The position numbers were made by a program, and so were the translations under genes. Below, one piece after another: positions 1 to 64,000 of a DNA stretch of 64,000 nt. Position 1 is the stretch's first letter; every line of letters starts with the position of its first letter. The notes beneath the pieces are model-generated. The model did no database searches. It was not told the DNA's origin and saw only the letters and a program-made list of their open reading frames with translations. Source of the DNA: Desulfomicrobium sp. (GTDB taxonomy: Bacteria; Desulfobacterota; Desulfovibrionia; Desulfovibrionales; Desulfomicrobiaceae); assembly GCA_040768745.1 (NCBI GenBank), contig JAXGMI010000001.1, forward strand, positions 1,376,001 to 1,440,000. The letters are read 5' to 3'.

Positions 1-1564
1 TTTTGCCTTTGACATGGTCGACGCCATGGCTGCCAAAGAGCCCGACCGTCTGGCCATGGTCCATGTGGATGATGCCGGCATTCGCCGCGAGTTCGGTTTC
101 TCCTATTTTTCCGAGGAATCCAGCCGCCTGGCCAACGCCTTAAAGGGGTTGGGCATTGGACGCGGCGACAAGGTCATGATCATCCTGCACCGCAGGGTGG
201 AGTTCTGGACCACCATGCTCGCCCTGCATAAACTGGGTGCTTTGGGCGTTCCCTCTCCGGCACTTTTGACATCCAAGGATATCATTTACAGGGTCAACTT
301 CGCTTCCATCAAGGCCGCAATTGTGGATTCTGGCGTGCGGGCCACGCTAGAGGCGGCCCAGCCCGAGTGCCCTTCCTTGAGCCTGATTGTGCTGGCCGGA
401 TTGGAACACTCAGCCAATGGTTGGCACAGTTTTTCCGAAATAACCTCCCAGGCCTCTTCGTCCTTCCCGCGGCCGGATGATGCAGCGTGCGGCGAGGACC
501 CTGCGACCATCTATTTCTCCTCGGGAACCACCGGGCATCCCAAGATGGTGCTGCACAACTTCAACTATCCTTTCGGGCACATCGTGACCGGTTCCTACTG
601 GCATGACATCGAGCCCGGCAACCTGCACCTCACGTTGGCCGACACAGGCTGGGCCAAGTCTGTGTGGGGCAAGCTTTACGGGCAGTGGCTGGCAGGAGGG
701 GTTGTCTTTGTCTGGGATTTCCGGGGCAAGTTCGAGCCTGCCAGGCTCTTGCAGGTCATGGCCGAGCACAAGGTGACCAATTTCTGCGCGCCGCCGACTG
801 TCTACCGTTTCTTGGTCCGCGAGGATCTGTCCAAGTACGACCTGTCGGCCTTGCGGCATTGCACGACAGCTGGAGAACTTCTGAACGAAAGCGTGTTCGA
901 GACATGGTTGGAGAAGCTCGGCATACCCATCTATGAGGCTTACGGGCAGACAGAAACCACGGTACAGATCGCGAATTTCTCGTTCATGACGCCCAAACCT
1001 GGATCCATCGGCAAGCCGTGTCCGGGATGGGACATTGCACTTCTGGATGAGAACGATGACCCATGTCCTCCAGGTGTCGAAGGCGAGATCTGCATCCGCA
1101 TCGACCCAAAGCGACCGGTGGGGCTTTTTTCCTGTTACCTGCTGGACGAGGCCAAGACCGCCAGCGTCATGCGTGGAGGCTACTACCGCACAGGGGATAA
1201 GGCCTGGGTAGACGAGGATGGGTATTTCTGGTTTTTGGGTCGCATCGACGATTTGATCAAAAGTTCTGGCTACCGGATTGGGCCTTTCGAGGTCGAGAGC
1301 GCCCTGGTCTCCCACCCCGCGGTGGTGGAGGCCGCCGTGACCGGGGTGCCTGACCCTGACCGCGGGCAGGCCGTCAAGGCCACGGTCATGCTCGCCCAGG
1401 GCTATGAGCCATCGGCGGAACTGACCAAAGAGTTACAGAATCACGTCAAAAGGGTCACCGCACCCTACAAGTATCCTCGCATCATCGATTACGTGAAGGA
1501 ATTGCCAAAGACCATCAGTGGAAAGATCAAACGGGCCGAGATTCGGGCCAAAGACCAAGCCTAA
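1..1564 (+). CDS. Acyl-CoA synthetase (AMP-binding family), probably 5'-truncated by the window edge
   Basis: YFSSGTTGHPK, YGQTE, YRTGD and GRIDD motifs; frame is open upstream of the ATG at 14. Confidence 0.9.
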   Translation, partial: FAFDMVDAMAAKEPDRLAMVHVDDAGIRREFGFSYFSEESSRLANALKGLGIGRGDKVMIILHRRVEFWTTMLALHKLGALGVPSPALLTSKDIIYRVNFASIKAAIVDSGVRATLEAAQPECPSLSLIVLAGLEHSANGWHSFSEITSQASSSFPRPDDAACGEDPATIYFSSGTTGHPKMVLHNFNYPFGHIVTGSYWHDIEPGNLHLTLADTGWAKSVWGKLYGQWLAGGVVFVWDFRGKFEPARLLQVMAEHKVTNFCAPPTVYRFLVREDLSKYDLSALRHCTTAGELLNESVFETWLEKLGIPIYEAYGQTETTVQIANFSFMTPKPGSIGKPCPGWDIALLDENDDPCPPGVEGEICIRIDPKRPVGLFSCYLLDEAKTASVMRGGYYRTGDKAWVDEDGYFWFLGRIDDLIKSSGYRIGPFEVESALVSHPAVVEAAVTGVPDPDRGQAVKATVMLAQGYEPSAELTKELQNHVKRVTAPYKYPRIIDYVKELPKTISGKIKRAEIRAKDQA

Positions 1565-1575
1565 GGTTTGCACCG

Positions 1576-1620
1576 CCTTCTCTCTGAAGGGCTCCCGTGG
1601 GGAGACCCTTCAGAGGGAGG
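1576..1620 (+). terminator. GC-rich hairpin directly after the synthetase stop
   Basis: ccttctctctgaagggctccc-gtgg-ggagacccttcagagggagg inverted repeat; no clear U-tract. Confidence 0.5.
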
Positions 1621-1869
1621 ACTCCCTTCTGACCCACCTCCGAATTTCGACACGTGCATGCACACCAGGGTGAAAGGCCGTTGGGAGTCTTGCGCGCTCT
1701 TCGTTGTCATGGTGTATACTGAACGGCAGGGGGACACAGGATAGCCCCTGACAATTGGTGTAGACGATGGCAAGCGTCCGTGTTAGGAACGGCTTGGCCT
1801 GAGCGTACTTGTATATAACTATTTGATTTCAAAATATTTATTTTTAGATAAAATCCTGAGGAGGTCGCT

Positions 1870-1968
1870 GTGCTCGGAGATTTGGGAAAAAAACTGGTGT
1901 TGGGATTGGTCGTGGCCGCTTGTGTGGTCGGCATGCACGCCGCGGTCGTGTCTTCAGCTGTGGGATAG
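1870..1968 (+). CDS. Putative 32-aa hydrophobic small protein (MLGDLGKKLVLGLVVAACVVGMHAAVVSSAVG)
   Basis: GAGGAGG RBS before GTG; one hydrophobic stretch; terminator downstream; below the ORF-track cutoff. Confidence 0.6.
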   Translation: MLGDLGKKLVLGLVVAACVVGMHAAVVSSAVG

Positions 1969-2006
1969 CCCGGTCCAGTCATTCCTTTTTTCGGAAAGAT
2001 TTTATG

Positions 2007-2035
2007 GCCCCGCGCAGCAATGCGCGGGGCTTTTT
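2007..2035 (+). terminator. Rho-independent terminator
   Basis: gccccgcgca-gcaa-tgcgcggggc followed by TTTTT. Confidence 0.85.
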
Positions 2036-2059
2036 GGTGCAGTGAGATCGCAGGATGCC

Positions 2060-2316
2060 GGGCTTTGTCCCGCCCCTCGCCCGTGCGTGCGACCATTTCC
2101 AGGATGGGGAGCCGGTGAGGGCCGAGAGGCGGGTCGTGCCGATGGTCACGCCCTTGCGGGGGACCTCGCCCAGCATGTTCAGGGCGATGCTGACCGGGGT
2201 GCCGGGCACAGGCCCATGTCGCGGATGCGGCGCCCCAACTTCCCCGTCGCGCTGACGGAGAGGATGGTTCCGGACTGGTTTTCCTCCATGTGTCTGAGAG
2301 GCATGGAGAGAAACAT
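2060..2316 (-). pseudogene. feoA: Frameshifted and internally deleted feoA-feoB remnant
   Basis: GGAGG RBS then MFLSMPLRHMEENQSGTILSVSATGKLGRRIRDMGL; shifted frame VPGTPVSI (FeoA-like) running into ALNMLGEVPRKGVTIGTTRLSALTG; further shift LPILEMVARTGEG (FeoB G-domain-like). Confidence 0.7.
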
Positions 2317-2327
2317 GGGGCCTCCTA

Positions 2328-2345
2328 AGTTAGGAATTTCTAATT
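2328..2345. promoter_or_regulatory. Possible DtxR/MntR-type metal-repressor operator
   Basis: agTTAG-gaattt-CTAAtt palindrome (TTAG-N6-CTAA) next to the feoA RBS. Confidence 0.35.
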
Positions 2346-2400
2346 ATGTATGCAAAAAAATGACCTCTTCAACGAGAGGCTGTTTGTCGTGAGGCTGCGG

Positions 2401-2562
2401 TCAGCCTTTGCGGGATGGACAAGAGTCGCCGGGCCTGGGCTGGATTTCACCGGAGCAGCCAGAACAGCCGCAGCAACCGCTGCTCTTCCTCCGGAACCGT
2501 GAGACCAGGTATACCCCTGCGACGAGTATGACGCCGATGGTGACGAGAAGGTCGAGATTCAT
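2401..2562 (-). CDS. FeoB-associated Cys-rich membrane protein, 53 aa
   Basis: MNLDLLVTIGVILVAGVYLVSRFRRKSSGCCGCSGCSG...; N-terminal TM helix plus Cys cluster; GGAG RBS; upstream of the feoA remnant. Confidence 0.8.
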   Translation of the reverse strand: MNLDLLVTIGVILVAGVYLVSRFRRKSSGCCGCSGCSGEIQPRPGDSCPSRKG

Positions 2563-2752
2563 GGTGGCTCCATAAAAAATTTGAGTTGATAAACTTTTTA
2601 TGTAGTCATGAATGGGGAAGTCAACAAAAAAGTTAGTCGTACTGAAAAATGGTGTATGGCATTTTCAGGACTCTATGGGGGTGGGCGGCGTGCGGAGGAC
2701 GTCAGCTCGGATTGGTGGGGACTAGACCCGCAGCGGCGAGGGCACGCGGTTC

Positions 2753-2882
2753 GTCATTCCCGCGCAGACGGGGTTCCATGCCTTTTTCCTTTTGAGAGCC
2801 ATGGATCCCGTCTTCACGGGGATGACGCGGAAAAGTGGCGGACGCGCGATTCATCATTCCCGTGCAGGAAGGAATCCATGCC
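2753..2882. repeat. REP/dRS3-like palindromic repeat cluster
   Basis: gtcattcccgcgcagacggggttccatg paired with catggatcccgtcttcacggggatgac, plus a third half copy tcattcccgtgcaggaaggaatccatgcc. Confidence 0.65.
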
Positions 2883-2913
2883 TTTCCGCGTTCTCGCTGC
2901 AATTTCACGTGAT

Positions 2914-3252
2914 TTAAGGCTTGATGTAGGCGCAGCCTTGCTGCTGCAATTCGATCAAAGCCACCACCCCCGCCGGAACGACAGCGCACCCTGGAACTAT
3001 TCCGTCCTCAGGTATATTGAAAGCCCGGAGGGCGTTGCGGCACAGAAAGACCGTCACCCCAGATCGCATCAGAGACGACATCCTGGACATGGACTCTTCA
3101 TGTTGCCCCAGGCGGAAAAAATTCACCGCAGGGCCGTTGACCAGAAAGTGGATGCGTGCGTCAGGTCTGGCTTTGCGCAGGTTTTCCATGTTTGTCAGGG
3201 CCATATTCAGGATTTTTTCTTCATCCCAGTCCAGGTGGAAGACGACTTTCAT
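2914..3252 (-). CDS. DsrE family protein
   Basis: MKVVFHLD...NGPAV...LCRNAL...AGVVALIELQQQGCAYIKP. Confidence 0.85.
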   Translation of the reverse strand: MKVVFHLDWDEEKILNMALTNMENLRKARPDARIHFLVNGPAVNFFRLGQHEESMSRMSSLMRSGVTVFLCRNALRAFNIPEDGIVPGCAVVPAGVVALIELQQQGCAYIKP

Positions 3253-3300
3253 TCTTTTTCCTCAATGCGTTGTTGATCAGGGTGGATTTATGATGTCGGG

Positions 3301-4035
3301 TCAGGGACGCAGGCCAAGATGGCGTAAATTGCCCTCGTGGACGCGGGCAGAAAAAGTGGGCATGTCCGCTGGCATGGGGATTGGTTCCCCTTTCCGCAGT
3401 CCGTCCAGGTAGGCAATGGTGGAGTCCAGGATTTCCATGCCTCCGGTCGGACCATGGGAGGGGATGATTCTGCGCACCCCGGGATGCTCGCGCCATCGTT
3501 CCAGGCTTCTGATCCACAGACCCAGCTCGCATTCCTGGGGTACGCAGGGGCAGGGCAACTCGAGAGTGTCGCCGGCCAGCAGAAGCTTGAGGCTCGGCAC
3601 AAAGGCCACAATGGAATCCTTGGTGTGGCCGGGCAGATGATGCAGGCTTACCAGGAGATTGCCGAGTTCAATGTCAAGGTGTCTGTCAAAGGTGATGGAG
3701 GGCGCAATGAGCTGCAGACCTTTCCATTTGTCGGGGTCTTTCGCCTGGAACTTGTCCAGCGTTGCGGGAACATCGGTTTCAAAACGGGCCGCGCATGCGC
3801 GATGCCCAACGACCAGGCCATGGCTCAAAGCCATGGTGCCGAAGACATGATCCCAGTCCGCGTGGCTGTACACGACGAAGCATGTGCGGTCGGAGCAGGC
3901 CTGGGCAAAGGCAATCATGTCGTCCGGATGACTCAGGGTGTCCCACACCAGGTCGAAGCGGCTGCCCCGCAGGAGCACGCTGCGAACTGAAAAATCCCCG
4001 GTATTGACTTCGTGGATAGTGCAGGCCTGATACAT
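3301..4035 (-). CDS. Metallo-beta-lactamase-fold hydrolase
   Basis: SHADWDHVFG (HxDxDH variant), PGHT, LAGD, PSHG. Confidence 0.85.
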   Translation of the reverse strand: MYQACTIHEVNTGDFSVRSVLLRGSRFDLVWDTLSHPDDMIAFAQACSDRTCFVVYSHADWDHVFGTMALSHGLVVGHRACAARFETDVPATLDKFQAKDPDKWKGLQLIAPSITFDRHLDIELGNLLVSLHHLPGHTKDSIVAFVPSLKLLLAGDTLELPCPCVPQECELGLWIRSLERWREHPGVRRIIPSHGPTGGMEILDSTIAYLDGLRKGEPIPMPADMPTFSARVHEGNLRHLGLRP

Positions 4036-4170
4036 ATTTTTTTCCTAGGTTATTTTGAGGGATCAGAAAAGAAAAAAAATGCTTTCGCGCATCATCACGA
4101 ATAATGCTGCCTGAGGAAAGAAAAGGTCACGGCAGCGCTGGTATTCTGCAGGACAGGGACACGGCGAAAT

Positions 4171-4992
4171 ATGGCGAATATGAAGCATGGTCGTGCGCTT
4201 TGGGAACGACTCTTGGATCGGCTGCAGATTCTTGGCCGCTTCACACTGGGCTATTCCGGAGGGATCGATAGCCGGTTTCTGGCTCACGCCGCCATACACG
4301 CTCGAGTTCCGGTAGAGCTCGTGCACGGCACTGGCCCGCACATCGCCCCTGACGAAACAGCGTATGCCGCGCGTTGGGCAGAAGGTCGGAAACTTCCGCT
4401 CAGGCTGCTGTACATTGATCCATTGCAGCTGCCGGCAGTGGCACAGGGTGGCAAGGGTCGCTGTTATGTCTGCAAAAGGCACTTGTTTGAGCAAATGGCC
4501 GCCGTGACCATTGGCCCGTTCTGTGATGGGTCCAATGCCTCAGACGCCAGCCTGTTCCGCCCTGGTCAACAGGCCTTGCGGGAGTTCGGGATACATTCAC
4601 CCCTGGCCGAGGCCGGGCTGGACAAGCCCTGGATCAGGGATCTGGCCAGGCTGACGGGTTTGGAGCATCCGGGTCAACAGGCCCGGGCCTGCCTCCTCAC
4701 CCGGCTGCCCTATGGTGTTCCGCCCACGCAGGATGTGCTTTCGTCCTTGGCCCGGGGAGAGCATCTGATAGGGAACGCGCTGGCCGTCGAGGGTCTGGCC
4801 GAGACACCATTCCGCCTGCGGCTAGGCAACGCTGGCCATTACGAGCTGCATGTGGAAACCCCTTCGCTTTCCTCAGGGTTGCGGGAGGTTCTGGGCAAGG
4901 CCCTAACTGAGGCTGGATTTCATGGCGTGGACATATTGGCAATGGCCACGGTGAGCGGATATTTCGACCAACAGGGAAAAGGCGACCCATAG
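4171..4992 (+). CDS. larE: PP-loop ATP-dependent sacrificial sulfur transferase, LarE-like
   Basis: YSGGIDS PP-loop, RCYVCK, DGSNASD, RPG, SPL, ACLLTR. Confidence 0.7.
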   Translation: MANMKHGRALWERLLDRLQILGRFTLGYSGGIDSRFLAHAAIHARVPVELVHGTGPHIAPDETAYAARWAEGRKLPLRLLYIDPLQLPAVAQGGKGRCYVCKRHLFEQMAAVTIGPFCDGSNASDASLFRPGQQALREFGIHSPLAEAGLDKPWIRDLARLTGLEHPGQQARACLLTRLPYGVPPTQDVLSSLARGEHLIGNALAVEGLAETPFRLRLGNAGHYELHVETPSLSSGLREVLGKALTEAGFHGVDILAMATVSGYFDQQGKGDP

Positions 4993-5092
4993 GGAGATTT
5001 TTCGGCCTTGCAGCGATGCTTGCTTCTGTCGCTCTCAGCTCTGCTGCACCGGCGAGTCTACGGTATCGGGCCGCATGGATCTGTCCGTATCC

Positions 5093-6067
5093 CTACAGCC
5101 ACCGATTGCGTTTGAACAGCCACACGATGCCGGCCACGACCACGACCATGCCCAGGCAGAAGGCGGCAAAGCCCAAGGGGCTGTCTGCGCCTGGGATTCC
5201 GCCAACATTGATGCCGAATAGCCCCGTCAAAAAACCAAGCGGCAAAAAAATCACGGTCACCACGGAAAGCAGAAACATGCGTTGGTTCAGCTGTTCGGAT
5301 ACATGATTGACGAGTTCTTCGTGTGCCAGGGCCGCCCGTTCGCGCATGGCGTCCAGGTCTTCAATGTGGCGAATGAGCGCATCAGCTGTTTCGCGGATGC
5401 GAAAATGGTCATCGGTGCTCATCCAAGGGACGCGTTCCGTGACCAGGCGTGACAGGGCTTCGCGTTGCGGTCCGAGATAGCGGCGCAGTGCGATGGCCTG
5501 TCGGCGTAAATCCGCCAGTATGTGTCTGGCCCGGGTCCCGCGTTGTTCGAAGATTTGCTCCTCCACCTCGGCCATCTGGTCCTCCAATTCTTCTATGACA
5601 GATCCGATATTGCCTGTCATGAGAGACAGCAGCATGACCAGGAATTCTCCGGTACTGCATGGACCAAGACCTTTGCCGAGCAGTGACTGGATTTCCTTGA
5701 TGCATTTGAGCTGACGCATGCGGGTGGAAATGACGTAGCCGTCCTCTATCCACAGCCGAAGGGAGACCATATCCTCGGGCTCAGCCCCGGGATTCAGGTT
5801 CACGTCGCGCAGCGTCAAAAACAGACCGTTGCCGTGATGCAGCACCCTGGGCCGGCTCTCTTCGTCCAGCAGGGCCTGGGCCAAGGGCTTGTCCAGGAAG
5901 TTGGCGTGCGGGAGCCACTCCTGTACGTCCGGATCGGCGTATGACAGATGGATCCAGAGAATTGGGTTCGGAGCGGGAAGCGGTTCCCCAATTCGCCAGG
6001 GCATGGTCTCACCCCGCCCGGCCCCGTCCAGGAGCCAGACCGTATTGGGAAGGAAGGATTCAGGCAT
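5093..6067 (-). CDS. zntB: CorA-family divalent cation transporter, ZntB-like
   Basis: LRDVNLNPGAEPEDMVSLRLW, FLPLGFLTGLFGINVGGIPG, two C-terminal TM helices; start taken at MPESF. Confidence 0.85.
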   Translation of the reverse strand: MPESFLPNTVWLLDGAGRGETMPWRIGEPLPAPNPILWIHLSYADPDVQEWLPHANFLDKPLAQALLDEESRPRVLHHGNGLFLTLRDVNLNPGAEPEDMVSLRLWIEDGYVISTRMRQLKCIKEIQSLLGKGLGPCSTGEFLVMLLSLMTGNIGSVIEELEDQMAEVEEQIFEQRGTRARHILADLRRQAIALRRYLGPQREALSRLVTERVPWMSTDDHFRIRETADALIRHIEDLDAMRERAALAHEELVNHVSEQLNQRMFLLSVVTVIFLPLGFLTGLFGINVGGIPGADSPLGFAAFCLGMVVVVAGIVWLFKRNRWL

Positions 6068-6292
6068 AGGGCAGGAATTTCCGGCTGCGGGACAGGATGG
6101 CAAAGGCAGGAGCGTAAAAATATGGGCGCATTGGCTGATCCTTCTCTACATTATACTAAACAGATAGCACGTGTTCTAACTGGGACACAAGGGCGGCCTC
6201 GGGATGCAGACTCGAAGGGATCCCCTTCTTTGTCAGAGCTGCGGAATGAGGGATGTATGACGCTTTCCAAGGTCGCGTGCGTTCCGAAACGG

Positions 6293-7918
6293 CTACTTGG
6301 CGAAACTGCATTTTGGGTAGGTGCACGTGTTGCACTGCAGGCAGATGCCGCCCTCGGCCAGCCGGGCCAGGCCGCGCCGCGTCACGGGCGCCCTGGCCAG
6401 CAGGCGCGGCAGGAGCACGTCCAGGCTGGTAGTCTTGAAGAACAGGGCGCAGGCCGGCACCCCCAGGACCTGGGTGCCACCGATGCGGCCGAGGAGAGTC
6501 ATGGCGCCGGGCAGCAGGGGCACGCCATGCAGGGCGTCGGTCAGCCCCGCATCCTCCAGACCCCCACAGGTCACGTCGTCGGGGTCCACGGACAGGCCGG
6601 CCGTGGTCACGATGAGATCCGCACCCAGGTCCAGGAGTTTTTTCACGCCTTCGGCGATGGCCCGGCGGTCGTCGGGGGCGAATTCCTCACCGATCACCGC
6701 GGAGCCCAACGCCTCGGCCTTGGCGCGGATGATGGGGGCGAAGCGGTCTTCGATGAGGCCCTGGAAAACCTCGGTGCCCGTGACGAGCACCCCGACCCGG
6801 GCCTGGCGCAGAGGCAGGACCGACAGCAGCGGGATTTCGCCCAGGGCGGCCAGGGCCCGACTGAAATTTTCGCGCGATAGGAAGAGGGGGATGGCCCTGG
6901 TTCCGGCCACGGGGCGGCCTTCCTCCACCAGCGCGTACTGCTGGCGCGTGGCGCACATGACATGAGGCACGAGGTTGAAGCGTTCCAGGGCCTCCAGGTC
7001 CACCTGCAGCAGGCCTGCTGAAGCCGCATGAAAGTCGATTTTCCCCTCTCTCGGAGTGTGCGAGTAGGTGATGCCGTCCCCGGCCATCCGTTTCGCGAAG
7101 GCCAGGGCCGCCTCGTTCTCGTGGATCCAGGCGCCGTCGGGCAGGCTTTCGTCCTGGACATAGACCGTGTTGCGGCCCATCTGCTGCAATCGGCAGACGT
7201 CCCCGGCGGTGATGGTCTGGCCGGCGGTGAACTCGGCGCCCTTGCTCTCGCCGGGCACAATGCGGGTCATGTCGTGAAGGGCCTTGCGGCCTACGGCCTC
7301 AGCCACGGGAACGCGGGTCGGCCGGGCCGTGTCGCAGGCGGCTATAGCACCGGATTCGACATAGGGCGTCTCGCCCTGGCAGCCGCGGCAGATGGCTCCG
7401 TCGCTGAGGGGATAGGCCTCGCGGCAGATCGGGCAGGCCCCGATGCGGGTCATGTGCGCATGTCCCAGCAGGCGCGGCTGGACCGTGATCTTCCCCAGGC
7501 ACAGGATGCTGTCCCCGGCCTCCTCGATCTCGCGGAACAGGGCCTCGGTGTCCTGCTCCTTCTTGGGCGTGAGCTTCAGGAACCATCCCTTGATGTTGGG
7601 CCAGGCTTCCAGTTTGTCCAGGTCCACGCTGACGCGCACCCCTTCGCCCGTATTCTTGTCGAAGAGGGACACGGCATAGCGGCCGAGGTTGACGATCCTC
7701 ATCCAGCCGTTGCCCGTGCTGCACAGAGTCAGGAGCTGCACGGCGTCGGGCAGGCATTTTTTGCTTTCCACCACCGCCTCGAAGAGGATGCCCGCCGGCA
7801 GGGCGGCCTTGGCCATCTCCACCATGTACCCGCCTATGAGCAGGCCCGGGGCCGGGTAACCGTGGAACGCCGCGGCCTTGTCCTTGAATTCCTGGAAGGT
7901 GTAGGGCCCGATGTGCAT
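6293..7918 (-). CDS. FmdE-domain / molybdopterin-binding (MoeA-like) fusion protein
   Basis: FHGYPAPG and CLPDAVQLLT (FmdE), CPIC..CRGC zinc finger, TTAGLSVDPDDVT and LPGAM, C-terminal CLQCNTCTYPKC. Confidence 0.8.
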   Translation of the reverse strand: MHIGPYTFQEFKDKAAAFHGYPAPGLLIGGYMVEMAKAALPAGILFEAVVESKKCLPDAVQLLTLCSTGNGWMRIVNLGRYAVSLFDKNTGEGVRVSVDLDKLEAWPNIKGWFLKLTPKKEQDTEALFREIEEAGDSILCLGKITVQPRLLGHAHMTRIGACPICREAYPLSDGAICRGCQGETPYVESGAIAACDTARPTRVPVAEAVGRKALHDMTRIVPGESKGAEFTAGQTITAGDVCRLQQMGRNTVYVQDESLPDGAWIHENEAALAFAKRMAGDGITYSHTPREGKIDFHAASAGLLQVDLEALERFNLVPHVMCATRQQYALVEEGRPVAGTRAIPLFLSRENFSRALAALGEIPLLSVLPLRQARVGVLVTGTEVFQGLIEDRFAPIIRAKAEALGSAVIGEEFAPDDRRAIAEGVKKLLDLGADLIVTTAGLSVDPDDVTCGGLEDAGLTDALHGVPLLPGAMTLLGRIGGTQVLGVPACALFFKTTSLDVLLPRLLARAPVTRRGLARLAEGGICLQCNTCTYPKCSFAK

Positions 7919-8038
7919 GTTTTCCTCGTAAAGAGAAGGTGATGTCCGATCGCGGAGCCCTATCAGTCAGAAGGGGCCTATCAATAATACATATGTGTGA
8001 TCGGTTAAATTATTTTCAAATCGAATTGGACTCAAGAA

Positions 8039-8070
8039 TAAATTTCAGGCAATTTTATAGCTGAAATTTA
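8039..8070. promoter_or_regulatory. Operator-like inverted repeat in a divergent AT-rich promoter region
   Basis: taaatttcag-N12-ctgaaattta, perfect 10-bp arms. Confidence 0.45.
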
Positions 8071-8124
8071 TGATACAGTTTCTCGCAGAAAATAATTTCA
8101 AGCATTTCCCTTCAGGATTATTGG

Positions 8125-9282
8125 ATGAGTTCTTTTCAAGACACGCCCGCAAGTCTTAAATTTTTCAACACATTCAGCGAGCATTGTCTGGCGGTGCTGG
8201 AAGCGGCCCGCGTAGCCGGGAAACCCGTGGCCGGCGTCTATTGCATCTATGCCCCGCTGGAGGTCATCCGCGCCGCCGGGGCCGTTCCCATCGGGTTGTG
8301 CGGCAAACGCCAGGCGCCCATCCAGGCCGCCGAGGAAGTGCTCCCGGCCAGCCTCTGCCCGCTGATCAAGTCCAGCTACGGATACGCCAAGACCGACACC
8401 TGCCCATTCTTCTCGGCTTCTGATTTCGTCATCGCCGAGACTACCTGCGACGGGAAGAAGAAGATGTACGAGTTTCTCAGGCGGATCAAACCCCTCCACC
8501 TCATGCATTTGCCGTACGATCCGTCCCTGCCCGGCGCGCTGCAGTTCTGGCTGGACGAGGTAGGGCGCCTGTGCGGGTTCCTGGACGCGCACGGTGGCAG
8601 CGCACTCACCGATGCGAGGCTGCTGGAGGAAATCACCGTCCAGAACGCCATCCGCGACCTGCTGTGGGACATCGTGCGGGTCAACGCCGACGGGGCGCCC
8701 ATCCTGACGGGTATGCAGCTTCTGCCTGTCCTGGAAAGCAAGAGCTTCATGGTCGAGGCCGAACCCTACCTGGCCGCCCTTCAGGGCCTGCGCGACGAAC
8801 TCGCGGACAGACGCGCACTCGGTCAGGCAGGAGTCCCGGCGCACCGGCCCAGAATCCTGCTGACCGGCACGCCCGTGGGCAAGGGGTCCCACAAGGTGCT
8901 GCAGCTCATCGAGGAGAGCGGGGGCGTGGTGGTCTGCCTGGACAACTGCAGCGGGATCAAGGGGCTGGACAAACCCGTCGAGACCACCGGAGACCTTCTG
9001 GCGAACGTGGCCCGCCGGTATCTGGACATCCCCTGCGCCTGCATGAGCCCCAACCCCGGCCGGGTGGAGGCCACCCACTCCCTGTGCCGGGATTTCCGCA
9101 TCCAGGGCATCGTTGACCTGACCTGGCAGGGTTGCCATGGCTTCAACGTCGAATCCCGCATCGTGCGGGAGACCGCCGAGGGTCTGGGCACGCCCTTCCT
9201 GCAGGTCGAAACCGGGTACTCGGAATCCGACACCGAACAGATCCGGACGCGCGTCGAAGCGTTTCTGGAATCGATATCCTGA
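8125..9282 (+). CDS. 2-hydroxyacyl-CoA dehydratase family protein, double-cubane-cluster reductase type (paralog 1)
   Basis: Cys-rich pattern YCIYAP, GLCG, LCPLIKS, TCPF, ETTCDGKKK, NCSG, CACMSPN, QGCH; C-terminal TRVEAFLE. Confidence 0.8.
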   Translation: MSSFQDTPASLKFFNTFSEHCLAVLEAARVAGKPVAGVYCIYAPLEVIRAAGAVPIGLCGKRQAPIQAAEEVLPASLCPLIKSSYGYAKTDTCPFFSASDFVIAETTCDGKKKMYEFLRRIKPLHLMHLPYDPSLPGALQFWLDEVGRLCGFLDAHGGSALTDARLLEEITVQNAIRDLLWDIVRVNADGAPILTGMQLLPVLESKSFMVEAEPYLAALQGLRDELADRRALGQAGVPAHRPRILLTGTPVGKGSHKVLQLIEESGGVVVCLDNCSGIKGLDKPVETTGDLLANVARRYLDIPCACMSPNPGRVEATHSLCRDFRIQGIVDLTWQGCHGFNVESRIVRETAEGLGTPFLQVETGYSESDTEQIRTRVEAFLESIS

Positions 9283-9348
9283 CGGACTGTATCTGCAGAT
9301 CGTTCAAAAATGGCCTCTAACCTCATCCATTGATTGAAGGAGACATGC

Positions 9349-10464
9349 ATGACTTTTCGGGCAACACGACTCATCGGTTTCATCGGTCTGTTCATGGCCG
9401 CGGCGTCCTTCCTGGCCGCAACGCAGTCCCCGGCGGGGGACAAGCTTCCGGAACTCAACGTGGGCTACATCTACACCACCCATCACTCGCCCTTCATCGT
9501 GGCCATGGCCAAGGGTGAGGAGTTCCGCGATTTCGGGGTGTACCTGCGTCCCGTCGTGGACAAGATGAAGTACGAGCTCATGGACGGCGACACGCCGCTG
9601 GCCCTGTTCAACATCATCGTCAACAAGAGCGGCGCCGAGACCACGACCATGTTCGCCCAGGGCAACATGGACATGGCCCTGGCCTCGGGCACGGCCATCA
9701 TGGCCGGCATCGACCAGGGCACGAAGATGAAGATCCTGTGCCCCACCCACGTCGACGGCATGAGCCTCGTCTTCCCGCCCCAGAGCACCCTGAGCGGCTG
9801 GGACCAGGTGGCCGCGCACATCAAGGCTGCCCAGCAGCCCGTCAAGATCGGCTACCATTCCCCGACCAGCGCCCCGCGCATCGTCATCGAGGGCGCCCTG
9901 AAACAGGCCGGCTTCACGGTCACCCAGGACGCCAACCAGCAGCACGCCGACGTGCTGCTCGTGGACCTGAAGGACACAGCCAACTTCATCCCGGCCCTGA
10001 CCAGCGGGCAGGTGGACGCCTGGGTCGGGCCTGCGCCGCATCCCGAGGTCTCCGAGATGAAGAAGGTCGGGCACATCGCCCTGGACCTGCGCGACCTGCC
10101 GCCCGCCGGCGCCTGGCACAACTTCCCCTGCTGCGTGCTGGCCGCCAGGGACGAGGTCATCGCCGCCAATCCGGTCGCGGTCGGCAAGACCGTCGAACTG
10201 CTGGGGAAGAGCGCCGAGTGGTGCAACGGACACAAGGCGGAGGAGGGCAAGGCCATGGCGGCCTGGACCGGCTCGCCGGCCGAAGCCGTCGAAAAGTCCA
10301 ACATCGTTTTCACCACCGCGGCCACGGAAAACTGGATGAAGGGCCAGGGCACGTATCTGGACATGCTCAATTCCATGGACAAGTTCCGGGGGCAGCTCAA
10401 GGGCAAGACCCTGCACGAAGCCCAGGACGTCCTCTTCGATCTCCGCTTCACGACCACGAAATAA
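9349..10464 (+). CDS. ABC transporter substrate-binding protein (NitT/TauT/NMT1-like)
   Basis: Signal peptide, GQVDAWVGPAP, FPCCVL; first of an SBP-permease-ATPase trio; AAGGAG RBS. Confidence 0.8.
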   Translation: MTFRATRLIGFIGLFMAAASFLAATQSPAGDKLPELNVGYIYTTHHSPFIVAMAKGEEFRDFGVYLRPVVDKMKYELMDGDTPLALFNIIVNKSGAETTTMFAQGNMDMALASGTAIMAGIDQGTKMKILCPTHVDGMSLVFPPQSTLSGWDQVAAHIKAAQQPVKIGYHSPTSAPRIVIEGALKQAGFTVTQDANQQHADVLLVDLKDTANFIPALTSGQVDAWVGPAPHPEVSEMKKVGHIALDLRDLPPAGAWHNFPCCVLAARDEVIAANPVAVGKTVELLGKSAEWCNGHKAEEGKAMAAWTGSPAEAVEKSNIVFTTAATENWMKGQGTYLDMLNSMDKFRGQLKGKTLHEAQDVLFDLRFTTTK

Positions 10465-10516
10465 CCACGACCGCCGGCTCCCCGTGCGGGGGTCGGCGGA
10501 TTCCCGGTATCCGCAG

Positions 10517-11350
10517 ATGCACACATTCTCCCACCGAGTTCTGGCCCTGGCCACCCTGGCCGCTTTCCTGGTCATCTGGGCCTGGGCCGCCTCCGTCATC
10601 GGCAACAGCGTCATCCTGCCCACCGTCGGCCAGGTCGCCGCGCTGCTCGCCAGCCCCGGCCAGGACCTGCTCAGCATGGGCTCGCTGCTGACCAACATCG
10701 GGGTCAGCCTGCTGCGGGTGCTGCTGGGCTACGGCGTGGCCGTGGTCGTCGGCATCCCCCTGGGAATCGGCATGGGCTACTACAGCGTGATGCACACCAT
10801 GCTCGGCGACTTCCTCAATCTTTTCCGCCCCATCCCGCCCCTGGCCTGGGTGCCCCTGGTCATGGCCTGGTTCGGCATCGCCAGCCTGGCCGATCTGTTC
10901 GGCGTCGACCGGGGCCAGTGGTTCGTCTATCTGAGCAATTTCAAGTATTCGATGATCTTCATCATCTTCATCGGCGCCTTCTACCCGGTGCTGACCAGCA
11001 GCATCCACGGCGTGCGCAACGCCAACCGCGTCTTCATCGACACGGCCAGGGTTCTGGGCGCGAGCCAGTTCGACATCTTCCGCAAGATCCTCCTGCCGGC
11101 CGCCATGCCGTCCATGGTCAACGGCATGCGCATCGGCCTGGGCGTGGCCTGGATGTGCCTGGTCTCGGCCGAGATGCTGCCGGGCAGCATCTCGGGGGTG
11201 GGCTACCTCATCACCCACGCCTACACCATGGCATCAACGGACATCGTCGTGGCCGGCATGGTCGGAATCGGCCTGACCGGGGCCCTCATGGACTGGCTCT
11301 TCCGCCGCGTGGAGCGCCGTTGCTTCTCGTGGCAGCGCCTGGCGAGGTAA
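10517..11350 (+). CDS. ABC transporter permease (NitT/TauT family)
   Basis: RPIPPLAWVPL, EAA-like loop TARVLGAS, VSAEML. Confidence 0.9.
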   Translation: MHTFSHRVLALATLAAFLVIWAWAASVIGNSVILPTVGQVAALLASPGQDLLSMGSLLTNIGVSLLRVLLGYGVAVVVGIPLGIGMGYYSVMHTMLGDFLNLFRPIPPLAWVPLVMAWFGIASLADLFGVDRGQWFVYLSNFKYSMIFIIFIGAFYPVLTSSIHGVRNANRVFIDTARVLGASQFDIFRKILLPAAMPSMVNGMRIGLGVAWMCLVSAEMLPGSISGVGYLITHAYTMASTDIVVAGMVGIGLTGALMDWLFRRVERRCFSWQRLAR

Positions 11351-11354
11351 AAAG

Positions 11355-12137
<783 letters not shown>

Positions 12138-12224
12138 GCACGGGATCATCGCGGGCGAAGCGGGCGCTTCGGACCCGCGTCACGTTCACAGACTGTTGCG
12201 TTCAACCCCAACCAGGAGGCTTGT

Positions 12225-12434
12225 ATGCGTTACGGAGCACGGAACCAGATCAAGGCCAAGGTCGTGTCGGTCAAGAAGGGCGACGTCATGTCCCAGGTGC
12301 GCTTCACTGTGGAGAATCCCCATGAGATGCAGTCGGTCCTGACCACCGAGTCCGTTGAGGACCTCGACCTCAAGCCCGGCGAGACCGTCCTGCTGGCGGT
12401 CAAGGCCGTCCACGTCATCCCGATCAAGGAATGA
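12225..12434 (+). CDS. TOBE/Mop-domain (molybdate/tungstate-binding type) protein
   Basis: GARNQIKAKV...SVLTTESVEDLDLKPGETVLLAVKA; AGGAGG RBS. Confidence 0.85.
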   Translation: MRYGARNQIKAKVVSVKKGDVMSQVRFTVENPHEMQSVLTTESVEDLDLKPGETVLLAVKAVHVIPIKE

Positions 12435-12494
12435 CCAGCAGGCGGACATGGGCGACCGTGTCCGCCTGCCGTCCTTCCGCCGCGCCCTCCCCGC

Positions 12495-13259
12495 CTAGAA
12501 CGACTCCAGCCTTTCGCGCAGCGCCGAATCGCTGCCTTCGATATCCCGTGGAGCAAGGCGGCCGTGAATCGTCTTGTCCCGCAGGACGAGGATGTCGTCC
12601 GCCTGCCGGACCGCGAAGTCCGCACCGTGGGAGACGACCACCATCGTGTAGCGCCCCTTCAGGCTCGTCAGCAGTTCCTCGATGCCCTTGGCCGCGGTGT
12701 AGTCCAGGGACGAGGTCGGCTCGTCCAGCAACAGGACCTGCGGGTTCATGGCCAGGGCGCGGGCCAGGCAGAGCCGCTGCTGCTGCCCCCCCGAAAGGGT
12801 CCGGGCGTCGGCCCCGAGGCGGTCCGACACCTCGTCCCACAGGCGGGCTTCCTCCAAGGCCATTCTCGCCGCCTCCCGGGCCTGTCCGCGCGTGAACCCG
12901 TGCACGGTGACCAGAGGCATGGCGATGTTGTTCTCGATGCTCATGGGCAGGACGTTGGGGTGCTGGAAGACCATGCCGACCAGCCGCCGCAGTTCGGGCA
13001 GGGGAAGTTCGTCGTCGTAGGTCCGGACGACCCTGTCGTCGAGATGCAGGAGCACCTCGCCGGTCGTCCTGCAGCCGGGAAAACACTCGTTCAGACGGTT
13101 CAGGATGCGCAGGAACGTGGTCTTGCCCGAGCCGGAGCGCCCCATGACGAAGGTCGCCGCCCCCTTCGAGATCTCGACGTTCAATCCCGCGAGAATCTCT
13201 CGGCCGGCCAGGATCACCCCGACGTCGCGTAGCGTGAAAACAGGATTCAGCGTCTCCAA
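12495..13259 (-). CDS. PstB-like ABC ATP-binding protein
   Basis: GRSGSGKTT, LRILNRLNE, LSGGQQQRLCLAR, DEPTSSLD; TTG start inferred from GGAGAG RBS overlapping the permease end. Confidence 0.85.
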   Translation of the reverse strand: METLNPVFTLRDVGVILAGREILAGLNVEISKGAATFVMGRSGSGKTTFLRILNRLNECFPGCRTTGEVLLHLDDRVVRTYDDELPLPELRRLVGMVFQHPNVLPMSIENNIAMPLVTVHGFTRGQAREAARMALEEARLWDEVSDRLGADARTLSGGQQQRLCLARALAMNPQVLLLDEPTSSLDYTAAKGIEELLTSLKGRYTMVVVSHGADFAVRQADDILVLRDKTIHGRLAPRDIEGSDSALRERLESF

Positions 13260-15046
13260 TTTCTCTCCATTCCGGTTTGCAGGGCGCGGGCGCACCCGTA
13301 CAGCAGGACCGTCAGACCGAGCAGGGTCAGGGCGGCGCCGAAGCCTTTGTTCAGGTCGGCCCGGCTCTGGTATTGGCCGGCCAGGTAGTAGATGGTGAAC
13401 GGCAATGCCTCGAATTTCTCGAAGAGCCCCCTTGGCAGCCCGCCGGTGGCCACCACCCCGGTCAGCAGGATGACGGCCGTGTCCTCGGCCGCACGGCCCA
13501 TGGACAGGACGACGCCTCCGAGCATCCCCGGGCTGGCGGCCGGCAGTAGGATGCGGCGCAGGCTCTGCCAGCTCGTCATGCCCAGGCTCGGGCCCAGCAG
13601 GCGCAGGTCCTCGGGCAGACTCTCCAGGGCCTGGGCCGTGGCGTTGACGGTGTACGGCAGGACGAGCAGCGCGATGCACACGGCCGAGAGGAGCAGGCAG
13701 GTGTTGGATTCGGGGGCGACAGTGTGCCGCAGGAAGATGATCAGGGAAAAACCGAACAGCCCCATGACGATGGACGGTACCCCGGCCAGGGCGTTGGCCG
13801 AGAAGCCCAGCGCCCTGCCCCATGGGCCGTGGAGGTACTGCGACAGGGCGATGCCGCCCCCGATGCCGGCGGGGATGGCCATGAGCGAGGCCAGGACGAC
13901 CAGGACCACTGTCCCGGCGCAGGCGGAGAAAAGGCCATCCCAGACCGGTTCGCGGCCAAGGATGGCGGCCAGCGCCGGCGCGTCGCCGAAAAAGAGCCGC
14001 AGGTCCATGACGGGCAGGCTCCGGACCAACAGGAAAACGAGCAGTGCGCCGATGGCCCCAATCACCAGGGCGCTGGACAGTGCCGACCAGGCGAAGATGA
14101 ATGCGCGGCACCAGGGCCGGGCGGCCAGGAACGCGAGCAGGGTCAGCCGTCGGCCCTCGACAAGCCTGACGTTGTTCCCGGCGCGCACGGCCGCCTGCAC
14201 GGCCAGGCTGACGGAAAACAGGATCAGTCCGCAGGCGAAGAGGGAATGAAAGGCCGGCGAGCTGTTGTCCGTGGCCACCACCAGGGCAATGTGCGCCGTC
14301 AGGGTGCGCACGGAATCGAAGAACGAGTCGGGGAACTGCGGCGCGTTGCCGGCCAGCATCAGGGGGATGAGGGTGTCGCTCAGGGCCCGGCAGTAGCCCA
14401 TGATGGCCGCGGTGCGCAGCCCTGCGCCCGAGCCCGGCAGAACGACCAGGAGCAGGGCCTGCAGCGGGGAGAAGCCAAGGCTGGCGCTGGTCAGGCGGGT
14501 CCGGGCCTCGGCTTCACGCATGGCCTCATGCAGAAAAAGGACGACCGTCGGCAGCACGAGCAGGGCCAGGGTCAGGCCGGCGGCCAGCAGGGACGGTCCG
14601 CTGCCACCCAGGACCTTCTTGACCAGGGGGATGAGCAGGAAGACGGACACGAAGCCGTAGACCACCGTCGGGATGGCCGTCATGAACGTGACCACGGCCA
14701 GGGTCGCGCGTCGGAGCGCCCCGCCCCACGGTCCGCAGATGAAGAGGCAGACGCCGATGCCTACCGGATAGGTCAGTGTGAAGGCCGACACGCTCAGGGC
14801 CAGGGAGCCGACGACCATGGGCAGGACGCCGTAGAGCCCCTGGTACGGACGCCATGTCGCCGACAAGATCTGGCCCCATTGCCCCTGGACGAAAAGGGGC
14901 AGGCTCAGCACCGCCAGAAAGACGAAGATGGCGGCCAGGGTGGCCAGGGAGACGAAACCCGCCCCGCAGGACACGAACCTGGCCGCGCGATCGAAAAAAA
15001 ACTGCCGGCGGAAGATGTTCCGCCGACAGGTCGATTCCAGATTCAT
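13247..15046 (-). CDS. Fused PstC-PstA-like ABC permease
   Basis: Two BPD transport repeats (AIPTVVYGF; GVPSIVMGLFG, GRAAEDTA). Confidence 0.85.
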   Translation of the reverse strand: MNLESTCRRNIFRRQFFFDRAARFVSCGAGFVSLATLAAIFVFLAVLSLPLFVQGQWGQILSATWRPYQGLYGVLPMVVGSLALSVSAFTLTYPVGIGVCLFICGPWGGALRRATLAVVTFMTAIPTVVYGFVSVFLLIPLVKKVLGGSGPSLLAAGLTLALLVLPTVVLFLHEAMREAEARTRLTSASLGFSPLQALLLVVLPGSGAGLRTAAIMGYCRALSDTLIPLMLAGNAPQFPDSFFDSVRTLTAHIALVVATDNSSPAFHSLFACGLILFSVSLAVQAAVRAGNNVRLVEGRRLTLLAFLAARPWCRAFIFAWSALSSALVIGAIGALLVFLLVRSLPVMDLRLFFGDAPALAAILGREPVWDGLFSACAGTVVLVVLASLMAIPAGIGGGIALSQYLHGPWGRALGFSANALAGVPSIVMGLFGFSLIIFLRHTVAPESNTCLLLSAVCIALLVLPYTVNATAQALESLPEDLRLLGPSLGMTSWQSLRRILLPAASPGMLGGVVLSMGRAAEDTAVILLTGVVATGGLPRGLFEKFEALPFTIYYLAGQYQSRADLNKGFGAALTLLGLTVLLYGCARALQTGMERNWRR

Positions 15047-15050
15047 GCCG

Positions 15051-15881
15051 CTACTTGATGGGGATGTAGCCGGCCTTGGAAATGATGTCCGTGCACTCCG
15101 GCCCCGTGACGTAGTCGATGAAGAGCTTCGTCAGGCCCTGGGGCTGGCCCTTGGTGTTCATGAACAGCTTGCGGGCGACCTTGTAGGCGCCGGATTTGGC
15201 GTTGTCCTGGGAAGGCTCCACGCCGTCCAACTTGGGCGCCTTGACCTCGGCGTCCACGAAACCGATGCTCATGTAGCCGATGGCCTGGGCATCCTGGGAC
15301 ACGGCGACCTTCATGGCCCCGTTGGAGGCGACCACGTTGGCCTTGTCGGCGATGGCGCCCTTCTTGAGCAGCTTCTCCCAGAACACCTCGCGCGTTCCGC
15401 TGGCCTCATCGCGCGTGTAGAGGGTGATGGCCGCGTCGGCGCCGCCCACTTCCTTCCAGTTGGCGATCTTGCCCGCGAAGATGTCCTGCACCTGGGCGGC
15501 GGTCAGTTCGGCTACGCCGTTGGCCGGGTTCAGGATCACGGTCACGCCGTCCACGGCGAAGGGGAAGGACACGAGCCCGTACTTGGCCACCTCGTCCTCG
15601 GACAGGGCGCGGCCCGTGTTGCCGATGTCCACCAGCCCCTCGCCGGCCTTCTGCACTCCCACGCCGGTGCCGCCGCCTTCGACGGTGATGCGGATGTCTG
15701 GGTTCGCGGTCATGATGCGCTTGGCCGCCTCGTTCATGACCGGGATGTGCGCCGTGCCGCCGGCGATGTCGATCTTGCCCTTCTGCCCGGCGAACTGCTG
15801 GAGCATGTCGGCGCCAGCCGTGCCGCATACGAGGAAAAGAGCCGCCAGGGCAACGAGTACGCAATGCATGGAACGTTTCAT
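15051..15881 (-). CDS. PstS-like oxyanion-binding periplasmic protein
   Basis: Signal peptide, GGGTGVG, DIGNTGR, RDEASGTREVF. Confidence 0.85.
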   Translation of the reverse strand: MKRSMHCVLVALAALFLVCGTAGADMLQQFAGQKGKIDIAGGTAHIPVMNEAAKRIMTANPDIRITVEGGGTGVGVQKAGEGLVDIGNTGRALSEDEVAKYGLVSFPFAVDGVTVILNPANGVAELTAAQVQDIFAGKIANWKEVGGADAAITLYTRDEASGTREVFWEKLLKKGAIADKANVVASNGAMKVAVSQDAQAIGYMSIGFVDAEVKAPKLDGVEPSQDNAKSGAYKVARKLFMNTKGQPQGLTKLFIDYVTGPECTDIISKAGYIPIK

Positions 15882-16038
15882 TTCAGCCTCCCATTGAAAA
15901 ATATATTTGAAGTTCTGTTATCCCATCCGAATGATTGGGACAAATAGTTACGTCAAATCTGACGACCCGTTTTGCATCGAAAAAATCGATCACATCGAGC
16001 ATGCGGAAGCGTTCCGCCCCATCAAAGTCCCCCGCTCT

Positions 16039-16818
16039 CTACGCGCTTTCCAGGGCCAGTTTCTCGCCCCACAGGGCCGCGCCCAGAGCACCAGTCATGT
16101 CGGGTTCCTCGGGGACAAGCAGGGTCTCGCCTTCAACGGTGCCGGTCTGCTCGGCCAGCAGCCTGCGCATGCACGGGTTGTGCGCCACGCCGCCGACGAA
16201 CACGAGAGGAAGGTTCAGCCCGACACGCTGCAGCATGTTCACGGTACGCCGGACGATGGACAGATGCAGGCCCAGGGCGATGTTCTCGGGGCGGACCCCC
16301 TGGGCCATGAGGGACGTGGCCTCGGTTTCGGCGAAGACCGTGCACATGGAGTTGATGATGGGCGGAGCGTCCCCGAAGAGGGCGTAGAGGCCGAATTCCT
16401 GCACAGGAATCTGGAAGATCTGGGCCGTGTATTCCAGGAACTTGCCCGTGCCCGCCGCGCAGCGGTCGTTCATCTCGAACTTGCCCACGCGCCCGCCGGG
16501 CAGCAGGGCGATGGCCTTGGTGTCCTGGCCGCCGATGTCCAGCAAGGTGCGAGCCTCGGGGTAATGCCGTGCCGCGCCCAGGCCGTGGGCCTTGATCTCG
16601 GTGATGGTCTCCACCGGAAAACCCAAATCCAGGTCCTGAACCAGCTTGCGGCCGTAGCCCGTGGCCACGGCCCGGCGCGCCGAGAGGCCGTCCAGGAGCG
16701 CGCGCAGTTGGGCCACGGGGTTGAAGGTGGTGGGGGCGCGGCGTTTTTCCACCACCTCGTCCCCGGCCATGCCGACCACTTCGATGGATCGGGAGCCGAT
16801 GTCGATGCCCAGGATCAT
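16039..16818 (-). CDS. ATP-dependent activase (HgdC/BadF-BadG family; DCCP-reductase type)
   Basis: GIDIGS, ATGYGR, DIGGQDTK, MNDRCAAGTG, SMCTVFAE. Confidence 0.9.
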   Translation of the reverse strand: MILGIDIGSRSIEVVGMAGDEVVEKRRAPTTFNPVAQLRALLDGLSARRAVATGYGRKLVQDLDLGFPVETITEIKAHGLGAARHYPEARTLLDIGGQDTKAIALLPGGRVGKFEMNDRCAAGTGKFLEYTAQIFQIPVQEFGLYALFGDAPPIINSMCTVFAETEATSLMAQGVRPENIALGLHLSIVRRTVNMLQRVGLNLPLVFVGGVAHNPCMRRLLAEQTGTVEGETLLVPEEPDMTGALGAALWGEKLALESA

Positions 16819-18092
16819 TTCAGGGTTTCCAGGAAGGCTTCGACACGAGTCTTGAGCTGCTCCACGTCCTCCATGGAATAGTCCGTCTCCAGGGACATGC
16901 TCGGGATGTTGCCGGCCGTGAGCCGCTTCTCGACCTTGATGCCCTCGTGGGCATAGGGCTGGCAGAACATCAGGGCGTACTGGATGACGCCGTCGACCTT
17001 CAGGTCGCGGGCCATGGACTCGACGTTGTCCAGGCGCTCGGCGTTGGGCGTGAAGCAGGCGCAGTCGATCTTCATGTAGCGGTCGCACAGGGCGTCGATC
17101 ATCTGCTCCAGGGTCCGGCAGGACTCGTCCGTCAGGTCTCGGGTGTTGCGCGTGCCGATGCACGACTCCTCGCCGACGATGACCGCGCCGGAACTCTCGA
17201 TGATGTAGGGCAGCTTCCAGTTGGGCACGGCCATGGGACAGCCCGAGAGCATGACCCGCGGGGCGTCCGCCGGGGCCACGCCATCGCCGGCCTTGATGCG
17301 CTCTTCGAGCTGGTCGCAGAGAGTGTTTACGGATGCGGTGAAACGGACCGGGTCGTCGTAGAAGCTGACCTGGTTGATGAGCAGCACGTCGCGGCCCGAG
17401 ATGGGCGCGGGCACGGCGGCGCGAAGACGATTGAGGCGCTGCAGGGCGCGGCGGCGGTCGTTGACGGTCTTGATGGCCCCGGCCAGATTCTCCGCCGTTA
17501 CCTTCTTTCCTGTCAGTTCCTCAAGCTTCTCCATGTAGCGTAGCACCTCGGCCTTCCACAGGGCACGGGCCGATACGGTCTTGGTCTGGGGCACTTCCAT
17601 GATGTGCATGGGCGCGTGTTCGGCGAAGGCCTCGTATGCCTTCTTTTTGCCGTCGCAGGTGGTCTCGCCGACGATCAGGTCGCAGGACTCGGTGTAGGGG
17701 CACAGCCGCGCCAGCTTGAAACCGATGAAGGATTTGATCAGCGCGCAAGTGTTGCGCGGCACGAGCGTCTCGGCCGCCTCGCGGCCCGCGTCGGCCCCGG
17801 CGCACAGGCCGACCTGCACGGCGTCGACCGCCAGGGCCAGCTCCTCGGGCACGAAGACGCAGAAGGTGCCGACGATTTTGCGTCCCTGGGCCTTGGCGTC
17901 CTGCAGTTCCTTGATGCGCAGGCCGTGCACCTCGGACAGAACAAAGTCGAGGTACTCCATCCCCTTGAGCCGTCCTTGCTGGCTCATGTAGATATCCCCA
18001 TAGAACTTGCCCAGAACGGACAGGAGTCCGTCATGGGCGGCCAGGTCCAGATTCAGGTTCTCCCACATCTCCCGGTACGCTTCGTTGGTCAT
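16815..18092 (-). CDS. Double-cubane-cluster-type reductase, 2-hydroxyacyl-CoA dehydratase family (paralog 2)
   Basis: FCVFVP, GLCAG, TCALIKS, LCPY, ETTCDGKKK, ESCIG, DCACFTPN, FCQPY; stop overlaps activase start. Confidence 0.85.
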   Translation of the reverse strand: MTNEAYREMWENLNLDLAAHDGLLSVLGKFYGDIYMSQQGRLKGMEYLDFVLSEVHGLRIKELQDAKAQGRKIVGTFCVFVPEELALAVDAVQVGLCAGADAGREAAETLVPRNTCALIKSFIGFKLARLCPYTESCDLIVGETTCDGKKKAYEAFAEHAPMHIMEVPQTKTVSARALWKAEVLRYMEKLEELTGKKVTAENLAGAIKTVNDRRRALQRLNRLRAAVPAPISGRDVLLINQVSFYDDPVRFTASVNTLCDQLEERIKAGDGVAPADAPRVMLSGCPMAVPNWKLPYIIESSGAVIVGEESCIGTRNTRDLTDESCRTLEQMIDALCDRYMKIDCACFTPNAERLDNVESMARDLKVDGVIQYALMFCQPYAHEGIKVEKRLTAGNIPSMSLETDYSMEDVEQLKTRVEAFLETLK

Positions 18093-18334
18093 CGCTACCT
18101 CCATGGCAAATTTCCCATTCTTTGCTGGAAAGCGGCTTATGAATCAAATCAAAATATTGGATTTGTTAGCAGAGAAAAGATCGAATCTGTCGATGAAACG
18201 TTGGTGGGAGCGAGGGTATCGGTCAATGATACAGGATGGCGCAAAAAAGTCGTTTCCAGGATCGGCTTTTGGCGAAAAAATGAACGCCATGTTCTCTCAC
18301 GGTGCTTTTCAGGCCGGGTCGGATTGATGTTGCA

Positions 18335-18363
18335 GCCGCCTGCTTCAAAATGAAGCAGGCGGC
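18335..18363. terminator. Hairpin downstream of the lactate permease
   Basis: gccgcctgcttca-aaa-tgaagcaggcggc. Confidence 0.6.
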
Positions 18364-18420
18364 CAGGAGGGAAGGGCGGCTGGAATGGCTGCGTCTATGG
18401 CATCGCCTGATGCCGGGGGA

Positions 18421-20049
18421 CTAGGGCAGCATCCAGCTCAAGGGGTATGCCTGAAGATAGGTCAGCACGCTGATAAAGATGATCATCGCGATGGAGTGCT
18501 TCAGGGTGAAGAGGAAGAGGTTGCCTTCCTCGCCGACCATATTGGCCGCGGCCGTGGCCACGGAGATGGACTGCGGGGAGATCATCTTGCCGGTGACGCC
18601 GCCTGAGGAGTTGGCTGCCACGCACAGTTCCGGGGACACGCCGATCTGCTGGGCGGTGGTCATCTGCAGGTTGCCGAAGAGCAGGTTGGAGGACGTGTCG
18701 GAGCCGGTCAGGAACACGCCCAGCCAGCCGATGACCGGCGAGAAGAGCGGGAAGAAGTGGCCGGTCTGGGCGAAGGCCAGGCCCAGGGTGGAGCTCATGC
18801 CGGAGTAGTTCATGAGGTAGGCCAGGCCCACGATCATGGCGATGGTCACGATGGGGAAGCGCAGTTGCACCACGGTCTTGCCGAAGCAGGACACGGCGCG
18901 GCCGACGCCGTAATTGGGCAGCACGGCCAGGGACAGGATGCCGGCGATGAGGACGGCGGTGCCGGGGGAGGTCAGGTAGTTGAACTTGTACATGGCCTTG
19001 TAGACGGTGTCCTGGGCCACGACGGGCACGGTCTTGCTGATCAGGGAGTCGAGGCCCGGCCAAGCGAAGGTGATGACGGTGGACTTCATCATGTCCTGTA
19101 CGGGCTTGAGGCCCCAGATGAAGACCATGGCGGCGAGGATGACCCAGGGCATCCAGGCGCGGATGACATCACCCTGGGAGTAGTTGCAGACGGACTTGCC
19201 GGTGGAGGCGGGCTCGTTGGGAAAGCGCCAGATGCTCTTGGGCTGCCAGACCTTCAGGAACATGCCCAGACCGACGATGGTGGCGATGGCCGAGAGGACG
19301 TCGGGGAGCATGGGGCCGACGAAATTGGAGGTCACGAACTGGGTCACGGCGAAGCACAGGCCGGCCACGATGCAGGCGGGCAGCACTTCCATGGAGCGCT
19401 TGAAGCCGCACATGGTCACGGACAGCCACAGGGGCACGATGATGGACAGGAAGGGCAGCTGGCGGCCGGTGATGGCGCTGATGTGCATGACGTCGAGCTT
19501 GGTCAGCTCGGCCACGGCGATGATCGGAATCCCTAAGGCGCCGAAGGCCACGGGCGCGGTGTTGGCGATCAGGCACAGGCCGGCGGCGTAGAGGGGGTTG
19601 AAGCCCAGGCCGACGAGCATGGCCGCGGTGATGGCCACGGGGGTGCCGAAGCCGGCGGTGCCTTCGATGAAGGAGCCGAAGGCGAAGGCGATGAAGATGG
19701 CCTGGAGGCGGCGGTCTTCAGTGATGGTGGCCAGGGAGCTCTTGATGATCTCGAACTGTCCGCTCTCGACGGTCATGTTGTAGACCCAGATGGCCGTGAC
19801 GACGATCCAGACGATGGGGAAGATGCCGACGCCGGCGCCGTAGACGAAGGATGAGGCGGCCAGCTGGACGGGCATGCCCCAGACAGCCACGCCCACGATC
19901 AGGGCGCCGAGCACTGCCAGGCCTGCGGCGAAATGCCCTTTTGCTCTTTTCACCGCAAGCATGAAAAAGAGGATGTAAAGCGGAATTGCCGCAACAAGGG
20001 CAGATCCCACAATACTGTTAAAGGGGTCATAAACCTGAATCCAATTCAT
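18421..20049 (-). CDS. lctP: L-lactate permease (LctP family)
   Basis: EGTAGFGTPVAI, ANTAPVAFGALG, GVFLTGSDTSSN, GKMISPQS. Confidence 0.92.
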   Translation of the reverse strand: MNWIQVYDPFNSIVGSALVAAIPLYILFFMLAVKRAKGHFAAGLAVLGALIVGVAVWGMPVQLAASSFVYGAGVGIFPIVWIVVTAIWVYNMTVESGQFEIIKSSLATITEDRRLQAIFIAFAFGSFIEGTAGFGTPVAITAAMLVGLGFNPLYAAGLCLIANTAPVAFGALGIPIIAVAELTKLDVMHISAITGRQLPFLSIIVPLWLSVTMCGFKRSMEVLPACIVAGLCFAVTQFVTSNFVGPMLPDVLSAIATIVGLGMFLKVWQPKSIWRFPNEPASTGKSVCNYSQGDVIRAWMPWVILAAMVFIWGLKPVQDMMKSTVITFAWPGLDSLISKTVPVVAQDTVYKAMYKFNYLTSPGTAVLIAGILSLAVLPNYGVGRAVSCFGKTVVQLRFPIVTIAMIVGLAYLMNYSGMSSTLGLAFAQTGHFFPLFSPVIGWLGVFLTGSDTSSNLLFGNLQMTTAQQIGVSPELCVAANSSGGVTGKMISPQSISVATAAANMVGEEGNLFLFTLKHSIAMIIFISVLTYLQAYPLSWMLP

Positions 20050-20102
20050 AGAAGCTCCAAATGCGTTAAAGATTGTGCCAAATTATCCCCAAAACAGAAG
20101 CG

Positions 20103-21506
20103 TTACGGCAAAAGCGATTTGCCGGCCTGCGCGGCGAACTCGTAGACAGGGCCCGGCAGGATGCCGAGGGCCAGGAGAAGAGCCGCGAAAAGTGTGCCAA
20201 GGGCCAGTCCGCTTTTCTTGGTTTCGAGCGCGGACGACGGGTCATGCGTGTAGGCATGGCGGACCAGGCTCAAGTAGAAGTAGATGGAGATGGCCGTGTT
20301 CAGGGCCGCGATGATGACCAGCCAGTCGTAGCCTCTGCCCCAGGTCGCGGTGAGCAGGAAGAGCTTGCCCATGAACCCCGCCGTGGGCGGCAGCCCGACC
20401 AGGGAGAATGCGGCCACTGCCAGGACAAAGGCGAAGACCGGGCTGCGCTGGTGCAGACCGTCCAAGTCCGAATAGCGGATGTTCCGGCCGTCCTTGGACA
20501 GATGGCAGACGACCCAGAAGCAGGTCAGGTTCATGAGGATGTAGACCAGCGCGTAGAACGAGGCCGAGGCCAGTCCCTCGGCGGTCCCGGCCACGAGGCC
20601 GATGGTGACGTATCCGGCGTGGGCGATGGAGGAGTAGCCGAGCATGCGCTTCACGTCGTCCTGGACCAGGGCCGAGAGGTTGCCGAAGGTCATGGACACT
20701 GCGCCCAGGATGGCCAGGATGGTCATGCCGGGCTGGCCCGGCACCAGAAGGGAGGACAGACGGACCAGGATGACCACGGCCCCGAGCTTGGGCAGGGTCG
20801 CGGCGTAGGCCGCAGTCTCGTTGCTCGTGCCCTGGTAGACGTCCGGGCACCAGAAGTGGAAGGGGAACAGGGCCAGCTTGTACATGAACCCGGCCATGAA
20901 CATGATCAGGCCGACCAGGGCGCCGGGGTTGGTGGCGAAGTCCCACGGCTTGGTCGTGAGCTCCGCGAGGAAGGTCGTGTGCTGGGACGCGGTGATGTAG
21001 GCGAACCCGTACAGGGAGACCGCCGTGGCCGCCGCCCCGAAGAGCACGTACTTGATCCCGGCCTCGGCCGCACGCTTGTCTCCAGCCCGTAGGGGGATCA
21101 GGGCGTAGAGGGCGTAGGAGGAGATCTCCAGGGAGATGTAGATGGTCATGAGTTCAACGGAGCTGGCCAGCAGCATCAAACCCCATGCCGACAGGCACAG
21201 CAGCATGGAATAATCCGCGCGTACTTCGTCCTTCAGCGTCGCCTGGCCTCTGGAGTTCGTCACCGCGATGAACAGCCCTAGGGCCACGGCCATTTTCATG
21301 AATTGGGACAGGGGATCCACCTGGTAGGTGCCACCGAAAAGCAGTGCCGACTGGCCGAGGCTCGCCCCCGCCCCGGCCAGGACGGCCAGGCAGCCGGCAG
21401 GAAGCCAGGCCCCGGCCACATCCTTCCCCGGCTTGGCGACCACGAGGAGGAAAATCAGGACGATCAGCCCCAGAAGCAGGATTTCAGGGAGAAGCGCGAG
21501 GATCAT
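20103..21506 (-). CDS. nuoN: NADH-quinone oxidoreductase subunit N-like
   Basis: EAGIKY, KLALFPFHFWCPDVYQG, KRMLGYSSIAHAG. Confidence 0.9.
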   Translation of the reverse strand: MILALLPEILLLGLIVLIFLLVVAKPGKDVAGAWLPAGCLAVLAGAGASLGQSALLFGGTYQVDPLSQFMKMAVALGLFIAVTNSRGQATLKDEVRADYSMLLCLSAWGLMLLASSVELMTIYISLEISSYALYALIPLRAGDKRAAEAGIKYVLFGAAATAVSLYGFAYITASQHTTFLAELTTKPWDFATNPGALVGLIMFMAGFMYKLALFPFHFWCPDVYQGTSNETAAYAATLPKLGAVVILVRLSSLLVPGQPGMTILAILGAVSMTFGNLSALVQDDVKRMLGYSSIAHAGYVTIGLVAGTAEGLASASFYALVYILMNLTCFWVVCHLSKDGRNIRYSDLDGLHQRSPVFAFVLAVAAFSLVGLPPTAGFMGKLFLLTATWGRGYDWLVIIAALNTAISIYFYLSLVRHAYTHDPSSALETKKSGLALGTLFAALLLALGILPGPVYEFAAQAGKSLLP

Positions 21507-23038
21507 TGGTTTGCCTCCTTGCCGTTCATCACCGGGGTATGGGCCAGGTTGATAGGCCTGGCGGTAGCTGCGTACTCGGTCCTGGCCGAGAAATCCTTGA
21601 GCAGTTTGTCGATGGACGGGTCCATGACCTTGAGCGTCATGGTCGGGGCCAGGCCGATGTAGAGCACGAAAACCGCCAGTGGCGCTAGGTAGATCCATTC
21701 ACGCGGGCACAGGTCGGTGAATGTGGCGCCTCTGCTCGGTTCGCCCCAGGCCAGCTTCTGCAGCAGGCGCAACATGTAGGCCGCGGCGAGCATGGCGCCA
21801 GGGATGGCCAAGCCGCCGACGAGGAGGCTCTCCTGGAACGCGCCGACCAGGACCAGGGCCTCGCCCACGAAGGAGTTGGTGCCCGGGAAGCCCAGGGAGG
21901 ACAGGGAGAAGAGCCCGAAGAAGAACATATAGGCCGGCAGGTATTTGCCCAGGCCCATGTTTTCGCTGATCTCGCGGCTGTGGCTGCGCTCGTAGGCCGC
22001 GCCGACGAGCATGAAGAGGCCGCCGGTGGTGATGCCGTGATTGAGCATCTGCATGACCGCCCCTTCCACGCCGCGCTGGCTGAAAAGGAAGATGCCCAGG
22101 GTCACGAAGCCCATGTGCCCCACGGACGAGTAGGCGATGAGCTTCTTCATGTCCTTCTGCCCGAGGGCGATGATCCCGCCGTAGAGGATGGAGGCCAGGG
22201 ACAGGGCGATCATGAGCGGGGCGAAAGTCACGCAGGCGTCTGGGGTCAGAGGCATGCAGAAGCGCAGGAACCCGTACGTGCCCATCTTCAGGAGCACCGA
22301 GGCCAGCAGGACCGACCCCGCCGTGGGGGCCTCGACGTGGGCGGCCGGGAGCCAGGTGTGGAAGGGGAACATGGGGCACTTGATGGCGAAGGCCAGGACC
22401 ATGGCCAGGAAGGCCCAGAACTGCAGCCTGGGGCTGAAGGTTTTGGTCATCAGTTCCGGGATGGAGAACGTGCCCCCGGCGGAGTAGAAGGCGATGATGG
22501 CCACCAGCAGGAGCGTCGACCCCGCCAGGGTGTAGAGGAAGAACTTGATGGACGCGTAGCGCTTGTTCGGGCCGCCCCAGACCGCGATGAGCAGGTACAT
22601 GGGCACGAGCATGGCTTCCCAGAAGAGGTAGAAGAGCACGAAGTCCAGGGCCGCGAAGACGCCGACGCAGGCCGAGGTCATGAGCAGCAGGACGATGTGG
22701 AACTCCTTGATGCGCCGGGAGATGTAGTGCCAGGAACAGAGCACGCACAGCGGCAGGAGGGCCACGGTCAGCAGGATCATGAGCAGGCTGATGCCGTCGA
22801 TGCCCAGATGGTAGGTCAAACCCCACTGCGGCACCCAGGATGCCTTCTCCACGAACTGGAACCCGCCCGAGGCGAGATCGAAACTCGCCAGCGGGAGCGC
22901 CAACGCAATCTCCGCCAGCCCGGCGGCCAGGGTCAGCCTGCGGACGGCCTCCTCGCCCTTCACCATCAGCAGCGCCAGGGACGCCGCCAGGGGGAAGAAG
23001 ATGAGCGCGCTCAGGACCGGAAAGGATGATGCTGTCAT
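21503..23038 (-). CDS. nuoM: NADH-quinone oxidoreductase subunit M-like
   Basis: FWEAMLVPM, PFHTWLPAAHVEAPT, KKLIAYSSVGHMG. Confidence 0.9.
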   Translation of the reverse strand: MTASSFPVLSALIFFPLAASLALLMVKGEEAVRRLTLAAGLAEIALALPLASFDLASGGFQFVEKASWVPQWGLTYHLGIDGISLLMILLTVALLPLCVLCSWHYISRRIKEFHIVLLLMTSACVGVFAALDFVLFYLFWEAMLVPMYLLIAVWGGPNKRYASIKFFLYTLAGSTLLLVAIIAFYSAGGTFSIPELMTKTFSPRLQFWAFLAMVLAFAIKCPMFPFHTWLPAAHVEAPTAGSVLLASVLLKMGTYGFLRFCMPLTPDACVTFAPLMIALSLASILYGGIIALGQKDMKKLIAYSSVGHMGFVTLGIFLFSQRGVEGAVMQMLNHGITTGGLFMLVGAAYERSHSREISENMGLGKYLPAYMFFFGLFSLSSLGFPGTNSFVGEALVLVGAFQESLLVGGLAIPGAMLAAAYMLRLLQKLAWGEPSRGATFTDLCPREWIYLAPLAVFVLYIGLAPTMTLKVMDPSIDKLLKDFSARTEYAATARPINLAHTPVMNGKEANQ

Positions 23039-23057
23039 GTTAGTCCTCGTGTGCAGG

Positions 23058-24836
23058 TTAGCGGAGCAGGGTGAAGAGCATCGCCGCGGCGCCAATGCCG
23101 AAGGCCAGGATCACGGCGCCGCCGATGTAGTCCTGCAACTTGCCGTTGACCGTCGATGCGGCGTGGCGTCCGATGCCGCGCACTCCCAGGGCGCTGCCGT
23201 CCAGGATGCCGTCGATGACGAGCTGGTCGCAGTAGTTGGCCTCCTTGGCGCGTTCCAGGAGGCCGCCCAGGCCGACCTTCCGGTAGATTTCGCTCCACCA
23301 GGCGTCGACCACGGCGAAGGGGTACTGGCAGAAGAACAGGAAGATCCTGCCGATCCAGATGTAGAAGAACTCGAAGTCCAGATTCTGCTTGGCCGCCGGG
23401 GTGAGGCGCCCCACCATGAGGGAGAAGCCCAGGCCCGTGAAACCGAGCAGGATGGAGATCTGCAGCACGTGCCACGGCGTGTAGGGCACGTAGTCGGCCT
23501 CGAAGGGCAGCAGCGAGTACAGCAGGTGCGGCTGGACGCCGATGATGAAGCACAATGCCGCGCCCAGGCCCATGGCCACGTACATGTTGGCCGGGATGGG
23601 GGTGATGGGCCGGGTCATGTCGTCGGGCTTGGCGTAGAAGGCGAAGTACGGGAGCTTCAAACCGACGGACAGGAAGGTGCCGATGGAGGCCAGCTCCAGC
23701 CCCAGCGCCAGCCAGGTGCGGTGCGCCTCGGCCGCCCCGGCGATGACCATGGTCTTGGACACGAAGCCCGAGAAGAGCGGCATGCCCGAGATGGACACGG
23801 CCGCGACCATGTACAGCACGAAGACCCAGGGCAGGCGGCGGACCAGGCCGCCGAGCTCCGAGAGCTTGGCCGTGCCCGTGGCGTAGAGCAGGGCGCCCGT
23901 GGTCATGAACAGGAGGCCCTTGTAGATGATGTGGGCGTAGGCGTGGGCGCAGGCGCCGTTCAAGGTCAGCTGGGAGGCAATGCCGATGCCGGCGACCATG
24001 TATCCGACCTGCGAGACGATGTGATAGGACAGGATGCGCCGGGCGTTGTTCTCGATGGTGGCGTAGCAGACGCCGTAGATGGCCATGATGGTCCCGCCGA
24101 TGGCCAGGACCTCGAAGCCGGAGAAGCCGCGCAGCAGGACATACACGGCCGTCTTGGTCGTGTAGGCCGACATGAACACAGCACCCGTGATGGTCGCCCG
24201 GGGGTAGGCGTCGGGCAGCCATGCGTGCAGGGGCACGACGGCTGCGTTGACGCAGAAGCCGGTCAGGATGAGGTAGTCGTACCACTGCGCGGCGCCGGGG
24301 GCGATGGCTTCGAAGGCGAAGCTGCCGGTGGCCTGGTGCCGGATCAGCATGCCCGCCAGGAGCATGAGCCCGCCCAGGGTATGGAACAGGAAGTAGCGGA
24401 AGCCCGCCGCCGTCGAACGCGGGGCGCGGTTCAGCCAGATGAGCATGGTCGAGGCGATGCTCATCAGCTCCCAGAAGAGGAACAGGGTCAGGTAGTCGCC
24501 GGCGAAGACGCAGCCGAAGCCGCCCGCCACGTACAGGTTGGCGGCCACGTGCTGGGCCCTGTCCCTGAGGTGCAGGGCATAGATGAAGCCGATCACGGCC
24601 TGGATGGCGAAGACGTGGGCGAAGACGATGGACAGCGTGTCCACCCTGCCCGTGGTCAGGGTCTGTCCGAGGTACTGCATGACCCCGTGCGTGCCCGTCG
24701 GCATGGTCAGCACCGCCGCGACGGCCATGAGGGCGGGGATGGGCAGGAGCCAGCGGTATTTGTCCGTCCTGATGAGCGGGATGAGCAGCGCCGCCATCAG
24801 GAAGGGGACGGAGGGGTGCTGGAAGCTAGCGGTCAT
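23058..24836 (-). CDS. Antiporter-like membrane subunit (Mrp D / NuoL-type family)
   Basis: FWELMS, PLHAWLPDAYP, RRILSYHIVSQVG; many TM helices. Confidence 0.8.
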   Translation of the reverse strand: MTASFQHPSVPFLMAALLIPLIRTDKYRWLLPIPALMAVAAVLTMPTGTHGVMQYLGQTLTTGRVDTLSIVFAHVFAIQAVIGFIYALHLRDRAQHVAANLYVAGGFGCVFAGDYLTLFLFWELMSIASTMLIWLNRAPRSTAAGFRYFLFHTLGGLMLLAGMLIRHQATGSFAFEAIAPGAAQWYDYLILTGFCVNAAVVPLHAWLPDAYPRATITGAVFMSAYTTKTAVYVLLRGFSGFEVLAIGGTIMAIYGVCYATIENNARRILSYHIVSQVGYMVAGIGIASQLTLNGACAHAYAHIIYKGLLFMTTGALLYATGTAKLSELGGLVRRLPWVFVLYMVAAVSISGMPLFSGFVSKTMVIAGAAEAHRTWLALGLELASIGTFLSVGLKLPYFAFYAKPDDMTRPITPIPANMYVAMGLGAALCFIIGVQPHLLYSLLPFEADYVPYTPWHVLQISILLGFTGLGFSLMVGRLTPAAKQNLDFEFFYIWIGRIFLFFCQYPFAVVDAWWSEIYRKVGLGGLLERAKEANYCDQLVIDGILDGSALGVRGIGRHAASTVNGKLQDYIGGAVILAFGIGAAAMLFTLLR

Positions 24837-25086
24837 AGTAGCCCTCCTTCTTGCCCAGGAAGGTGTGGGCGGCCCCCTTGCAGATCCGGACCATGGCCAC
24901 CGTGGCGACCAGCGCGAACACGGCCCAGTAGCCGGGCTTTCCCTCACCCGGGAAGTGCGGGTGATGCGGGTAGATGAGGACGTTCAGCCCGACCAGAAGG
25001 ACCATGATCCCGTACATGACCTTTTTCCAGAAGCCGGGGTTCTGCCGGGCCCTGCCCAGGAGTTCGCCAAGAGTGCTTGTTTCCAC
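24826..25086 (-). CDS. Small membrane protein of the Nuo/Mrp operon (86 aa)
   Basis: GGAGG RBS, GTG start, two hydrophobic segments, ends KKEGYYDR overlapping the next gene. Confidence 0.7.
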   Translation of the reverse strand: METSTLGELLGRARQNPGFWKKVMYGIMVLLVGLNVLIYPHHPHFPGEGKPGYWAVFALVATVAMVRICKGAAHTFLGKKEGYYDR

Positions 25087-25088
25087 GG

Positions 25089-26567
25089 CTAGCCTCCGAA
25101 CTTGGTGAAGACGTTGATGAAGCTGAAGAAGATCTGCGGGAAGAAGCCCAGCAGCACGCTGATCACGGCCGTGATGGTCAGGGGGATGACCATGGTCATG
25201 GGCGCCTCGGCGCAGTGGTCGTAGTCCACCGCGGGGCTGGGCGCCATGAAGAAGGCCCGGTAGATGATGGGCGTGAAGTAGCCGGCGTTCAGGATCGTGC
25301 TGCCCAGGAGCGCGCAGAGGATGATGACCTGGTGGGCCTGCATGGCCCCGTTGATCAGGTACCACTTGGAGACGAACCCGCAGACCGGCGGCATGCCGAT
25401 CATGGACAGGGCGGCCAGGGAGAACATGGCGAAGGTGATGGGCATCTTGCGCCCGAACCCGCCCATGAGGCTGATCTTCTTGTGGTGCGTGGCCACGTAG
25501 ATGGCGCCGGCGCCGAAGAAGAGCGTGATCTTGGAGAAGGCGTGGTGCGCGATGTGGGCCAGGCCGCCGGTGACGGCGTCGGGGGTGAGCATGGTCACGC
25601 CGATGATGACGTAGGACAGCTGGCTGACGGTGGAGTAGGCCAGCCGGGCCTTCAGGTCGTCCTTGGTCAGGGCGATGACCGAGGCCACCACGATGGTGAA
25701 GGCGGCCAGGTAGGCCGTGGGGATGCCCAGGTTCAAGGCGTTCATGGTTTCCAGGCCGAAGCCGGACAGGATGATCCGGCTGACGGAGAAGACGCCCGCC
25801 TTGACCACCGCCACCGCATGCAGCAGGGCCGAAACCGGCGTGGGCGCGACCATGGCCGAGGGCAGCCAGTTGTGGAAGGGCATGAGGGCCGCCTTGGCGA
25901 GACCTGCGATGTAGAGCACGTAGGTCAGCTGCACAAGGAAGGGGTCTGCGTTGGCCGGGAAGATGCCCTTGACCACGTCCCCGAGCTGGAAGTCGAGGGT
26001 CCCGCAGATCACGTAGGTAAGGACCATGGCCGGGAGCAGGAAGAGCTTCGACGTGCCCATGAGGTAGACCATGTACTTGCGCGCGCCGCTATAGGCTTCT
26101 TCATCCTGATGGTGTGCGACCAGCGGGTAGGTGAAGATGGAGATGACCTCGTAGAAGAGGTAGAGCGTGAAGATGTTCGCGCTCATGGCCACGCCCACCG
26201 CGCCGAAGATGGCGATGGCGAAGCAGAAGTAGTAGCGTGTCTGGGCGTGTTCGTTCAGGCCGCGCATGTAGCCGATGTTGTAGCTCGTGGCCAGGAACCA
26301 CAGGAAGCTGGCCACGATGCCGAAGATCATGGTCAGTCCGTCGGCGCAGAGCTTGACGGTGATGCCCGGCAGGATGGTGAACGCGGTCAGGGTCTTGATC
26401 TCGCCGCCGAGCACGCCCGGGACGAGGGAGAGCATGAAGCCGAAGGTCATGGCCGCGGCGACGAAGGAGACCGCTTCGCGGGTGTTCGGGGTTTTGCGGA
26501 ATACCCAAATGCCCAGAGGGGCGAGGCCCGTGACGATGAGGGGGATGAGGAGTGCCGGTGTGTCCAT
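25089..26567 (-). CDS. Monovalent cation/H+ antiporter subunit D family protein
   Basis: FYEVIS, PFHNWLPSAMVAPTPVSALLHAVAVVKAG, KARLAYSTVSQLS. Confidence 0.85.
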   Translation of the reverse strand: MDTPALLIPLIVTGLAPLGIWVFRKTPNTREAVSFVAAAMTFGFMLSLVPGVLGGEIKTLTAFTILPGITVKLCADGLTMIFGIVASFLWFLATSYNIGYMRGLNEHAQTRYYFCFAIAIFGAVGVAMSANIFTLYLFYEVISIFTYPLVAHHQDEEAYSGARKYMVYLMGTSKLFLLPAMVLTYVICGTLDFQLGDVVKGIFPANADPFLVQLTYVLYIAGLAKAALMPFHNWLPSAMVAPTPVSALLHAVAVVKAGVFSVSRIILSGFGLETMNALNLGIPTAYLAAFTIVVASVIALTKDDLKARLAYSTVSQLSYVIIGVTMLTPDAVTGGLAHIAHHAFSKITLFFGAGAIYVATHHKKISLMGGFGRKMPITFAMFSLAALSMIGMPPVCGFVSKWYLINGAMQAHQVIILCALLGSTILNAGYFTPIIYRAFFMAPSPAVDYDHCAEAPMTMVIPLTITAVISVLLGFFPQIFFSFINVFTKFGG

Positions 26568-26876
26568 TTAGTCCCTCAGTGTGGCGATGGTGTCGGTTTC
26601 CACGGAGCCGAAGCGCCGCAGCACAACCAGGATGATGGCCAGGACCAGGGTCGCCTCGGCTGCGGCCAGCCCCATGATCAGAAGCGACGAGAGCTGGCCG
26701 AGGACGTCGTCGGCCGGGGTCAGCTTGGCCGAGGCGACGATGGACAGGCCCGCGCCGTTCAGGAGCAGTTCGACGCTGATGAGCATGCCCACGAGGGTCT
26801 TGCGCTGGACGAGGCCGAAAAGGCCCAGGCCCAGGAGCGCAAGCCCCGCCAGATGAAAGAGAAAGAGCGAGTTCAT
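26568..26876 (-). CDS. nuoK: NuoK-like subunit
   Basis: SVELLLNGA, LAAAEA. Confidence 0.9.
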   Translation of the reverse strand: MNSLFLFHLAGLALLGLGLFGLVQRKTLVGMLISVELLLNGAGLSIVASAKLTPADDVLGQLSSLLIMGLAAAEATLVLAIILVVLRRFGSVETDTIATLRD

Positions 26877-27376
26877 GCCTCCTCCCTCCGTTTGAAGCCC
26901 AGCAGCACGGCTCCGGCCATGGCCACCAGGAGCACCACGGAAATGAGCTCGAAGGCCAGCCCGTAGGTGCCCAGGAGCCCCTGCCCCAGTTCCTTGATGC
27001 CCGTTTCGGCGGGCACGTCCACGGTCTGCTTGAAGGCCCTGAGGCAGACCGCCCCCAGCAGGACCACCGGAGTGGCCGCGGCCACGAAGGCCAGGGGTCT
27101 GCGCCGGGACGTGGCCCGCTCCTCGCCGCCCGCCGGCGGGCGGGTCAGCATGATGGCGAAGAAGATGAGCACGCTGATGGCCCCGACGTAGATGAGCAGC
27201 TGCATGAGGCCCACGAAGGGGGCGTTCATGAGGAAATACATGCCGGCGACGCCGAACATGGCCGCCACCAGACCGATCAGGGCCCGGACTAGGTTCGGGT
27301 TGGTCACGGCCACAAACCCGCCGCCGACGATGATGGCCAGGTACAGGACGTAGGCGAGAAATGCGAGTGTTTCCAT
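26873..27376 (-). CDS. nuoJ: NuoJ-like subunit
   Basis: QLLIYVGAISVL, FELISVVLLVAMAGA. Confidence 0.9.
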   Translation of the reverse strand: METLAFLAYVLYLAIIVGGGFVAVTNPNLVRALIGLVAAMFGVAGMYFLMNAPFVGLMQLLIYVGAISVLIFFAIMLTRPPAGGEERATSRRRPLAFVAAATPVVLLGAVCLRAFKQTVDVPAETGIKELGQGLLGTYGLAFELISVVLLVAMAGAVLLGFKRREEA

Positions 27377-27378
27377 AA

Positions 27379-27888
27379 TCATTCCGCCTTTTTGACGTGT
27401 TTTGGCAGCCGTGAGCGCAGCCGGGCGACGAGGTCGAACTGGAAATCCTGCCGCGAATACCCCGCGATGTTGATGTTCTGCGAGAAGCGAATCGCGTTTG
27501 CGGGGCAGGACATCACGCATTGCCCGCACAGGGAGCAGAGGGTGAAGTCCAGCCGGAAGGTCTCGGGGTCCTTGGGCGCCTTGGGCTTGACGCCCTGCTC
27601 GACTTCCTCGGGCGTGGGCGCGGGGGCCTTTTTCTTGGTCACGGTGATGCAGCCCGAGGGGCAGGCCTTGGCGCACGTGCCGCAGGAGATGCAGCGCGGG
27701 GTCAGGGAATCGTTGTCCTCGGGAATCAGTTCGATGTGGCCCCGAAACGTCGCCAGGTTGTCCACTTCCTGACGGGGATAGTGGATGGTTACGTTGGGCT
27801 GCAGGAAGTATTTCCCGGTGATGTTCAGGCCGACGACGAGGGACCACATGCCCCGGGCCGCGCGCTTGATTTCTTCGAGTCTGTACAC
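27379..27888 (-). CDS. nuoI: NuoI-like 2x[4Fe-4S] subunit
   Basis: TIHYP, CISCGTCAKACP, CSLCGQCVMSCP. Confidence 0.9.
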   Translation of the reverse strand: MYRLEEIKRAARGMWSLVVGLNITGKYFLQPNVTIHYPRQEVDNLATFRGHIELIPEDNDSLTPRCISCGTCAKACPSGCITVTKKKAPAPTPEEVEQGVKPKAPKDPETFRLDFTLCSLCGQCVMSCPANAIRFSQNINIAGYSRQDFQFDLVARLRSRLPKHVKKAE

Positions 27889-27898
27889 GCGACGCCTC

Positions 27899-28861
27899 CT
27901 AGAGTTTGACGATGATGGTGACGTACACCAGGTTCACGAGGGCCAGGGGTACGAGCCACCGCCAGCACAGGTTCAGGAGCTGGTCGAAGCGCACCCGGGG
28001 ATAGGTCCAGCGGATCTGGATGATCAAAAAGATAAGGGCATACATCTTGAGCAGGAACCACCACCAGCCGGGGGCGAAAGGGCCGTTCCAGCCGCCCAGG
28101 AAGAGCACGGTGGCCACGGAGCAGACCACGACCATGTTGGCGTACTCGGCCATGAAGAAGAGACCGAAGCCCATGCCCGAGTATTCGGTGTGGAAGCCCG
28201 CGGTCAGTTCGCTCTCGGCCTCGGGGAGGTCGAAGGGTGCGCGGTTGGTCTCGGCCAGGGCGCAGATGAAGTAGATGATGAAGCCCAGCGGGTTGAGGAG
28301 GGCGTTCCACTGCCAGGGCAGGGCGCCCTGGCCGGCGGAGATGGTGGCCAGATCAAGGCTGCCGGTCATGAAGGCGACCGAGAGCACGGACAAGAGCAGG
28401 GGGATCTCGTAGGCCACGTTCTGGGCCACGGAGCGGGCCGCGCCCAGGAGGCTCCACTTGTTGTTGGAGCCCCAGCCGGCCAGGCACAGCGAAAGCACGC
28501 CGAACCCGGCGAAGGCCAGGATGAGCACGATGCCCAGGTCGAGCTTCAGGGCCACGAGGTTCGGGCCGAAGGGGATGGGCAGCATGCACAGGGCCACGGG
28601 CATGAAGCACATGATGGGCGCCAGCCAGAAGATGACCGGGTCGGCGTCCTTGGGAGTGGTCAGCTGTTTGCCCATGAGCTTGAGACCGTCCACCAGGGGT
28701 TGGAGTATGCCGTGGGGGCCCACTTCGTAGGGGCCGGGACGGCGCTGGACATGGCCGGCGATTTTCCGCTCGGCGTAGACCAGGGCCAGGGCGTTCAGGG
28801 CCACGAAGACCAGGATGCCCACCAGTGCCACGAGGATGCGCAGGAGTTGCGGGTCGATCAT
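27899..28861 (-). CDS. nuoH: NuoH-like subunit
   Basis: ERKIAGHVQRRPGP, AETNRAPFDLPEAESEL, PRVRFDQL. Confidence 0.93.
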   Translation of the reverse strand: MIDPQLLRILVALVGILVFVALNALALVYAERKIAGHVQRRPGPYEVGPHGILQPLVDGLKLMGKQLTTPKDADPVIFWLAPIMCFMPVALCMLPIPFGPNLVALKLDLGIVLILAFAGFGVLSLCLAGWGSNNKWSLLGAARSVAQNVAYEIPLLLSVLSVAFMTGSLDLATISAGQGALPWQWNALLNPLGFIIYFICALAETNRAPFDLPEAESELTAGFHTEYSGMGFGLFFMAEYANMVVVCSVATVLFLGGWNGPFAPGWWWFLLKMYALIFLIIQIRWTYPRVRFDQLLNLCWRWLVPLALVNLVYVTIIVKL

Positions 28862-30015
28862 CGGTCAATCTCCGGGATGACAAGATCGAGGCTGCCCAGG
28901 ATGGATACGGCGTCCGCCAGGAGCGTCCCCTGGCTCAGTTCCGCGAAAAGACTCAGGTTGGAGAAGCTCGGGGCGCGCAGCTTGACGCGGTAGGGGCTTC
29001 CGCTGCCGTTGCTCTGCAGGTAGCAGCCGATCTTGCCCCGCGCTCCTTCCACGGCAAAGAAGACCTCGCCGGCCGGGACTTTCGGCTTCTTGGGCATTTT
29101 GGCCTGGATGTCGCCGGCAGGGATCTGGGCCACGGCCTGCTCGACGATGTTGAGGCTCTGTTCGAGTTCCTGCATGCGCACCAGGTAACGGCCCAGGGCG
29201 TCGGTGCGATCGCTGGTCGGGACGACGAAGTCCAACCCGGGATACACGGAATAGGGTTCGGCCCGGCGCACGTCGTAGGCCACGCCGCTGCCGCGCAGGA
29301 CCGGGCCCGTGGCGCCGTAGCGCACGGCCATGTCCACGGGGATGTGTCCGATGTCCTCGACCCGGCCGAGCAGGATAAAGTTGTCCGTGACCAGGGACTT
29401 GTACATGGGCAGACGGTCGCGCAGCCGCGCGATGAAGCGCGTGATGCGCTCCTTGAGCGCGTCGCTCATGTCGGTGACCACACCCCCAAAGGTGAAAGAC
29501 GCGTAGGTCAGGCGGGAGCCGGTCAGGTCCTGGAGGATGTCCAGGAGCTCCTCGCGGTCGTCGAATGCGTAGAGGATGGGGGTGAAGGCGCCCAGGTCCA
29601 GCAGGTAGGCACCCCACCAGAGCAGGTGCGAGGAGATGCGGTTCAGTTCGCAGGTGATGACGCGCAGGTATTCGGCGCGCGGGGAGGGAGGCGTTTCTCC
29701 GAGCTTCTCCACCGCGCCCACGAAGGCCCAGTTCCAGGCCAACGCGTGCAGGTAGTCCACCCGGCCCATGTTGGTGATGAACTGAGCGTAGGTTTTCCCT
29801 TCTGCCATTTTCTCGTGCATGCGGTGGATGTATCCGAGCACGGGGTCGGCGCGCAGAATGTACTCGCCGTCAATCTCCAGCATGACCCGCAGGACGCCGT
29901 GGGTCGAAGGGTGCTGGGGACCCATGTTCAGGATGAGGGAGTTGTCCTGCTTCCCCTGCTCGAAGTGCTGCGTATAGAATCCGCGCTCGGCGATCTGTTC
30001 CTTGGTGAACATCAT
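28858..30015 (-). CDS. nuoD: NuoD-like subunit without NiFe-binding CxxC motifs
   Basis: NMGPQHPSTHGVLR, RVDYLH, GPVLRGSGV, C-terminal DLVIPEIDR. Confidence 0.93.
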   Translation of the reverse strand: MMFTKEQIAERGFYTQHFEQGKQDNSLILNMGPQHPSTHGVLRVMLEIDGEYILRADPVLGYIHRMHEKMAEGKTYAQFITNMGRVDYLHALAWNWAFVGAVEKLGETPPSPRAEYLRVITCELNRISSHLLWWGAYLLDLGAFTPILYAFDDREELLDILQDLTGSRLTYASFTFGGVVTDMSDALKERITRFIARLRDRLPMYKSLVTDNFILLGRVEDIGHIPVDMAVRYGATGPVLRGSGVAYDVRRAEPYSVYPGLDFVVPTSDRTDALGRYLVRMQELEQSLNIVEQAVAQIPAGDIQAKMPKKPKVPAGEVFFAVEGARGKIGCYLQSNGSGSPYRVKLRAPSFSNLSLFAELSQGTLLADAVSILGSLDLVIPEIDR

Positions 30016-30488
30016 GCCTCCTCCAGGGTTGCCGGAGCCTGGGCCCAGGGGAAGATCGTGGTCAGGGGGACCTTGTTCCCGTCCTGCTTTTTGAGCGGCG
30101 GCGTCTGGGCGTCGGGCGGCAGGAGCAGGGGGATGAGGTTGGGGTGCCCGGCGAAGGCCGTGCCGAAAAAGTCGCAGCACTCCCGTTCGTGCCAGTCGGC
30201 CCCGGGAAAGATGTCGGCGATGGAGTCGAAGGAGTTGTCGGCGCTCAAAGCCATGCAGCAGATGCGCCCGGGGCGGTCGAAGTGGTCGTAGTGATAGAGC
30301 ACCAGGGTGCCTTCCTGCACTTCGGACACGGTCACGTCTTCGAGGTGATAGCCCTTCCCGCGACAGAGTCTGGCGGCTTCGCGAACCTGGTCCGGCGGGA
30401 GCAGGACGGAAAAGGTCAGGCCCGTCTTGAGTGGGTCCTGGGCGGCGGTGAAGAGGCAGGGGAGGTCTTGAAGGAAATGCGCGCTCAT
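30012..30488 (-). CDS. nuoC: NuoC-like subunit
   Basis: [22 protein letters not shown]. Confidence 0.9.
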
Positions 30489-31018
30489 GGCTCGATCCCT
30501 CCCAGAGCCTCGGGCCACCAGCGTTTCCCGGTGATCTTTTCCTGGAGCATGAAGAGCCCTTCCAGGAGTCCCTCAGGGCGGGGCGGGCAACCAGGGACGT
30601 ACACGTCCACTGGCACCAGGGTGTCCACCCCCTCGATCACGTTGTAGTTGGATTCCCCGGCGAACGGACCGCCGGAGATGGCGCAGTTGCCCATGGCGAT
30701 GACGTACTTGGGCGCCGGCATCTGTTCGTACAGGCGGACCAGGGCCGGGGCCATCTTGCGTGTCACGGTACCGGCCACGATCATGAGGTCCGACTGGCGT
30801 GGCGAGGGCCGGAAAACCTCGGCCCCGAAGCGAGAGATGTCGAAACGGGCCATGCCCACGGCCATCATCTCAATGGCGCAGCAGGCCAGGCCGAAGGTCA
30901 TGGGCCACAAGGACATGGCCCTGCAGATGTCGAGCACCTGCTGCGCCGGCTTCAGGTGCACCAGCGGCGGCTCTGCGCCCCTTACCGCCGGGGCGATACG
31001 CGGATTCGTCTGGGCCAT
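30485..31018 (-). CDS. nuoB: NuoB-like subunit
   Basis: [33 protein letters not shown]. Confidence 0.95.
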
Positions 31019-31377
31019 GAGAACACTCCTTTGCTGGAAAAATAGAAGATCGCGGCGAAGAGCACGGCAATGAAGACAAGAACCTGCCAGAAAGGGAGCC
31101 ATCCCGAGGTGTCGGGGTACATGGCGGCCACTGGGAAGAGGTAAAGAACGTCGACGTCGAAGGCGAGGAAGATGAGGGCGTAGAAGTAGAAGGTCAGGCC
31201 GAATTGCACCCACGCCTGCCGCCCGTGCACCGGAATGCCGCATTCGTAGGATTCGGCGAAGGCGCCGCCCTTGGCCTTGGGGGCCAGGAGGAGAGACACG
31301 ACAATGGGCCCGAGTGCGAATGCCAGGCCGGCCGCCAGGAATGCCAGGATCGAGACGTTCATCCAACTGAAGACCAT
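30982..31377 (-). CDS. nuoA: NuoA-like subunit
   Basis: YECG, FLAFDVD. Confidence 0.9.
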
Positions 31378-31517
31378 AGGAGACCACCTCTACGTAAATG
31401 GATCAATAAAAACGTATCGTTATAGCAGAATACAGCCTCGGCGATGTGCCCTCGGATTGCTCCGGCGCAGAAAAGCCAAGTATGTCATCGCTGCAAATGT
31501 CTCGAACGGGCCTGAGT

Positions 31518-31594
31518 GTCATTTCCGCGAGGCCGGGAATCTTTCATTTCAGGCAGTTGAAAAAGGCGAAACCCCTCGTTTCATGGGGATGACG
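31518..31594. repeat. REP/dRS3-like palindrome related to 2753-2882
   Basis: gtcatttccgcgaggccgggaatc ... cgtttcatggggatgac. Confidence 0.5.
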
Positions 31595-31892
31595 ACTTTT
31601 GCATCGATGACTGGTGCGCCAAAGGATGTAACTGTTACGTCTCAGGAAAGACTGTCACGACGGAAAGCATTGACAGCGCCATGTCAAAGCAAGGGCGGAG
31701 AAGGGATGTCGATGCCGCCGTAACGAGCGGGTAAAACAGCAGATGACAGTGGTGTGGAGTGGGACTTTCGGCGCAACAGATGGACGTACGCGCCGCGAGA
31801 TGGCCGCAAGGCATCGAGAGTGGGACAGCACATAAATAACCCCCCAAAAAAAAAGAGGCATGGACCATGAGGAGGCCTCACACCAAAGGGAG

Positions 31893-32015
31893 GTCTCCTT
31901 TCGATGCTTACGAGGTTAGCTGACGGGCTCGGGTCGAAAGGTACCCTACGCATGTGCGATTCGCCCCAAAGAATTGGGTCCCCCGCTTCCGCCATCGGCG
32001 GAACTCAGCAGTGTT
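31893..32015 (-). ncRNA. Cyclic di-AMP (ydaO/yuaA) riboswitch
   Basis: Minus strand reads GCTGAG...AGCGGGGGACCCA...TTGGGGCGAATC...CGTAGGG...GACCCGAGCCCGTCAGCTAACCTCGTAAGC...AGGAGA, matching the ydaO consensus blocks as I recall them; oriented toward nuoA. Confidence 0.88.
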
Positions 32016-32221
32016 GAACGTCACATAGTTTTGGTGACTTCGAAAGTCAAACGATATTGGTGCACACGCCCTCCGATTGTATTTTTCTATCTGAAATCAT
32101 TGTCGATAATGTGGCGTTATCAGACTGTGTCGATCTGCGGATAAACATGTGGTTTCGTGTTGAAACGGCTCTTGGTATTTCACGAAGAGCCGTTGTTGCC
32201 GTGCAGTCTCATCGGGAGAGA

Positions 32222-32827
32222 TCACGCTGACGCCTTGGAGCTTTCAGGGGAAAGTTTGTAGACGAGGGCTCTTTCATGGCTGCCAGCGGCCGTATCAAGC
32301 CTGAACGGCTCTCCGATAAGGAAAAGTTGCGGGTTGGGGCTGAGTTCGCCTGCCTCCGCTTCTTTCCTGTAAAGGAGGATCTGGAGAACATAGAGAGCTG
32401 CTACCGCATTGAGAGCGTTTTTGAGATTGGCCTCCGCGAAATGCTCATGGCGTTCGTATTTTACCTTCGTGTATGCTCGCCACCAAAGGGGTTGCGTTTC
32501 AGTGCGCCACTTGTTCCACGGAGTCAGCGTCAGGCCGAATCTTGGCAGATGCACCTTGATTGCGCTGAAGTTGGGATGATGTTTTGTAATAACTGTTTTA
32601 TAATTGCCGATGTTGTCTGCCGTGCAGTTGTGCTCAATGGTATGACAGTATTTTTTTGCAACAACGTCAACTTCAGAGGCTGCCGAAAAAAGTATGCGGC
32701 CAAGTTCGATCGAATAACTGGAGAAGTTAGACTCGGCAATTTCTAAGAACCTGGAAAATTGTGAAAGATCGTTTTCAAGGGCGATAAAGTAGTTCCAATG
32801 TATAGCTGTCTGTTTTTGCGGAATCAT
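32222..32827 (-). CDS. Hypothetical protein, AT-rich, 201 aa
   Basis: Intact ORF; HWNYFIALE, ASEVD, WWRAYTKVK; function not assignable. Confidence 0.65.
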   Translation of the reverse strand: MIPQKQTAIHWNYFIALENDLSQFSRFLEIAESNFSSYSIELGRILFSAASEVDVVAKKYCHTIEHNCTADNIGNYKTVITKHHPNFSAIKVHLPRFGLTLTPWNKWRTETQPLWWRAYTKVKYERHEHFAEANLKNALNAVAALYVLQILLYRKEAEAGELSPNPQLFLIGEPFRLDTAAGSHERALVYKLSPESSKASA

Positions 32828-32926
32828 CGTCAGTCTCTCGCTGAATTGAAGTTATACGATGTCCTTGCGGGAAAAATTTTCTCCCGCAAGGAGGTAATGT
32901 GAAACGTAAAACTTAATTTTGCCAGA

Positions 32927-33100
32927 CTAGTGTGATTCGTAATACCAGAATATGAAGAAAATAAATCCGGCAACGGCGATGAATTTCAGCAACGTCGGGA
33001 TACTTTCACGCAAACTGTAGTTTTTTGGGGTGTAGTCGATTTCCGAATTTGGCGTATGGGAAGGCGCGCAACCGCGGCGCGGAGTGTTGTCATGTGGCAT
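32927..33100 (-). CDS. Small hypothetical membrane protein (57 aa)
   Basis: AGGAGG RBS, C-terminal TM helix, hairpin ccttgcggga..tcccgcaagg downstream at about 32863-32892. Confidence 0.5.
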   Translation of the reverse strand: MPHDNTPRRGCAPSHTPNSEIDYTPKNYSLRESIPTLLKFIAVAGFIFFIFWYYESH

Positions 33101-33176
33101 AATGCCTCCTTCATTCAAGGAAATAAGGTTCGCCACCGACAGCGGAGTGCATTGATGGCAAGAATGGAACACTTAT

Positions 33177-33530
33177 TCAGAATTTGAAACGAGGAGGCGC
33201 ACGACTGGCGACCGCCTTAAGCACAATTTTCTTGGCTGCCCGGTCGTTGATGTAAGAAGAAATGAAGGAAAGGGAAATTGAAGGAAGAGTAGAATTATGA
33301 CTTATAATTAAGGCATCTTGAAAATCGCTATTAGAAGATTTACGGATTTCTCTCTGGGACGTATCTATGCCGACAATTGTAGGCTCCATGATTGTCGAAG
33401 AGAAGTGAGCCGTTTTGGAGCTAGATTCAAGATAGCGAGTGGAATTTTTGCTGTATTTGTCAATTGTCGGGGGCGTACAAAATACCAGAAGTATAGAGAT
33501 AACCAGTCGTAATGTAATATACATTTTCAA
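33177..33530 (-). CDS. Hypothetical protein, AT-rich
   Basis: N-terminal hydrophobic segment, C-terminal SRAPP. Confidence 0.35.
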   Translation of the reverse strand: MKMYITLRLVISILLVFCTPPTIDKYSKNSTRYLESSSKTAHFSSTIMEPTIVGIDTSQREIRKSSNSDFQDALIISHNSTLPSISLSFISSYINDRAAKKIVLKAVASRAPPRFKF

Positions 33531-33670
33531 TTTTTATTTCTTATGAAATATTTATCACGATCTGGTTACTGTGGCTTATTCCCGCAACTGAAACCTATCT
33601 GGTCTGGAATGAATGAGCATGACGTCTTAGCATGGCAATGAGTGGGTATTGATCCAAGAAATTTATTTTT

Positions 33671-34406
33671 GGGTCATGACTAGAACAGCGGGTTTGTCCT
33701 GATGATTTTGAGCAGGACTTTATAGATGTTCTGGCCCCTATTGTTAAATCGAAATTCGCATTCTTTCAAATGCAAGAAAAAGGTTACCTTGCTGACACCT
33801 CTGAACTTGGCAAGGCGAGTTTTCGAATAGCCCCAAAAGCTTTCTATGCCATTGATATGGCTACGTTCATTGGCAAATTCATTGTCTCCGTGGTTGACCC
33901 TGAAATGCTTCTGGTACCCTATATCCACCAGGCCGTTATAGCCGCGCCATCCATCGGAATGGATGACGCTTTCGACGCTGACTCGACCTCGGATAACCGC
34001 CTGAAGTGTGGCACGGCTGCAATCAGGCACGATCTCGGTATAGACTTGGCCTTGGCGCTTGAAGATGCCAAACACAATGGTTTTACTGCTTGCGCCACGA
34101 CCTCGGAGTCCTTTGACTCGGCGAGGCCCGAAGTAGCTTTCATCAACTTCGATTTCCCCGAGAACTGGGGCTTGTCGCTCGCAGTACTCAGCGATTCGTT
34201 GGCGCAAGGCCATGAGATACCTGTTCACGGTATTTCTGTTTAGGCCAGTCACCAGGGCGATCTGGGATGCATCCAGATCAAAGGAAAAGAGCTTCAAGAA
34301 TTGCCTGAATTTGGCCTCTGAAATTTTTGAACGATTTGCGTACTTATTAACCCTTGCCATGACTCGATCCTAGCAGATTTGTTATCCGCTGTTCTAGTCA
34401 TGACCC
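33671..34406 (-). mobile_element. IS1595-family insertion sequence, copy 1 (736 bp)
   Basis: 21-bp perfect TIRs GGGTCATGACTAGAACAGCGG; 8-bp TSD TTATTTTT at 33663-33670 and 34407-34414. Confidence 0.95.
33680..34360 (-). CDS. IS1595-family DDE transposase
   Basis: EVDESYFG, HSDGWRGY, HINGIESFW, ECEFRFN; stop codon lies inside the TIR. Confidence 0.95.
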   Translation of the reverse strand: MARVNKYANRSKISEAKFRQFLKLFSFDLDASQIALVTGLNRNTVNRYLMALRQRIAEYCERQAPVLGEIEVDESYFGPRRVKGLRGRGASSKTIVFGIFKRQGQVYTEIVPDCSRATLQAVIRGRVSVESVIHSDGWRGYNGLVDIGYQKHFRVNHGDNEFANERSHINGIESFWGYSKTRLAKFRGVSKVTFFLHLKECEFRFNNRGQNIYKVLLKIIRTNPLF

Positions 34407-34475
34407 TTATTTTTAATGTATGAGCTATTTGAATCGTGTTGTCAACATCAGGTCAAGAGGGCTTGTCGGGACTGT

Positions 34476-34584
34476 GGCCGACGAAATTGGAGGTCACGAA
34501 CTGGGTCACGGCGAAGCACAGGCCGGCCACGATGCAGGCGGGCAGCACTTCCATGGAGCGCTTGAAGCCGCACATGGTCACGGA
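34476..34584 (-). repeat. 109-bp exact copy of an internal lctP segment (19314-19422)
   Basis: ggccgacgaaattggaggtc...cacatggtcacgga reads the same at both loci, same orientation. Confidence 0.9.
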
Positions 34585-34591
34585 AGTGGCA

Positions 34592-34623
34592 CAAAAGAAA
34601 AAGCCGATCCTGAAGACCGGCTT
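34592..34623 (-). terminator. Terminator of the tRNA-Pro/tRNA-Thr transcript
   Basis: Minus strand aagccggtc-ttcag-gatcggctt followed by a T-rich run. Confidence 0.75.
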
Positions 34624-34629
34624 GTCATC

Positions 34630-34705
<76 letters not shown>

Positions 34706-34713
34706 TTTTCGTG

Positions 34714-34790
34714 TGGTCGGGATGAGAGGATTTGAACCTCCGGCCCCTTGAACCCCATTCAAGTGCGCTCCCAGACTGCGCTACATCCCG
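34714..34790 (-). tRNA. tRNA-Pro(GGG)
   Basis: CGGGATGTAGCGCAGTCTGGGAGCGC...GAAT-GGG-GTTC...GGTTCAAATCC...CCCGACCA, 77 nt. Confidence 0.97.
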
Positions 34791-35023
34791 ACAACGAGAA
34801 ATCGCTTGTATGGATGCCCCCGTGCTTTGTCAACTCTTTTTCCGGATTTCGAGTTCGCCGTGACGTATCCCTTCTTCACTGATTCTGCAGGGATGGAGAA
34901 GAATGCTCCAAAGCAACGGCTTCTCGACGTGACTCCTCCCTCCTGGATCGCGAGCGTGACGACGGCCGGTTTGCGGACAGAATTCTCCCTGGTTGCCGTC
35001 AGTTGTCAGGCCCGGGGGGCGTT

Positions 35024-35494
35024 TCAATGGCGGAGAGTGGCCTTGAGGCGGTTCGGGTGCAGAAGCAGATCCAGTCCGGCCTCGATACCGGGGACGAGGA
35101 TGTGGGCCGCGGACAGCGCGGACTGGGCCACGCCCTCCGGCTGCAGGATAGCCAGGGAGAGACCGCCTTCCTTGAGCATGGCGGCATCGTTGTTGCCGTT
35201 GCCCAGGCAGATGCAGGATTCAGCGCCCAGGCTGCGGATATATGCGACTTTGGCCTCGCGCTCATTGCCTGGCTGGAGAATATGCACGATGCAGTCGCTC
35301 TGCCCGAAGGCGACCCGCACCGTGCCGAAGGTGTCCGCAGTGAGAATGTGCACGCTCAAAAGGTTTGTGAGCTGGCTCAGGCGCGAAAAGACTCCTGGCT
35401 GGACCCGTCCGTCCAGGGCCAGGGTGCCGTTGTAATCCAGGACCAGATACCGGAGGCCGAGTTTCCCGAAGCCAGGGATATCAAGTTCAATCAT
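35024..35494 (-). CDS. HAD-superfamily hydrolase (soluble P-type ATPase-like)
   Basis: DYNGTLA, LTADTFG, GNGNND. Confidence 0.85.
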   Translation of the reverse strand: MIELDIPGFGKLGLRYLVLDYNGTLALDGRVQPGVFSRLSQLTNLLSVHILTADTFGTVRVAFGQSDCIVHILQPGNEREAKVAYIRSLGAESCICLGNGNNDAAMLKEGGLSLAILQPEGVAQSALSAAHILVPGIEAGLDLLLHPNRLKATLRH

Positions 35495-36743
35495 GATTTC
35501 CTCGATGGTTGAGGCTGGCCCGGGCCAGCATTTTTTCCTGGAACATGCGCAGGTCTGCGGCCCTGATCAGGTCCTCCAGGGGCTGGCCGGGCTCATGTCG
35601 AGCCAATCCCACGGAGGCGGAGATGCGCAGATTCGTTGCCAGGCCGCAAATCTCCCCCACATTGATATTGGCCAGGGCCTGCCCCAATCGTGTGACGAAA
35701 CTCCAGGCCTTGGTTTCGTCCGTATCAGGAAGCATGATCACGAATTCATCCCCTCCCAAGCGGACACAGATGTCATATTTACGGACCATGGCCTGGATGG
35801 TCTGCCCCACAGCAATGAGAATGGCGTCTCCGGCCTCGTGGCCGAGGGTGTCATTGATGGCCTTGAATCCGTTCAGATCGATGAAAAGGAGATGCACCGG
35901 AAGGTTTTTGCGCACGGCAAAATCCAGAATGCGAGGGGCGTGGCGTTCCAGATAGGTCCGGTTGTTGATGCCGGTCAGGGAGTCACGCACCGTCAGCTCT
36001 TCCAACTGCTCGTGCTCCAAGGTGATTATCAGGGTGGAGGCCAGGATATCGCAGAAATGGCTGAGAAAATCCGTGGCTTTTTCGACGGCATAGCGTTCCG
36101 GATCCCGGTCATAGCCCGCCACTACACCGATGATTTTGCCGGGCAGGTACTTATGCCTGAGGGCGAAGATGAAGCAGGACCCGGACTGCGGATCCGTATC
36201 GCAACCCAGGAAAAACCTTGGCCCATCCACGCGCCGGACATCTCCCAGATAGAGCCGGGGAAAATGAACAGCCGGGGAGAACTGCTTCAGCTGTTCCTGC
36301 AGGCATCTGGGGCGGACTTGTCCGATCTGCGCAGGCACACGCCCAGCAAAAAGCTCCTGATCCAGGATCAGGTGCAGGAGGTGCATGTCGTGCAAATCCT
36401 GGATGGATTGGAGCGTCGGGGAGAGGTCCTGCAGCCGTTTGATGCGCTGGACAAGGTCGATGGTGCAGCGAAAGGTCTCGAAGCTGTCCAGCAAGGACCT
36501 GTAGGACGAAACCATGGCATCGAAGGCAGATTTGGAGGTCCGCAGTTTCTGGCGCAACTCTGCCATTTCCGGGAATTGCGCCGATCTGTCTGTCTGCTGG
36601 GCCATGGCCTGTCTCCTGGTCCAGGCATCCAGCAGGGAGAGCTGGCGTTTGAGTCTGGGCTGATCGTTCTGGATGACACTGACCTGCAGGGACGAGACAA
36701 AGCGCTGCAGCACATGCCACGTGACTCGTTGGTCGCGGGCCAT
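35487..36743 (-). CDS. GGDEF diguanylate cyclase
   Basis: DSLTGINNR, FKAINDTLGH, RKYD I-site, RLGGDEF; start taken at MARDQ. Confidence 0.9.
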   Translation of the reverse strand: MARDQRVTWHVLQRFVSSLQVSVIQNDQPRLKRQLSLLDAWTRRQAMAQQTDRSAQFPEMAELRQKLRTSKSAFDAMVSSYRSLLDSFETFRCTIDLVQRIKRLQDLSPTLQSIQDLHDMHLLHLILDQELFAGRVPAQIGQVRPRCLQEQLKQFSPAVHFPRLYLGDVRRVDGPRFFLGCDTDPQSGSCFIFALRHKYLPGKIIGVVAGYDRDPERYAVEKATDFLSHFCDILASTLIITLEHEQLEELTVRDSLTGINNRTYLERHAPRILDFAVRKNLPVHLLFIDLNGFKAINDTLGHEAGDAILIAVGQTIQAMVRKYDICVRLGGDEFVIMLPDTDETKAWSFVTRLGQALANINVGEICGLATNLRISASVGLARHEPGQPLEDLIRAADLRMFQEKMLARASLNHRGNHD

Positions 36744-36753
36744 TGTGTTCAGG

Positions 36754-37233
36754 TCAGACCAGGTTGCGCAGAGTGGCCAAAACTTCAGCGGCGTGTCCGG
36801 CAGCCTTGACCTCGGCCCATGTGTGGCGGATGACTCCAGAGGGATCAATGAGGAAGGTGGAACGCCTTACCCCCATGTATTCCTTGCCGTAGTTCTTCTT
36901 CAGGCGCCAGGCTCCGAATTGCTCCAGGATCTGGTGCTCCGGGTCGCTCAGCAGGTTCACCTCCAATCCGTGTTTGCCAGTGAACTTCTGGTGGGAAGAG
37001 ACGGAGTCGGGACTCATGCCGAGCACAACGGCGTTCAGTGCAGAAAATTGATCCTTGAGGGTGGAAAACTCCTGGGCCTCCACCGTGCATCCCGGGGTGT
37101 TGTCTTTGGGGTAGAAATACAGGACCACCCATTGGCCGCGAAAGTCTTCCAGCCGAGTGTCCGAGCCGGAAGTGTTGCGCAGGCAGAAACCAGGGGCCGG
37201 ATCGCCGGGGGCAGGGATTTTGAAGTCGATCAT
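36754..37233 (-). CDS. bcp: Peroxiredoxin (Bcp/PrxQ)
   Basis: YFYPKDNTPGCT, RSTFLID. Confidence 0.92.
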   Translation of the reverse strand: MIDFKIPAPGDPAPGFCLRNTSGSDTRLEDFRGQWVVLYFYPKDNTPGCTVEAQEFSTLKDQFSALNAVVLGMSPDSVSSHQKFTGKHGLEVNLLSDPEHQILEQFGAWRLKKNYGKEYMGVRRSTFLIDPSGVIRHTWAEVKAAGHAAEVLATLRNLV

Positions 37234-37266
37234 GTGCGCTCCTTGGGTAGAACAATCTTTTTTTTA

Positions 37267-38002
37267 GGGTCATGACTAGAACAGCGGGTTTGTCCTGATG
37301 ATTTTGAGCAGGACTTTATAGATGTTCTGGCCCCTATTGTTAAATCGAAATTCGCATTCTTTCAAATGCAAGAAAAAGGTTACCTTGCTGACACCTCTGA
37401 ACTTGGCAAGGCGAGTTTTCGAATAGCCCCAAAAGCTTTCTATGCCATTGATATGGCTACGTTCATTGGCAAATTCATTGTCTCCGTGGTTGACCCTGAA
37501 ATGCTTCTGGTACCCTATATCCACCAGGCCGTTATAGCCGCGCCATCCATCGGAATGGATGACGCTTTCGACGCTGACTCGACCTCGGATAACCGCCTGA
37601 AGTGTGGCACGGCTGCAATCAGGCACGATCTCGGTATAGACTTGGCCTTGGCGCTTGAAGATGCCAAACACAATGGTTTTACTGCTTGCGCCACGACCTC
37701 GGAGTCCTTTGACTCGGCGAGGCCCGAAGTAGCTTTCATCAACTTCGATTTCCCCGAGAACTGGGGCTTGTCGCTCGCAGTACTCAGCGATTCGTTGGCG
37801 CAAGGCCATGAGATACCTGTTCACGGTATTTCTGTTTAGGCCAGTCACCAGGGCGATCTGGGATGCATCCAGATCAAAGGAAAAGAGCTTCAAGAATTGC
37901 CTGAATTTGGCCTCTGAAATTTTTGAACGATTTGCGTACTTATTAACCCTTGCCATGACTCGATCCTAGCAGATTTGTTATCCGCTGTTCTAGTCATGAC
38001 CC
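37267..38002 (-). mobile_element. IS1595-family insertion sequence, copy 2 (736 bp)
   Basis: Same TIRs as copy 1; own 8-bp TSD TTTTTTTA at 37259-37266 and 38003-38010. Confidence 0.95.
37276..37956 (-). CDS. IS1595-family DDE transposase, same protein as copy 1
   Basis: Identical 226-aa translation in the ORF track. Confidence 0.95.
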   Translation of the reverse strand: MARVNKYANRSKISEAKFRQFLKLFSFDLDASQIALVTGLNRNTVNRYLMALRQRIAEYCERQAPVLGEIEVDESYFGPRRVKGLRGRGASSKTIVFGIFKRQGQVYTEIVPDCSRATLQAVIRGRVSVESVIHSDGWRGYNGLVDIGYQKHFRVNHGDNEFANERSHINGIESFWGYSKTRLAKFRGVSKVTFFLHLKECEFRFNNRGQNIYKVLLKIIRTNPLF

Positions 38003-38038
38003 TTTTTTTAATACCTGATCACCCCTGGGCCTGCAAGG

Positions 38039-39289
38039 TCAGGGGCCGACAGCGGCGCTCATTCCGGCCAGATAGCCCGTGGACAGGGCTGCCTGCAGGT
38101 TGAAGCCCCCGGTGTCGGCGTCCATATCCAGCACTTCGCCGGCCAGGAAAAGCCCGGGGCAGATCCGGGACTGCATGGTCTTGGGATCCACTTCGCTCAG
38201 GCTCACTCCACCAGCGGTGATGATGGCCTCGCGCAGGGGGCGGTATCCACTGACCGTAAATCGCAGGCCCTTGAGCCAGAGCCGCAGTCGTTTGCGTTCC
38301 TCGGCAGAAATCTGGTGCGCGGCTTTGTCCCCGGTCAGCCCGGTCTGGTCGAGGCACACGGGGATGAGTTTGGGGGGCATCAGTCCACGCAGCAGGTTCT
38401 CCAGATGCATCTTGCCATGGCCCGCCAGGTCGCGCTGCAGGCGGGCGTCGAGTTTGTCCGGGTCCAGGGCCGGTTTCAGGTCGATGAAGAGCTCGGCCCT
38501 GCGCCCCTGGTCCACGGCCCGCACGGCGGCCTTGCTCAATGTCAGGATGATGGGGCCGGACAAACCGAAGTGCGTGAAGAGCATCTCTCCCATCTGCTCT
38601 CCGGCTTTCTTCCCATCCACCCGCAACTCAGCACGGACATTGCGCAGGGACAGACCCTGCAGTCTTGCCGCAATGTCCCCGGATGTGACCAGGGGGATGA
38701 GGGCCGGCGAGATGGGAATTATGGCGTGTCCGAGGCATTTGGCCAGGTCGTAGCCGTCGCCGGTGGAGCCGGTAGCCGGATAGGAAGCTCCGCCCGTGGC
38801 CAGGATGATTCTGTCCCCCGCGAGGGACTGGGAACCGAAGCCGACCTCGAAGCGAGCTTCGGCCCGTCTGATGTCCTGCACACGGCAGCCTGTTCGGATG
38901 GTCACGCCCTGGGATCGGGCATGGCGGACAAAAGCGTCCACGAGGTCCTGGGCGTTGTCGCTGGTCGGAAAAAGCCGCCCGCCGCGCTCCTCCTTGGTCG
39001 GAACCCCCAGGCTGTCGAGGAGTGCGACCGTGTCGGGGGTGAAGAAGTGAGCCAGGGCGGGCCGCAGGAAACGGAAATTCCTGCCAAAGTGAGAGAGAAA
39101 CTCATCCCTGGGTGCGGAGTTGCCGATATTGCCCCGGCCCTTGCCACAGATCCTGAGCTTGCGGCCCGGACGATCCATGCGCTCGAGCAGGGTCACGCTG
39201 GCGCCCCTGGCCGCTGCAGTGGCCGCGGCCAGGAGTCCGGCGGGACCTCCGCCTATGACGATGATGGAATGATGCATGGATGCTCTCAT
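38039..39289 (-). CDS. HI0933/YhiN-family flavoprotein
   Basis: IGGGPAG, ATGGASYPATGSTGDG, GEMLFTHFGLSGP, DTGGFNLQ. Confidence 0.9.
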   Translation of the reverse strand: MRASMHHSIIVIGGGPAGLLAAATAAARGASVTLLERMDRPGRKLRICGKGRGNIGNSAPRDEFLSHFGRNFRFLRPALAHFFTPDTVALLDSLGVPTKEERGGRLFPTSDNAQDLVDAFVRHARSQGVTIRTGCRVQDIRRAEARFEVGFGSQSLAGDRIILATGGASYPATGSTGDGYDLAKCLGHAIIPISPALIPLVTSGDIAARLQGLSLRNVRAELRVDGKKAGEQMGEMLFTHFGLSGPIILTLSKAAVRAVDQGRRAELFIDLKPALDPDKLDARLQRDLAGHGKMHLENLLRGLMPPKLIPVCLDQTGLTGDKAAHQISAEERKRLRLWLKGLRFTVSGYRPLREAIITAGGVSLSEVDPKTMQSRICPGLFLAGEVLDMDADTGGFNLQAALSTGYLAGMSAAVGP

Positions 39290-39533
39290 AACGTGTTTTT
39301 TTCACGGAGGGAGAACAGATGTAAAGGAGCAGAAGAACATTGTTCTGTTCCGGTATTGCCGGGACAACTGGCGCACAGTGTGACGCACAGTTTAGGCACT
39401 GTTCTGTGTTCAGGACAATCTTCTGTCCTGTGCGGTCGGAGGCGTCGGACAATGCTCACGAACCACCCTGCCTTTCTGCGAAGAAGGCCGTGCAGCCCGA
39501 CTCCCCCGGTTTCAGGAAGGGCACATCGGCAGC

Positions 39534-39911
39534 TCAATCCTGTTTGATCTTGAACGTGACGTAGGCGGTTCTGCCTTCTGGAATGCGGTACTCAAGCCTG
39601 AGTTTCTCGATGGCCGATGCCATGCCCGGAATGTTGATCAACCCCGAGGATTCCCCGGATTTGAGCAATCCAGGTATTTTCAGGGCAACGGGCTGGCCCT
39701 GAACAGGGATCAGGGTCAGCCCGTCCAAATGGACGGTGGCCCCCTCGATCTGGAAGCGGAGGTTGTCGATCTTGCCCAGTTTTTCACCCACTTCGATGGT
39801 GGCAGACCTGTCCGAAGGCGACAGCTCCACCGGGTTCCGGGTGAGCCAGGGGCCGGCCAGGGCCGGGGCAGCTAAAAGCAGGCTGATGAAAATGAGGCAG
39901 AGTGTTTTCAT
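39534..39911 (-). CDS. Hypothetical exported protein
   Basis: Signal peptide MKTLCLIFISLLLAAPALA; GGAG RBS. Confidence 0.65.
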   Translation of the reverse strand: MKTLCLIFISLLLAAPALAGPWLTRNPVELSPSDRSATIEVGEKLGKIDNLRFQIEGATVHLDGLTLIPVQGQPVALKIPGLLKSGESSGLINIPGMASAIEKLRLEYRIPEGRTAYVTFKIKQD

Positions 39912-40060
39912 GAGTGCTCCCTGAATTTGTTCAGGGCAGTCTAGACCGGGAAGCCGGAGCTGATCAAGAGCCGGTTTGGCGCCATTACGTCCCGGGGGCA
40001 TGGATGTGGACAACGATGCCAGAGAGCAGTTATCTGATTCTCCCAGCTCTGGAGGTGGCC

Positions 40061-40081
40061 GTGAGTATACTGATCAAAAAA
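40061..40081 (+). repeat. attL core
   Basis: GTGAGTATACTGATCAAAAAA, identical to 49540-49560. Confidence 0.92.
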
Positions 40082-40231
40082 TACGGTTTCTCTCACTTTC
40101 TCCGAAATACCGTCTAGCCCTTGATATTCCTTGATTCCGGCTGAAAATATCCCTTGACGTTCTCCATATTTTTGCCTATTTTTGCCTTGAAAGTTGGGTT
40201 GAGGGTTGGGTCAAAACTGGAGGCGGTGAAC

Positions 40232-41371
40232 ATGGCGGCACAGGGCAGAAACAAGACCAAGTATCCTGGCGTCTATTATACCGAAGGCAAGTCCACGACG
40301 GGCAAGTCCATTCGCCGCTACTATGTCGTCTTCAAGCGTGAGGGGAAGGTTTATGAAGAGGCCGCCAAGGTGCTGGTTGACGGCGGCCCTGATACCCGTC
40401 CGGCCGAGACCCCACAAGAGGCCAGCGCATGGCGCTCCCGCCGCATTGGCGAAGTTACCCAACAGCAGGGGAAGGGCAAGCCCGCCCTGACCGTGGATGA
40501 AATCTGGTCAAAGTGGGTTGAAGGCATGAAAGGTCGTGGCGGGCTGCACGCGGCGAGAAGTCGGTACAAGATGCACGTCGGCCGGTTTTTCGGTAAGCGG
40601 GTAGCCTCTGAGTTGTGCACGTTCGACGTGACCAGATTCCGCCGCGATCTGGAGCGGAATGGGTTGGCCCCTGCTTCCGTCAAGTTCTGCATGTCGCTTC
40701 TCTCGCAGCTTCTCAGGTGGGCAGCGGATCAAGACCTGATCCAAGACCCTGGACTCAAGTTTGATTATCCCAAATTCGACAACCAAAAGACCGAGAGCCT
40801 GACCCCGGAGCAGATCGGCCGGTATTGGGAAGTTCTCGACGCATGGCCGGATCAGCATATTGCCGACTTCTTTCGGGTCATGCTGCTGACGGGTGTTCGT
40901 AAGACGGCGCTGGCAAATGTCCGGTGGGATGACATCAACTTTGAGAACGGTTTTTTGACTCTCCGCGCCGAGACCTCCAAGAGTGGCAAGGTCAAGTCAA
41001 TCCCGCTTTCCGCTCAAGCATTGTCCGTTTTCAAAAGCATCCCCAGAACAGAGGACTCTGATCTTGTTTGGCCGGGCTGGAATGGCCCGCGCACAAATTT
41101 CAGCGGTCATGGGAGAGCTATCGCCAAGGCAGCAGGCTTGCCAGATAGTTTTCGAGGGTGTCATGGTCTTCGCCATGCCTTCGCGTCCGCCATGGCCAGC
41201 AGTGGGCGCGTTGATCTGTTCACGCTGCAAACTCTGCTGACCCATTCCAGCCCAAACATGACGCAGCGCTACAGTCACTTGTCCAGCGACGCTCTGCGCA
41301 GGGCGGCAGCGGTGGCTGACGACGTACTGGTCCCAGGTCCGGCGCTGAAGGTGGTGGCCGGGAAGGAATAA
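40232..41371 (+). CDS. int: Tyrosine recombinase / integrase
   Basis: TGVRK, HGLRH, LLTHSS, TQRYSH catalytic motifs; N-terminal KYPGVY arm-binding-like domain; GGAGG RBS. Confidence 0.93.
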   Translation: MAAQGRNKTKYPGVYYTEGKSTTGKSIRRYYVVFKREGKVYEEAAKVLVDGGPDTRPAETPQEASAWRSRRIGEVTQQQGKGKPALTVDEIWSKWVEGMKGRGGLHAARSRYKMHVGRFFGKRVASELCTFDVTRFRRDLERNGLAPASVKFCMSLLSQLLRWAADQDLIQDPGLKFDYPKFDNQKTESLTPEQIGRYWEVLDAWPDQHIADFFRVMLLTGVRKTALANVRWDDINFENGFLTLRAETSKSGKVKSIPLSAQALSVFKSIPRTEDSDLVWPGWNGPRTNFSGHGRAIAKAAGLPDSFRGCHGLRHAFASAMASSGRVDLFTLQTLLTHSSPNMTQRYSHLSSDALRRAAAVADDVLVPGPALKVVAGKE

Positions 41372-41425
41372 ATTTCGGGCCAGGCAAAGAGGTGGTGCTC
41401 TCTGCCCGGCCCTGGATCTTCTCAG

Positions 41426-42073
41426 GTGCAAGCGGAGGTGGCTTGGATGCATTGGGAAAAATTGCTTGGATATGAGCCTGCAAGCAGACTGCTTGTGAAA
41501 GACACAGGAGATCCGGCGCTTGTCCACATCCGAATCGTTGTCGAAGATGAAGAGAAAGACAAAGGCGCTATTCTGTGGGCTCTGCGCAAGACGTTTGAGA
41601 ATGGGCACGCCCTCCCGCCTGACCTTGGGCTTGCCGTCTGTGATCTTCTAGAGGCCAAGAACCCCGCCCATAAGCCCCCGACCCCAGACGCACAGAAGCT
41701 CCAGGGCCTAGCCAGTGCAGAGCTTTACGCGCAGATCCTCGGGGCTATCCGCGTCAAAAGAATAATGGAGGACCATCCTCGTTTTGCGGAAAAAGCCGCC
41801 CTTGACCTTTGCAAGCATCCCGGCGCGGGCATGTCTGTGGGAACAACCAAGTTCAAAGAATTTGAGAGGGTGCATCGGCTGGCGATTCTGTGTGGAGAGG
41901 TCCGGGAGATCCACAAGATGCTTGCCGACGGCATCATCACAATCGAAGGCGACTACCAGAAATGGATCAAGGCGCTCAAAAAATGCAAATTTCTTCCAGT
42001 AACCCAGACGTGCCGAGACCGCCTAGAGTGGATGTTCAAGAAAAACAGTCAATTAGATAGGTCGGGCAACTGA
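41426..42073 (+). CDS. Hypothetical protein between integrase and AlpA-like gene
   Basis: Intact 215-aa ORF; start uncertain. Confidence 0.6.
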   Translation: MQAEVAWMHWEKLLGYEPASRLLVKDTGDPALVHIRIVVEDEEKDKGAILWALRKTFENGHALPPDLGLAVCDLLEAKNPAHKPPTPDAQKLQGLASAELYAQILGAIRVKRIMEDHPRFAEKAALDLCKHPGAGMSVGTTKFKEFERVHRLAILCGEVREIHKMLADGIITIEGDYQKWIKALKKCKFLPVTQTCRDRLEWMFKKNSQLDRSGN

Positions 42074-42173
42074 CGACTTAAAAGCCCCTCTCATAAGCGT
42101 TTCTTCTCTCTATTTTCTAGCCGTGTTCTGCAATCCCGCAGTTCACGGCTTTTTACTTTTCCGAGGTAATCAC

Positions 42174-42353
42174 ATGGAACGAGTAAACGAGAAAGAAGCG
42201 GCAAAGTATCTTGGAATGTCAGTCAAGTGGTTGCAGCAGTCGCGGTGCTACGGACGCGGCCCGAAGTACATCAAGATCGGTCGGAGCGTCCGCTACAACG
42301 TCACCGATCTGGATCTGTACATCAAGTCCCGCACGATCAACCCAGCAGTGTAG
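42174..42353 (+). CDS. AlpA/excisionase-like HTH protein
   Basis: NEKEAAKYLGMSVKWLQQSR..GRGPKYIKIGRSVRY; GAGG RBS. Confidence 0.88.
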   Translation: MERVNEKEAAKYLGMSVKWLQQSRCYGRGPKYIKIGRSVRYNVTDLDLYIKSRTINPAV

Positions 42354-42364
42354 GGGGTGCGACT

Positions 42365-42580
42365 ATGAAGCCAACAGAATTCACCGTCACGACTGCGGAG
42401 TATATCTCCCTGGCTGGCATCAATCCCAAGGGCCTGCAACAGTATCTGCGGGATGCGAAGGTCAAGGGCCGCGACTACATCGTCACCGGCAACCCGGACT
42501 GCATGGAGTTGTATTTTCGGAAGATCAACGGCCGCATCTATTTCAACCGGGCACAGATCGAAGTGCTCGTGCAGGAATAA
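42365..42580 (+). CDS. Hypothetical protein (71 aa), possibly DNA-binding
   Basis: MKPTEFTVTTAEYISLAGI...; tightly packed after the AlpA-like gene. Confidence 0.6.
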   Translation: MKPTEFTVTTAEYISLAGINPKGLQQYLRDAKVKGRDYIVTGNPDCMELYFRKINGRIYFNRAQIEVLVQE

Positions 42581-42591
42581 GGAGTGGCAAC

Positions 42592-42825
42592 ATGATGACA
42601 ATGAAAAAGCCCGCCGGGCAAGGGCGAGCTTATGAGACCGGGCGCGGCGGTGATCCAAAAATCCGCAAAAAAAGCATGGCCGAAAATGACATTATTGTCA
42701 AGCTCTGCCATGCTTACGCCGGTCTCTTGAACGCTATGTTCATGCCCCTCTGCAATAATGCATCGGCATCGTTGGCAAGTTCATTTCTACCCAACCGGGA
42801 AACCCAACTCGGGAGGGCAAAATGA
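42592..42825 (+). CDS. Hypothetical small protein upstream of the primase
   Basis: AAGGAG RBS; stop overlaps the primase ATG (ATGA). Confidence 0.4.
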   Translation: MMTMKKPAGQGRAYETGRGGDPKIRKKSMAENDIIVKLCHAYAGLLNAMFMPLCNNASASLASSFLPNRETQLGRAK

Positions 42826-45200
42826 ACGCAGAAATTACAAACGGCATCTTTATCGACACGCTTTTCGGCAAGCTCCCTGCAGACGCTTGCGTACCTGTGG
42901 CAAGCATCAAAGACGTATCTGCCCCAGGATGGCCAGCTGATAGTTTTGTGAATGGCCAGGAATTTACGGTGCGTCATGGCTGGAATAGCTACTATTGCTT
43001 GGGCATCCATCGCAAGGACGACCCCCAGCCACGGAGAAAAGAGAGCTGCCTAGGTCTATGCATGGTCATGCTCGACGACGTTGGGACGAAGGCAGATCGT
43101 GACAAGATCGATCTGACGCCGACCTACGCAATAGAGACCAGCTCTGGCAACTTCCAACTTGGCTACAGGCTGACCGTCCGCGTCACCGACATGGGACTTA
43201 TTGATCGGCTGGGCAAGGCAATTATCAGGAAGGGACTCTCTGACCCTGGAGCTGGTGGTCTAGGGACGAGATACGCCAGGCTCCCACAGTGCTGGAACAG
43301 CAAGTCCAATCCGCCGTTTCAGTGCCGATTGACCGAGTGGAACCCCGAGATTGCCTACTCTCCACAGGAGCTGATTGACGGTCTCGGTCTGGAGTTGGAC
43401 CCGCCCAAGCCCGAGCGCAAGGCCGCCGATCCCACCAAGAGGCAGTGTCTCTCTGAAATTGACCCGTATGTCCGCAAGGCTCTGGAAAATGAGTGCGCAT
43501 CCGTGGCGAGCGCTCCACAGGGACAGCGCAACGCGCAACTAAACCAGTCATCCTTCGCAATTGGTCAGTTTGTCGGCGGCGGTGAACTTGACGAGCAAGA
43601 GGCCGTCAACGCTCTGCAGCAGGCAGCGGCGGCTTGTGGGCTGGGAGAGACCGAAGCTGACAAGACAATCCGGTCGGGCCTGACTGCAGGCATGGCTGAA
43701 CCCCGCCCGGCCCCAGGAGAGAGTGATTGGAACCCCGACGGCGGGCAGCGGGCCGGGAAGAGTAAATTCGTAAATTCGTTAAATTCGTCTGTTAGTAACG
43801 AAGATCCTGACGCCTGGGCCCCTACGATCAGGACATGGCCCAAACTCGAACGAGCTGCGCTTCCCGGCATCGTGGGTGACTTCGTAGACCTGGCCACGGA
43901 CGGCAGTGAAGCAGATCCGGCGGCGGTGCTGGCAACCATGCTTGTGCGCTTTGGCGTGGAGGCTGGCTCTCCCGAGCCAAGCGCCCGCCCCCACGTCTAT
44001 GTGGGCGAGTCCAGACATGAATCCCGCATCAATGCCGTCATCGTCGGCAGGTCGGCCAAGGCCAGAAAGGGCACGTCCGGTGCTCCCGTGGCCAGGCTGT
44101 TCAAAGTTCCCGAGGGCAGCGTGGACGCCCCTGTCATGGGTGCAACAAGTCTAGGCCCTCTCTCGACGGGTGAGGGCATCGTCTACGCAGTGCGTGATGC
44201 TCTGGAGTCGTGGGACGAGAAAGAGCAGGAATTCAAGGTCACAGACCCCGGCGTGAAGGACAAGCGCCTCTACGTCCAAGAGGAGGAGTTTGCAGCGGCG
44301 ATCAACGCCGGGAAGCGTGACGGCAATACTCTTTCGGCTACCCTTCGCGCCCTGTGGGATTCGGGAACCCGTAGCCCGATGACCAAGACCTCAAGGACGA
44401 AATGCACAGACGCGCACGTCGGTATCCTGGCCCATATCACAATCGATGAATTGGCCATGAGCCTGTCTGCCTGCGACAAGCTGAACGGCTACGCCAACCG
44501 CTTTCTGTGGGTGCTGGCCAGACGTACCAAGCGCGTGCCCAGGCCCCGGAGAATGCCCGACGATCTGTTCATCCCGATCCGCAATGAAATATGGCGTCGG
44601 CTTAACCTGGCTCATGCTGCTGGTCGGATGCGTCTGACCCCGGCTGCGGGCGATCTGTGGGATGCGGAATATGATCGGCTGACCGAGGACCGGCCCGGCA
44701 TCGCTGGTGCTATTACGGCGCGTGCAGAGGCGCAGGTGGTCAGGCTCTCCATGATCTATGCCCTCTGTGGCGGGCAACCCGAGATCGACGCCGCGCACGT
44801 CCAGGCAGCGCTGGCCCTGTGGCGGTATGCCCAAGCATCTGCAGAGTATATCTTCAACGAGGACTCTGTGGGCAGCAAGCTGGACTGCAAGGTCAAAGAG
44901 ATCCTCTCGTGCGTGCCTGCTGGGATGAGCTTGACCGAGATCCACAACGCCACGGGGAACAACCACAAGGCTGCAGATCTGCGTAACTCCATCCAGAGGC
45001 TTGTGGACGCCGGGCTGGTCAGAAGCGAGTCAGTCAGATCCGAGGGTGCGGCGAAGCCGAAGACCGTTTTTTTCTCAAACGAAGAAACTAATTTTACGAA
45101 TTTACGAATTTACTCCGACGAGGAGCAAGACAGTAAATTCGTAAATTCGTTAAATTCGTACATTCGTACGGATGAAATCCCCGACGAGGTGACGATATGA
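42822..45200 (+). CDS. Replication protein: RepB-type primase domain, PriCT-like linker, DUF3987-like domain
   Basis: MLDDVGTK, IETSSGNFQ, RYARLP, GQRNAQLN, GRSAKARKGTS, STGEG, EEEF, NGYANRF. Confidence 0.8.
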   Translation: MNAEITNGIFIDTLFGKLPADACVPVASIKDVSAPGWPADSFVNGQEFTVRHGWNSYYCLGIHRKDDPQPRRKESCLGLCMVMLDDVGTKADRDKIDLTPTYAIETSSGNFQLGYRLTVRVTDMGLIDRLGKAIIRKGLSDPGAGGLGTRYARLPQCWNSKSNPPFQCRLTEWNPEIAYSPQELIDGLGLELDPPKPERKAADPTKRQCLSEIDPYVRKALENECASVASAPQGQRNAQLNQSSFAIGQFVGGGELDEQEAVNALQQAAAACGLGETEADKTIRSGLTAGMAEPRPAPGESDWNPDGGQRAGKSKFVNSLNSSVSNEDPDAWAPTIRTWPKLERAALPGIVGDFVDLATDGSEADPAAVLATMLVRFGVEAGSPEPSARPHVYVGESRHESRINAVIVGRSAKARKGTSGAPVARLFKVPEGSVDAPVMGATSLGPLSTGEGIVYAVRDALESWDEKEQEFKVTDPGVKDKRLYVQEEEFAAAINAGKRDGNTLSATLRALWDSGTRSPMTKTSRTKCTDAHVGILAHITIDELAMSLSACDKLNGYANRFLWVLARRTKRVPRPRRMPDDLFIPIRNEIWRRLNLAHAAGRMRLTPAAGDLWDAEYDRLTEDRPGIAGAITARAEAQVVRLSMIYALCGGQPEIDAAHVQAALALWRYAQASAEYIFNEDSVGSKLDCKVKEILSCVPAGMSLTEIHNATGNNHKAADLRNSIQRLVDAGLVRSESVRSEGAAKPKTVFFSNEETNFTNLRIYSDEEQDSKFVNSLNSYIRTDEIPDEVTI
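45096..45159. repeat. Iteron-like AAATTCGT repeats (putative origin) in the 3' end of the primase gene
   Basis: acgaatttacgaatttact facing agtaaattcgtaaattcgttaaattcgt; the same 28-mer also occurs at 43761-43788. Confidence 0.7.
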
Positions 45201-45502
45201 ACGCCGTCACCGTCATCCGCGCCCGTGGCGCAATCCCACGTATCGACGCGGCCGGGAACCTGGCTCTTGACCTCTCCCGCGTGCCGAAATCGCTCCGGCC
45301 CGAGGTCGTGAACCTGGCCAGGCAACACAAGACCGACATCATCAACGAGTTGAGCGGAGGGCCTGCGGGCTCTCCCGCTCCATCCATCCCGTGGGCCTGC
45401 CCTCTCGGGCATCGTGAGTTCTGGCTCTCCGACTACAATCTGAAGATCTGCGCCAAGTGCCATCCCCGGCCGGTCAAGGGAGGTGCTGCATGGAAGCAAT
45501 GA
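45197..45502 (+). CDS. Hypothetical protein with C-terminal Zn-ribbon-like motif
   Basis: CPLGH...FW...ICAKCHP; ATGA overlap with primase. Confidence 0.7.
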   Translation: MNAVTVIRARGAIPRIDAAGNLALDLSRVPKSLRPEVVNLARQHKTDIINELSGGPAGSPAPSIPWACPLGHREFWLSDYNLKICAKCHPRPVKGGAAWKQ

Positions 45503-45720
45503 CCGAGCGCCTGCTGGATCTGTGGATGAAGGCGAAGCTGGCCGATAAGGACGGATTCCTTCTCATGGTCGGCGGCGGGCATAGTGGGATGCCGTGGTGG
45601 AACCGAGCGCACGTCAACGAGATGCTGGCAGCGTGGCGGGCTCTCCCGAAGCATACGCAGACGGCATTCCTGACCGTGGCCGTCAACGAGGAGCCAGAGG
45701 TGCGTCATGAGGACGCCTGA
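45490..45720 (+). CDS. Hypothetical protein (76 aa)
   Basis: GGAGG RBS; overlaps both neighbours. Confidence 0.55.
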   Translation: MEAMTERLLDLWMKAKLADKDGFLLMVGGGHSGMPWWNRAHVNEMLAAWRALPKHTQTAFLTVAVNEEPEVRHEDA

Positions 45721-45877
45721 CATTCACGAGCGCATCGCCACGGCTGAGGACGAAATAAAGGGCCTTGAATCCATGATCGACGCCAGGACGCGGAAGTTAT
45801 GGGCTGAGATCCAGAAGCTACAGGCCGAAGTCCTCGAACTACGCAACAAAGACAACGCCAAGGAGCCACAAACATGA
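45707..45877 (+). CDS. Small coiled-coil-like protein (56 aa)
   Basis: MRTPDIHERIATAEDEIKGLESMIDARTRKLWAEIQKLQAEVLELRNK...; GAGG RBS; ATGA overlap with next gene; not in ORF track. Confidence 0.6.
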   Translation: MRTPDIHERIATAEDEIKGLESMIDARTRKLWAEIQKLQAEVLELRNKDNAKEPQT

Positions 45878-46332
45878 AGCCAAGTGCATGGTTAGGAGTT
45901 GACCCCGGAAAGTCGGGTGCGTGCGCCGTCATCCACGACGGTGGGCACCTCGTTGCAGATTGGCCTGGAGATCCGGCTGGAGCTGCTGAAGTGCTGCGCG
46001 GGTGGCTGGACCGCTTCGAGATCCGTCTGGCGGCCCTGGAGAAAGTTGGAGCCCGGCCCGGTCAAGGTGTCTCGTCTATGTTCAGTTTCGGCCGCAACCT
46101 CGGGGTGTGGGAAGGTATCTTTGCCTGTCTGCGCATCCCCTACGTCATGCCGACGCCGCAACAGTGGCAGAAAGGACTTGTCATGCCATCCGACGGGGCA
46201 GACCCGAAGGACCGCGCCCTGACCGTAGCCAGGCGACTTTTCCCGGACGCAGACTTGCGCTTGAAAAAGCATGACGGCCGAGCTGACGCCCTGCTGCTGG
46301 CATGGTGGGCAAGGAGACAGACTGCAATATGA
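45874..46332 (+). CDS. RuvC-like Holliday junction resolvase (phage type)
   Basis: GVDPGKSGA, ALEKV, MFSFG, PQQWQK, DGRADALLLA. Confidence 0.82.
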   Translation: MKPSAWLGVDPGKSGACAVIHDGGHLVADWPGDPAGAAEVLRGWLDRFEIRLAALEKVGARPGQGVSSMFSFGRNLGVWEGIFACLRIPYVMPTPQQWQKGLVMPSDGADPKDRALTVARRLFPDADLRLKKHDGRADALLLAWWARRQTAI

Positions 46333-46517
46333 CAGCAATGGATGAATTACTAATTCACGACCGCATATCACAATGGCCTGGAATTGCGATAAAAGTTACT
46401 TTGAACCCAACCGGCTACCCTACCCTAAGTCCAGAGTTGGCAGTAAATGGACTGCGTTATCTTGTCCAGAAAATGCCGATGCCCGTATATTCTGTCCTAA
46501 CGGAGGCGCCGACATGA
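46329..46517 (+). CDS. Hypothetical protein (62 aa)
   Basis: ATGA overlaps at both ends. Confidence 0.45.
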   Translation: MTAMDELLIHDRISQWPGIAIKVTLNPTGYPTLSPELAVNGLRYLVQKMPMPVYSVLTEAPT

Positions 46518-46723
46518 AAGAAAATAAACCCCCGGTCAGTTGTCCTACTTGTGGCGGGTGCGACACGATACGACGCAGAGGTCCACAAGGTCTATGCGAG
46601 ACCTGTTATCAGCAGAGACACGAATGTCGGAGCTGTGGCCAGCGCTTTTTGAGCTTTTGGGACTTGTCCTCGACGCGCTGTTACGGTGCCGCCCCCCGTC
46701 TGGAGGTGGTCGCCAATGCCTGA
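46514..46723 (+). CDS. Small Cys-rich zinc-finger-like protein (69 aa)
   Basis: CPTC, CETC, CRSC; GGAGG RBS. Confidence 0.6.
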   Translation: MKENKPPVSCPTCGGCDTIRRRGPQGLCETCYQQRHECRSCGQRFLSFWDLSSTRCYGAAPRLEVVANA

Positions 46724-47174
46724 AAAAACAGCTCGGAAACAGACCTCCACACGATTCAAGCCGGGCAGATCCGGCAACCCTGCAGGACGCCCCAAGGGTG
46801 CGCGGAATAGGGCCTCTGTGTTGGCGCAGGCGCTCATGGAAGATCAGACCGCGGCCGTGGTGCAGACCGTCATCAATGCGGCCCTCACGGGCGATATGAC
46901 CGCGTGCAAGCTCATTGTGGAACGGCTCATTCCGCCGGTGAAGGAACGGACCATTGACGCGGATCTGAAGTTGCCCGCGACCATTACGGCCGCAAATGCC
47001 GGTGCTGTTTTTGCGGAGATCTTCAAGGCCGTCTCCGGCGGGCGGCTTGTCCCTGGCGAGGGCAAGGTGCTGGTGGAGATGATGAACGCCTATTTGAGCG
47101 CCTGCGAATACAGCGAGCTGTCCGAGCGCATTTCCGAGTTGGAGGAAACAGCTCCGAGGAACAAGCGATGGTAG
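46716..47174 (+). CDS. DUF5681-type protein (small-terminase-like N-terminus)
   Basis: RFKPGRSGNPAGRPKGARN, ALTGDMTACKLIVERLIP, ELSERISELEE. Confidence 0.75.
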   Translation: MPEKTARKQTSTRFKPGRSGNPAGRPKGARNRASVLAQALMEDQTAAVVQTVINAALTGDMTACKLIVERLIPPVKERTIDADLKLPATITAANAGAVFAEIFKAVSGGRLVPGEGKVLVEMMNAYLSACEYSELSERISELEETAPRNKRW

Positions 47175-47554
47175 CCGCGTCATCCCTACGCAGGCGGCTG
47201 CGCAAATTGCCCCAGGCGAAGCCCGCGCCTGTGTGCTGGACAATCGACGTTTACCCCGACGGTCGGGAGCTGGACCATTGGACCGGTCGGCCGTGGCCCG
47301 TGCCGGAATACCTAGCCCGCCCGGCTGGAGCGCCTGACCTGGTGCTGCGGCTGACGATGGGCGACGATGGCGAGGTGGGGGCGTTGGGGGAACATGGAGA
47401 TGGTCCGGGACGTGGGCACAAAAGAGTTGATAATATAAACTCTTTAACCACCACCAACCAGGTTCAGGTTGATAATATCAACTTGAAAACCAAAGGCGGC
47501 ACCGACCCCACTTACCTACTCGCCAGGATGCAACGCCCTCGTGGAATGAGGTGA
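47168..47554 (+). CDS. Hypothetical protein, apparently chimeric
   Basis: N-terminal SLRRRLRK; 3' part AT-richer and contains two palindromes. Confidence 0.5.
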   Translation: MVAASSLRRRLRKLPQAKPAPVCWTIDVYPDGRELDHWTGRPWPVPEYLARPAGAPDLVLRLTMGDDGEVGALGEHGDGPGRGHKRVDNINSLTTTNQVQVDNINLKTKGGTDPTYLLARMQRPRGMR

Positions 47555-47558
47555 CGGC

Positions 47559-47834
47559 ATGAAAGGAACCGAATCTTTACGCCGTCGCCTGCGCAAAATG
47601 TCCAACGAGTTGCCCGAAGGGATGCAGAACCTTCCCCGCGTGCTGGAGTACGACGAGAGCGATCCTGCAGGCCCGTGGGATGGATTCAAGACCAGGGAAG
47701 AGGCCGCGGACTACTGGTGGAAGGTGCATCGAAGCCGGATCTCTTTCGTGACGTACAACCCGGACGGCTCCGACGATATGTGGGGCACGCCGCTGCCAGG
47801 CGAACCGGATTATACTGATTGGTTTATCGGCTGA
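47559..47834 (+). CDS. Hypothetical protein (91 aa)
   Basis: GAGG RBS; N-terminal SLRRRLRK. Confidence 0.6.
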   Translation: MKGTESLRRRLRKMSNELPEGMQNLPRVLEYDESDPAGPWDGFKTREEAADYWWKVHRSRISFVTYNPDGSDDMWGTPLPGEPDYTDWFIG

Positions 47835-47877
47835 AAAATTTAACCGCCCGAGAGACCGGGCGCGGAGGTAAAGAGAA

Positions 47878-48822
47878 ATGGCAGTTCAGAAATTAGGCAA
47901 TGGCCGATTCAAGGTTTTTCACAAGGAAGTGGCCGCGCCCACGGCGGAAATGGAACACCTGCGCAGTCAGGCCCCGCGGACGCCCACGGGACTTTCCGGC
48001 TTTTTGCAGGGTAGCCTGCACGCGAACGGCTTCAAACAACTTCGCGCGTATGTCGCGAACAGTGACAGCGAGTGGACGCGCCAACAGATTCTCGACATGG
48101 ACAACTCCTTGTCGAACATAGCCGACGAGATCCAGTTGGACGACAAGTTGACCAAGGCCCGCAACACCGTGCTGGACGTGGATTTGACCGACGCGGCCCG
48201 CCGCAAGCGTGCGCTGGTGATTATTGCGGACCTGCTGGCCGACATTCACGGACGCCACGGGCGAGTGGTGGCTCGCGCCATGACAGCGCTGAATGAAGCC
48301 GTGGACGTGGTGAAACTGGCCCTTGCGCCCGACCTGACCGGCAACGAGCAGGTGCGGGAGCTGCGAGCGCAGGAAGTCCGCCGCGCCATCTTCGACACGG
48401 ACAAGGGGGAACGTGCGGCACTGGTGCTGGACCTGGGCAACCGTGCGGCCCTGGAAGGGCTGCTGGCCGTGGAAAGTTGTCCCTTGGGACGCTTGGTTGA
48501 GCCGGAGGTTGTGGGCCAGGCGAAGCGTGGCGCGCTGTCCAAGATGGGCGTGGACTTTCTGCTGGATCAGATCGAGGACCGCCGGGACATCCTGCGCAAC
48601 GTGGCCGCGCGCTGCGACATGCTGGAACAGGGCATCAGAGAGTTTCTTTCGGCCTATGGCGTGAAGCCCGCCGCGCCTGTGACCTGGATAGTAGCCACGG
48701 CGTCCGCCATCGAGGAGAGCGGACGATTCTTGACGATTCCGGGTGGCGGTGGCGTCCATTACCGCGCCCCGGAACCGCCGCCGGTTGAGGATGAGGGCGG
48801 AGAAGGCGAAGGCGAGGGATAG
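47878..48822 (+). CDS. Hypothetical, probably alpha-helical protein (314 aa) with acidic tail
   Basis: GGAGG RBS; Ala/Leu/Arg/Glu-rich; ends PPPVEDEGGEGEGEG. Confidence 0.75.
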   Translation: MAVQKLGNGRFKVFHKEVAAPTAEMEHLRSQAPRTPTGLSGFLQGSLHANGFKQLRAYVANSDSEWTRQQILDMDNSLSNIADEIQLDDKLTKARNTVLDVDLTDAARRKRALVIIADLLADIHGRHGRVVARAMTALNEAVDVVKLALAPDLTGNEQVRELRAQEVRRAIFDTDKGERAALVLDLGNRAALEGLLAVESCPLGRLVEPEVVGQAKRGALSKMGVDFLLDQIEDRRDILRNVAARCDMLEQGIREFLSAYGVKPAAPVTWIVATASAIEESGRFLTIPGGGGVHYRAPEPPPVEDEGGEGEGEG

Positions 48823-48885
48823 TTCAATATCGCCTCCCGCGATTCGACATAGCCCGCTGAAGTATTCGTTGCCTGTGACAATCAG

Positions 48886-49100
48886 ACATCCGGCGTCAAA
48901 TTGACACGTGACAATTTGAACCAGCTCGCGCACGCGCGGGACTGACAGTGACGGAAATGGGGCAACGGTTGCACGATTAACCAGCTCGCGCACGCGCGGG
49001 ACTGAATATCACTTCGTAAGTCAACTTACGAAGTCCGAGGACCAGCTCGCGCACGCGCGGGACTGAACATCCGGCGTCAAATTGACACGTGACAATTTGA
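48886..49100. CRISPR. CRISPR-like mini-array: three 26-bp repeats and four 34-35-bp palindromic spacers; no cas genes in the window
   Basis: ACCAGCTCGCGCACGCGCGGGACTGA at 48920, 48980 and 49041 (period 60-61 bp); first and last spacers identical. The structure is certain; CRISPR function is not. Confidence 0.5.
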
Positions 49101-49209
49101 TAGACAAGGCCCGACACCTTTCAGAAATCCACAAAGCCCCTTCACCCCTATGGCCCGTCCTTGTATCCGCACTGCTTGCTAAAGAATGGTCCGTCAAAGA
49201 CACAAAGCA

Positions 49210-49290
49210 GGTTGAGGATGAGGGCGGCGAGGGCGGAGAAGGGACCGAGGGATAGTTCAATCGCGCCTCCCGCGATTCGACATAAAGCCC
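49210..49290 (+). repeat. Imperfect duplication of 48783-48855 (3' end of the 314-aa gene and its downstream sequence)
   Basis: ggttgaggatgagggcgg...gagggatagttcaat..cgcctcccgcgattcgacata at both loci. Confidence 0.85.
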
Positions 49291-49351
49291 GGTCAGTGGG
49301 ATGCTGGCCGGGCATCTACTCAAGGCCGCATCGCAAATTGCGTGCATCATA

Positions 49352-49388
49352 TAGGTCATCCGGCCGAGTGCTGGGTGGCCTTTTTTTG
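49352..49388 (+). terminator. Rho-independent terminator near the right end of the element
   Basis: aggtcatccggc-cgagt-gctgggtggcct followed by a T-run. Confidence 0.75.
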
Positions 49389-49539
49389 TGATGACAATCC
49401 CCGGATAATCGAAGAAAAGTGTCCCATATCCTCGACGGTGAAAAGCCCGCTAATGGACTCCCGATGCGTCATTTGTTGGGTTAAAAGTTGGGTAGAGCTT
49501 TCGTGTTATATATATTTCAAGGCATTAGAGGTGTGAAGA

Positions 49540-49560
49540 GTGAGTATACTGATCAAAAAA
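49540..49560 (+). repeat. attR core, equal to the first 7 codons of the amidohydrolase gene
   Basis: GTGAGTATACTGATCAAAAAA. Confidence 0.92.
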
Positions 49561-50820
49561 GTGCGTCTCAAAGGCGACATGGTGGACGTGCTCATCAAGG
49601 GCAACCGCTTCGATTCCATCGGCACGGATATAGATGCCGCGGCCGAGACCGTCATTGACGGCACGGGCAAGGCCATCCTGCCGTCCTTCCACAACGCCCA
49701 CACCCATGCGGCCATGACACTCATGCGCGGCTATGCCGATGACATGGAGCTGCACACCTGGTTGTCAGAACACATCTGGCCGTTCGAGGCCAGACTGACC
49801 GAGGACGATGTCTACTGTGGGGCAAAGCTGGCCTGCCTGGAAATGATCAAGTCCGGGACCACGTTTTTCGCCGACATGTACTGGCACTGGAAGGGAACGG
49901 CCAGGGCCGTGGAAGAAATGGGCCTGCGCGCAGCCCTGTCGGCCGCCTTTTTCGACTTTGACGATCCTGCCCGGGCCCGGGCCATGAAGCAGCAGGTCAT
50001 GGATCTGCATGCACTCAGCGCCAGCTCTTCGGACCGCATCCAGTTCATTCTCGGACCGCATGCCATCTACACCGTCTCTGAGGACTCCCTGCGCTGGCTG
50101 AGAGAGTACGCGCATCGTCACGGTCTCCTGGTCCACCTCCATCTTTCGGAAACGAAGAAGGAAGTGGATGACTGCATAGCCAGACACGGCCGACGGCCAG
50201 TGGAATATCTGAACGATCTCGGCTTGCTGGCACCGAACCTGATTCTCGTTCACGCGGTGTGGATGACCGGGGGGGATGTGGCGCTGCTCGCCAGGCATGG
50301 GGTACAGGTGGTACACTGTCCCGTCTCGAACATGAAGCTGTGTTCCGGGCAGTTCGAATATGGAGCCATGCGGCGGCAGGGGGTGGCCGTCGCCTTGGGT
50401 ACGGACGGATGCTCTTCCAACAACAATCTGGATATGATCGAGGAGATGAAGATCGCCTCCCTGCTGGCCAAGGTTACGGCCATGGACCCCACACTCTGTC
50501 CCGCGGAAGAGAGCCTGGATCTGGCCTCGGTCAACGGCGCCCGTATGTACGGCCTGGAGGGGGGGCGCATCGCTTCCGGGCTGCTCGCGGACTGCATTCT
50601 GGTGGACCTGGATCATGTGCGCATGGTGCCGGGGCACAATGTGGTTTCCAACATGGTCTACAGCGCGAACAGTTCCTGTGTGGACACGACCATCTGCAAC
50701 GGTCGGGTGCTTATGCGCGGGCGCAAGGTCGAGGGTGAAGAGGAGATATTGGAACAGGTGCGGGCCTGCGTGGCCAGGCTGACCGGGGCCACTTCAAGGG
50801 GAGACAAGGCGTGCTCCTGA
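49540..50820 (+). CDS. mtaD: Amidohydrolase, MTA/SAH deaminase-like
   Basis: NAHTH, GPHAIYT, HLHLSET, HCPVSNMKL, LGTDG..SNN. Confidence 0.8.
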   Translation: MSILIKKVRLKGDMVDVLIKGNRFDSIGTDIDAAAETVIDGTGKAILPSFHNAHTHAAMTLMRGYADDMELHTWLSEHIWPFEARLTEDDVYCGAKLACLEMIKSGTTFFADMYWHWKGTARAVEEMGLRAALSAAFFDFDDPARARAMKQQVMDLHALSASSSDRIQFILGPHAIYTVSEDSLRWLREYAHRHGLLVHLHLSETKKEVDDCIARHGRRPVEYLNDLGLLAPNLILVHAVWMTGGDVALLARHGVQVVHCPVSNMKLCSGQFEYGAMRRQGVAVALGTDGCSSNNNLDMIEEMKIASLLAKVTAMDPTLCPAEESLDLASVNGARMYGLEGGRIASGLLADCILVDLDHVRMVPGHNVVSNMVYSANSSCVDTTICNGRVLMRGRKVEGEEEILEQVRACVARLTGATSRGDKACS

Positions 50821-51317
50821 TTTACACCGGTAACGGTAAGGGCAAGACCTCCGCCTGCGTGGGTCAGGTGGTCCGAGCCTTTGGCCAGGGGCTGCGGGTG
50901 GCCTTCGGCCAGTTCATGAAAAAGGACGGTCAGGCCGGGGAGCAAAAAGTGCTGTCCGAGCTGCTGGGTGCACGGTTTCTGGCCTCGGGCGCCGGGTTTT
51001 TCCGCAATGTTGCGGACTACCCCCGACATCGGGAAAAGGCGGAGGCATTGCTCGGCTGGGCCAAAAAAAAATTGGATGAAGGCGTGGACCTCCTTGTCCT
51101 GGACGAGATCCTGTATGCCCTCGGCCATGATCTGGTGCGTCGGGAGGAGGTGGAGAACCTTGTCGGCCGCTGCGCTGCCCAGGACTGCCATTTGGTCTTG
51201 TCCGGGCGAGGGGCACCGGATTGGCTGGTTGAAATGGCGGACATCGTCTCGGACATTCGCGAGGTCAAGCATATCCATGCTCAGGGTGGTCCAGCCCGGC
51301 CTGGTATCGAGTTTTGA
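50811..51317 (+). CDS. cobO: Cob(I)yrinic acid a,c-diamide adenosyltransferase
   Basis: YTGNGKGKT, QFMK, LVLDE, LSGR, GIEF. Confidence 0.88.
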   Translation: MLLIYTGNGKGKTSACVGQVVRAFGQGLRVAFGQFMKKDGQAGEQKVLSELLGARFLASGAGFFRNVADYPRHREKAEALLGWAKKKLDEGVDLLVLDEILYALGHDLVRREEVENLVGRCAAQDCHLVLSGRGAPDWLVEMADIVSDIREVKHIHAQGGPARPGIEF

Positions 51318-51327
51318 ACGGAAGGGG

Positions 51328-52359
51328 CTACTCCCCAGGCAGCAGATTCATTTCCCTGACCACTTGGATTCCGCACTTTGGGCATCGCCCCTGGCGCAAC
51401 AGGTTTCTGTGCACCGTGAACCCAGACCGTTGCACCACCGTCTGCCCGCACCCTGGACAGACAGTGTTTTCCAGGCCTGAGCCGGGCACGTTGCCCACAT
51501 AGACATGATGCAGCCCTTGAGTCCGGCCGATGTCATAGGCCTTGGTCAGAGTGGTCAGGGGGGTGGACGGGCGGTCCTGCATGAGGTGGCAGGGGTGGAA
51601 GCGGGAGACGTGCCAGGCGATGTCCTTTCCGAGTTCCATGCACAGGAAGCGTGCGATATCCGTCAGCTCCTGGTCCGAATCGTTCAGGCCAGGAATGATG
51701 AGCGTGGTCACCTCGAGGTGCCATCCCAGTTTTTTCATGTGCACCAGATTTTGGAGCACGGGTTTGAGGCGGGCAGCACAGATGTGCCGGTAGAAGTCCT
51801 CCCGGAAGGACTTGAGGTCGATATTGGCAGCATGGATCAGCTGACCCAGGTCATCCAGGCATTCAGGACTCTGGAATCCGTTGCTGACCATGATGTTCCT
51901 GAGTCCAACCTCCTGGGCCAATCGGGCCGTTTCGACCATAAGTTCGAAAAAGACCGTCGGCTCGGAATAGGTATAGGCCACGGAGGCCGCATGAGAGGTT
52001 TGGGCCATGCGCACCAGATCCGCCGGCGGGATGCGCTGCCCCCGCACAGGGCCACCTTCCCGGGGCGGCTGGGACAGATCCCAATTTTGACAAAAGGCGC
52101 AGCCCAGATTGCAGCCGGGCGTTCCCAGGGACAAGGTCAAGGTGCCGGGCAGGAAATGGAAGAGAGGCTTCTTTTCTATGGGATCGAGGTGCAGGGCGGC
52201 AACGGCGTCGTGAGAAAGGGAGACGAGGCTGCCAGTCCGGTTTTCCCTCACTCCGCACCGACCGCGCTCATCCTTTGGAATGCGGCAGAAATGGGCACAC
52301 AGCCGGCACTGGACCGTGTTGTCATCCAGGGGACGCCACAACAGGGCGGGGGTGGCCAT
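51328..52359 (-). CDS. amrS: AmmeMemoRadiSam system radical SAM enzyme
   Basis: CRLCAHFC, DPIEKKPLFHF, CNLGCAFCQN, AYTYSEP. Confidence 0.88.
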   Translation of the reverse strand: MATPALLWRPLDDNTVQCRLCAHFCRIPKDERGRCGVRENRTGSLVSLSHDAVAALHLDPIEKKPLFHFLPGTLTLSLGTPGCNLGCAFCQNWDLSQPPREGGPVRGQRIPPADLVRMAQTSHAASVAYTYSEPTVFFELMVETARLAQEVGLRNIMVSNGFQSPECLDDLGQLIHAANIDLKSFREDFYRHICAARLKPVLQNLVHMKKLGWHLEVTTLIIPGLNDSDQELTDIARFLCMELGKDIAWHVSRFHPCHLMQDRPSTPLTTLTKAYDIGRTQGLHHVYVGNVPGSGLENTVCPGCGQTVVQRSGFTVHRNLLRQGRCPKCGIQVVREMNLLPGE

Positions 52360-52683
52360 CTATTTCTCCTTGATCCTGACTTCCGGGACCACGATGATGG
52401 GTTCGGGATACTGCTCCGTTCGGATCTGGCTGGGTTTGACCTGCATCAGCGACCCGTTGCCCGGGTCGGACTGGATCCGCATTTCTCCATGCTCAGAGTC
52501 ATCCGGGTCCTTCGTAGAAGGTTCCACGGCCAGAATCGTATCTCTGCCTGCGCCGGATTGGATACGGATATCCTGCCCGGCGTGGAGCGGTGCGGACAGC
52601 AGGAGTGCACAGGCCAGAACCCCTCCAGCCCTTGCCAAAGCCCAGTTTTTTCCTTTACTTGAAAAAGCCGTGGGTTTAATCAC
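52360..52683 (-). CDS. Hypothetical exported protein
   Basis: Signal-peptide-like segment; start uncertain. Confidence 0.5.
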   Translation of the reverse strand: MIKPTAFSSKGKNWALARAGGVLACALLLSAPLHAGQDIRIQSGAGRDTILAVEPSTKDPDDSEHGEMRIQSDPGNGSLMQVKPSQIRTEQYPEPIIVVPEVRIKEK

Positions 52684-52750
52684 GATGGCCCCCTGAAGCT
52701 GATGTTTTCTTTCAGTAGCGGTTTGGCGGGCGAGAAACAAGGAGTCGCAC

Positions 52751-53812
52751 ATGTCTCAGCGGGACAAGGCCTACAAGGACGCCGGGGTGGATATTCAAGC
52801 GGGCAATACGTTCGTTTCCCGGATCAAGTCATTGGTGGCTTCCACCTATACCAAGGGGGTGGTCAACGAAATCGGTGGATTCGGAGGATTGTTCAAGCCC
52901 TCCATGACCATGGTCAACGATCCTGTTCTGGTGGCCTCCACCGACGGCGTGGGCACCAAGCTGAAACTGGCCTTCCTTTTTGACAGGCACGACACCGTAG
53001 GCATCGATCTGGTGGCCATGAGCGTCAACGACATCATTGTGCAGGGAGCCAAGCCTTTGTTTTTCCTTGATTATTTCGCTACAGGGAAGCTCGACATCGA
53101 CAAGGCTGTGGCGGTTGTCAAGGGCATTGTCGAGGGGTGCAGAGAGGCCCAGTGTGCCCTCATTGGCGGGGAAACGGCCGAGATGCCCGATTTCTACGCT
53201 GACGGCGAATACGATCTGTCCGGTTTTTGTGTCGGTATCGTCGACAACGACAAGGTCGTGGACGGCTCAAGCATCGGCGTGGGTGACGCCGTCATCGGCC
53301 TGGCATCGTCAGGCGTGCACTCCAACGGGTATTCCCTTGTTCGCAAGCTCTATGCCCAGTCGGGTCTGAGCCCTGCGGACGTTTTCCCTGGCACCGGCAA
53401 GACCGTGGCCGAAATTCTCCTCGCGCCGACCCGCATCTACGTAGAGGCAGTGCGCAACATCATGCGGGATTGGGAGATCCATGGCATGGTCCATATCACG
53501 GGTGGAGGATTCTACGATAACATCGTGCGAGTCCTGCCCAAAACCGTGACCGCACGCCTGCGGTTCGGTGCCTGGTCCATTCCTCCGGTATTTGACTGGG
53601 TCCGTGCCCAGGGCGATCTGTCCTGGGAGGAGATGCTGCAGATTTTCAACTGCGGCGTGGGCTATATCATGGTCGTCAAGAAGGATGTGGCCAAGGATGT
53701 GGTCCATCGGCTTGGGGCTTTGAAGCAGGACGCCTGGATCATCGGGGAGATCGCCGAGAGGGTCGACGACGAGGAGCAGGTCCGCATCGTCTTTCCATCT
53801 CCGGACGAATAA
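52751..53812 (+). CDS. purM: Phosphoribosylformylglycinamidine cyclo-ligase
   Basis: YKDAGVD, TDGVGTK, GGETAEMP, HSNGYSL, HITGGG. Confidence 0.97.
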   Translation: MSQRDKAYKDAGVDIQAGNTFVSRIKSLVASTYTKGVVNEIGGFGGLFKPSMTMVNDPVLVASTDGVGTKLKLAFLFDRHDTVGIDLVAMSVNDIIVQGAKPLFFLDYFATGKLDIDKAVAVVKGIVEGCREAQCALIGGETAEMPDFYADGEYDLSGFCVGIVDNDKVVDGSSIGVGDAVIGLASSGVHSNGYSLVRKLYAQSGLSPADVFPGTGKTVAEILLAPTRIYVEAVRNIMRDWEIHGMVHITGGGFYDNIVRVLPKTVTARLRFGAWSIPPVFDWVRAQGDLSWEEMLQIFNCGVGYIMVVKKDVAKDVVHRLGALKQDAWIIGEIAERVDDEEQVRIVFPSPDE

Positions 53813-53894
53813 GATGAAGGCGGCTGTGGCCGCCATTGGAGTCTTCGGACCTTTTCCGGATTTTTCAGGCCGCCTCGCTTCGGAGCGGCCTTCG

Positions 53895-54737
53895 TCATTT
53901 CTGCAGTCCGATGAGGGTGCAGGCCACGAGGATCAGCAGCATGCCCAAACCTGTGACGGGAGCGATGCTCTCGCCGAAGACCGTCATGCCGATCAGAATA
54001 TTGGTTACAGGGGTGACCAACACGATGATGGAGCCCTGGGACACTGGCAGGGCCTTGTAGGAGTAGGTCATCAGGAGCTGTCCGATGGCCGCGGTGATGC
54101 CGATGGCGAGGAGGATGAAGCCGCCGTCGATGCCGATGGCCACCGGGGTCAGGTTGGCCGGGATGATCGTCAACCAGAAGCCGATCACGCACTGGGAAAA
54201 AAAGATGGAGTAGGAGGACTCGGTGGCCCGCAGCTTGCGCACAATGACCACGGCCAGTCCCGAGAGCATGGAGCCGGCCAGGGCGATGCACTCGTTCAGT
54301 CCGAGGCCTCCCAGGGCATCGCCACGACCCACGGAGGTCAGGACAAAGCCGCAGAAGGCCAGGGCAATGAGGACCCAGGCCCTGAAAGACACCCGCTCGC
54401 CAAGCAGGACGGCCCCCCACACGGCGGCGAAGACGGGGTAGGAGTAACTCAGAAGCGTGCCCTTGCCCAGGCCGATGGCGTTGATGGACCAGAAGAAGAT
54501 GAACACGGCCAGGCCGCCGATGAAGCCGCGGCTGAAAAGCAGGGAGGAGCTGGCGAACTCCAAACGGATGCGGCGGCACATGGCGGCCGTGCCCAGCAGC
54601 GCCATGCCGATGGCGAAGCGGAAGAGGGTCGTCTTGAAAGGGTCGATGGTCGGCGCCAGGCGGATAAGGGTGGATGTGGCTGAGAAGCACAGGGCCGCTC
54701 CCAGCATGCTGCACATACCCAGGGCGTGGGTGTTCAT
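53895..54737 (-). CDS. DMT/EamA-family transporter
   Basis: About 10 TM helices in two EamA-like repeats. Confidence 0.85.
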   Translation of the reverse strand: MNTHALGMCSMLGAALCFSATSTLIRLAPTIDPFKTTLFRFAIGMALLGTAAMCRRIRLEFASSSLLFSRGFIGGLAVFIFFWSINAIGLGKGTLLSYSYPVFAAVWGAVLLGERVSFRAWVLIALAFCGFVLTSVGRGDALGGLGLNECIALAGSMLSGLAVVIVRKLRATESSYSIFFSQCVIGFWLTIIPANLTPVAIGIDGGFILLAIGITAAIGQLLMTYSYKALPVSQGSIIVLVTPVTNILIGMTVFGESIAPVTGLGMLLILVACTLIGLQK

Positions 54738-54740
54738 GGG

Positions 54741-56021
54741 TTATGTCCAGAGTACGGGCACGCCGTCCCGCAGGAAAGGGTTGAAATATCCGTACTTGAT
54801 CCAGGGGCAGGTCTTGCGGAGGCGCTTCATGAAATTCGCAAGCCCCATGGAGGGCTCGGCCGGATCCCCCACGCAGCCGATATAGAGTTCAGGGTCGAGA
54901 CTCAGGTTGCGCATCTGAATGAAATCCGGCCTGGTGGTGGTGACCAGGTCCGTAAGTGCCAGAAGTTCGCTTTCCGTGTCGTTCGCCCCAGGGAAGAAAA
55001 GATAGTTCAAGGACACAAAGAGCCCGTTCGCCTTGGCCGTGGTAATGGTGCGGAGTACATCGGCAAAGCGGTAGCCGCGGGGGCGATAGTAGACATTGTA
55101 GATTGATTCGCGGGCGCTGTTCAAGCTGACCCGGATGGAATCGAGGCCGGCCTGAGCCAGGCTGGGGATGGTATCAGGAAGGCTCGCGTTGGTGTTGATG
55201 TTCACCGTCCCTTGCCCCCCGGCATTGCGGAAAAGGGCGATTGCCTCGGCGATGAGAGACGCCTCGGAGAGCGGTTCGCCCTCGCAGCCCTGGCCGAAGG
55301 ACAGGATGGGATTTTTGGTCCTCCGCGCATGCAGGCTCATGACCTCGGTGATCTCCTGTGGCGTTGGCGTGAAATCGATGCGATTCTGGGAGGCAGGAAA
55401 TCCAGAGTCCTCGGGTTGGAAGGAGATGCAGCCGAAACAGCGGGCGTTGCAGATTCTGGCTGTGGGCAGTGGAGCCTCGTAGCGGCCCAGGGCCAGATTC
55501 TTGGCCGCCGGACAGCAAAATGTCAGTGCGCAACGGGCCAGGTGCTGGAGCAGACGGTTTGCGGGATAGCGCTTCAGCAGATCCTGGGCGCCTCTGGCGA
55601 TGCGTTCCTGGGATATGCCGGTAAAGACCTGCCGCCGATCCTTGTCCACCTGTGTGGCTGTCACCCAGAAGCGATCATTGGCGAACCCCACAGCGCCGTA
55701 CGCGAAAAGCGGGAGCCTGGTTGCGCTGTCTTCCTGAAGATACGCCGCTGTGGCCGAGAGGGTGTAGGTCGGGCAGACAAATGCGGCCACAGCCCGTTCG
55801 TCCAGGGCTTCGGCCCTGCCCGTTACCGGATCGAGGCCCAAAGCATGGCGGCCAGGCAGGAGGTAGAGATCGCTGCCTTCGGGCAGGGGGATGAGCTCAT
55901 CCGGCCGGGGGAGGGTCAGTTCCCGGCCACGGCGGACCAGCATCAGAAATTCCGGATGGTCGTAGATGTTGCCGTGGTCATCGGCGAACACCATGACGGG
56001 CTGGATTTTTTTAGCGGCCAT
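54741..56021 (-). CDS. Radical SAM protein
   Basis: CNARCFGC, SFGQGCEGEP. Confidence 0.88.
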   Translation of the reverse strand: MAAKKIQPVMVFADDHGNIYDHPEFLMLVRRGRELTLPRPDELIPLPEGSDLYLLPGRHALGLDPVTGRAEALDERAVAAFVCPTYTLSATAAYLQEDSATRLPLFAYGAVGFANDRFWVTATQVDKDRRQVFTGISQERIARGAQDLLKRYPANRLLQHLARCALTFCCPAAKNLALGRYEAPLPTARICNARCFGCISFQPEDSGFPASQNRIDFTPTPQEITEVMSLHARRTKNPILSFGQGCEGEPLSEASLIAEAIALFRNAGGQGTVNINTNASLPDTIPSLAQAGLDSIRVSLNSARESIYNVYYRPRGYRFADVLRTITTAKANGLFVSLNYLFFPGANDTESELLALTDLVTTTRPDFIQMRNLSLDPELYIGCVGDPAEPSMGLANFMKRLRKTCPWIKYGYFNPFLRDGVPVLWT

Positions 56022-56040
56022 TTTTTTCTCCGAAAAAAAG

Positions 56041-56070
56041 AAGGCAGGGAAGCAACCACTTCCCTGCCTT
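56041..56070 (-). terminator. Terminator after rpsI
   Basis: aaggcagggaag...cttccctgcctt hairpin with T-run on the minus strand. Confidence 0.75.
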
Positions 56071-56092
56071 CTGTGCGAAAACCAGATCCGGA

Positions 56093-56485
56093 TTAACGCT
56101 TGGAGTACTGGAACCGGGCGCGGGCAGCGCGCTGGCCGTACTTTTTCCTTTCCTTGACGCGGGAATCGCGGGTCAGCAGACCAGCACGTTTCAACACGCC
56201 GCGGAGTTCGGGATCGAATTCCAGTAGAGCGCGGCTGATACCATGGCGCACTGCCTGGGCCTGACCGGAAAGGCCCCCGCCGGTAACCCGGCAGGCAATA
56301 TTGAATTTCTCGATGGTCTTGGTCAGTTTGAGGGGCTGACGGATGATCATCTGCAGCGTGGCCCGCGGGAAATAATCGCTCAATTCGCGGCCGTTCACGG
56401 TGATGCTGCCAGTGCCTTTATACAGTCTGGTCCGGGACACGGAAGTCTTTCTCTTGCCGGTACCGTAAAAGAAATCTTGGCTCAT
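56093..56485 (-). CDS. rpsI: 30S ribosomal protein S9
   Basis: [20 protein letters not shown]...QYSKR. Confidence 0.98.
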
Positions 56486-56503
56486 AATCCTCTCCATCCC
56501 TGA

Positions 56504-56932
56504 TTAGATGTCCAGAACTTCAGGCTGCTGCGCCTGATGTGGGTGTTCCGCGCCGGGGTATACTTTCAGTTTTGTGATCAGCTGATAGCCGAGGGCGCTC
56601 TTGGGCAGCATACCCCGCACGGCCTTGGTGATGACATCCTGTGGCTTTTTCTTCATCATTTCGGCCAGGGTGGTCTCCCGCAGGCCGCCGACCTTTCCGG
56701 TATACCGGTAATACACCTTCTGAGTGCTCTTCTGGCCGGTGACTTTGATCTGGTCAGCATTGATGACGATGATGAAGTCACCATTGTCCATATGCGGTGC
56801 GAATTCGGCCTTGTGCTTTCCCCGGAGACGGGATGCGATTTCCGTGGCAAGCCGCCCCAGGACCTTGTCTTTGGCATCGACAAGATACCATTTGTGGGTC
56901 AGTTCGCTTGCTTTGGGGCTGTATGTCTTCAT
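56504..56932 (-). CDS. rplM: 50S ribosomal protein L13
   Basis: [29 protein letters not shown]. Confidence 0.98.
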
Positions 56933-57174
56933 TTCTGTGGCTCCTGCCTGATAAAACCCGTATCGTTGCGGGTGCTTCCAATCTTGAGATCAGTGATAAC
57001 ATACACAAATGCTTGTGCTTTATCACCGTAACCGCTACAACGTAACGAAACAATGCTTGTGGGATAAGGAACGAATCAGCTATCCGGCCTTGGCCTGCTT
57101 GTAAAGTGTTTTTCGCCATTGGTGAAGAAAAAAATTTTGGGTCGCCGCCAGATGGCGTCATCCGGAGGTTGTTT

Positions 57175-58425
57175 GTGGCCAGCATTCGCAAAGGCTTGCT
57201 CCAGCTCGTTTTTTCCGGCAGTTTCATGAAGCGCTGGAATGACAAGATGCGCCCGATGGAACTGGTGGAGGTGGACAAGCAGGCACACAAGATGATCGCG
57301 GCCTGGCTTCTTTTTGAACTCAACTCTGTCGACCTTCCGGCCGAGGCCAAGTCCAGTCTGGGAGAGGACATAGTCCGGGGCGGTATTTACGACTATCTCT
57401 ACCGGCTGGTCATCACCGACATCAAACCCCCCATCTTCTACCAGATCAAGGCGAATCCAGCACACTACCAGAAGTTGACAGCCTGGGTCCTGGATCAGCT
57501 CCAGCCCCGGGTTCAACCCCTGGGCAAGGATTTCTGGGACGGAATGCGTTGCCATTTCGAACATCAGGTCCGCCGGGACGAGACCTTGGCCTCCCGCATC
57601 CTGGACGCTGCCCATCTTTTTGCCAGCCGTTGGGAGTTCCATCTGATCCGTGATCTCAACCCTTGGGATGAGGAAATGGCTGACATCGAGGCCAATTTCC
57701 AGCGCAGTCTGGAGGCCCATCTCGACCTGGTCGGGGTGCAGCAGCTCCTGAAAGGACCGGGCACCAGACTTGGCAAGTTTGCGTATATGTGCGGACAACT
57801 CCGCTTTCAGAAAAGATGGTCCCAGACCCCGCGCATCCCTGAAACGTCGGTCCTGGGGCACATGTTCATTGTGGCCTGTCTGGCCTATTTTTTCAGCCTG
57901 GCGGTAGGTGCCTGCCCGGTGCGGCGGCACAACAATTTTTATGCCGGCCTGTTCCATGACGTGCCGGAACTTCTGACCAGGGACATCATTTCCCCGGTCA
58001 AAAGTTCGGTCCAGGGCATCGGCGATCTGATCCGCGAGTACGAAGCCAGGGAACTCGAGCGCCGCCTTTTTTCCATCCTGGACCGTGCGGTATATGCAGA
58101 TCTGGTCAAGCGTCTGGGATATTTTCTGGGCATCGAGGTAGGATCTGAATTCGAGTCCACCATCATCCATGATGGGAGGGCGCGCATTGTCAGTTGGGAT
58201 CAACTGCAAGGACAGTACAACGCCGACCGCTTTTGTCCCAAGGACGGCCGAATGCTCAAGATCTGCGATCATCTGGCCGCTTTCCTGGAAGCCTACACGG
58301 CGTTGTCCAACGGCATTACCAACGCACAACTGCAGCAGGCCTTGTGGAGGATCCGGACCAAGTACCAAAATGATGCCCTCACCGAGGAGCTGCATATCGG
58401 TGCCTTGCTGGCTGATTTTGAATGA
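57175..58425 (+). CDS. HD-domain protein
   Basis: MKRWND, ETSVLGH, LFHDVPE; GTG start after GGAGG. Confidence 0.8.
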   Translation: MASIRKGLLQLVFSGSFMKRWNDKMRPMELVEVDKQAHKMIAAWLLFELNSVDLPAEAKSSLGEDIVRGGIYDYLYRLVITDIKPPIFYQIKANPAHYQKLTAWVLDQLQPRVQPLGKDFWDGMRCHFEHQVRRDETLASRILDAAHLFASRWEFHLIRDLNPWDEEMADIEANFQRSLEAHLDLVGVQQLLKGPGTRLGKFAYMCGQLRFQKRWSQTPRIPETSVLGHMFIVACLAYFFSLAVGACPVRRHNNFYAGLFHDVPELLTRDIISPVKSSVQGIGDLIREYEARELERRLFSILDRAVYADLVKRLGYFLGIEVGSEFESTIIHDGRARIVSWDQLQGQYNADRFCPKDGRMLKICDHLAAFLEAYTALSNGITNAQLQQALWRIRTKYQNDALTEELHIGALLADFE

Positions 58426-58625
58426 CGCTGGGGATGTCTCCGGGCATTTCGCTCCTCATGTGCATCGCAGAGATGTTCCTGTGCGCCCCTTTTTGTCGGA
58501 CTTCGGCGGGAGAGGGTCGAGGCATATCCATGGCCAGGACAGGGGTTGAAAACTGCTGTCCGTCGCATTCATGCTAACCGAGCCGGGTGTTTTGCGCCCG
58601 CTCTTCATTATCAAGGGGGGTTGTT

Positions 58626-59105
58626 ATGCTCTTACGTAAACGGGTCTGGGACATCATGCGCGAGGACTATGTATCCGTGCGCGAGGATGCGAGTCTGGCG
58701 GAAGCGATCACGGCCTTACTCGCAAGTCGAAAAACACAGAAGGACAACGGCTTTGTCCTGGTTTTTTCCAAAACCGGTCAGTTTCTTGGTATCCTGTCCA
58801 TGTGGAACCTGGTGCAGGGTATCGGGCCTTGTTTGCTCAAGGGCTCTGTCCTGACCGGCGATGAAGTGGACTGGGACAACGCTTTTTCCCGGGCCTGTCG
58901 CAGCTGTGCGCAAGTGCGCATCAATGAATGCCTGCAGACCGATATTCCTGTGGTCAAGCCCAACGACCCTTTGGCCCGGATGCTGGAAGTTTTTTTGGAT
59001 TACCGCCGGGGTCGAGCCGTGGTGGAGGAAGGAGGAAAGATCATTGGGGTGGTCACCCTGGCCGATCTGTTTGCGGAAATCGGAAACTCCCTGATAGTCA
59101 AGTGA
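58626..59105 (+). CDS. CBS-domain protein
   Basis: Two CBS repeats (VWDIMR.., IIGVVTLADL). Confidence 0.8.
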   Translation: MLLRKRVWDIMREDYVSVREDASLAEAITALLASRKTQKDNGFVLVFSKTGQFLGILSMWNLVQGIGPCLLKGSVLTGDEVDWDNAFSRACRSCAQVRINECLQTDIPVVKPNDPLARMLEVFLDYRRGRAVVEEGGKIIGVVTLADLFAEIGNSLIVK

Positions 59106-59179
59106 TTGCCGGTCGATCCTGTGCGTGAACAACAATCCCCTCTCTGCCAACGCAGGGAGGGGATTGTTGTTGCCGTCCT

Positions 59180-61594
59180 TTATTTGTTGGCCCCTGAGCG
59201 AACTTCGGGCCAGATCTCGTCGATGGCCTGCACGGTCTTGACCGTGATCCGCTTGCGGAGGTCCTTGGGTATCTCATCCAGGTCATGGGCGTTTCTGGCC
59301 GGGATAAGGACCTTGTCCACCCCATGGCTAACAGCCGCCAGAATTTTTTCCTTGATCCCGCCCACAGGCAAGACCCGACCACGAAGGGTGATTTCGCCGG
59401 TCATGGCCACGTCCGGGGCAATGGGCTCATTGGTGATGGCGGAGAGCAAGGCCGTTACAAGGGTGACTCCAGCCGAGGGGCCATCCTTGGGAGTGGCTCC
59501 AGCCGGGACGTGGATATGGATGTCGTGGGTGTCGAAGAAGTCCTCGGCAATTCCAAGGCTGGCGCTTTTGCTGCGGGCATAGCTCAATGCAGCCTGGGCG
59601 CTTTCCTTCATCACATCTCCGAGCTTTCCGGTCAGAATCAGCTTGCCTTTACCAGGCAGGAGACTGCACTCAATGTGCAGGATTTCACCGCCGTAAGGGG
59701 TCCATGCCAGGCCCAGGGCCACTCCGGCGGGCATGCTGTTTTCCCGCTCCTCATCCATGAATTTGGGCTGCCCCAGCAGCTTGACCAATGATGCGCTGGT
59801 CACCCGGAAAGGGCCTTTCCGGCCTTCTGCCACCTTGCGCGCGTATTTGCGGCAGACCGAGCCGATCTCTCTTTCCAGGTTCCTCAGGCCCGCCTCGCGG
59901 GTGTACCCCCGGATGATCTCCGCCAGAACCGCATCCGATACAATCAGAGTTTCCTCGGACAGGCCGTTTTCCTTGATCTGGCGGGTCAGCAGGTAGCGTC
60001 GGGCTATGGTGATCTTTTCCTGCTCCGTGTATCCGGGAATGCGGATGACCTCCATCCGGTCCAGCAGGGCCGACGGAATGGTGTCGAGCATGTTGGCCGT
60101 GCAGATGAACATGACCTTGGACAGGTCGTAGGGCACGTTCAGGTAGTGGTCCGTGAAGGAGTTGTTCTGTTCCGGATCGAGCACTTCGAGCAGGGCCGAG
60201 GATGGGTCTCCCCGAAAATCGTTGCCGAGCTTGTCAATCTCGTCAAGCATTATGACTGGATTGATGGTCCCGGCATCCTTCATGGACTGGATGATGCGGC
60301 CAGGCATGGCTCCTATGTAGGTTCTGCGGTGCCCCCGGATTTCCGCCTCGTCGCGCATACCGCCCAGAGACATGCGCACGAATTTTCGTCCCAAGGACCG
60401 GGCGATGGATTTGCCCAGCGACGTCTTGCCCACACCCGGAGGACCCACGAAGCAGAGTATGGGCCCCTTCATGGTGGGGTTCAGCTTCCTGACGCTCAGG
60501 TATTCGAGAATGCGCTCCTTGACCTTCTCCAGGTCATAGTGGTCGTCGTTGAGAATTTTGGCCGCTTCCATGATGTCGAGACGATCCTTGGACGTCTTCT
60601 TCCACGGCAGGTCGATGATCCAATCCAGATAGGTGCGCAGAATCGTGGATTCTGAACTGTCTGGATGCATGGACTCCAAACGGGAAAGCTGCTTGTCCGC
60701 TTCCTTTTTGACCTTCTTGGGCAGTCCGATGGAGTTGAGGGCACTTCTGAGATCCTCCATTTCGTCGCTTTCTCCGCCCTTGTCTCCCAGTTCCCGGCGG
60801 ATGGCCTTCAGTTGCTCGCGCAGGAAGTATTCGCGCTGGGCTTTGTCCATGCCTTCCTTGGCCATGTTCTGGATCTTGGCCTGCATGGAAGCGACCTCGA
60901 CTTCCTTGACCAACTGGGAATTAACCAGGCTCAGACGCTCAATGGGGTCGTGGCTTTCCAGGATGCGTTGCGCTTCAGAAGATTTCATGCGCAGGTTGGA
61001 GGCGACCAGGTCGGCCAGCCGGCCGTGATCGTTCACGGCGTTCAAGACGTTCATGATCTCGGATGAATCAATACCCCGTAAGGTCAGTATTTTTTCGCTC
61101 TGCTCCTTGACCGAGCGCAACAGTGCTTCCTCTTCGGGGCCAGGGTTCTCGACCACCAGTTCGTCAATAGGCTCGATGTGGACCATGTCGAAGGGCTCAT
61201 GATGCACAAATCTGGTGATGCGTGCCCTGGTCAGGCCTTGGACCAGGACTTTCAACCTGCCATCCGGCATCTTCAACATGCGCATGATCATGGCCACGGT
61301 TCCGATCTCATAGAGATCGTCCGGCCCGGGGTCGTCAATTCCCTCGTCCTTCTGGGTACAGATGAGGATGTAGCGGTTGCTGTTCAAGGCTGCATCGACG
61401 GCCTGCACGCTCTTTTCGCGGCCAACGAAGAGGGGCAGGATCATAAAGTTGAAAACGACGATGTCCCGGACTGCCAAAAGGGGCATGGTGGTTGGGATCT
61501 CTGCTTCCTGTGCAGCGCTGTCGGCATTTGCTGTATCGGGATTTTCACCTCTGAGTTCTTTGTTTTCAGGGGAAAATGTCTTCTCATCAGCCAT
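59180..61594 (-). CDS. lon: ATP-dependent Lon protease
   Basis: GPPGVGKTS, RRTYIGAMPG, PKDGPSAG, GGIKEK. Confidence 0.97.
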   Translation of the reverse strand: MADEKTFSPENKELRGENPDTANADSAAQEAEIPTTMPLLAVRDIVVFNFMILPLFVGREKSVQAVDAALNSNRYILICTQKDEGIDDPGPDDLYEIGTVAMIMRMLKMPDGRLKVLVQGLTRARITRFVHHEPFDMVHIEPIDELVVENPGPEEEALLRSVKEQSEKILTLRGIDSSEIMNVLNAVNDHGRLADLVASNLRMKSSEAQRILESHDPIERLSLVNSQLVKEVEVASMQAKIQNMAKEGMDKAQREYFLREQLKAIRRELGDKGGESDEMEDLRSALNSIGLPKKVKKEADKQLSRLESMHPDSSESTILRTYLDWIIDLPWKKTSKDRLDIMEAAKILNDDHYDLEKVKERILEYLSVRKLNPTMKGPILCFVGPPGVGKTSLGKSIARSLGRKFVRMSLGGMRDEAEIRGHRRTYIGAMPGRIIQSMKDAGTINPVIMLDEIDKLGNDFRGDPSSALLEVLDPEQNNSFTDHYLNVPYDLSKVMFICTANMLDTIPSALLDRMEVIRIPGYTEQEKITIARRYLLTRQIKENGLSEETLIVSDAVLAEIIRGYTREAGLRNLEREIGSVCRKYARKVAEGRKGPFRVTSASLVKLLGQPKFMDEERENSMPAGVALGLAWTPYGGEILHIECSLLPGKGKLILTGKLGDVMKESAQAALSYARSKSASLGIAEDFFDTHDIHIHVPAGATPKDGPSAGVTLVTALLSAITNEPIAPDVAMTGEITLRGRVLPVGGIKEKILAAVSHGVDKVLIPARNAHDLDEIPKDLRKRITVKTVQAIDEIWPEVRSGANK

Positions 61595-61721
61595 AAAAAT
61601 CTCCTCATGCTGGTGTAATAGAGCTCATCGAGCCCACAAAAAAGCAAATCCTGACAGTTATAAGGCGAATTACGGTTCAGGCAAGGGAAAAAAAGGCGTT
61701 CAGCCCATTTTGGAGGGGAGA

Positions 61722-62405
61722 TCAGAGCAAACCAAGGGCACGGAAGCTGGAGTAGTGCTCCCCAGTCACCACAAGGTGGTCCAGGAGGCGCAGGCCGATG
61801 TCCGTGGCCAGGCGAGAGATGGCTTCCGTCAGTTTTCTGTCCTGGAGGGAAGGGTTGGCGTCGCCGCCCGGATGGTTGTGGACCAGGATCAGGCCGCTGG
61901 CGTGATGACGCAGGGTCAGTTCAAGAATTTCCCGTGGATATGCCGCAGTCTGATCCACGGTTCCGCGAAAAATTTGTTCAAAAAGGATGAGTCTGTTTTG
62001 ATTATCGACCAGTATGATCCAGAATTCTTCCTTGGTCAGATGCCCCAGTCGGGAGCAGACCATGTCCCTGACCTGATCAGGGGTGGAGAATTTTTCCTTG
62101 TTCACTACGGGAGATCCGGCCTTTCTGACCAGGCATTCCTGCATGACCCGCCAAAAAGTTGCTGCGCCCTGGCCCAGACCGGGTATGTCCATGATGCGCG
62201 AGGGGTCGGTCAGCAAGGCGTTTCCCAATGATCCAAAGCGGGCCAACAATTCCTTGGCCATGGGCTTGGTGTCCTTGCGGGGCAGGGCATAGGTCAACAG
62301 GAGTTCCAGCAGCTCGTAGTCGGCCAGCTCTCGTGGATTGGAGATCAGTCGGTCCCGTAAACGTTGACGATGGCCGAGATAATGGGGCGTGGCTTCCCTC
62401 ACCAT
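61722..62405 (-). CDS. radC: RadC/JAB-domain protein
   Basis: GHRQRLR, ELLELLL, HNHPGG..PS..D, LLDHLV. Confidence 0.9.
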   Translation of the reverse strand: MVREATPHYLGHRQRLRDRLISNPRELADYELLELLLTYALPRKDTKPMAKELLARFGSLGNALLTDPSRIMDIPGLGQGAATFWRVMQECLVRKAGSPVVNKEKFSTPDQVRDMVCSRLGHLTKEEFWIILVDNQNRLILFEQIFRGTVDQTAAYPREILELTLRHHASGLILVHNHPGGDANPSLQDRKLTEAISRLATDIGLRLLDHLVVTGEHYSSFRALGLL

Positions 62406-63352
62406 ACGCGCTGGACATCCTTGATCAGATTTTCCATGGCCTGGGCAGGTTTGAGACGTCCGGTCTTGATGTCGGTGTCGGCCTTGAGGGCCAAGTCCCA
62501 GAACCGGCTGATCCGGTTTGGGCCAAGGCGTTGGGCAAGACGCTTTTTTTCCGCCTTCATACCAGGATGAAGCTGGACCTTGTCCTCGTCGCCGTGGAGG
62601 ATCTGCCATAGCTGCCTGGCCTCGCGCAGCAGCAGGGCCGAGACAGGGAAGACCATGTCACCGCTGGACAGGGCCGGATCGTTCAGCAGGTGGTTCCAGA
62701 CTTTTTGGCGGCCAGCTGAGTCGTGCAGGGAGCGCAGGAAAGAGAAAATCTCGATGCCATCCTCGCCAGGCAGTGATTGGAGGTGGCTTGGCCTGATTGT
62801 GCCCCCCTCGCCGGCCAGAAGAAGGATTTTTTCCATTTCGTTGCGCAGAGCAATGGTGGTGAGGGGCAGTGTCTGGATGAGGGACTGGCGGACTCCCGGG
62901 GCAAAGTTCAGGCCATAGCGCTGGGCAAAGCGGTCCACTTCCGCGCCGAGAGTCTTGCGGTTCAGGCCGGCGTGTTCCCAGACCCACCCTTTTTTCTGGG
63001 CCACGGCCCAGTATTTGCCTCTGATCACGGCTTTCGGCACGGTCGGTTTACCTTTCTGCCAATCGCCTTCCAGGCAGAAAAAGGGCCAGATCGAGACCCT
63101 GGCCATGGCCAGCAGTGGTTCGATTCTGGCCCAGAATTCATCCTTCTGGTCCTGGGCCCGGCGCAGCACGACGGCGTTGGGTTGGCCCATCATGGCGGGC
63201 ACGGTCAGGGCCTGCCAGTATCCGCTCGGCAATTCCTCGTCACCCCAGAAGACCTTGGCCATGAAGGGGGTGTCCTGAAGCAGCTCCGCCACCCGATCCT
63301 TGATCAGTTCTGCATCCGTGCAGACGAGAAAGGTAAAGCCTTGCCTGGACAT
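62399..63352 (-). CDS. holA: DNA polymerase III delta subunit (divergent)
   Basis: leuS-lptE-holA gene order; NEMEKILL, ADTDIKTG. Confidence 0.7.
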   Translation of the reverse strand: MSRQGFTFLVCTDAELIKDRVAELLQDTPFMAKVFWGDEELPSGYWQALTVPAMMGQPNAVVLRRAQDQKDEFWARIEPLLAMARVSIWPFFCLEGDWQKGKPTVPKAVIRGKYWAVAQKKGWVWEHAGLNRKTLGAEVDRFAQRYGLNFAPGVRQSLIQTLPLTTIALRNEMEKILLLAGEGGTIRPSHLQSLPGEDGIEIFSFLRSLHDSAGRQKVWNHLLNDPALSSGDMVFPVSALLLREARQLWQILHGDEDKVQLHPGMKAEKKRLAQRLGPNRISRFWDLALKADTDIKTGRLKPAQAMENLIKDVQRVW

Positions 63353-63355
63353 GCG

Positions 63356-63874
63356 TCAGAATTTCTGACCAAGGCGGTCTGCTACCATGCGCATCGCCAA
63401 GTCCACCGCGTTTTGGGTCGCTTCGCGCTTTCCGGCAGGCCTCAGGTAGTGGCCTGCGTTGGCGCGTGCCTCCGCGGATGCTCTGTAGGACTCTGTGGCC
63501 ATTACAGGACCGGAAGTCCAGATCAGCGCGTTGGTTCTCGCGTCGAAAAAGCTGACCTCCAGTTGGATGCGGGCCTCGGATTTGACGGTCACGTCGTCCC
63601 GCCCCTTGACCGCATCGGCCGTGCTGTATGAGCGCACGTCCACCGTGACCGTGGCCTGGGCCTCGTTCTGGGAAACCCAGACAACGTTCCCCCTTCGGGT
63701 CAATTCATCGCGCAGACTGGTCCTGATCATAGGTTCTAGCCAGGTTTCCGTGGTTGGGTTGGTCACCTTGCTCAAGAACAATTTGGTACTGTCCTGGGGC
63801 AAAACAATGGGTGAGTTTGCCGTTAGTTCATACCCGCAGGCGGACATCATGGCGATGCAGAACACCGCCCCCAT
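63356..63874 (-). CDS. lptE: LPS assembly lipoprotein LptE family
   Basis: Lipobox MSACGY; lies between leuS and holA; start uncertain. Confidence 0.75.
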   Translation of the reverse strand: MGAVFCIAMMSACGYELTANSPIVLPQDSTKLFLSKVTNPTTETWLEPMIRTSLRDELTRRGNVVWVSQNEAQATVTVDVRSYSTADAVKGRDDVTVKSEARIQLEVSFFDARTNALIWTSGPVMATESYRASAEARANAGHYLRPAGKREATQNAVDLAMRMVADRLGQKF

Positions 63875-63878
63875 CAGC

Positions 63879-64000
63879 CTAGCGAACCACCACGCTGACC
63901 AGTTTGCCGGGAATGACGATAGTTTTGACAATGGTTTTGCCCTCGATGTGTCGCGCAACATTTTGATCGGCCAAGGCCTGGGCCTCGATTTCTGCGGATG
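63879..64000 (-). CDS. leuS: Leucine--tRNA ligase, C-terminal fragment
   Basis: ALADQNVARHIEGKTIVKTIVIPGKLVSVVVR*, typical LeuS C-terminus. Confidence 0.85.
   Translation of the reverse strand, partial: SAEIEAQALADQNVARHIEGKTIVKTIVIPGKLVSVVVR

Follow-up and report, generated by a model that had tools for sequence, protein, structure and literature searches.

A Cas-less CRISPR-like array in a satellite-like island of Desulfomicrobium sp., with two units that correspond to palindromes inside phage ParB-methyltransferase genes

Satellites are known to borrow cis-acting sites from their helpers: P4 carries the cos site of P2, and the SaPIs carry pac sites. The site that a protein reads can also lie inside the reader's own gene, as with the parS site within spo0J of B. 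subtilis and the KorB-OB site of RK2. Phages and CRISPR loci, furthermore, exchange sequence by recombination between protospacers and spacers, as known from staphylococci. The closest described parallels to the present locus are CRISPR arrays that travel on viruses. According to the accessible parts of the relevant study, virus-borne arrays with one or two spacers and no cas genes are directed at close relatives, at sites near the position of the array itself, and the phage mini-arrays cited there are devoid of leaders and may gain spacers by recombination (PMC6858448). A second, biochemically distinct theme is the fusion of a ParB-CTPase to an N6/N4 methyltransferase, which the accessible part of another source describes as common, enriched in phages and of unknown role (PMC12704722).

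The locus considered here lies in a stretch of 64,000 nucleotides of Desulfomicrobium sp. DNA (the window). An earlier note on this DNA had described a Cas-less, CRISPR-like array in a phage satellite, with an operator-like palindrome in every spacer, and had proposed that it was either a guide array or a DNA-level cassette of protein-binding sites, neither of which it recognized as a described system. That last statement is too strong for a guide array, given that Cas-less mini-arrays of viruses are known (PMC6858448, accessible parts); both proposals still stand, and the earlier account as a whole is partly supported. As far as the accessible text of PMC6858448 goes, the locus resembles the mini-arrays of SPV1/SPV2 and of phages in having one or two spacers, exact repeats, a mobile carrier and no cas genes, and resembles the phage examples in having no leader. 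In both cases the spacers match relatives at or near the array locus, while the carrier's own allele differs and self is spared; here there are two inner spacers, one of which (C) would target another allele of the gene surrounding the array. The differences are equally distinct: the repeats and leaders of those mini-arrays are host-like, whereas the present repeat (R) resembles none that we found and the present host is Cas-less; the present array sits inside a fragment of its target gene, flanked by a 34-bp target-site duplication; and its carrier is an integrase/primase island rather than a virus (PMC6858448, same parts). Mini-arrays on mobile elements being already known, what appears to be new, on the comparisons given below, is the combination: an array on an island, with a repeat that we could not place, embedded in a remnant of the gene that it would target, and with traceable units that are the probable docking palindromes of two alleles of that gene.

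Direct reading of the sequence verified the layout A-R-B-R-C-R-A, in which R is a 26-bp repeat present in three exact copies (Table 1). A search with three mismatches allowed returned the same three copies only, and 0 of 100 shuffles gave any match at that tolerance. The units measure 34/34/35/34 bp (inner inserts of 34 and 35 bp), and the period of 60/61 bp is that of an array with 29-nt repeats in the same genus (61 bp). R can form the hairpin CTCGCG-CACG-CGCGGG, with 6 ungapped pairs, and visual inspection gives a longer stem of 9 pairs in which one A is bulged out. The positions of the repeats, the lengths of the units, the exact second A and the hairpin were all as the earlier note had given them, but it had missed that a 72-bp duplication brackets the segment and that the two copies of A are halves of one gene fragment. 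Direct repeats within the 23-55 bp range, parted by unique spacers of uniform length, are what defines the layout of a CRISPR array; here both ends of the array are formed by A and not by a repeat. Other classes of repeated elements were also considered. A dispersed repeat of the REP/BIME kind was rejected, as R, A, B and C are confined to the array locus in the 3.09-Mb genome (at up to 3-4 mismatches), and so were operators for the island's genes, no half-site being present elsewhere in the island. Four more classes were discarded by reasoning alone: integron attC sites (too short, no IntI), type III toxin-antitoxin repeats (the units differ), iterons (spacing and content) and stacks of terminators (no T runs).

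Table 1. Features of the island and of the array, in window coordinates
Feature	Coordinates	Strand	Remarks
attL core	40061-40081	+	identical to 49540-49560; longest word common to both ends
Tyrosine integrase	40154-41371	+	PF00589, E 1.3e-20; phrog_1, E 2e-55
Primase/helicase-like replication protein	42822-45200	+	DUF3987 below Pfam cut-off; PHROG primase and helicase, E 6e-6 and 4e-5
P0001, last island gene (314 aa)	47878-48822	+	no Pfam or PHROG match
Copy 1 of P0001 3' end with post-stop hairpin	48780-48851	+	repeat families D2, D4
Left gene fragment	48854-48919	+	48856-48918 matches P0032 (19/21 residues)
A(1)	48886-48919	+	palindrome 48896-48919; ends left ParB-methyltransferase fragment
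R copy 1	48920-48945	+	exact copy
Unit B	48946-48979	+	34 bp; dyad at chance level
R copy 2	48980-49005	+	exact copy
Unit C	49006-49040	+	35 bp; palindrome 49011-49034; in-gene palindrome of another ParB-methyltransferase allele
R copy 3	49041-49066	+	exact copy
A(2)	49067-49100	+	exact copy of A(1); opens right gene fragment
Right gene fragment, including A(2)	49067-49209	+	tblastn alignments; nine-protein match
Copy 2 of P0001 3' end with hairpin (remnant)	49207-49284	+	duplicate of copy 1
Terminator-like hairpin and T run	49353-49391	+	closes the + strand unit; kept in L006
attR core	49540-49560	+	first 21 nt of amidohydrolase gene (49540-50820)

The carrier is an island of 9.5 kb (40061-49560), bounded by 21-bp direct repeats and located at the 5' end of an amidohydrolase gene (PF01979; the 'mtaD' of the earlier note). 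As the island has inserted at the first 21 nt of this gene, the native upstream region (now 40020-40060) has been swapped for that of the island (49392-49560). Besides the integrase and the primase/helicase-like protein, which bear out the earlier claim of a small mobile carrier, its products include a RusA-like resolvase, a DUF5681 protein and small ORFs, and Pfam and PHROG searches of the island yielded no match for capsid, tail or terminase. A small integrated element with integrase and replication genes, and without virion genes, fits a satellite-like element as judged from its gene content. It recalls the piracy of P4 and the SaPIs in being a small integrative element that has no structural genes and carries cis sequences of phage functions, but the sites here come from a gene for a methylase-clamp and not from packaging, and several alleles are strung together. 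The last gene of the island, P0001, belongs to a small family, with 28 representatives among 1.8 billion proteins and a presence in 12 of 400 genomes of the class; its predicted structure is mostly helical (pLDDT 90), and all matches in searches of PDB and BFVD had E > 0.1. Paired repeats of the GTTGGGT type lie near the ends of the island (40190-40215 and 49473-49497), and also at about 2550-2575 of L006, a related locus in the same genus; they are candidate arm-type sites of the integrase.

The array lies in the right end of the island, which is non-coding and pieced together from several sources. A segment made up of the final 42 nt of P0001 and the next 30 nt recurs downstream at 88-95% identity, in a duplication of 72-90 bp that brackets an insert. 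The hairpin that follows the P0001 stop codon, ATCGCCTCCCGCGAT, is present on both sides of this insert; in L006 the stop codon is followed by the same hairpin, the terminator and the att-proximal sequence, with nothing between them. The insert itself (48854-49209) consists of a 175-nt fragment of a phage ParB-DNA-methyltransferase gene with the array lodged inside. Translated, 49067-49207 matches nine proteins with PF02195 and PF01555 (E 1.8e-19 to 7.2e-10), and a single continuous gene fragment is split between A(1) with the sequence to its left and A(2) with the sequence to its right. Apart from this fragment and a weak match to a methylase, the host's own genome has no ParB-methyltransferase gene. 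At the DNA level the segment had no counterpart in 60 relatives and no significant one in phage or plasmid records. Thirteen island loci with members of the P0001 family displayed neither comparable downstream repeats or palindromes nor ParB-methyltransferase fragments. No terminator lies in the interval between P0001 and the array, which, to judge from the sequence, would be co-transcribed with P0001 as far as the terminator at 49353; neither a leader nor a promoter-like site was detected ahead of the array on the + strand, and the sequencing runs listed as holders of the array sequence include no RNA run. A remnant ORF at 49082-49255, considered as a longer fragment of P0001, gave no profile match. 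One frame of R translates in every copy to QLAHARD-stop, and in a metagenomic contig (X7, below) it stays open through the 30 letters that precede R. That R is the 3' terminus of P0001 was nevertheless rejected, as 0 of 4 close and 0 of 28 distant relatives of P0001 end in this way. R was likewise rejected as diverged ParB-methyltransferase coding sequence, no frame scoring above controls, and its frame differs relative to A, B and C.

The dyad score of a unit was the best inverted repeat that had no more than one mismatch and a loop no longer than 8, with 3000 random 34-mers of the window as the reference. A and C each have dyads of 11 pairs, a level reached by 0.43% of the random 34-mers, whereas the best dyad of B has 6 pairs, a level that 19.8% of them reach. 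As the dyad of B is at the level of chance, the claim that every spacer holds its own dyad is true for two of the three distinct units; it holds for A and C, but B is neither palindromic nor operator-like.

The origin of these dyads becomes apparent in the full-length homologues of the gene fragment, proteins of ~520-530 aa in which a PF02195 ParB-like domain is fused to a PF01555 N6/N4 DNA methyltransferase. Between conserved 'AAEV' and 'KAxHL' motifs they contain a hypervariable stretch of 11-25 residues, in which the 10 closest alleles are on average 17% identical in pairwise comparison, as against 62-81% in the flanks. We fetched 30 IMG/VR loci (L041-L070), of which 29 could be mapped and 25 were distinct, and found a palindrome of at least 10 pairs at the hypervariable stretch in 18 of the 25 distinct viral loci, compared to 3 of 531 control windows of equal size drawn from the same ParB-methyltransferase genes. 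These in-gene palindromes are 24-40 bp long and occupy a fixed position in the gene, while their letters vary by allele; in L057, L058, L063 and L068 the centre is constant and the two arms vary in concert. No second copy was found within ~3 kb in the 18 loci, and in both of two whole phage contigs (120 kb and 64 kb) the palindrome is single-copy at up to 3 mismatches. ORFs were called in 12 loci, and 30 ORFs from 7 loci were scanned; the neighbours of the ParB-methyltransferase gene in these viruses include SSB, replication initiators and primase/helicase. The palindrome is probably the docking site of the ParB-methyltransferase itself. It is like parS in that fixed-position palindromes lie in a ParB-fold gene and are allele-specific, with both arms changing; it differs in that the site here is putative and single-copy in the two phage contigs, and in that the gene for the protein is missing from the window. 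Neither the palindrome nor protein binding to it figures in the accessible parts of PMC12704722 and PMC13229309, and literature searches for a description of the in-gene palindrome returned nothing, which is not proof of its being unpublished.

Placed on this background, unit A is the ParB-methyltransferase palindrome in its native gene position, and unit C is the corresponding palindrome site of a different ParB-methyltransferase allele. The translation of C, YHFVSQLTKSE, is identical in 10 of 11 residues to positions 135-145 of P0037, in the variable stretch, and scores 53 at the protein level, where none of 885 control windows exceeded 25. At the DNA level a 14-nt core of C is identical to that of L057 (score 14, against a maximum of 10 in 436 control windows). 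A tblastn search of phage records with P0037 returned distant methylase domains only. The advice of the earlier note to look for matches inside parB genes was well founded, both A and C leading to the in-gene palindrome of phage ParB-methyltransferases. As spacers with protospacers, C corresponds to a ParB-methyltransferase allele and A to the flanking gene, and B is unmatched. Exact scans found no A core in IMG/VR or in JGI metagenomes and no C in IMG/VR, and IMG/VR offered no exact DNA protospacer. No shared PAM emerged: the 5' flanks of the two A-derived units, in the window and in the metagenomic run X7 (below), differ (CAG and CTT).

Unit B gave nothing above controls against ParB-methyltransferase genes in any frame and no match in phage or plasmid records, and a five-residue match to P0036 is seen only at the tail of a longer alignment. 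An 18-mer of B (48956-48973) is identical in two IMG/VR contigs (L033, 1427-1444; L034, 2001-2018), where it lies in a gene for an Rv2179c-like 3'-5' exonuclease (WGNGCT motif) and where the differences in the flanks track codon positions. An origin of B from the exonuclease gene was rejected, two contigs being, by a rough estimate, about the number that chance would give.

Three sequencing runs, whose data are contigs at the unitig level and not reads, bear on the integrity and the history of the array. In run X1 the array-covering contigs reproduce 48890-49096 with zero differences. X1 is possibly the source sample of the assembly, so that this match does not independently rule against an assembly artefact. 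In run X5, from another study, a contig joins 48854-48885 straight to 49067-49180, omitting exactly the 181 bp of R-B-R-C-R-A with 0 differences over 146 nt; its outer sequence on both sides is unlike the window and, by comparison with P0032, reads as an intact gene. On its own this contig may reflect loss of the block by recombination between the two copies of A; as the block-free gene is intact, we take the gene with one A to be ancestral and the block to be derived. The evidence from X5 would make the block a recent presence/absence difference. In run X7 one contig joins 48810 to 49226, which is the form of the island without the insert. A further X7 record (record 17; 151 nt, depth 4.8) has R with 1 mismatch beside an inverted A plus TAGA: R is followed by one letter and then, on the opposite strand, by the A palindrome and right gene flank (49073-49104). 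Here the junction with the gene lies at ~49105, right of the palindrome, whereas in the window it lies at 49067, left of it; in both, R is oriented with its ACTGA end towards the captured piece. Beyond the opposite end of R, the X7 record, a single low-depth contig, has at least 88 nt more, and no second R lies in them.

The coexistence in nature of the insert-free form (X7) and the block-free form (X5) would suit an array that is an inert, recent recombination scar, its palindromes having given rise to template switching or illegitimate joining between co-resident phages and islands; we regard this as unlikely. The patched surroundings, with the duplicated end of P0001 and the 175-nt gene scrap between its copies, are of the kind that a scar would leave, and the array is confined to one lineage. 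It must be young, all copies being exact, and it bears no sign of selective maintenance; the RNA fold of 48852-49206 is not above that of shuffles (z = -1.85 on the + strand, -0.97 on the - strand). Random joins, however, fail to explain three exact copies of R and units of 34/34/35/34 bp, and they leave unexplained both a second junction of R with a palindrome, in another study and in another register and orientation, and the derivation of C from the equivalent 35-bp site of a different allele. By our reasoning, fold-back or inversion between the copies of A would also predict junctions unlike that of X7.

The properties of the palindrome itself call for weighing a DNA-level cassette, in which A, present twice, and C would serve as complete parS-like sites at which the ParB-methyltransferases of different helper or rival phages load, an option that we find doubtful though by no means negligible. 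Such a cassette would recruit the clamp-methylase to the island, for protection or for sensing a helper, or titrate it as a decoy; it would need neither RNA nor Cas, and R would be a linker left by the process of assembly. A and C match the position of the in-gene palindrome, as a parS-like cluster demands; B does not, and is neither a significant palindrome nor related to ParB-methyltransferases. The whole 24-bp palindrome is present in all three traceable units, as selection for double-stranded sites would give, and in phage genes it is a cis element of fixed position, co-varying arms and single copy. Orientation is irrelevant for a palindrome, which fits the inverted copy in X7, and the absence of Cas and of a partner for R costs this explanation nothing. 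What does cost it is that CRISPR-type integration alone is known to string 34/35-bp sites between exact 26-bp repeats. In addition, the gene for the partner protein is missing from the host's own genome, so that the partner must come from an infecting phage; the 13 related island loci have no such sites; and binding of the protein to the palindrome is not described in the accessible parts of PMC12704722 and PMC13229309. A related proposal, to which we would assign a low probability, is that of a Cas-independent collection of palindromes, in which the unique ParB-methyltransferase loading sites of several phages were taken up as pieces of 34/35 bp and strung together by a process duplicating a 26-bp hairpin. 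Used on double-stranded DNA, they would draw the protective methylase of the helper to the island or titrate it away from the phage. If true, this would be a new way for satellites and helpers to interact, and it would provide a first functional clue to an enzyme fusion that is widespread in phages.

For a guide array the central question is that of Cas and of relatives of R. Cas1 is absent from the host genome, which is 99.99% complete, and a k-mer scan of this genome detected no CRISPR array; PADLOC, applied to 14 ORF products from the island and the flank to its left, gave no defence-family match. On these grounds the CRISPR-like layout without Cas noted earlier is upheld. An Rfam search of 39500-50000 at E<=1 returned nothing relevant, and one of 48850-49210 at E<=10 returned no CRISPR-DR family, the lone match being to an unrelated sRNA with 18.5 bits against a cut-off of 112 bits. 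CRISPR-Cas is common in the genus, with Cas1 in 13 of the 24 other genomes (the loci checked for Cas1 and arrays include L085, L089, L092, L094, L095 and L098), and the repeats next to it, recovered from 6 of 17 loci, fall into four families of 29, 32, 36 and 37 nt, with which R has local scores of just 4-6 out of 26. A scan of the genomes of 185,579 species for an exact 20-mer of R yielded 14 single-copy occurrences; the two inspected, in Desulfovibrio genome bins, lie inside a coding gene. IMG/VR contains no exact match to a 23-mer of R, and JGI metagenomes contain none to the full 26-mer. Across 400 genomes of the order, R had 8 single matches with 3 mismatches, as against 7 for the reversed control; the 8 are one conserved sequence of one genus, and none is repeated. 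The 30 viral loci do not contain R even with 7 mismatches allowed. Hence the array has neither the linkage to Cas of a canonical CRISPR array nor the host-like repeat or leader, with a supply of Cas, of a mini-array, and the suggestion that it borrows host Cas is unsupported, R being unlike the four genus families and the Rfam CRISPR-DR families and having no repeated counterpart in the 400 genomes of the order.

We nevertheless place first, tentatively and somewhat short of calling it probable, an orphan array of the mini-CRISPR type on a mobile element, aimed at the allele-specific palindrome of rival phages. We do so on account of the exact repeats, the inserts of one length, the derivation of inserts from a phage gene, and the two independent joins of R to a palindrome that differ in register and orientation, features that together mark capture of the CRISPR type. 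R-B-R-C-R would then constitute three repeats and two spacers without cas, seated at its own class of target. The units would have been captured by an adaptation-like process that duplicates R, and the hypervariable palindrome would have been targeted as the sole stretch that separates near-identical rival phages without a hit on self. The virus-borne mini-arrays (PMC6858448) suggest this motive for an otherwise odd concentration on one 35-bp site. Recombination at A may have brought the block into the gene, a scrap of which the patchwork right end of the island may later have acquired. Recombination between spacer and protospacer, as in the staphylococcal cases, would place an array in a phage gene at the matching site, with flanks of shared sequence, but it would require an array in which A stands on either side, and none was seen. 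In a host without Cas, an orphan array of this type could become active only if a helper phage or another strain provided the effector in trans; failing that, it would be a recent passenger.

Several observations count against a guide array. All three traceable captures (A, C and that in X7) hold the whole palindrome; by simple arithmetic, a random 34-mer overlapping a 24-bp site would span the whole site in about 1/5 of cases each. No Cas partner, cognate repeat, leader or shared PAM was found. Moreover, the array is terminated by A, and the 13 related island loci have no counterpart. That it is something other than a guide array, a set of docking sites or a scar seems to us quite improbable.

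The consequences differ with the reading. A guide array would extend mini-CRISPR warfare to satellite-like islands of bacteria and to an unknown pair of repeat and effector, and a DNA decoy would be a new means by which a satellite exploits its helper. Under any of them, a separate mobile element has collected the ParB-methyltransferase palindrome from at least two alleles, which marks the site as a focus of conflict between mobile elements. As all of this comes from a single young lineage, we present it as a lead and not as a system.

Elsewhere in the window an IS1595-family element is present in two direct copies (33662-34360 and 37258-37956) that are 99% identical and flank tRNA-Thr/Pro genes (34630-34790), an ORF of 209 aa and a GGDEF gene, and the GC content drops to 0.44-0.46 at 32-34 kb.
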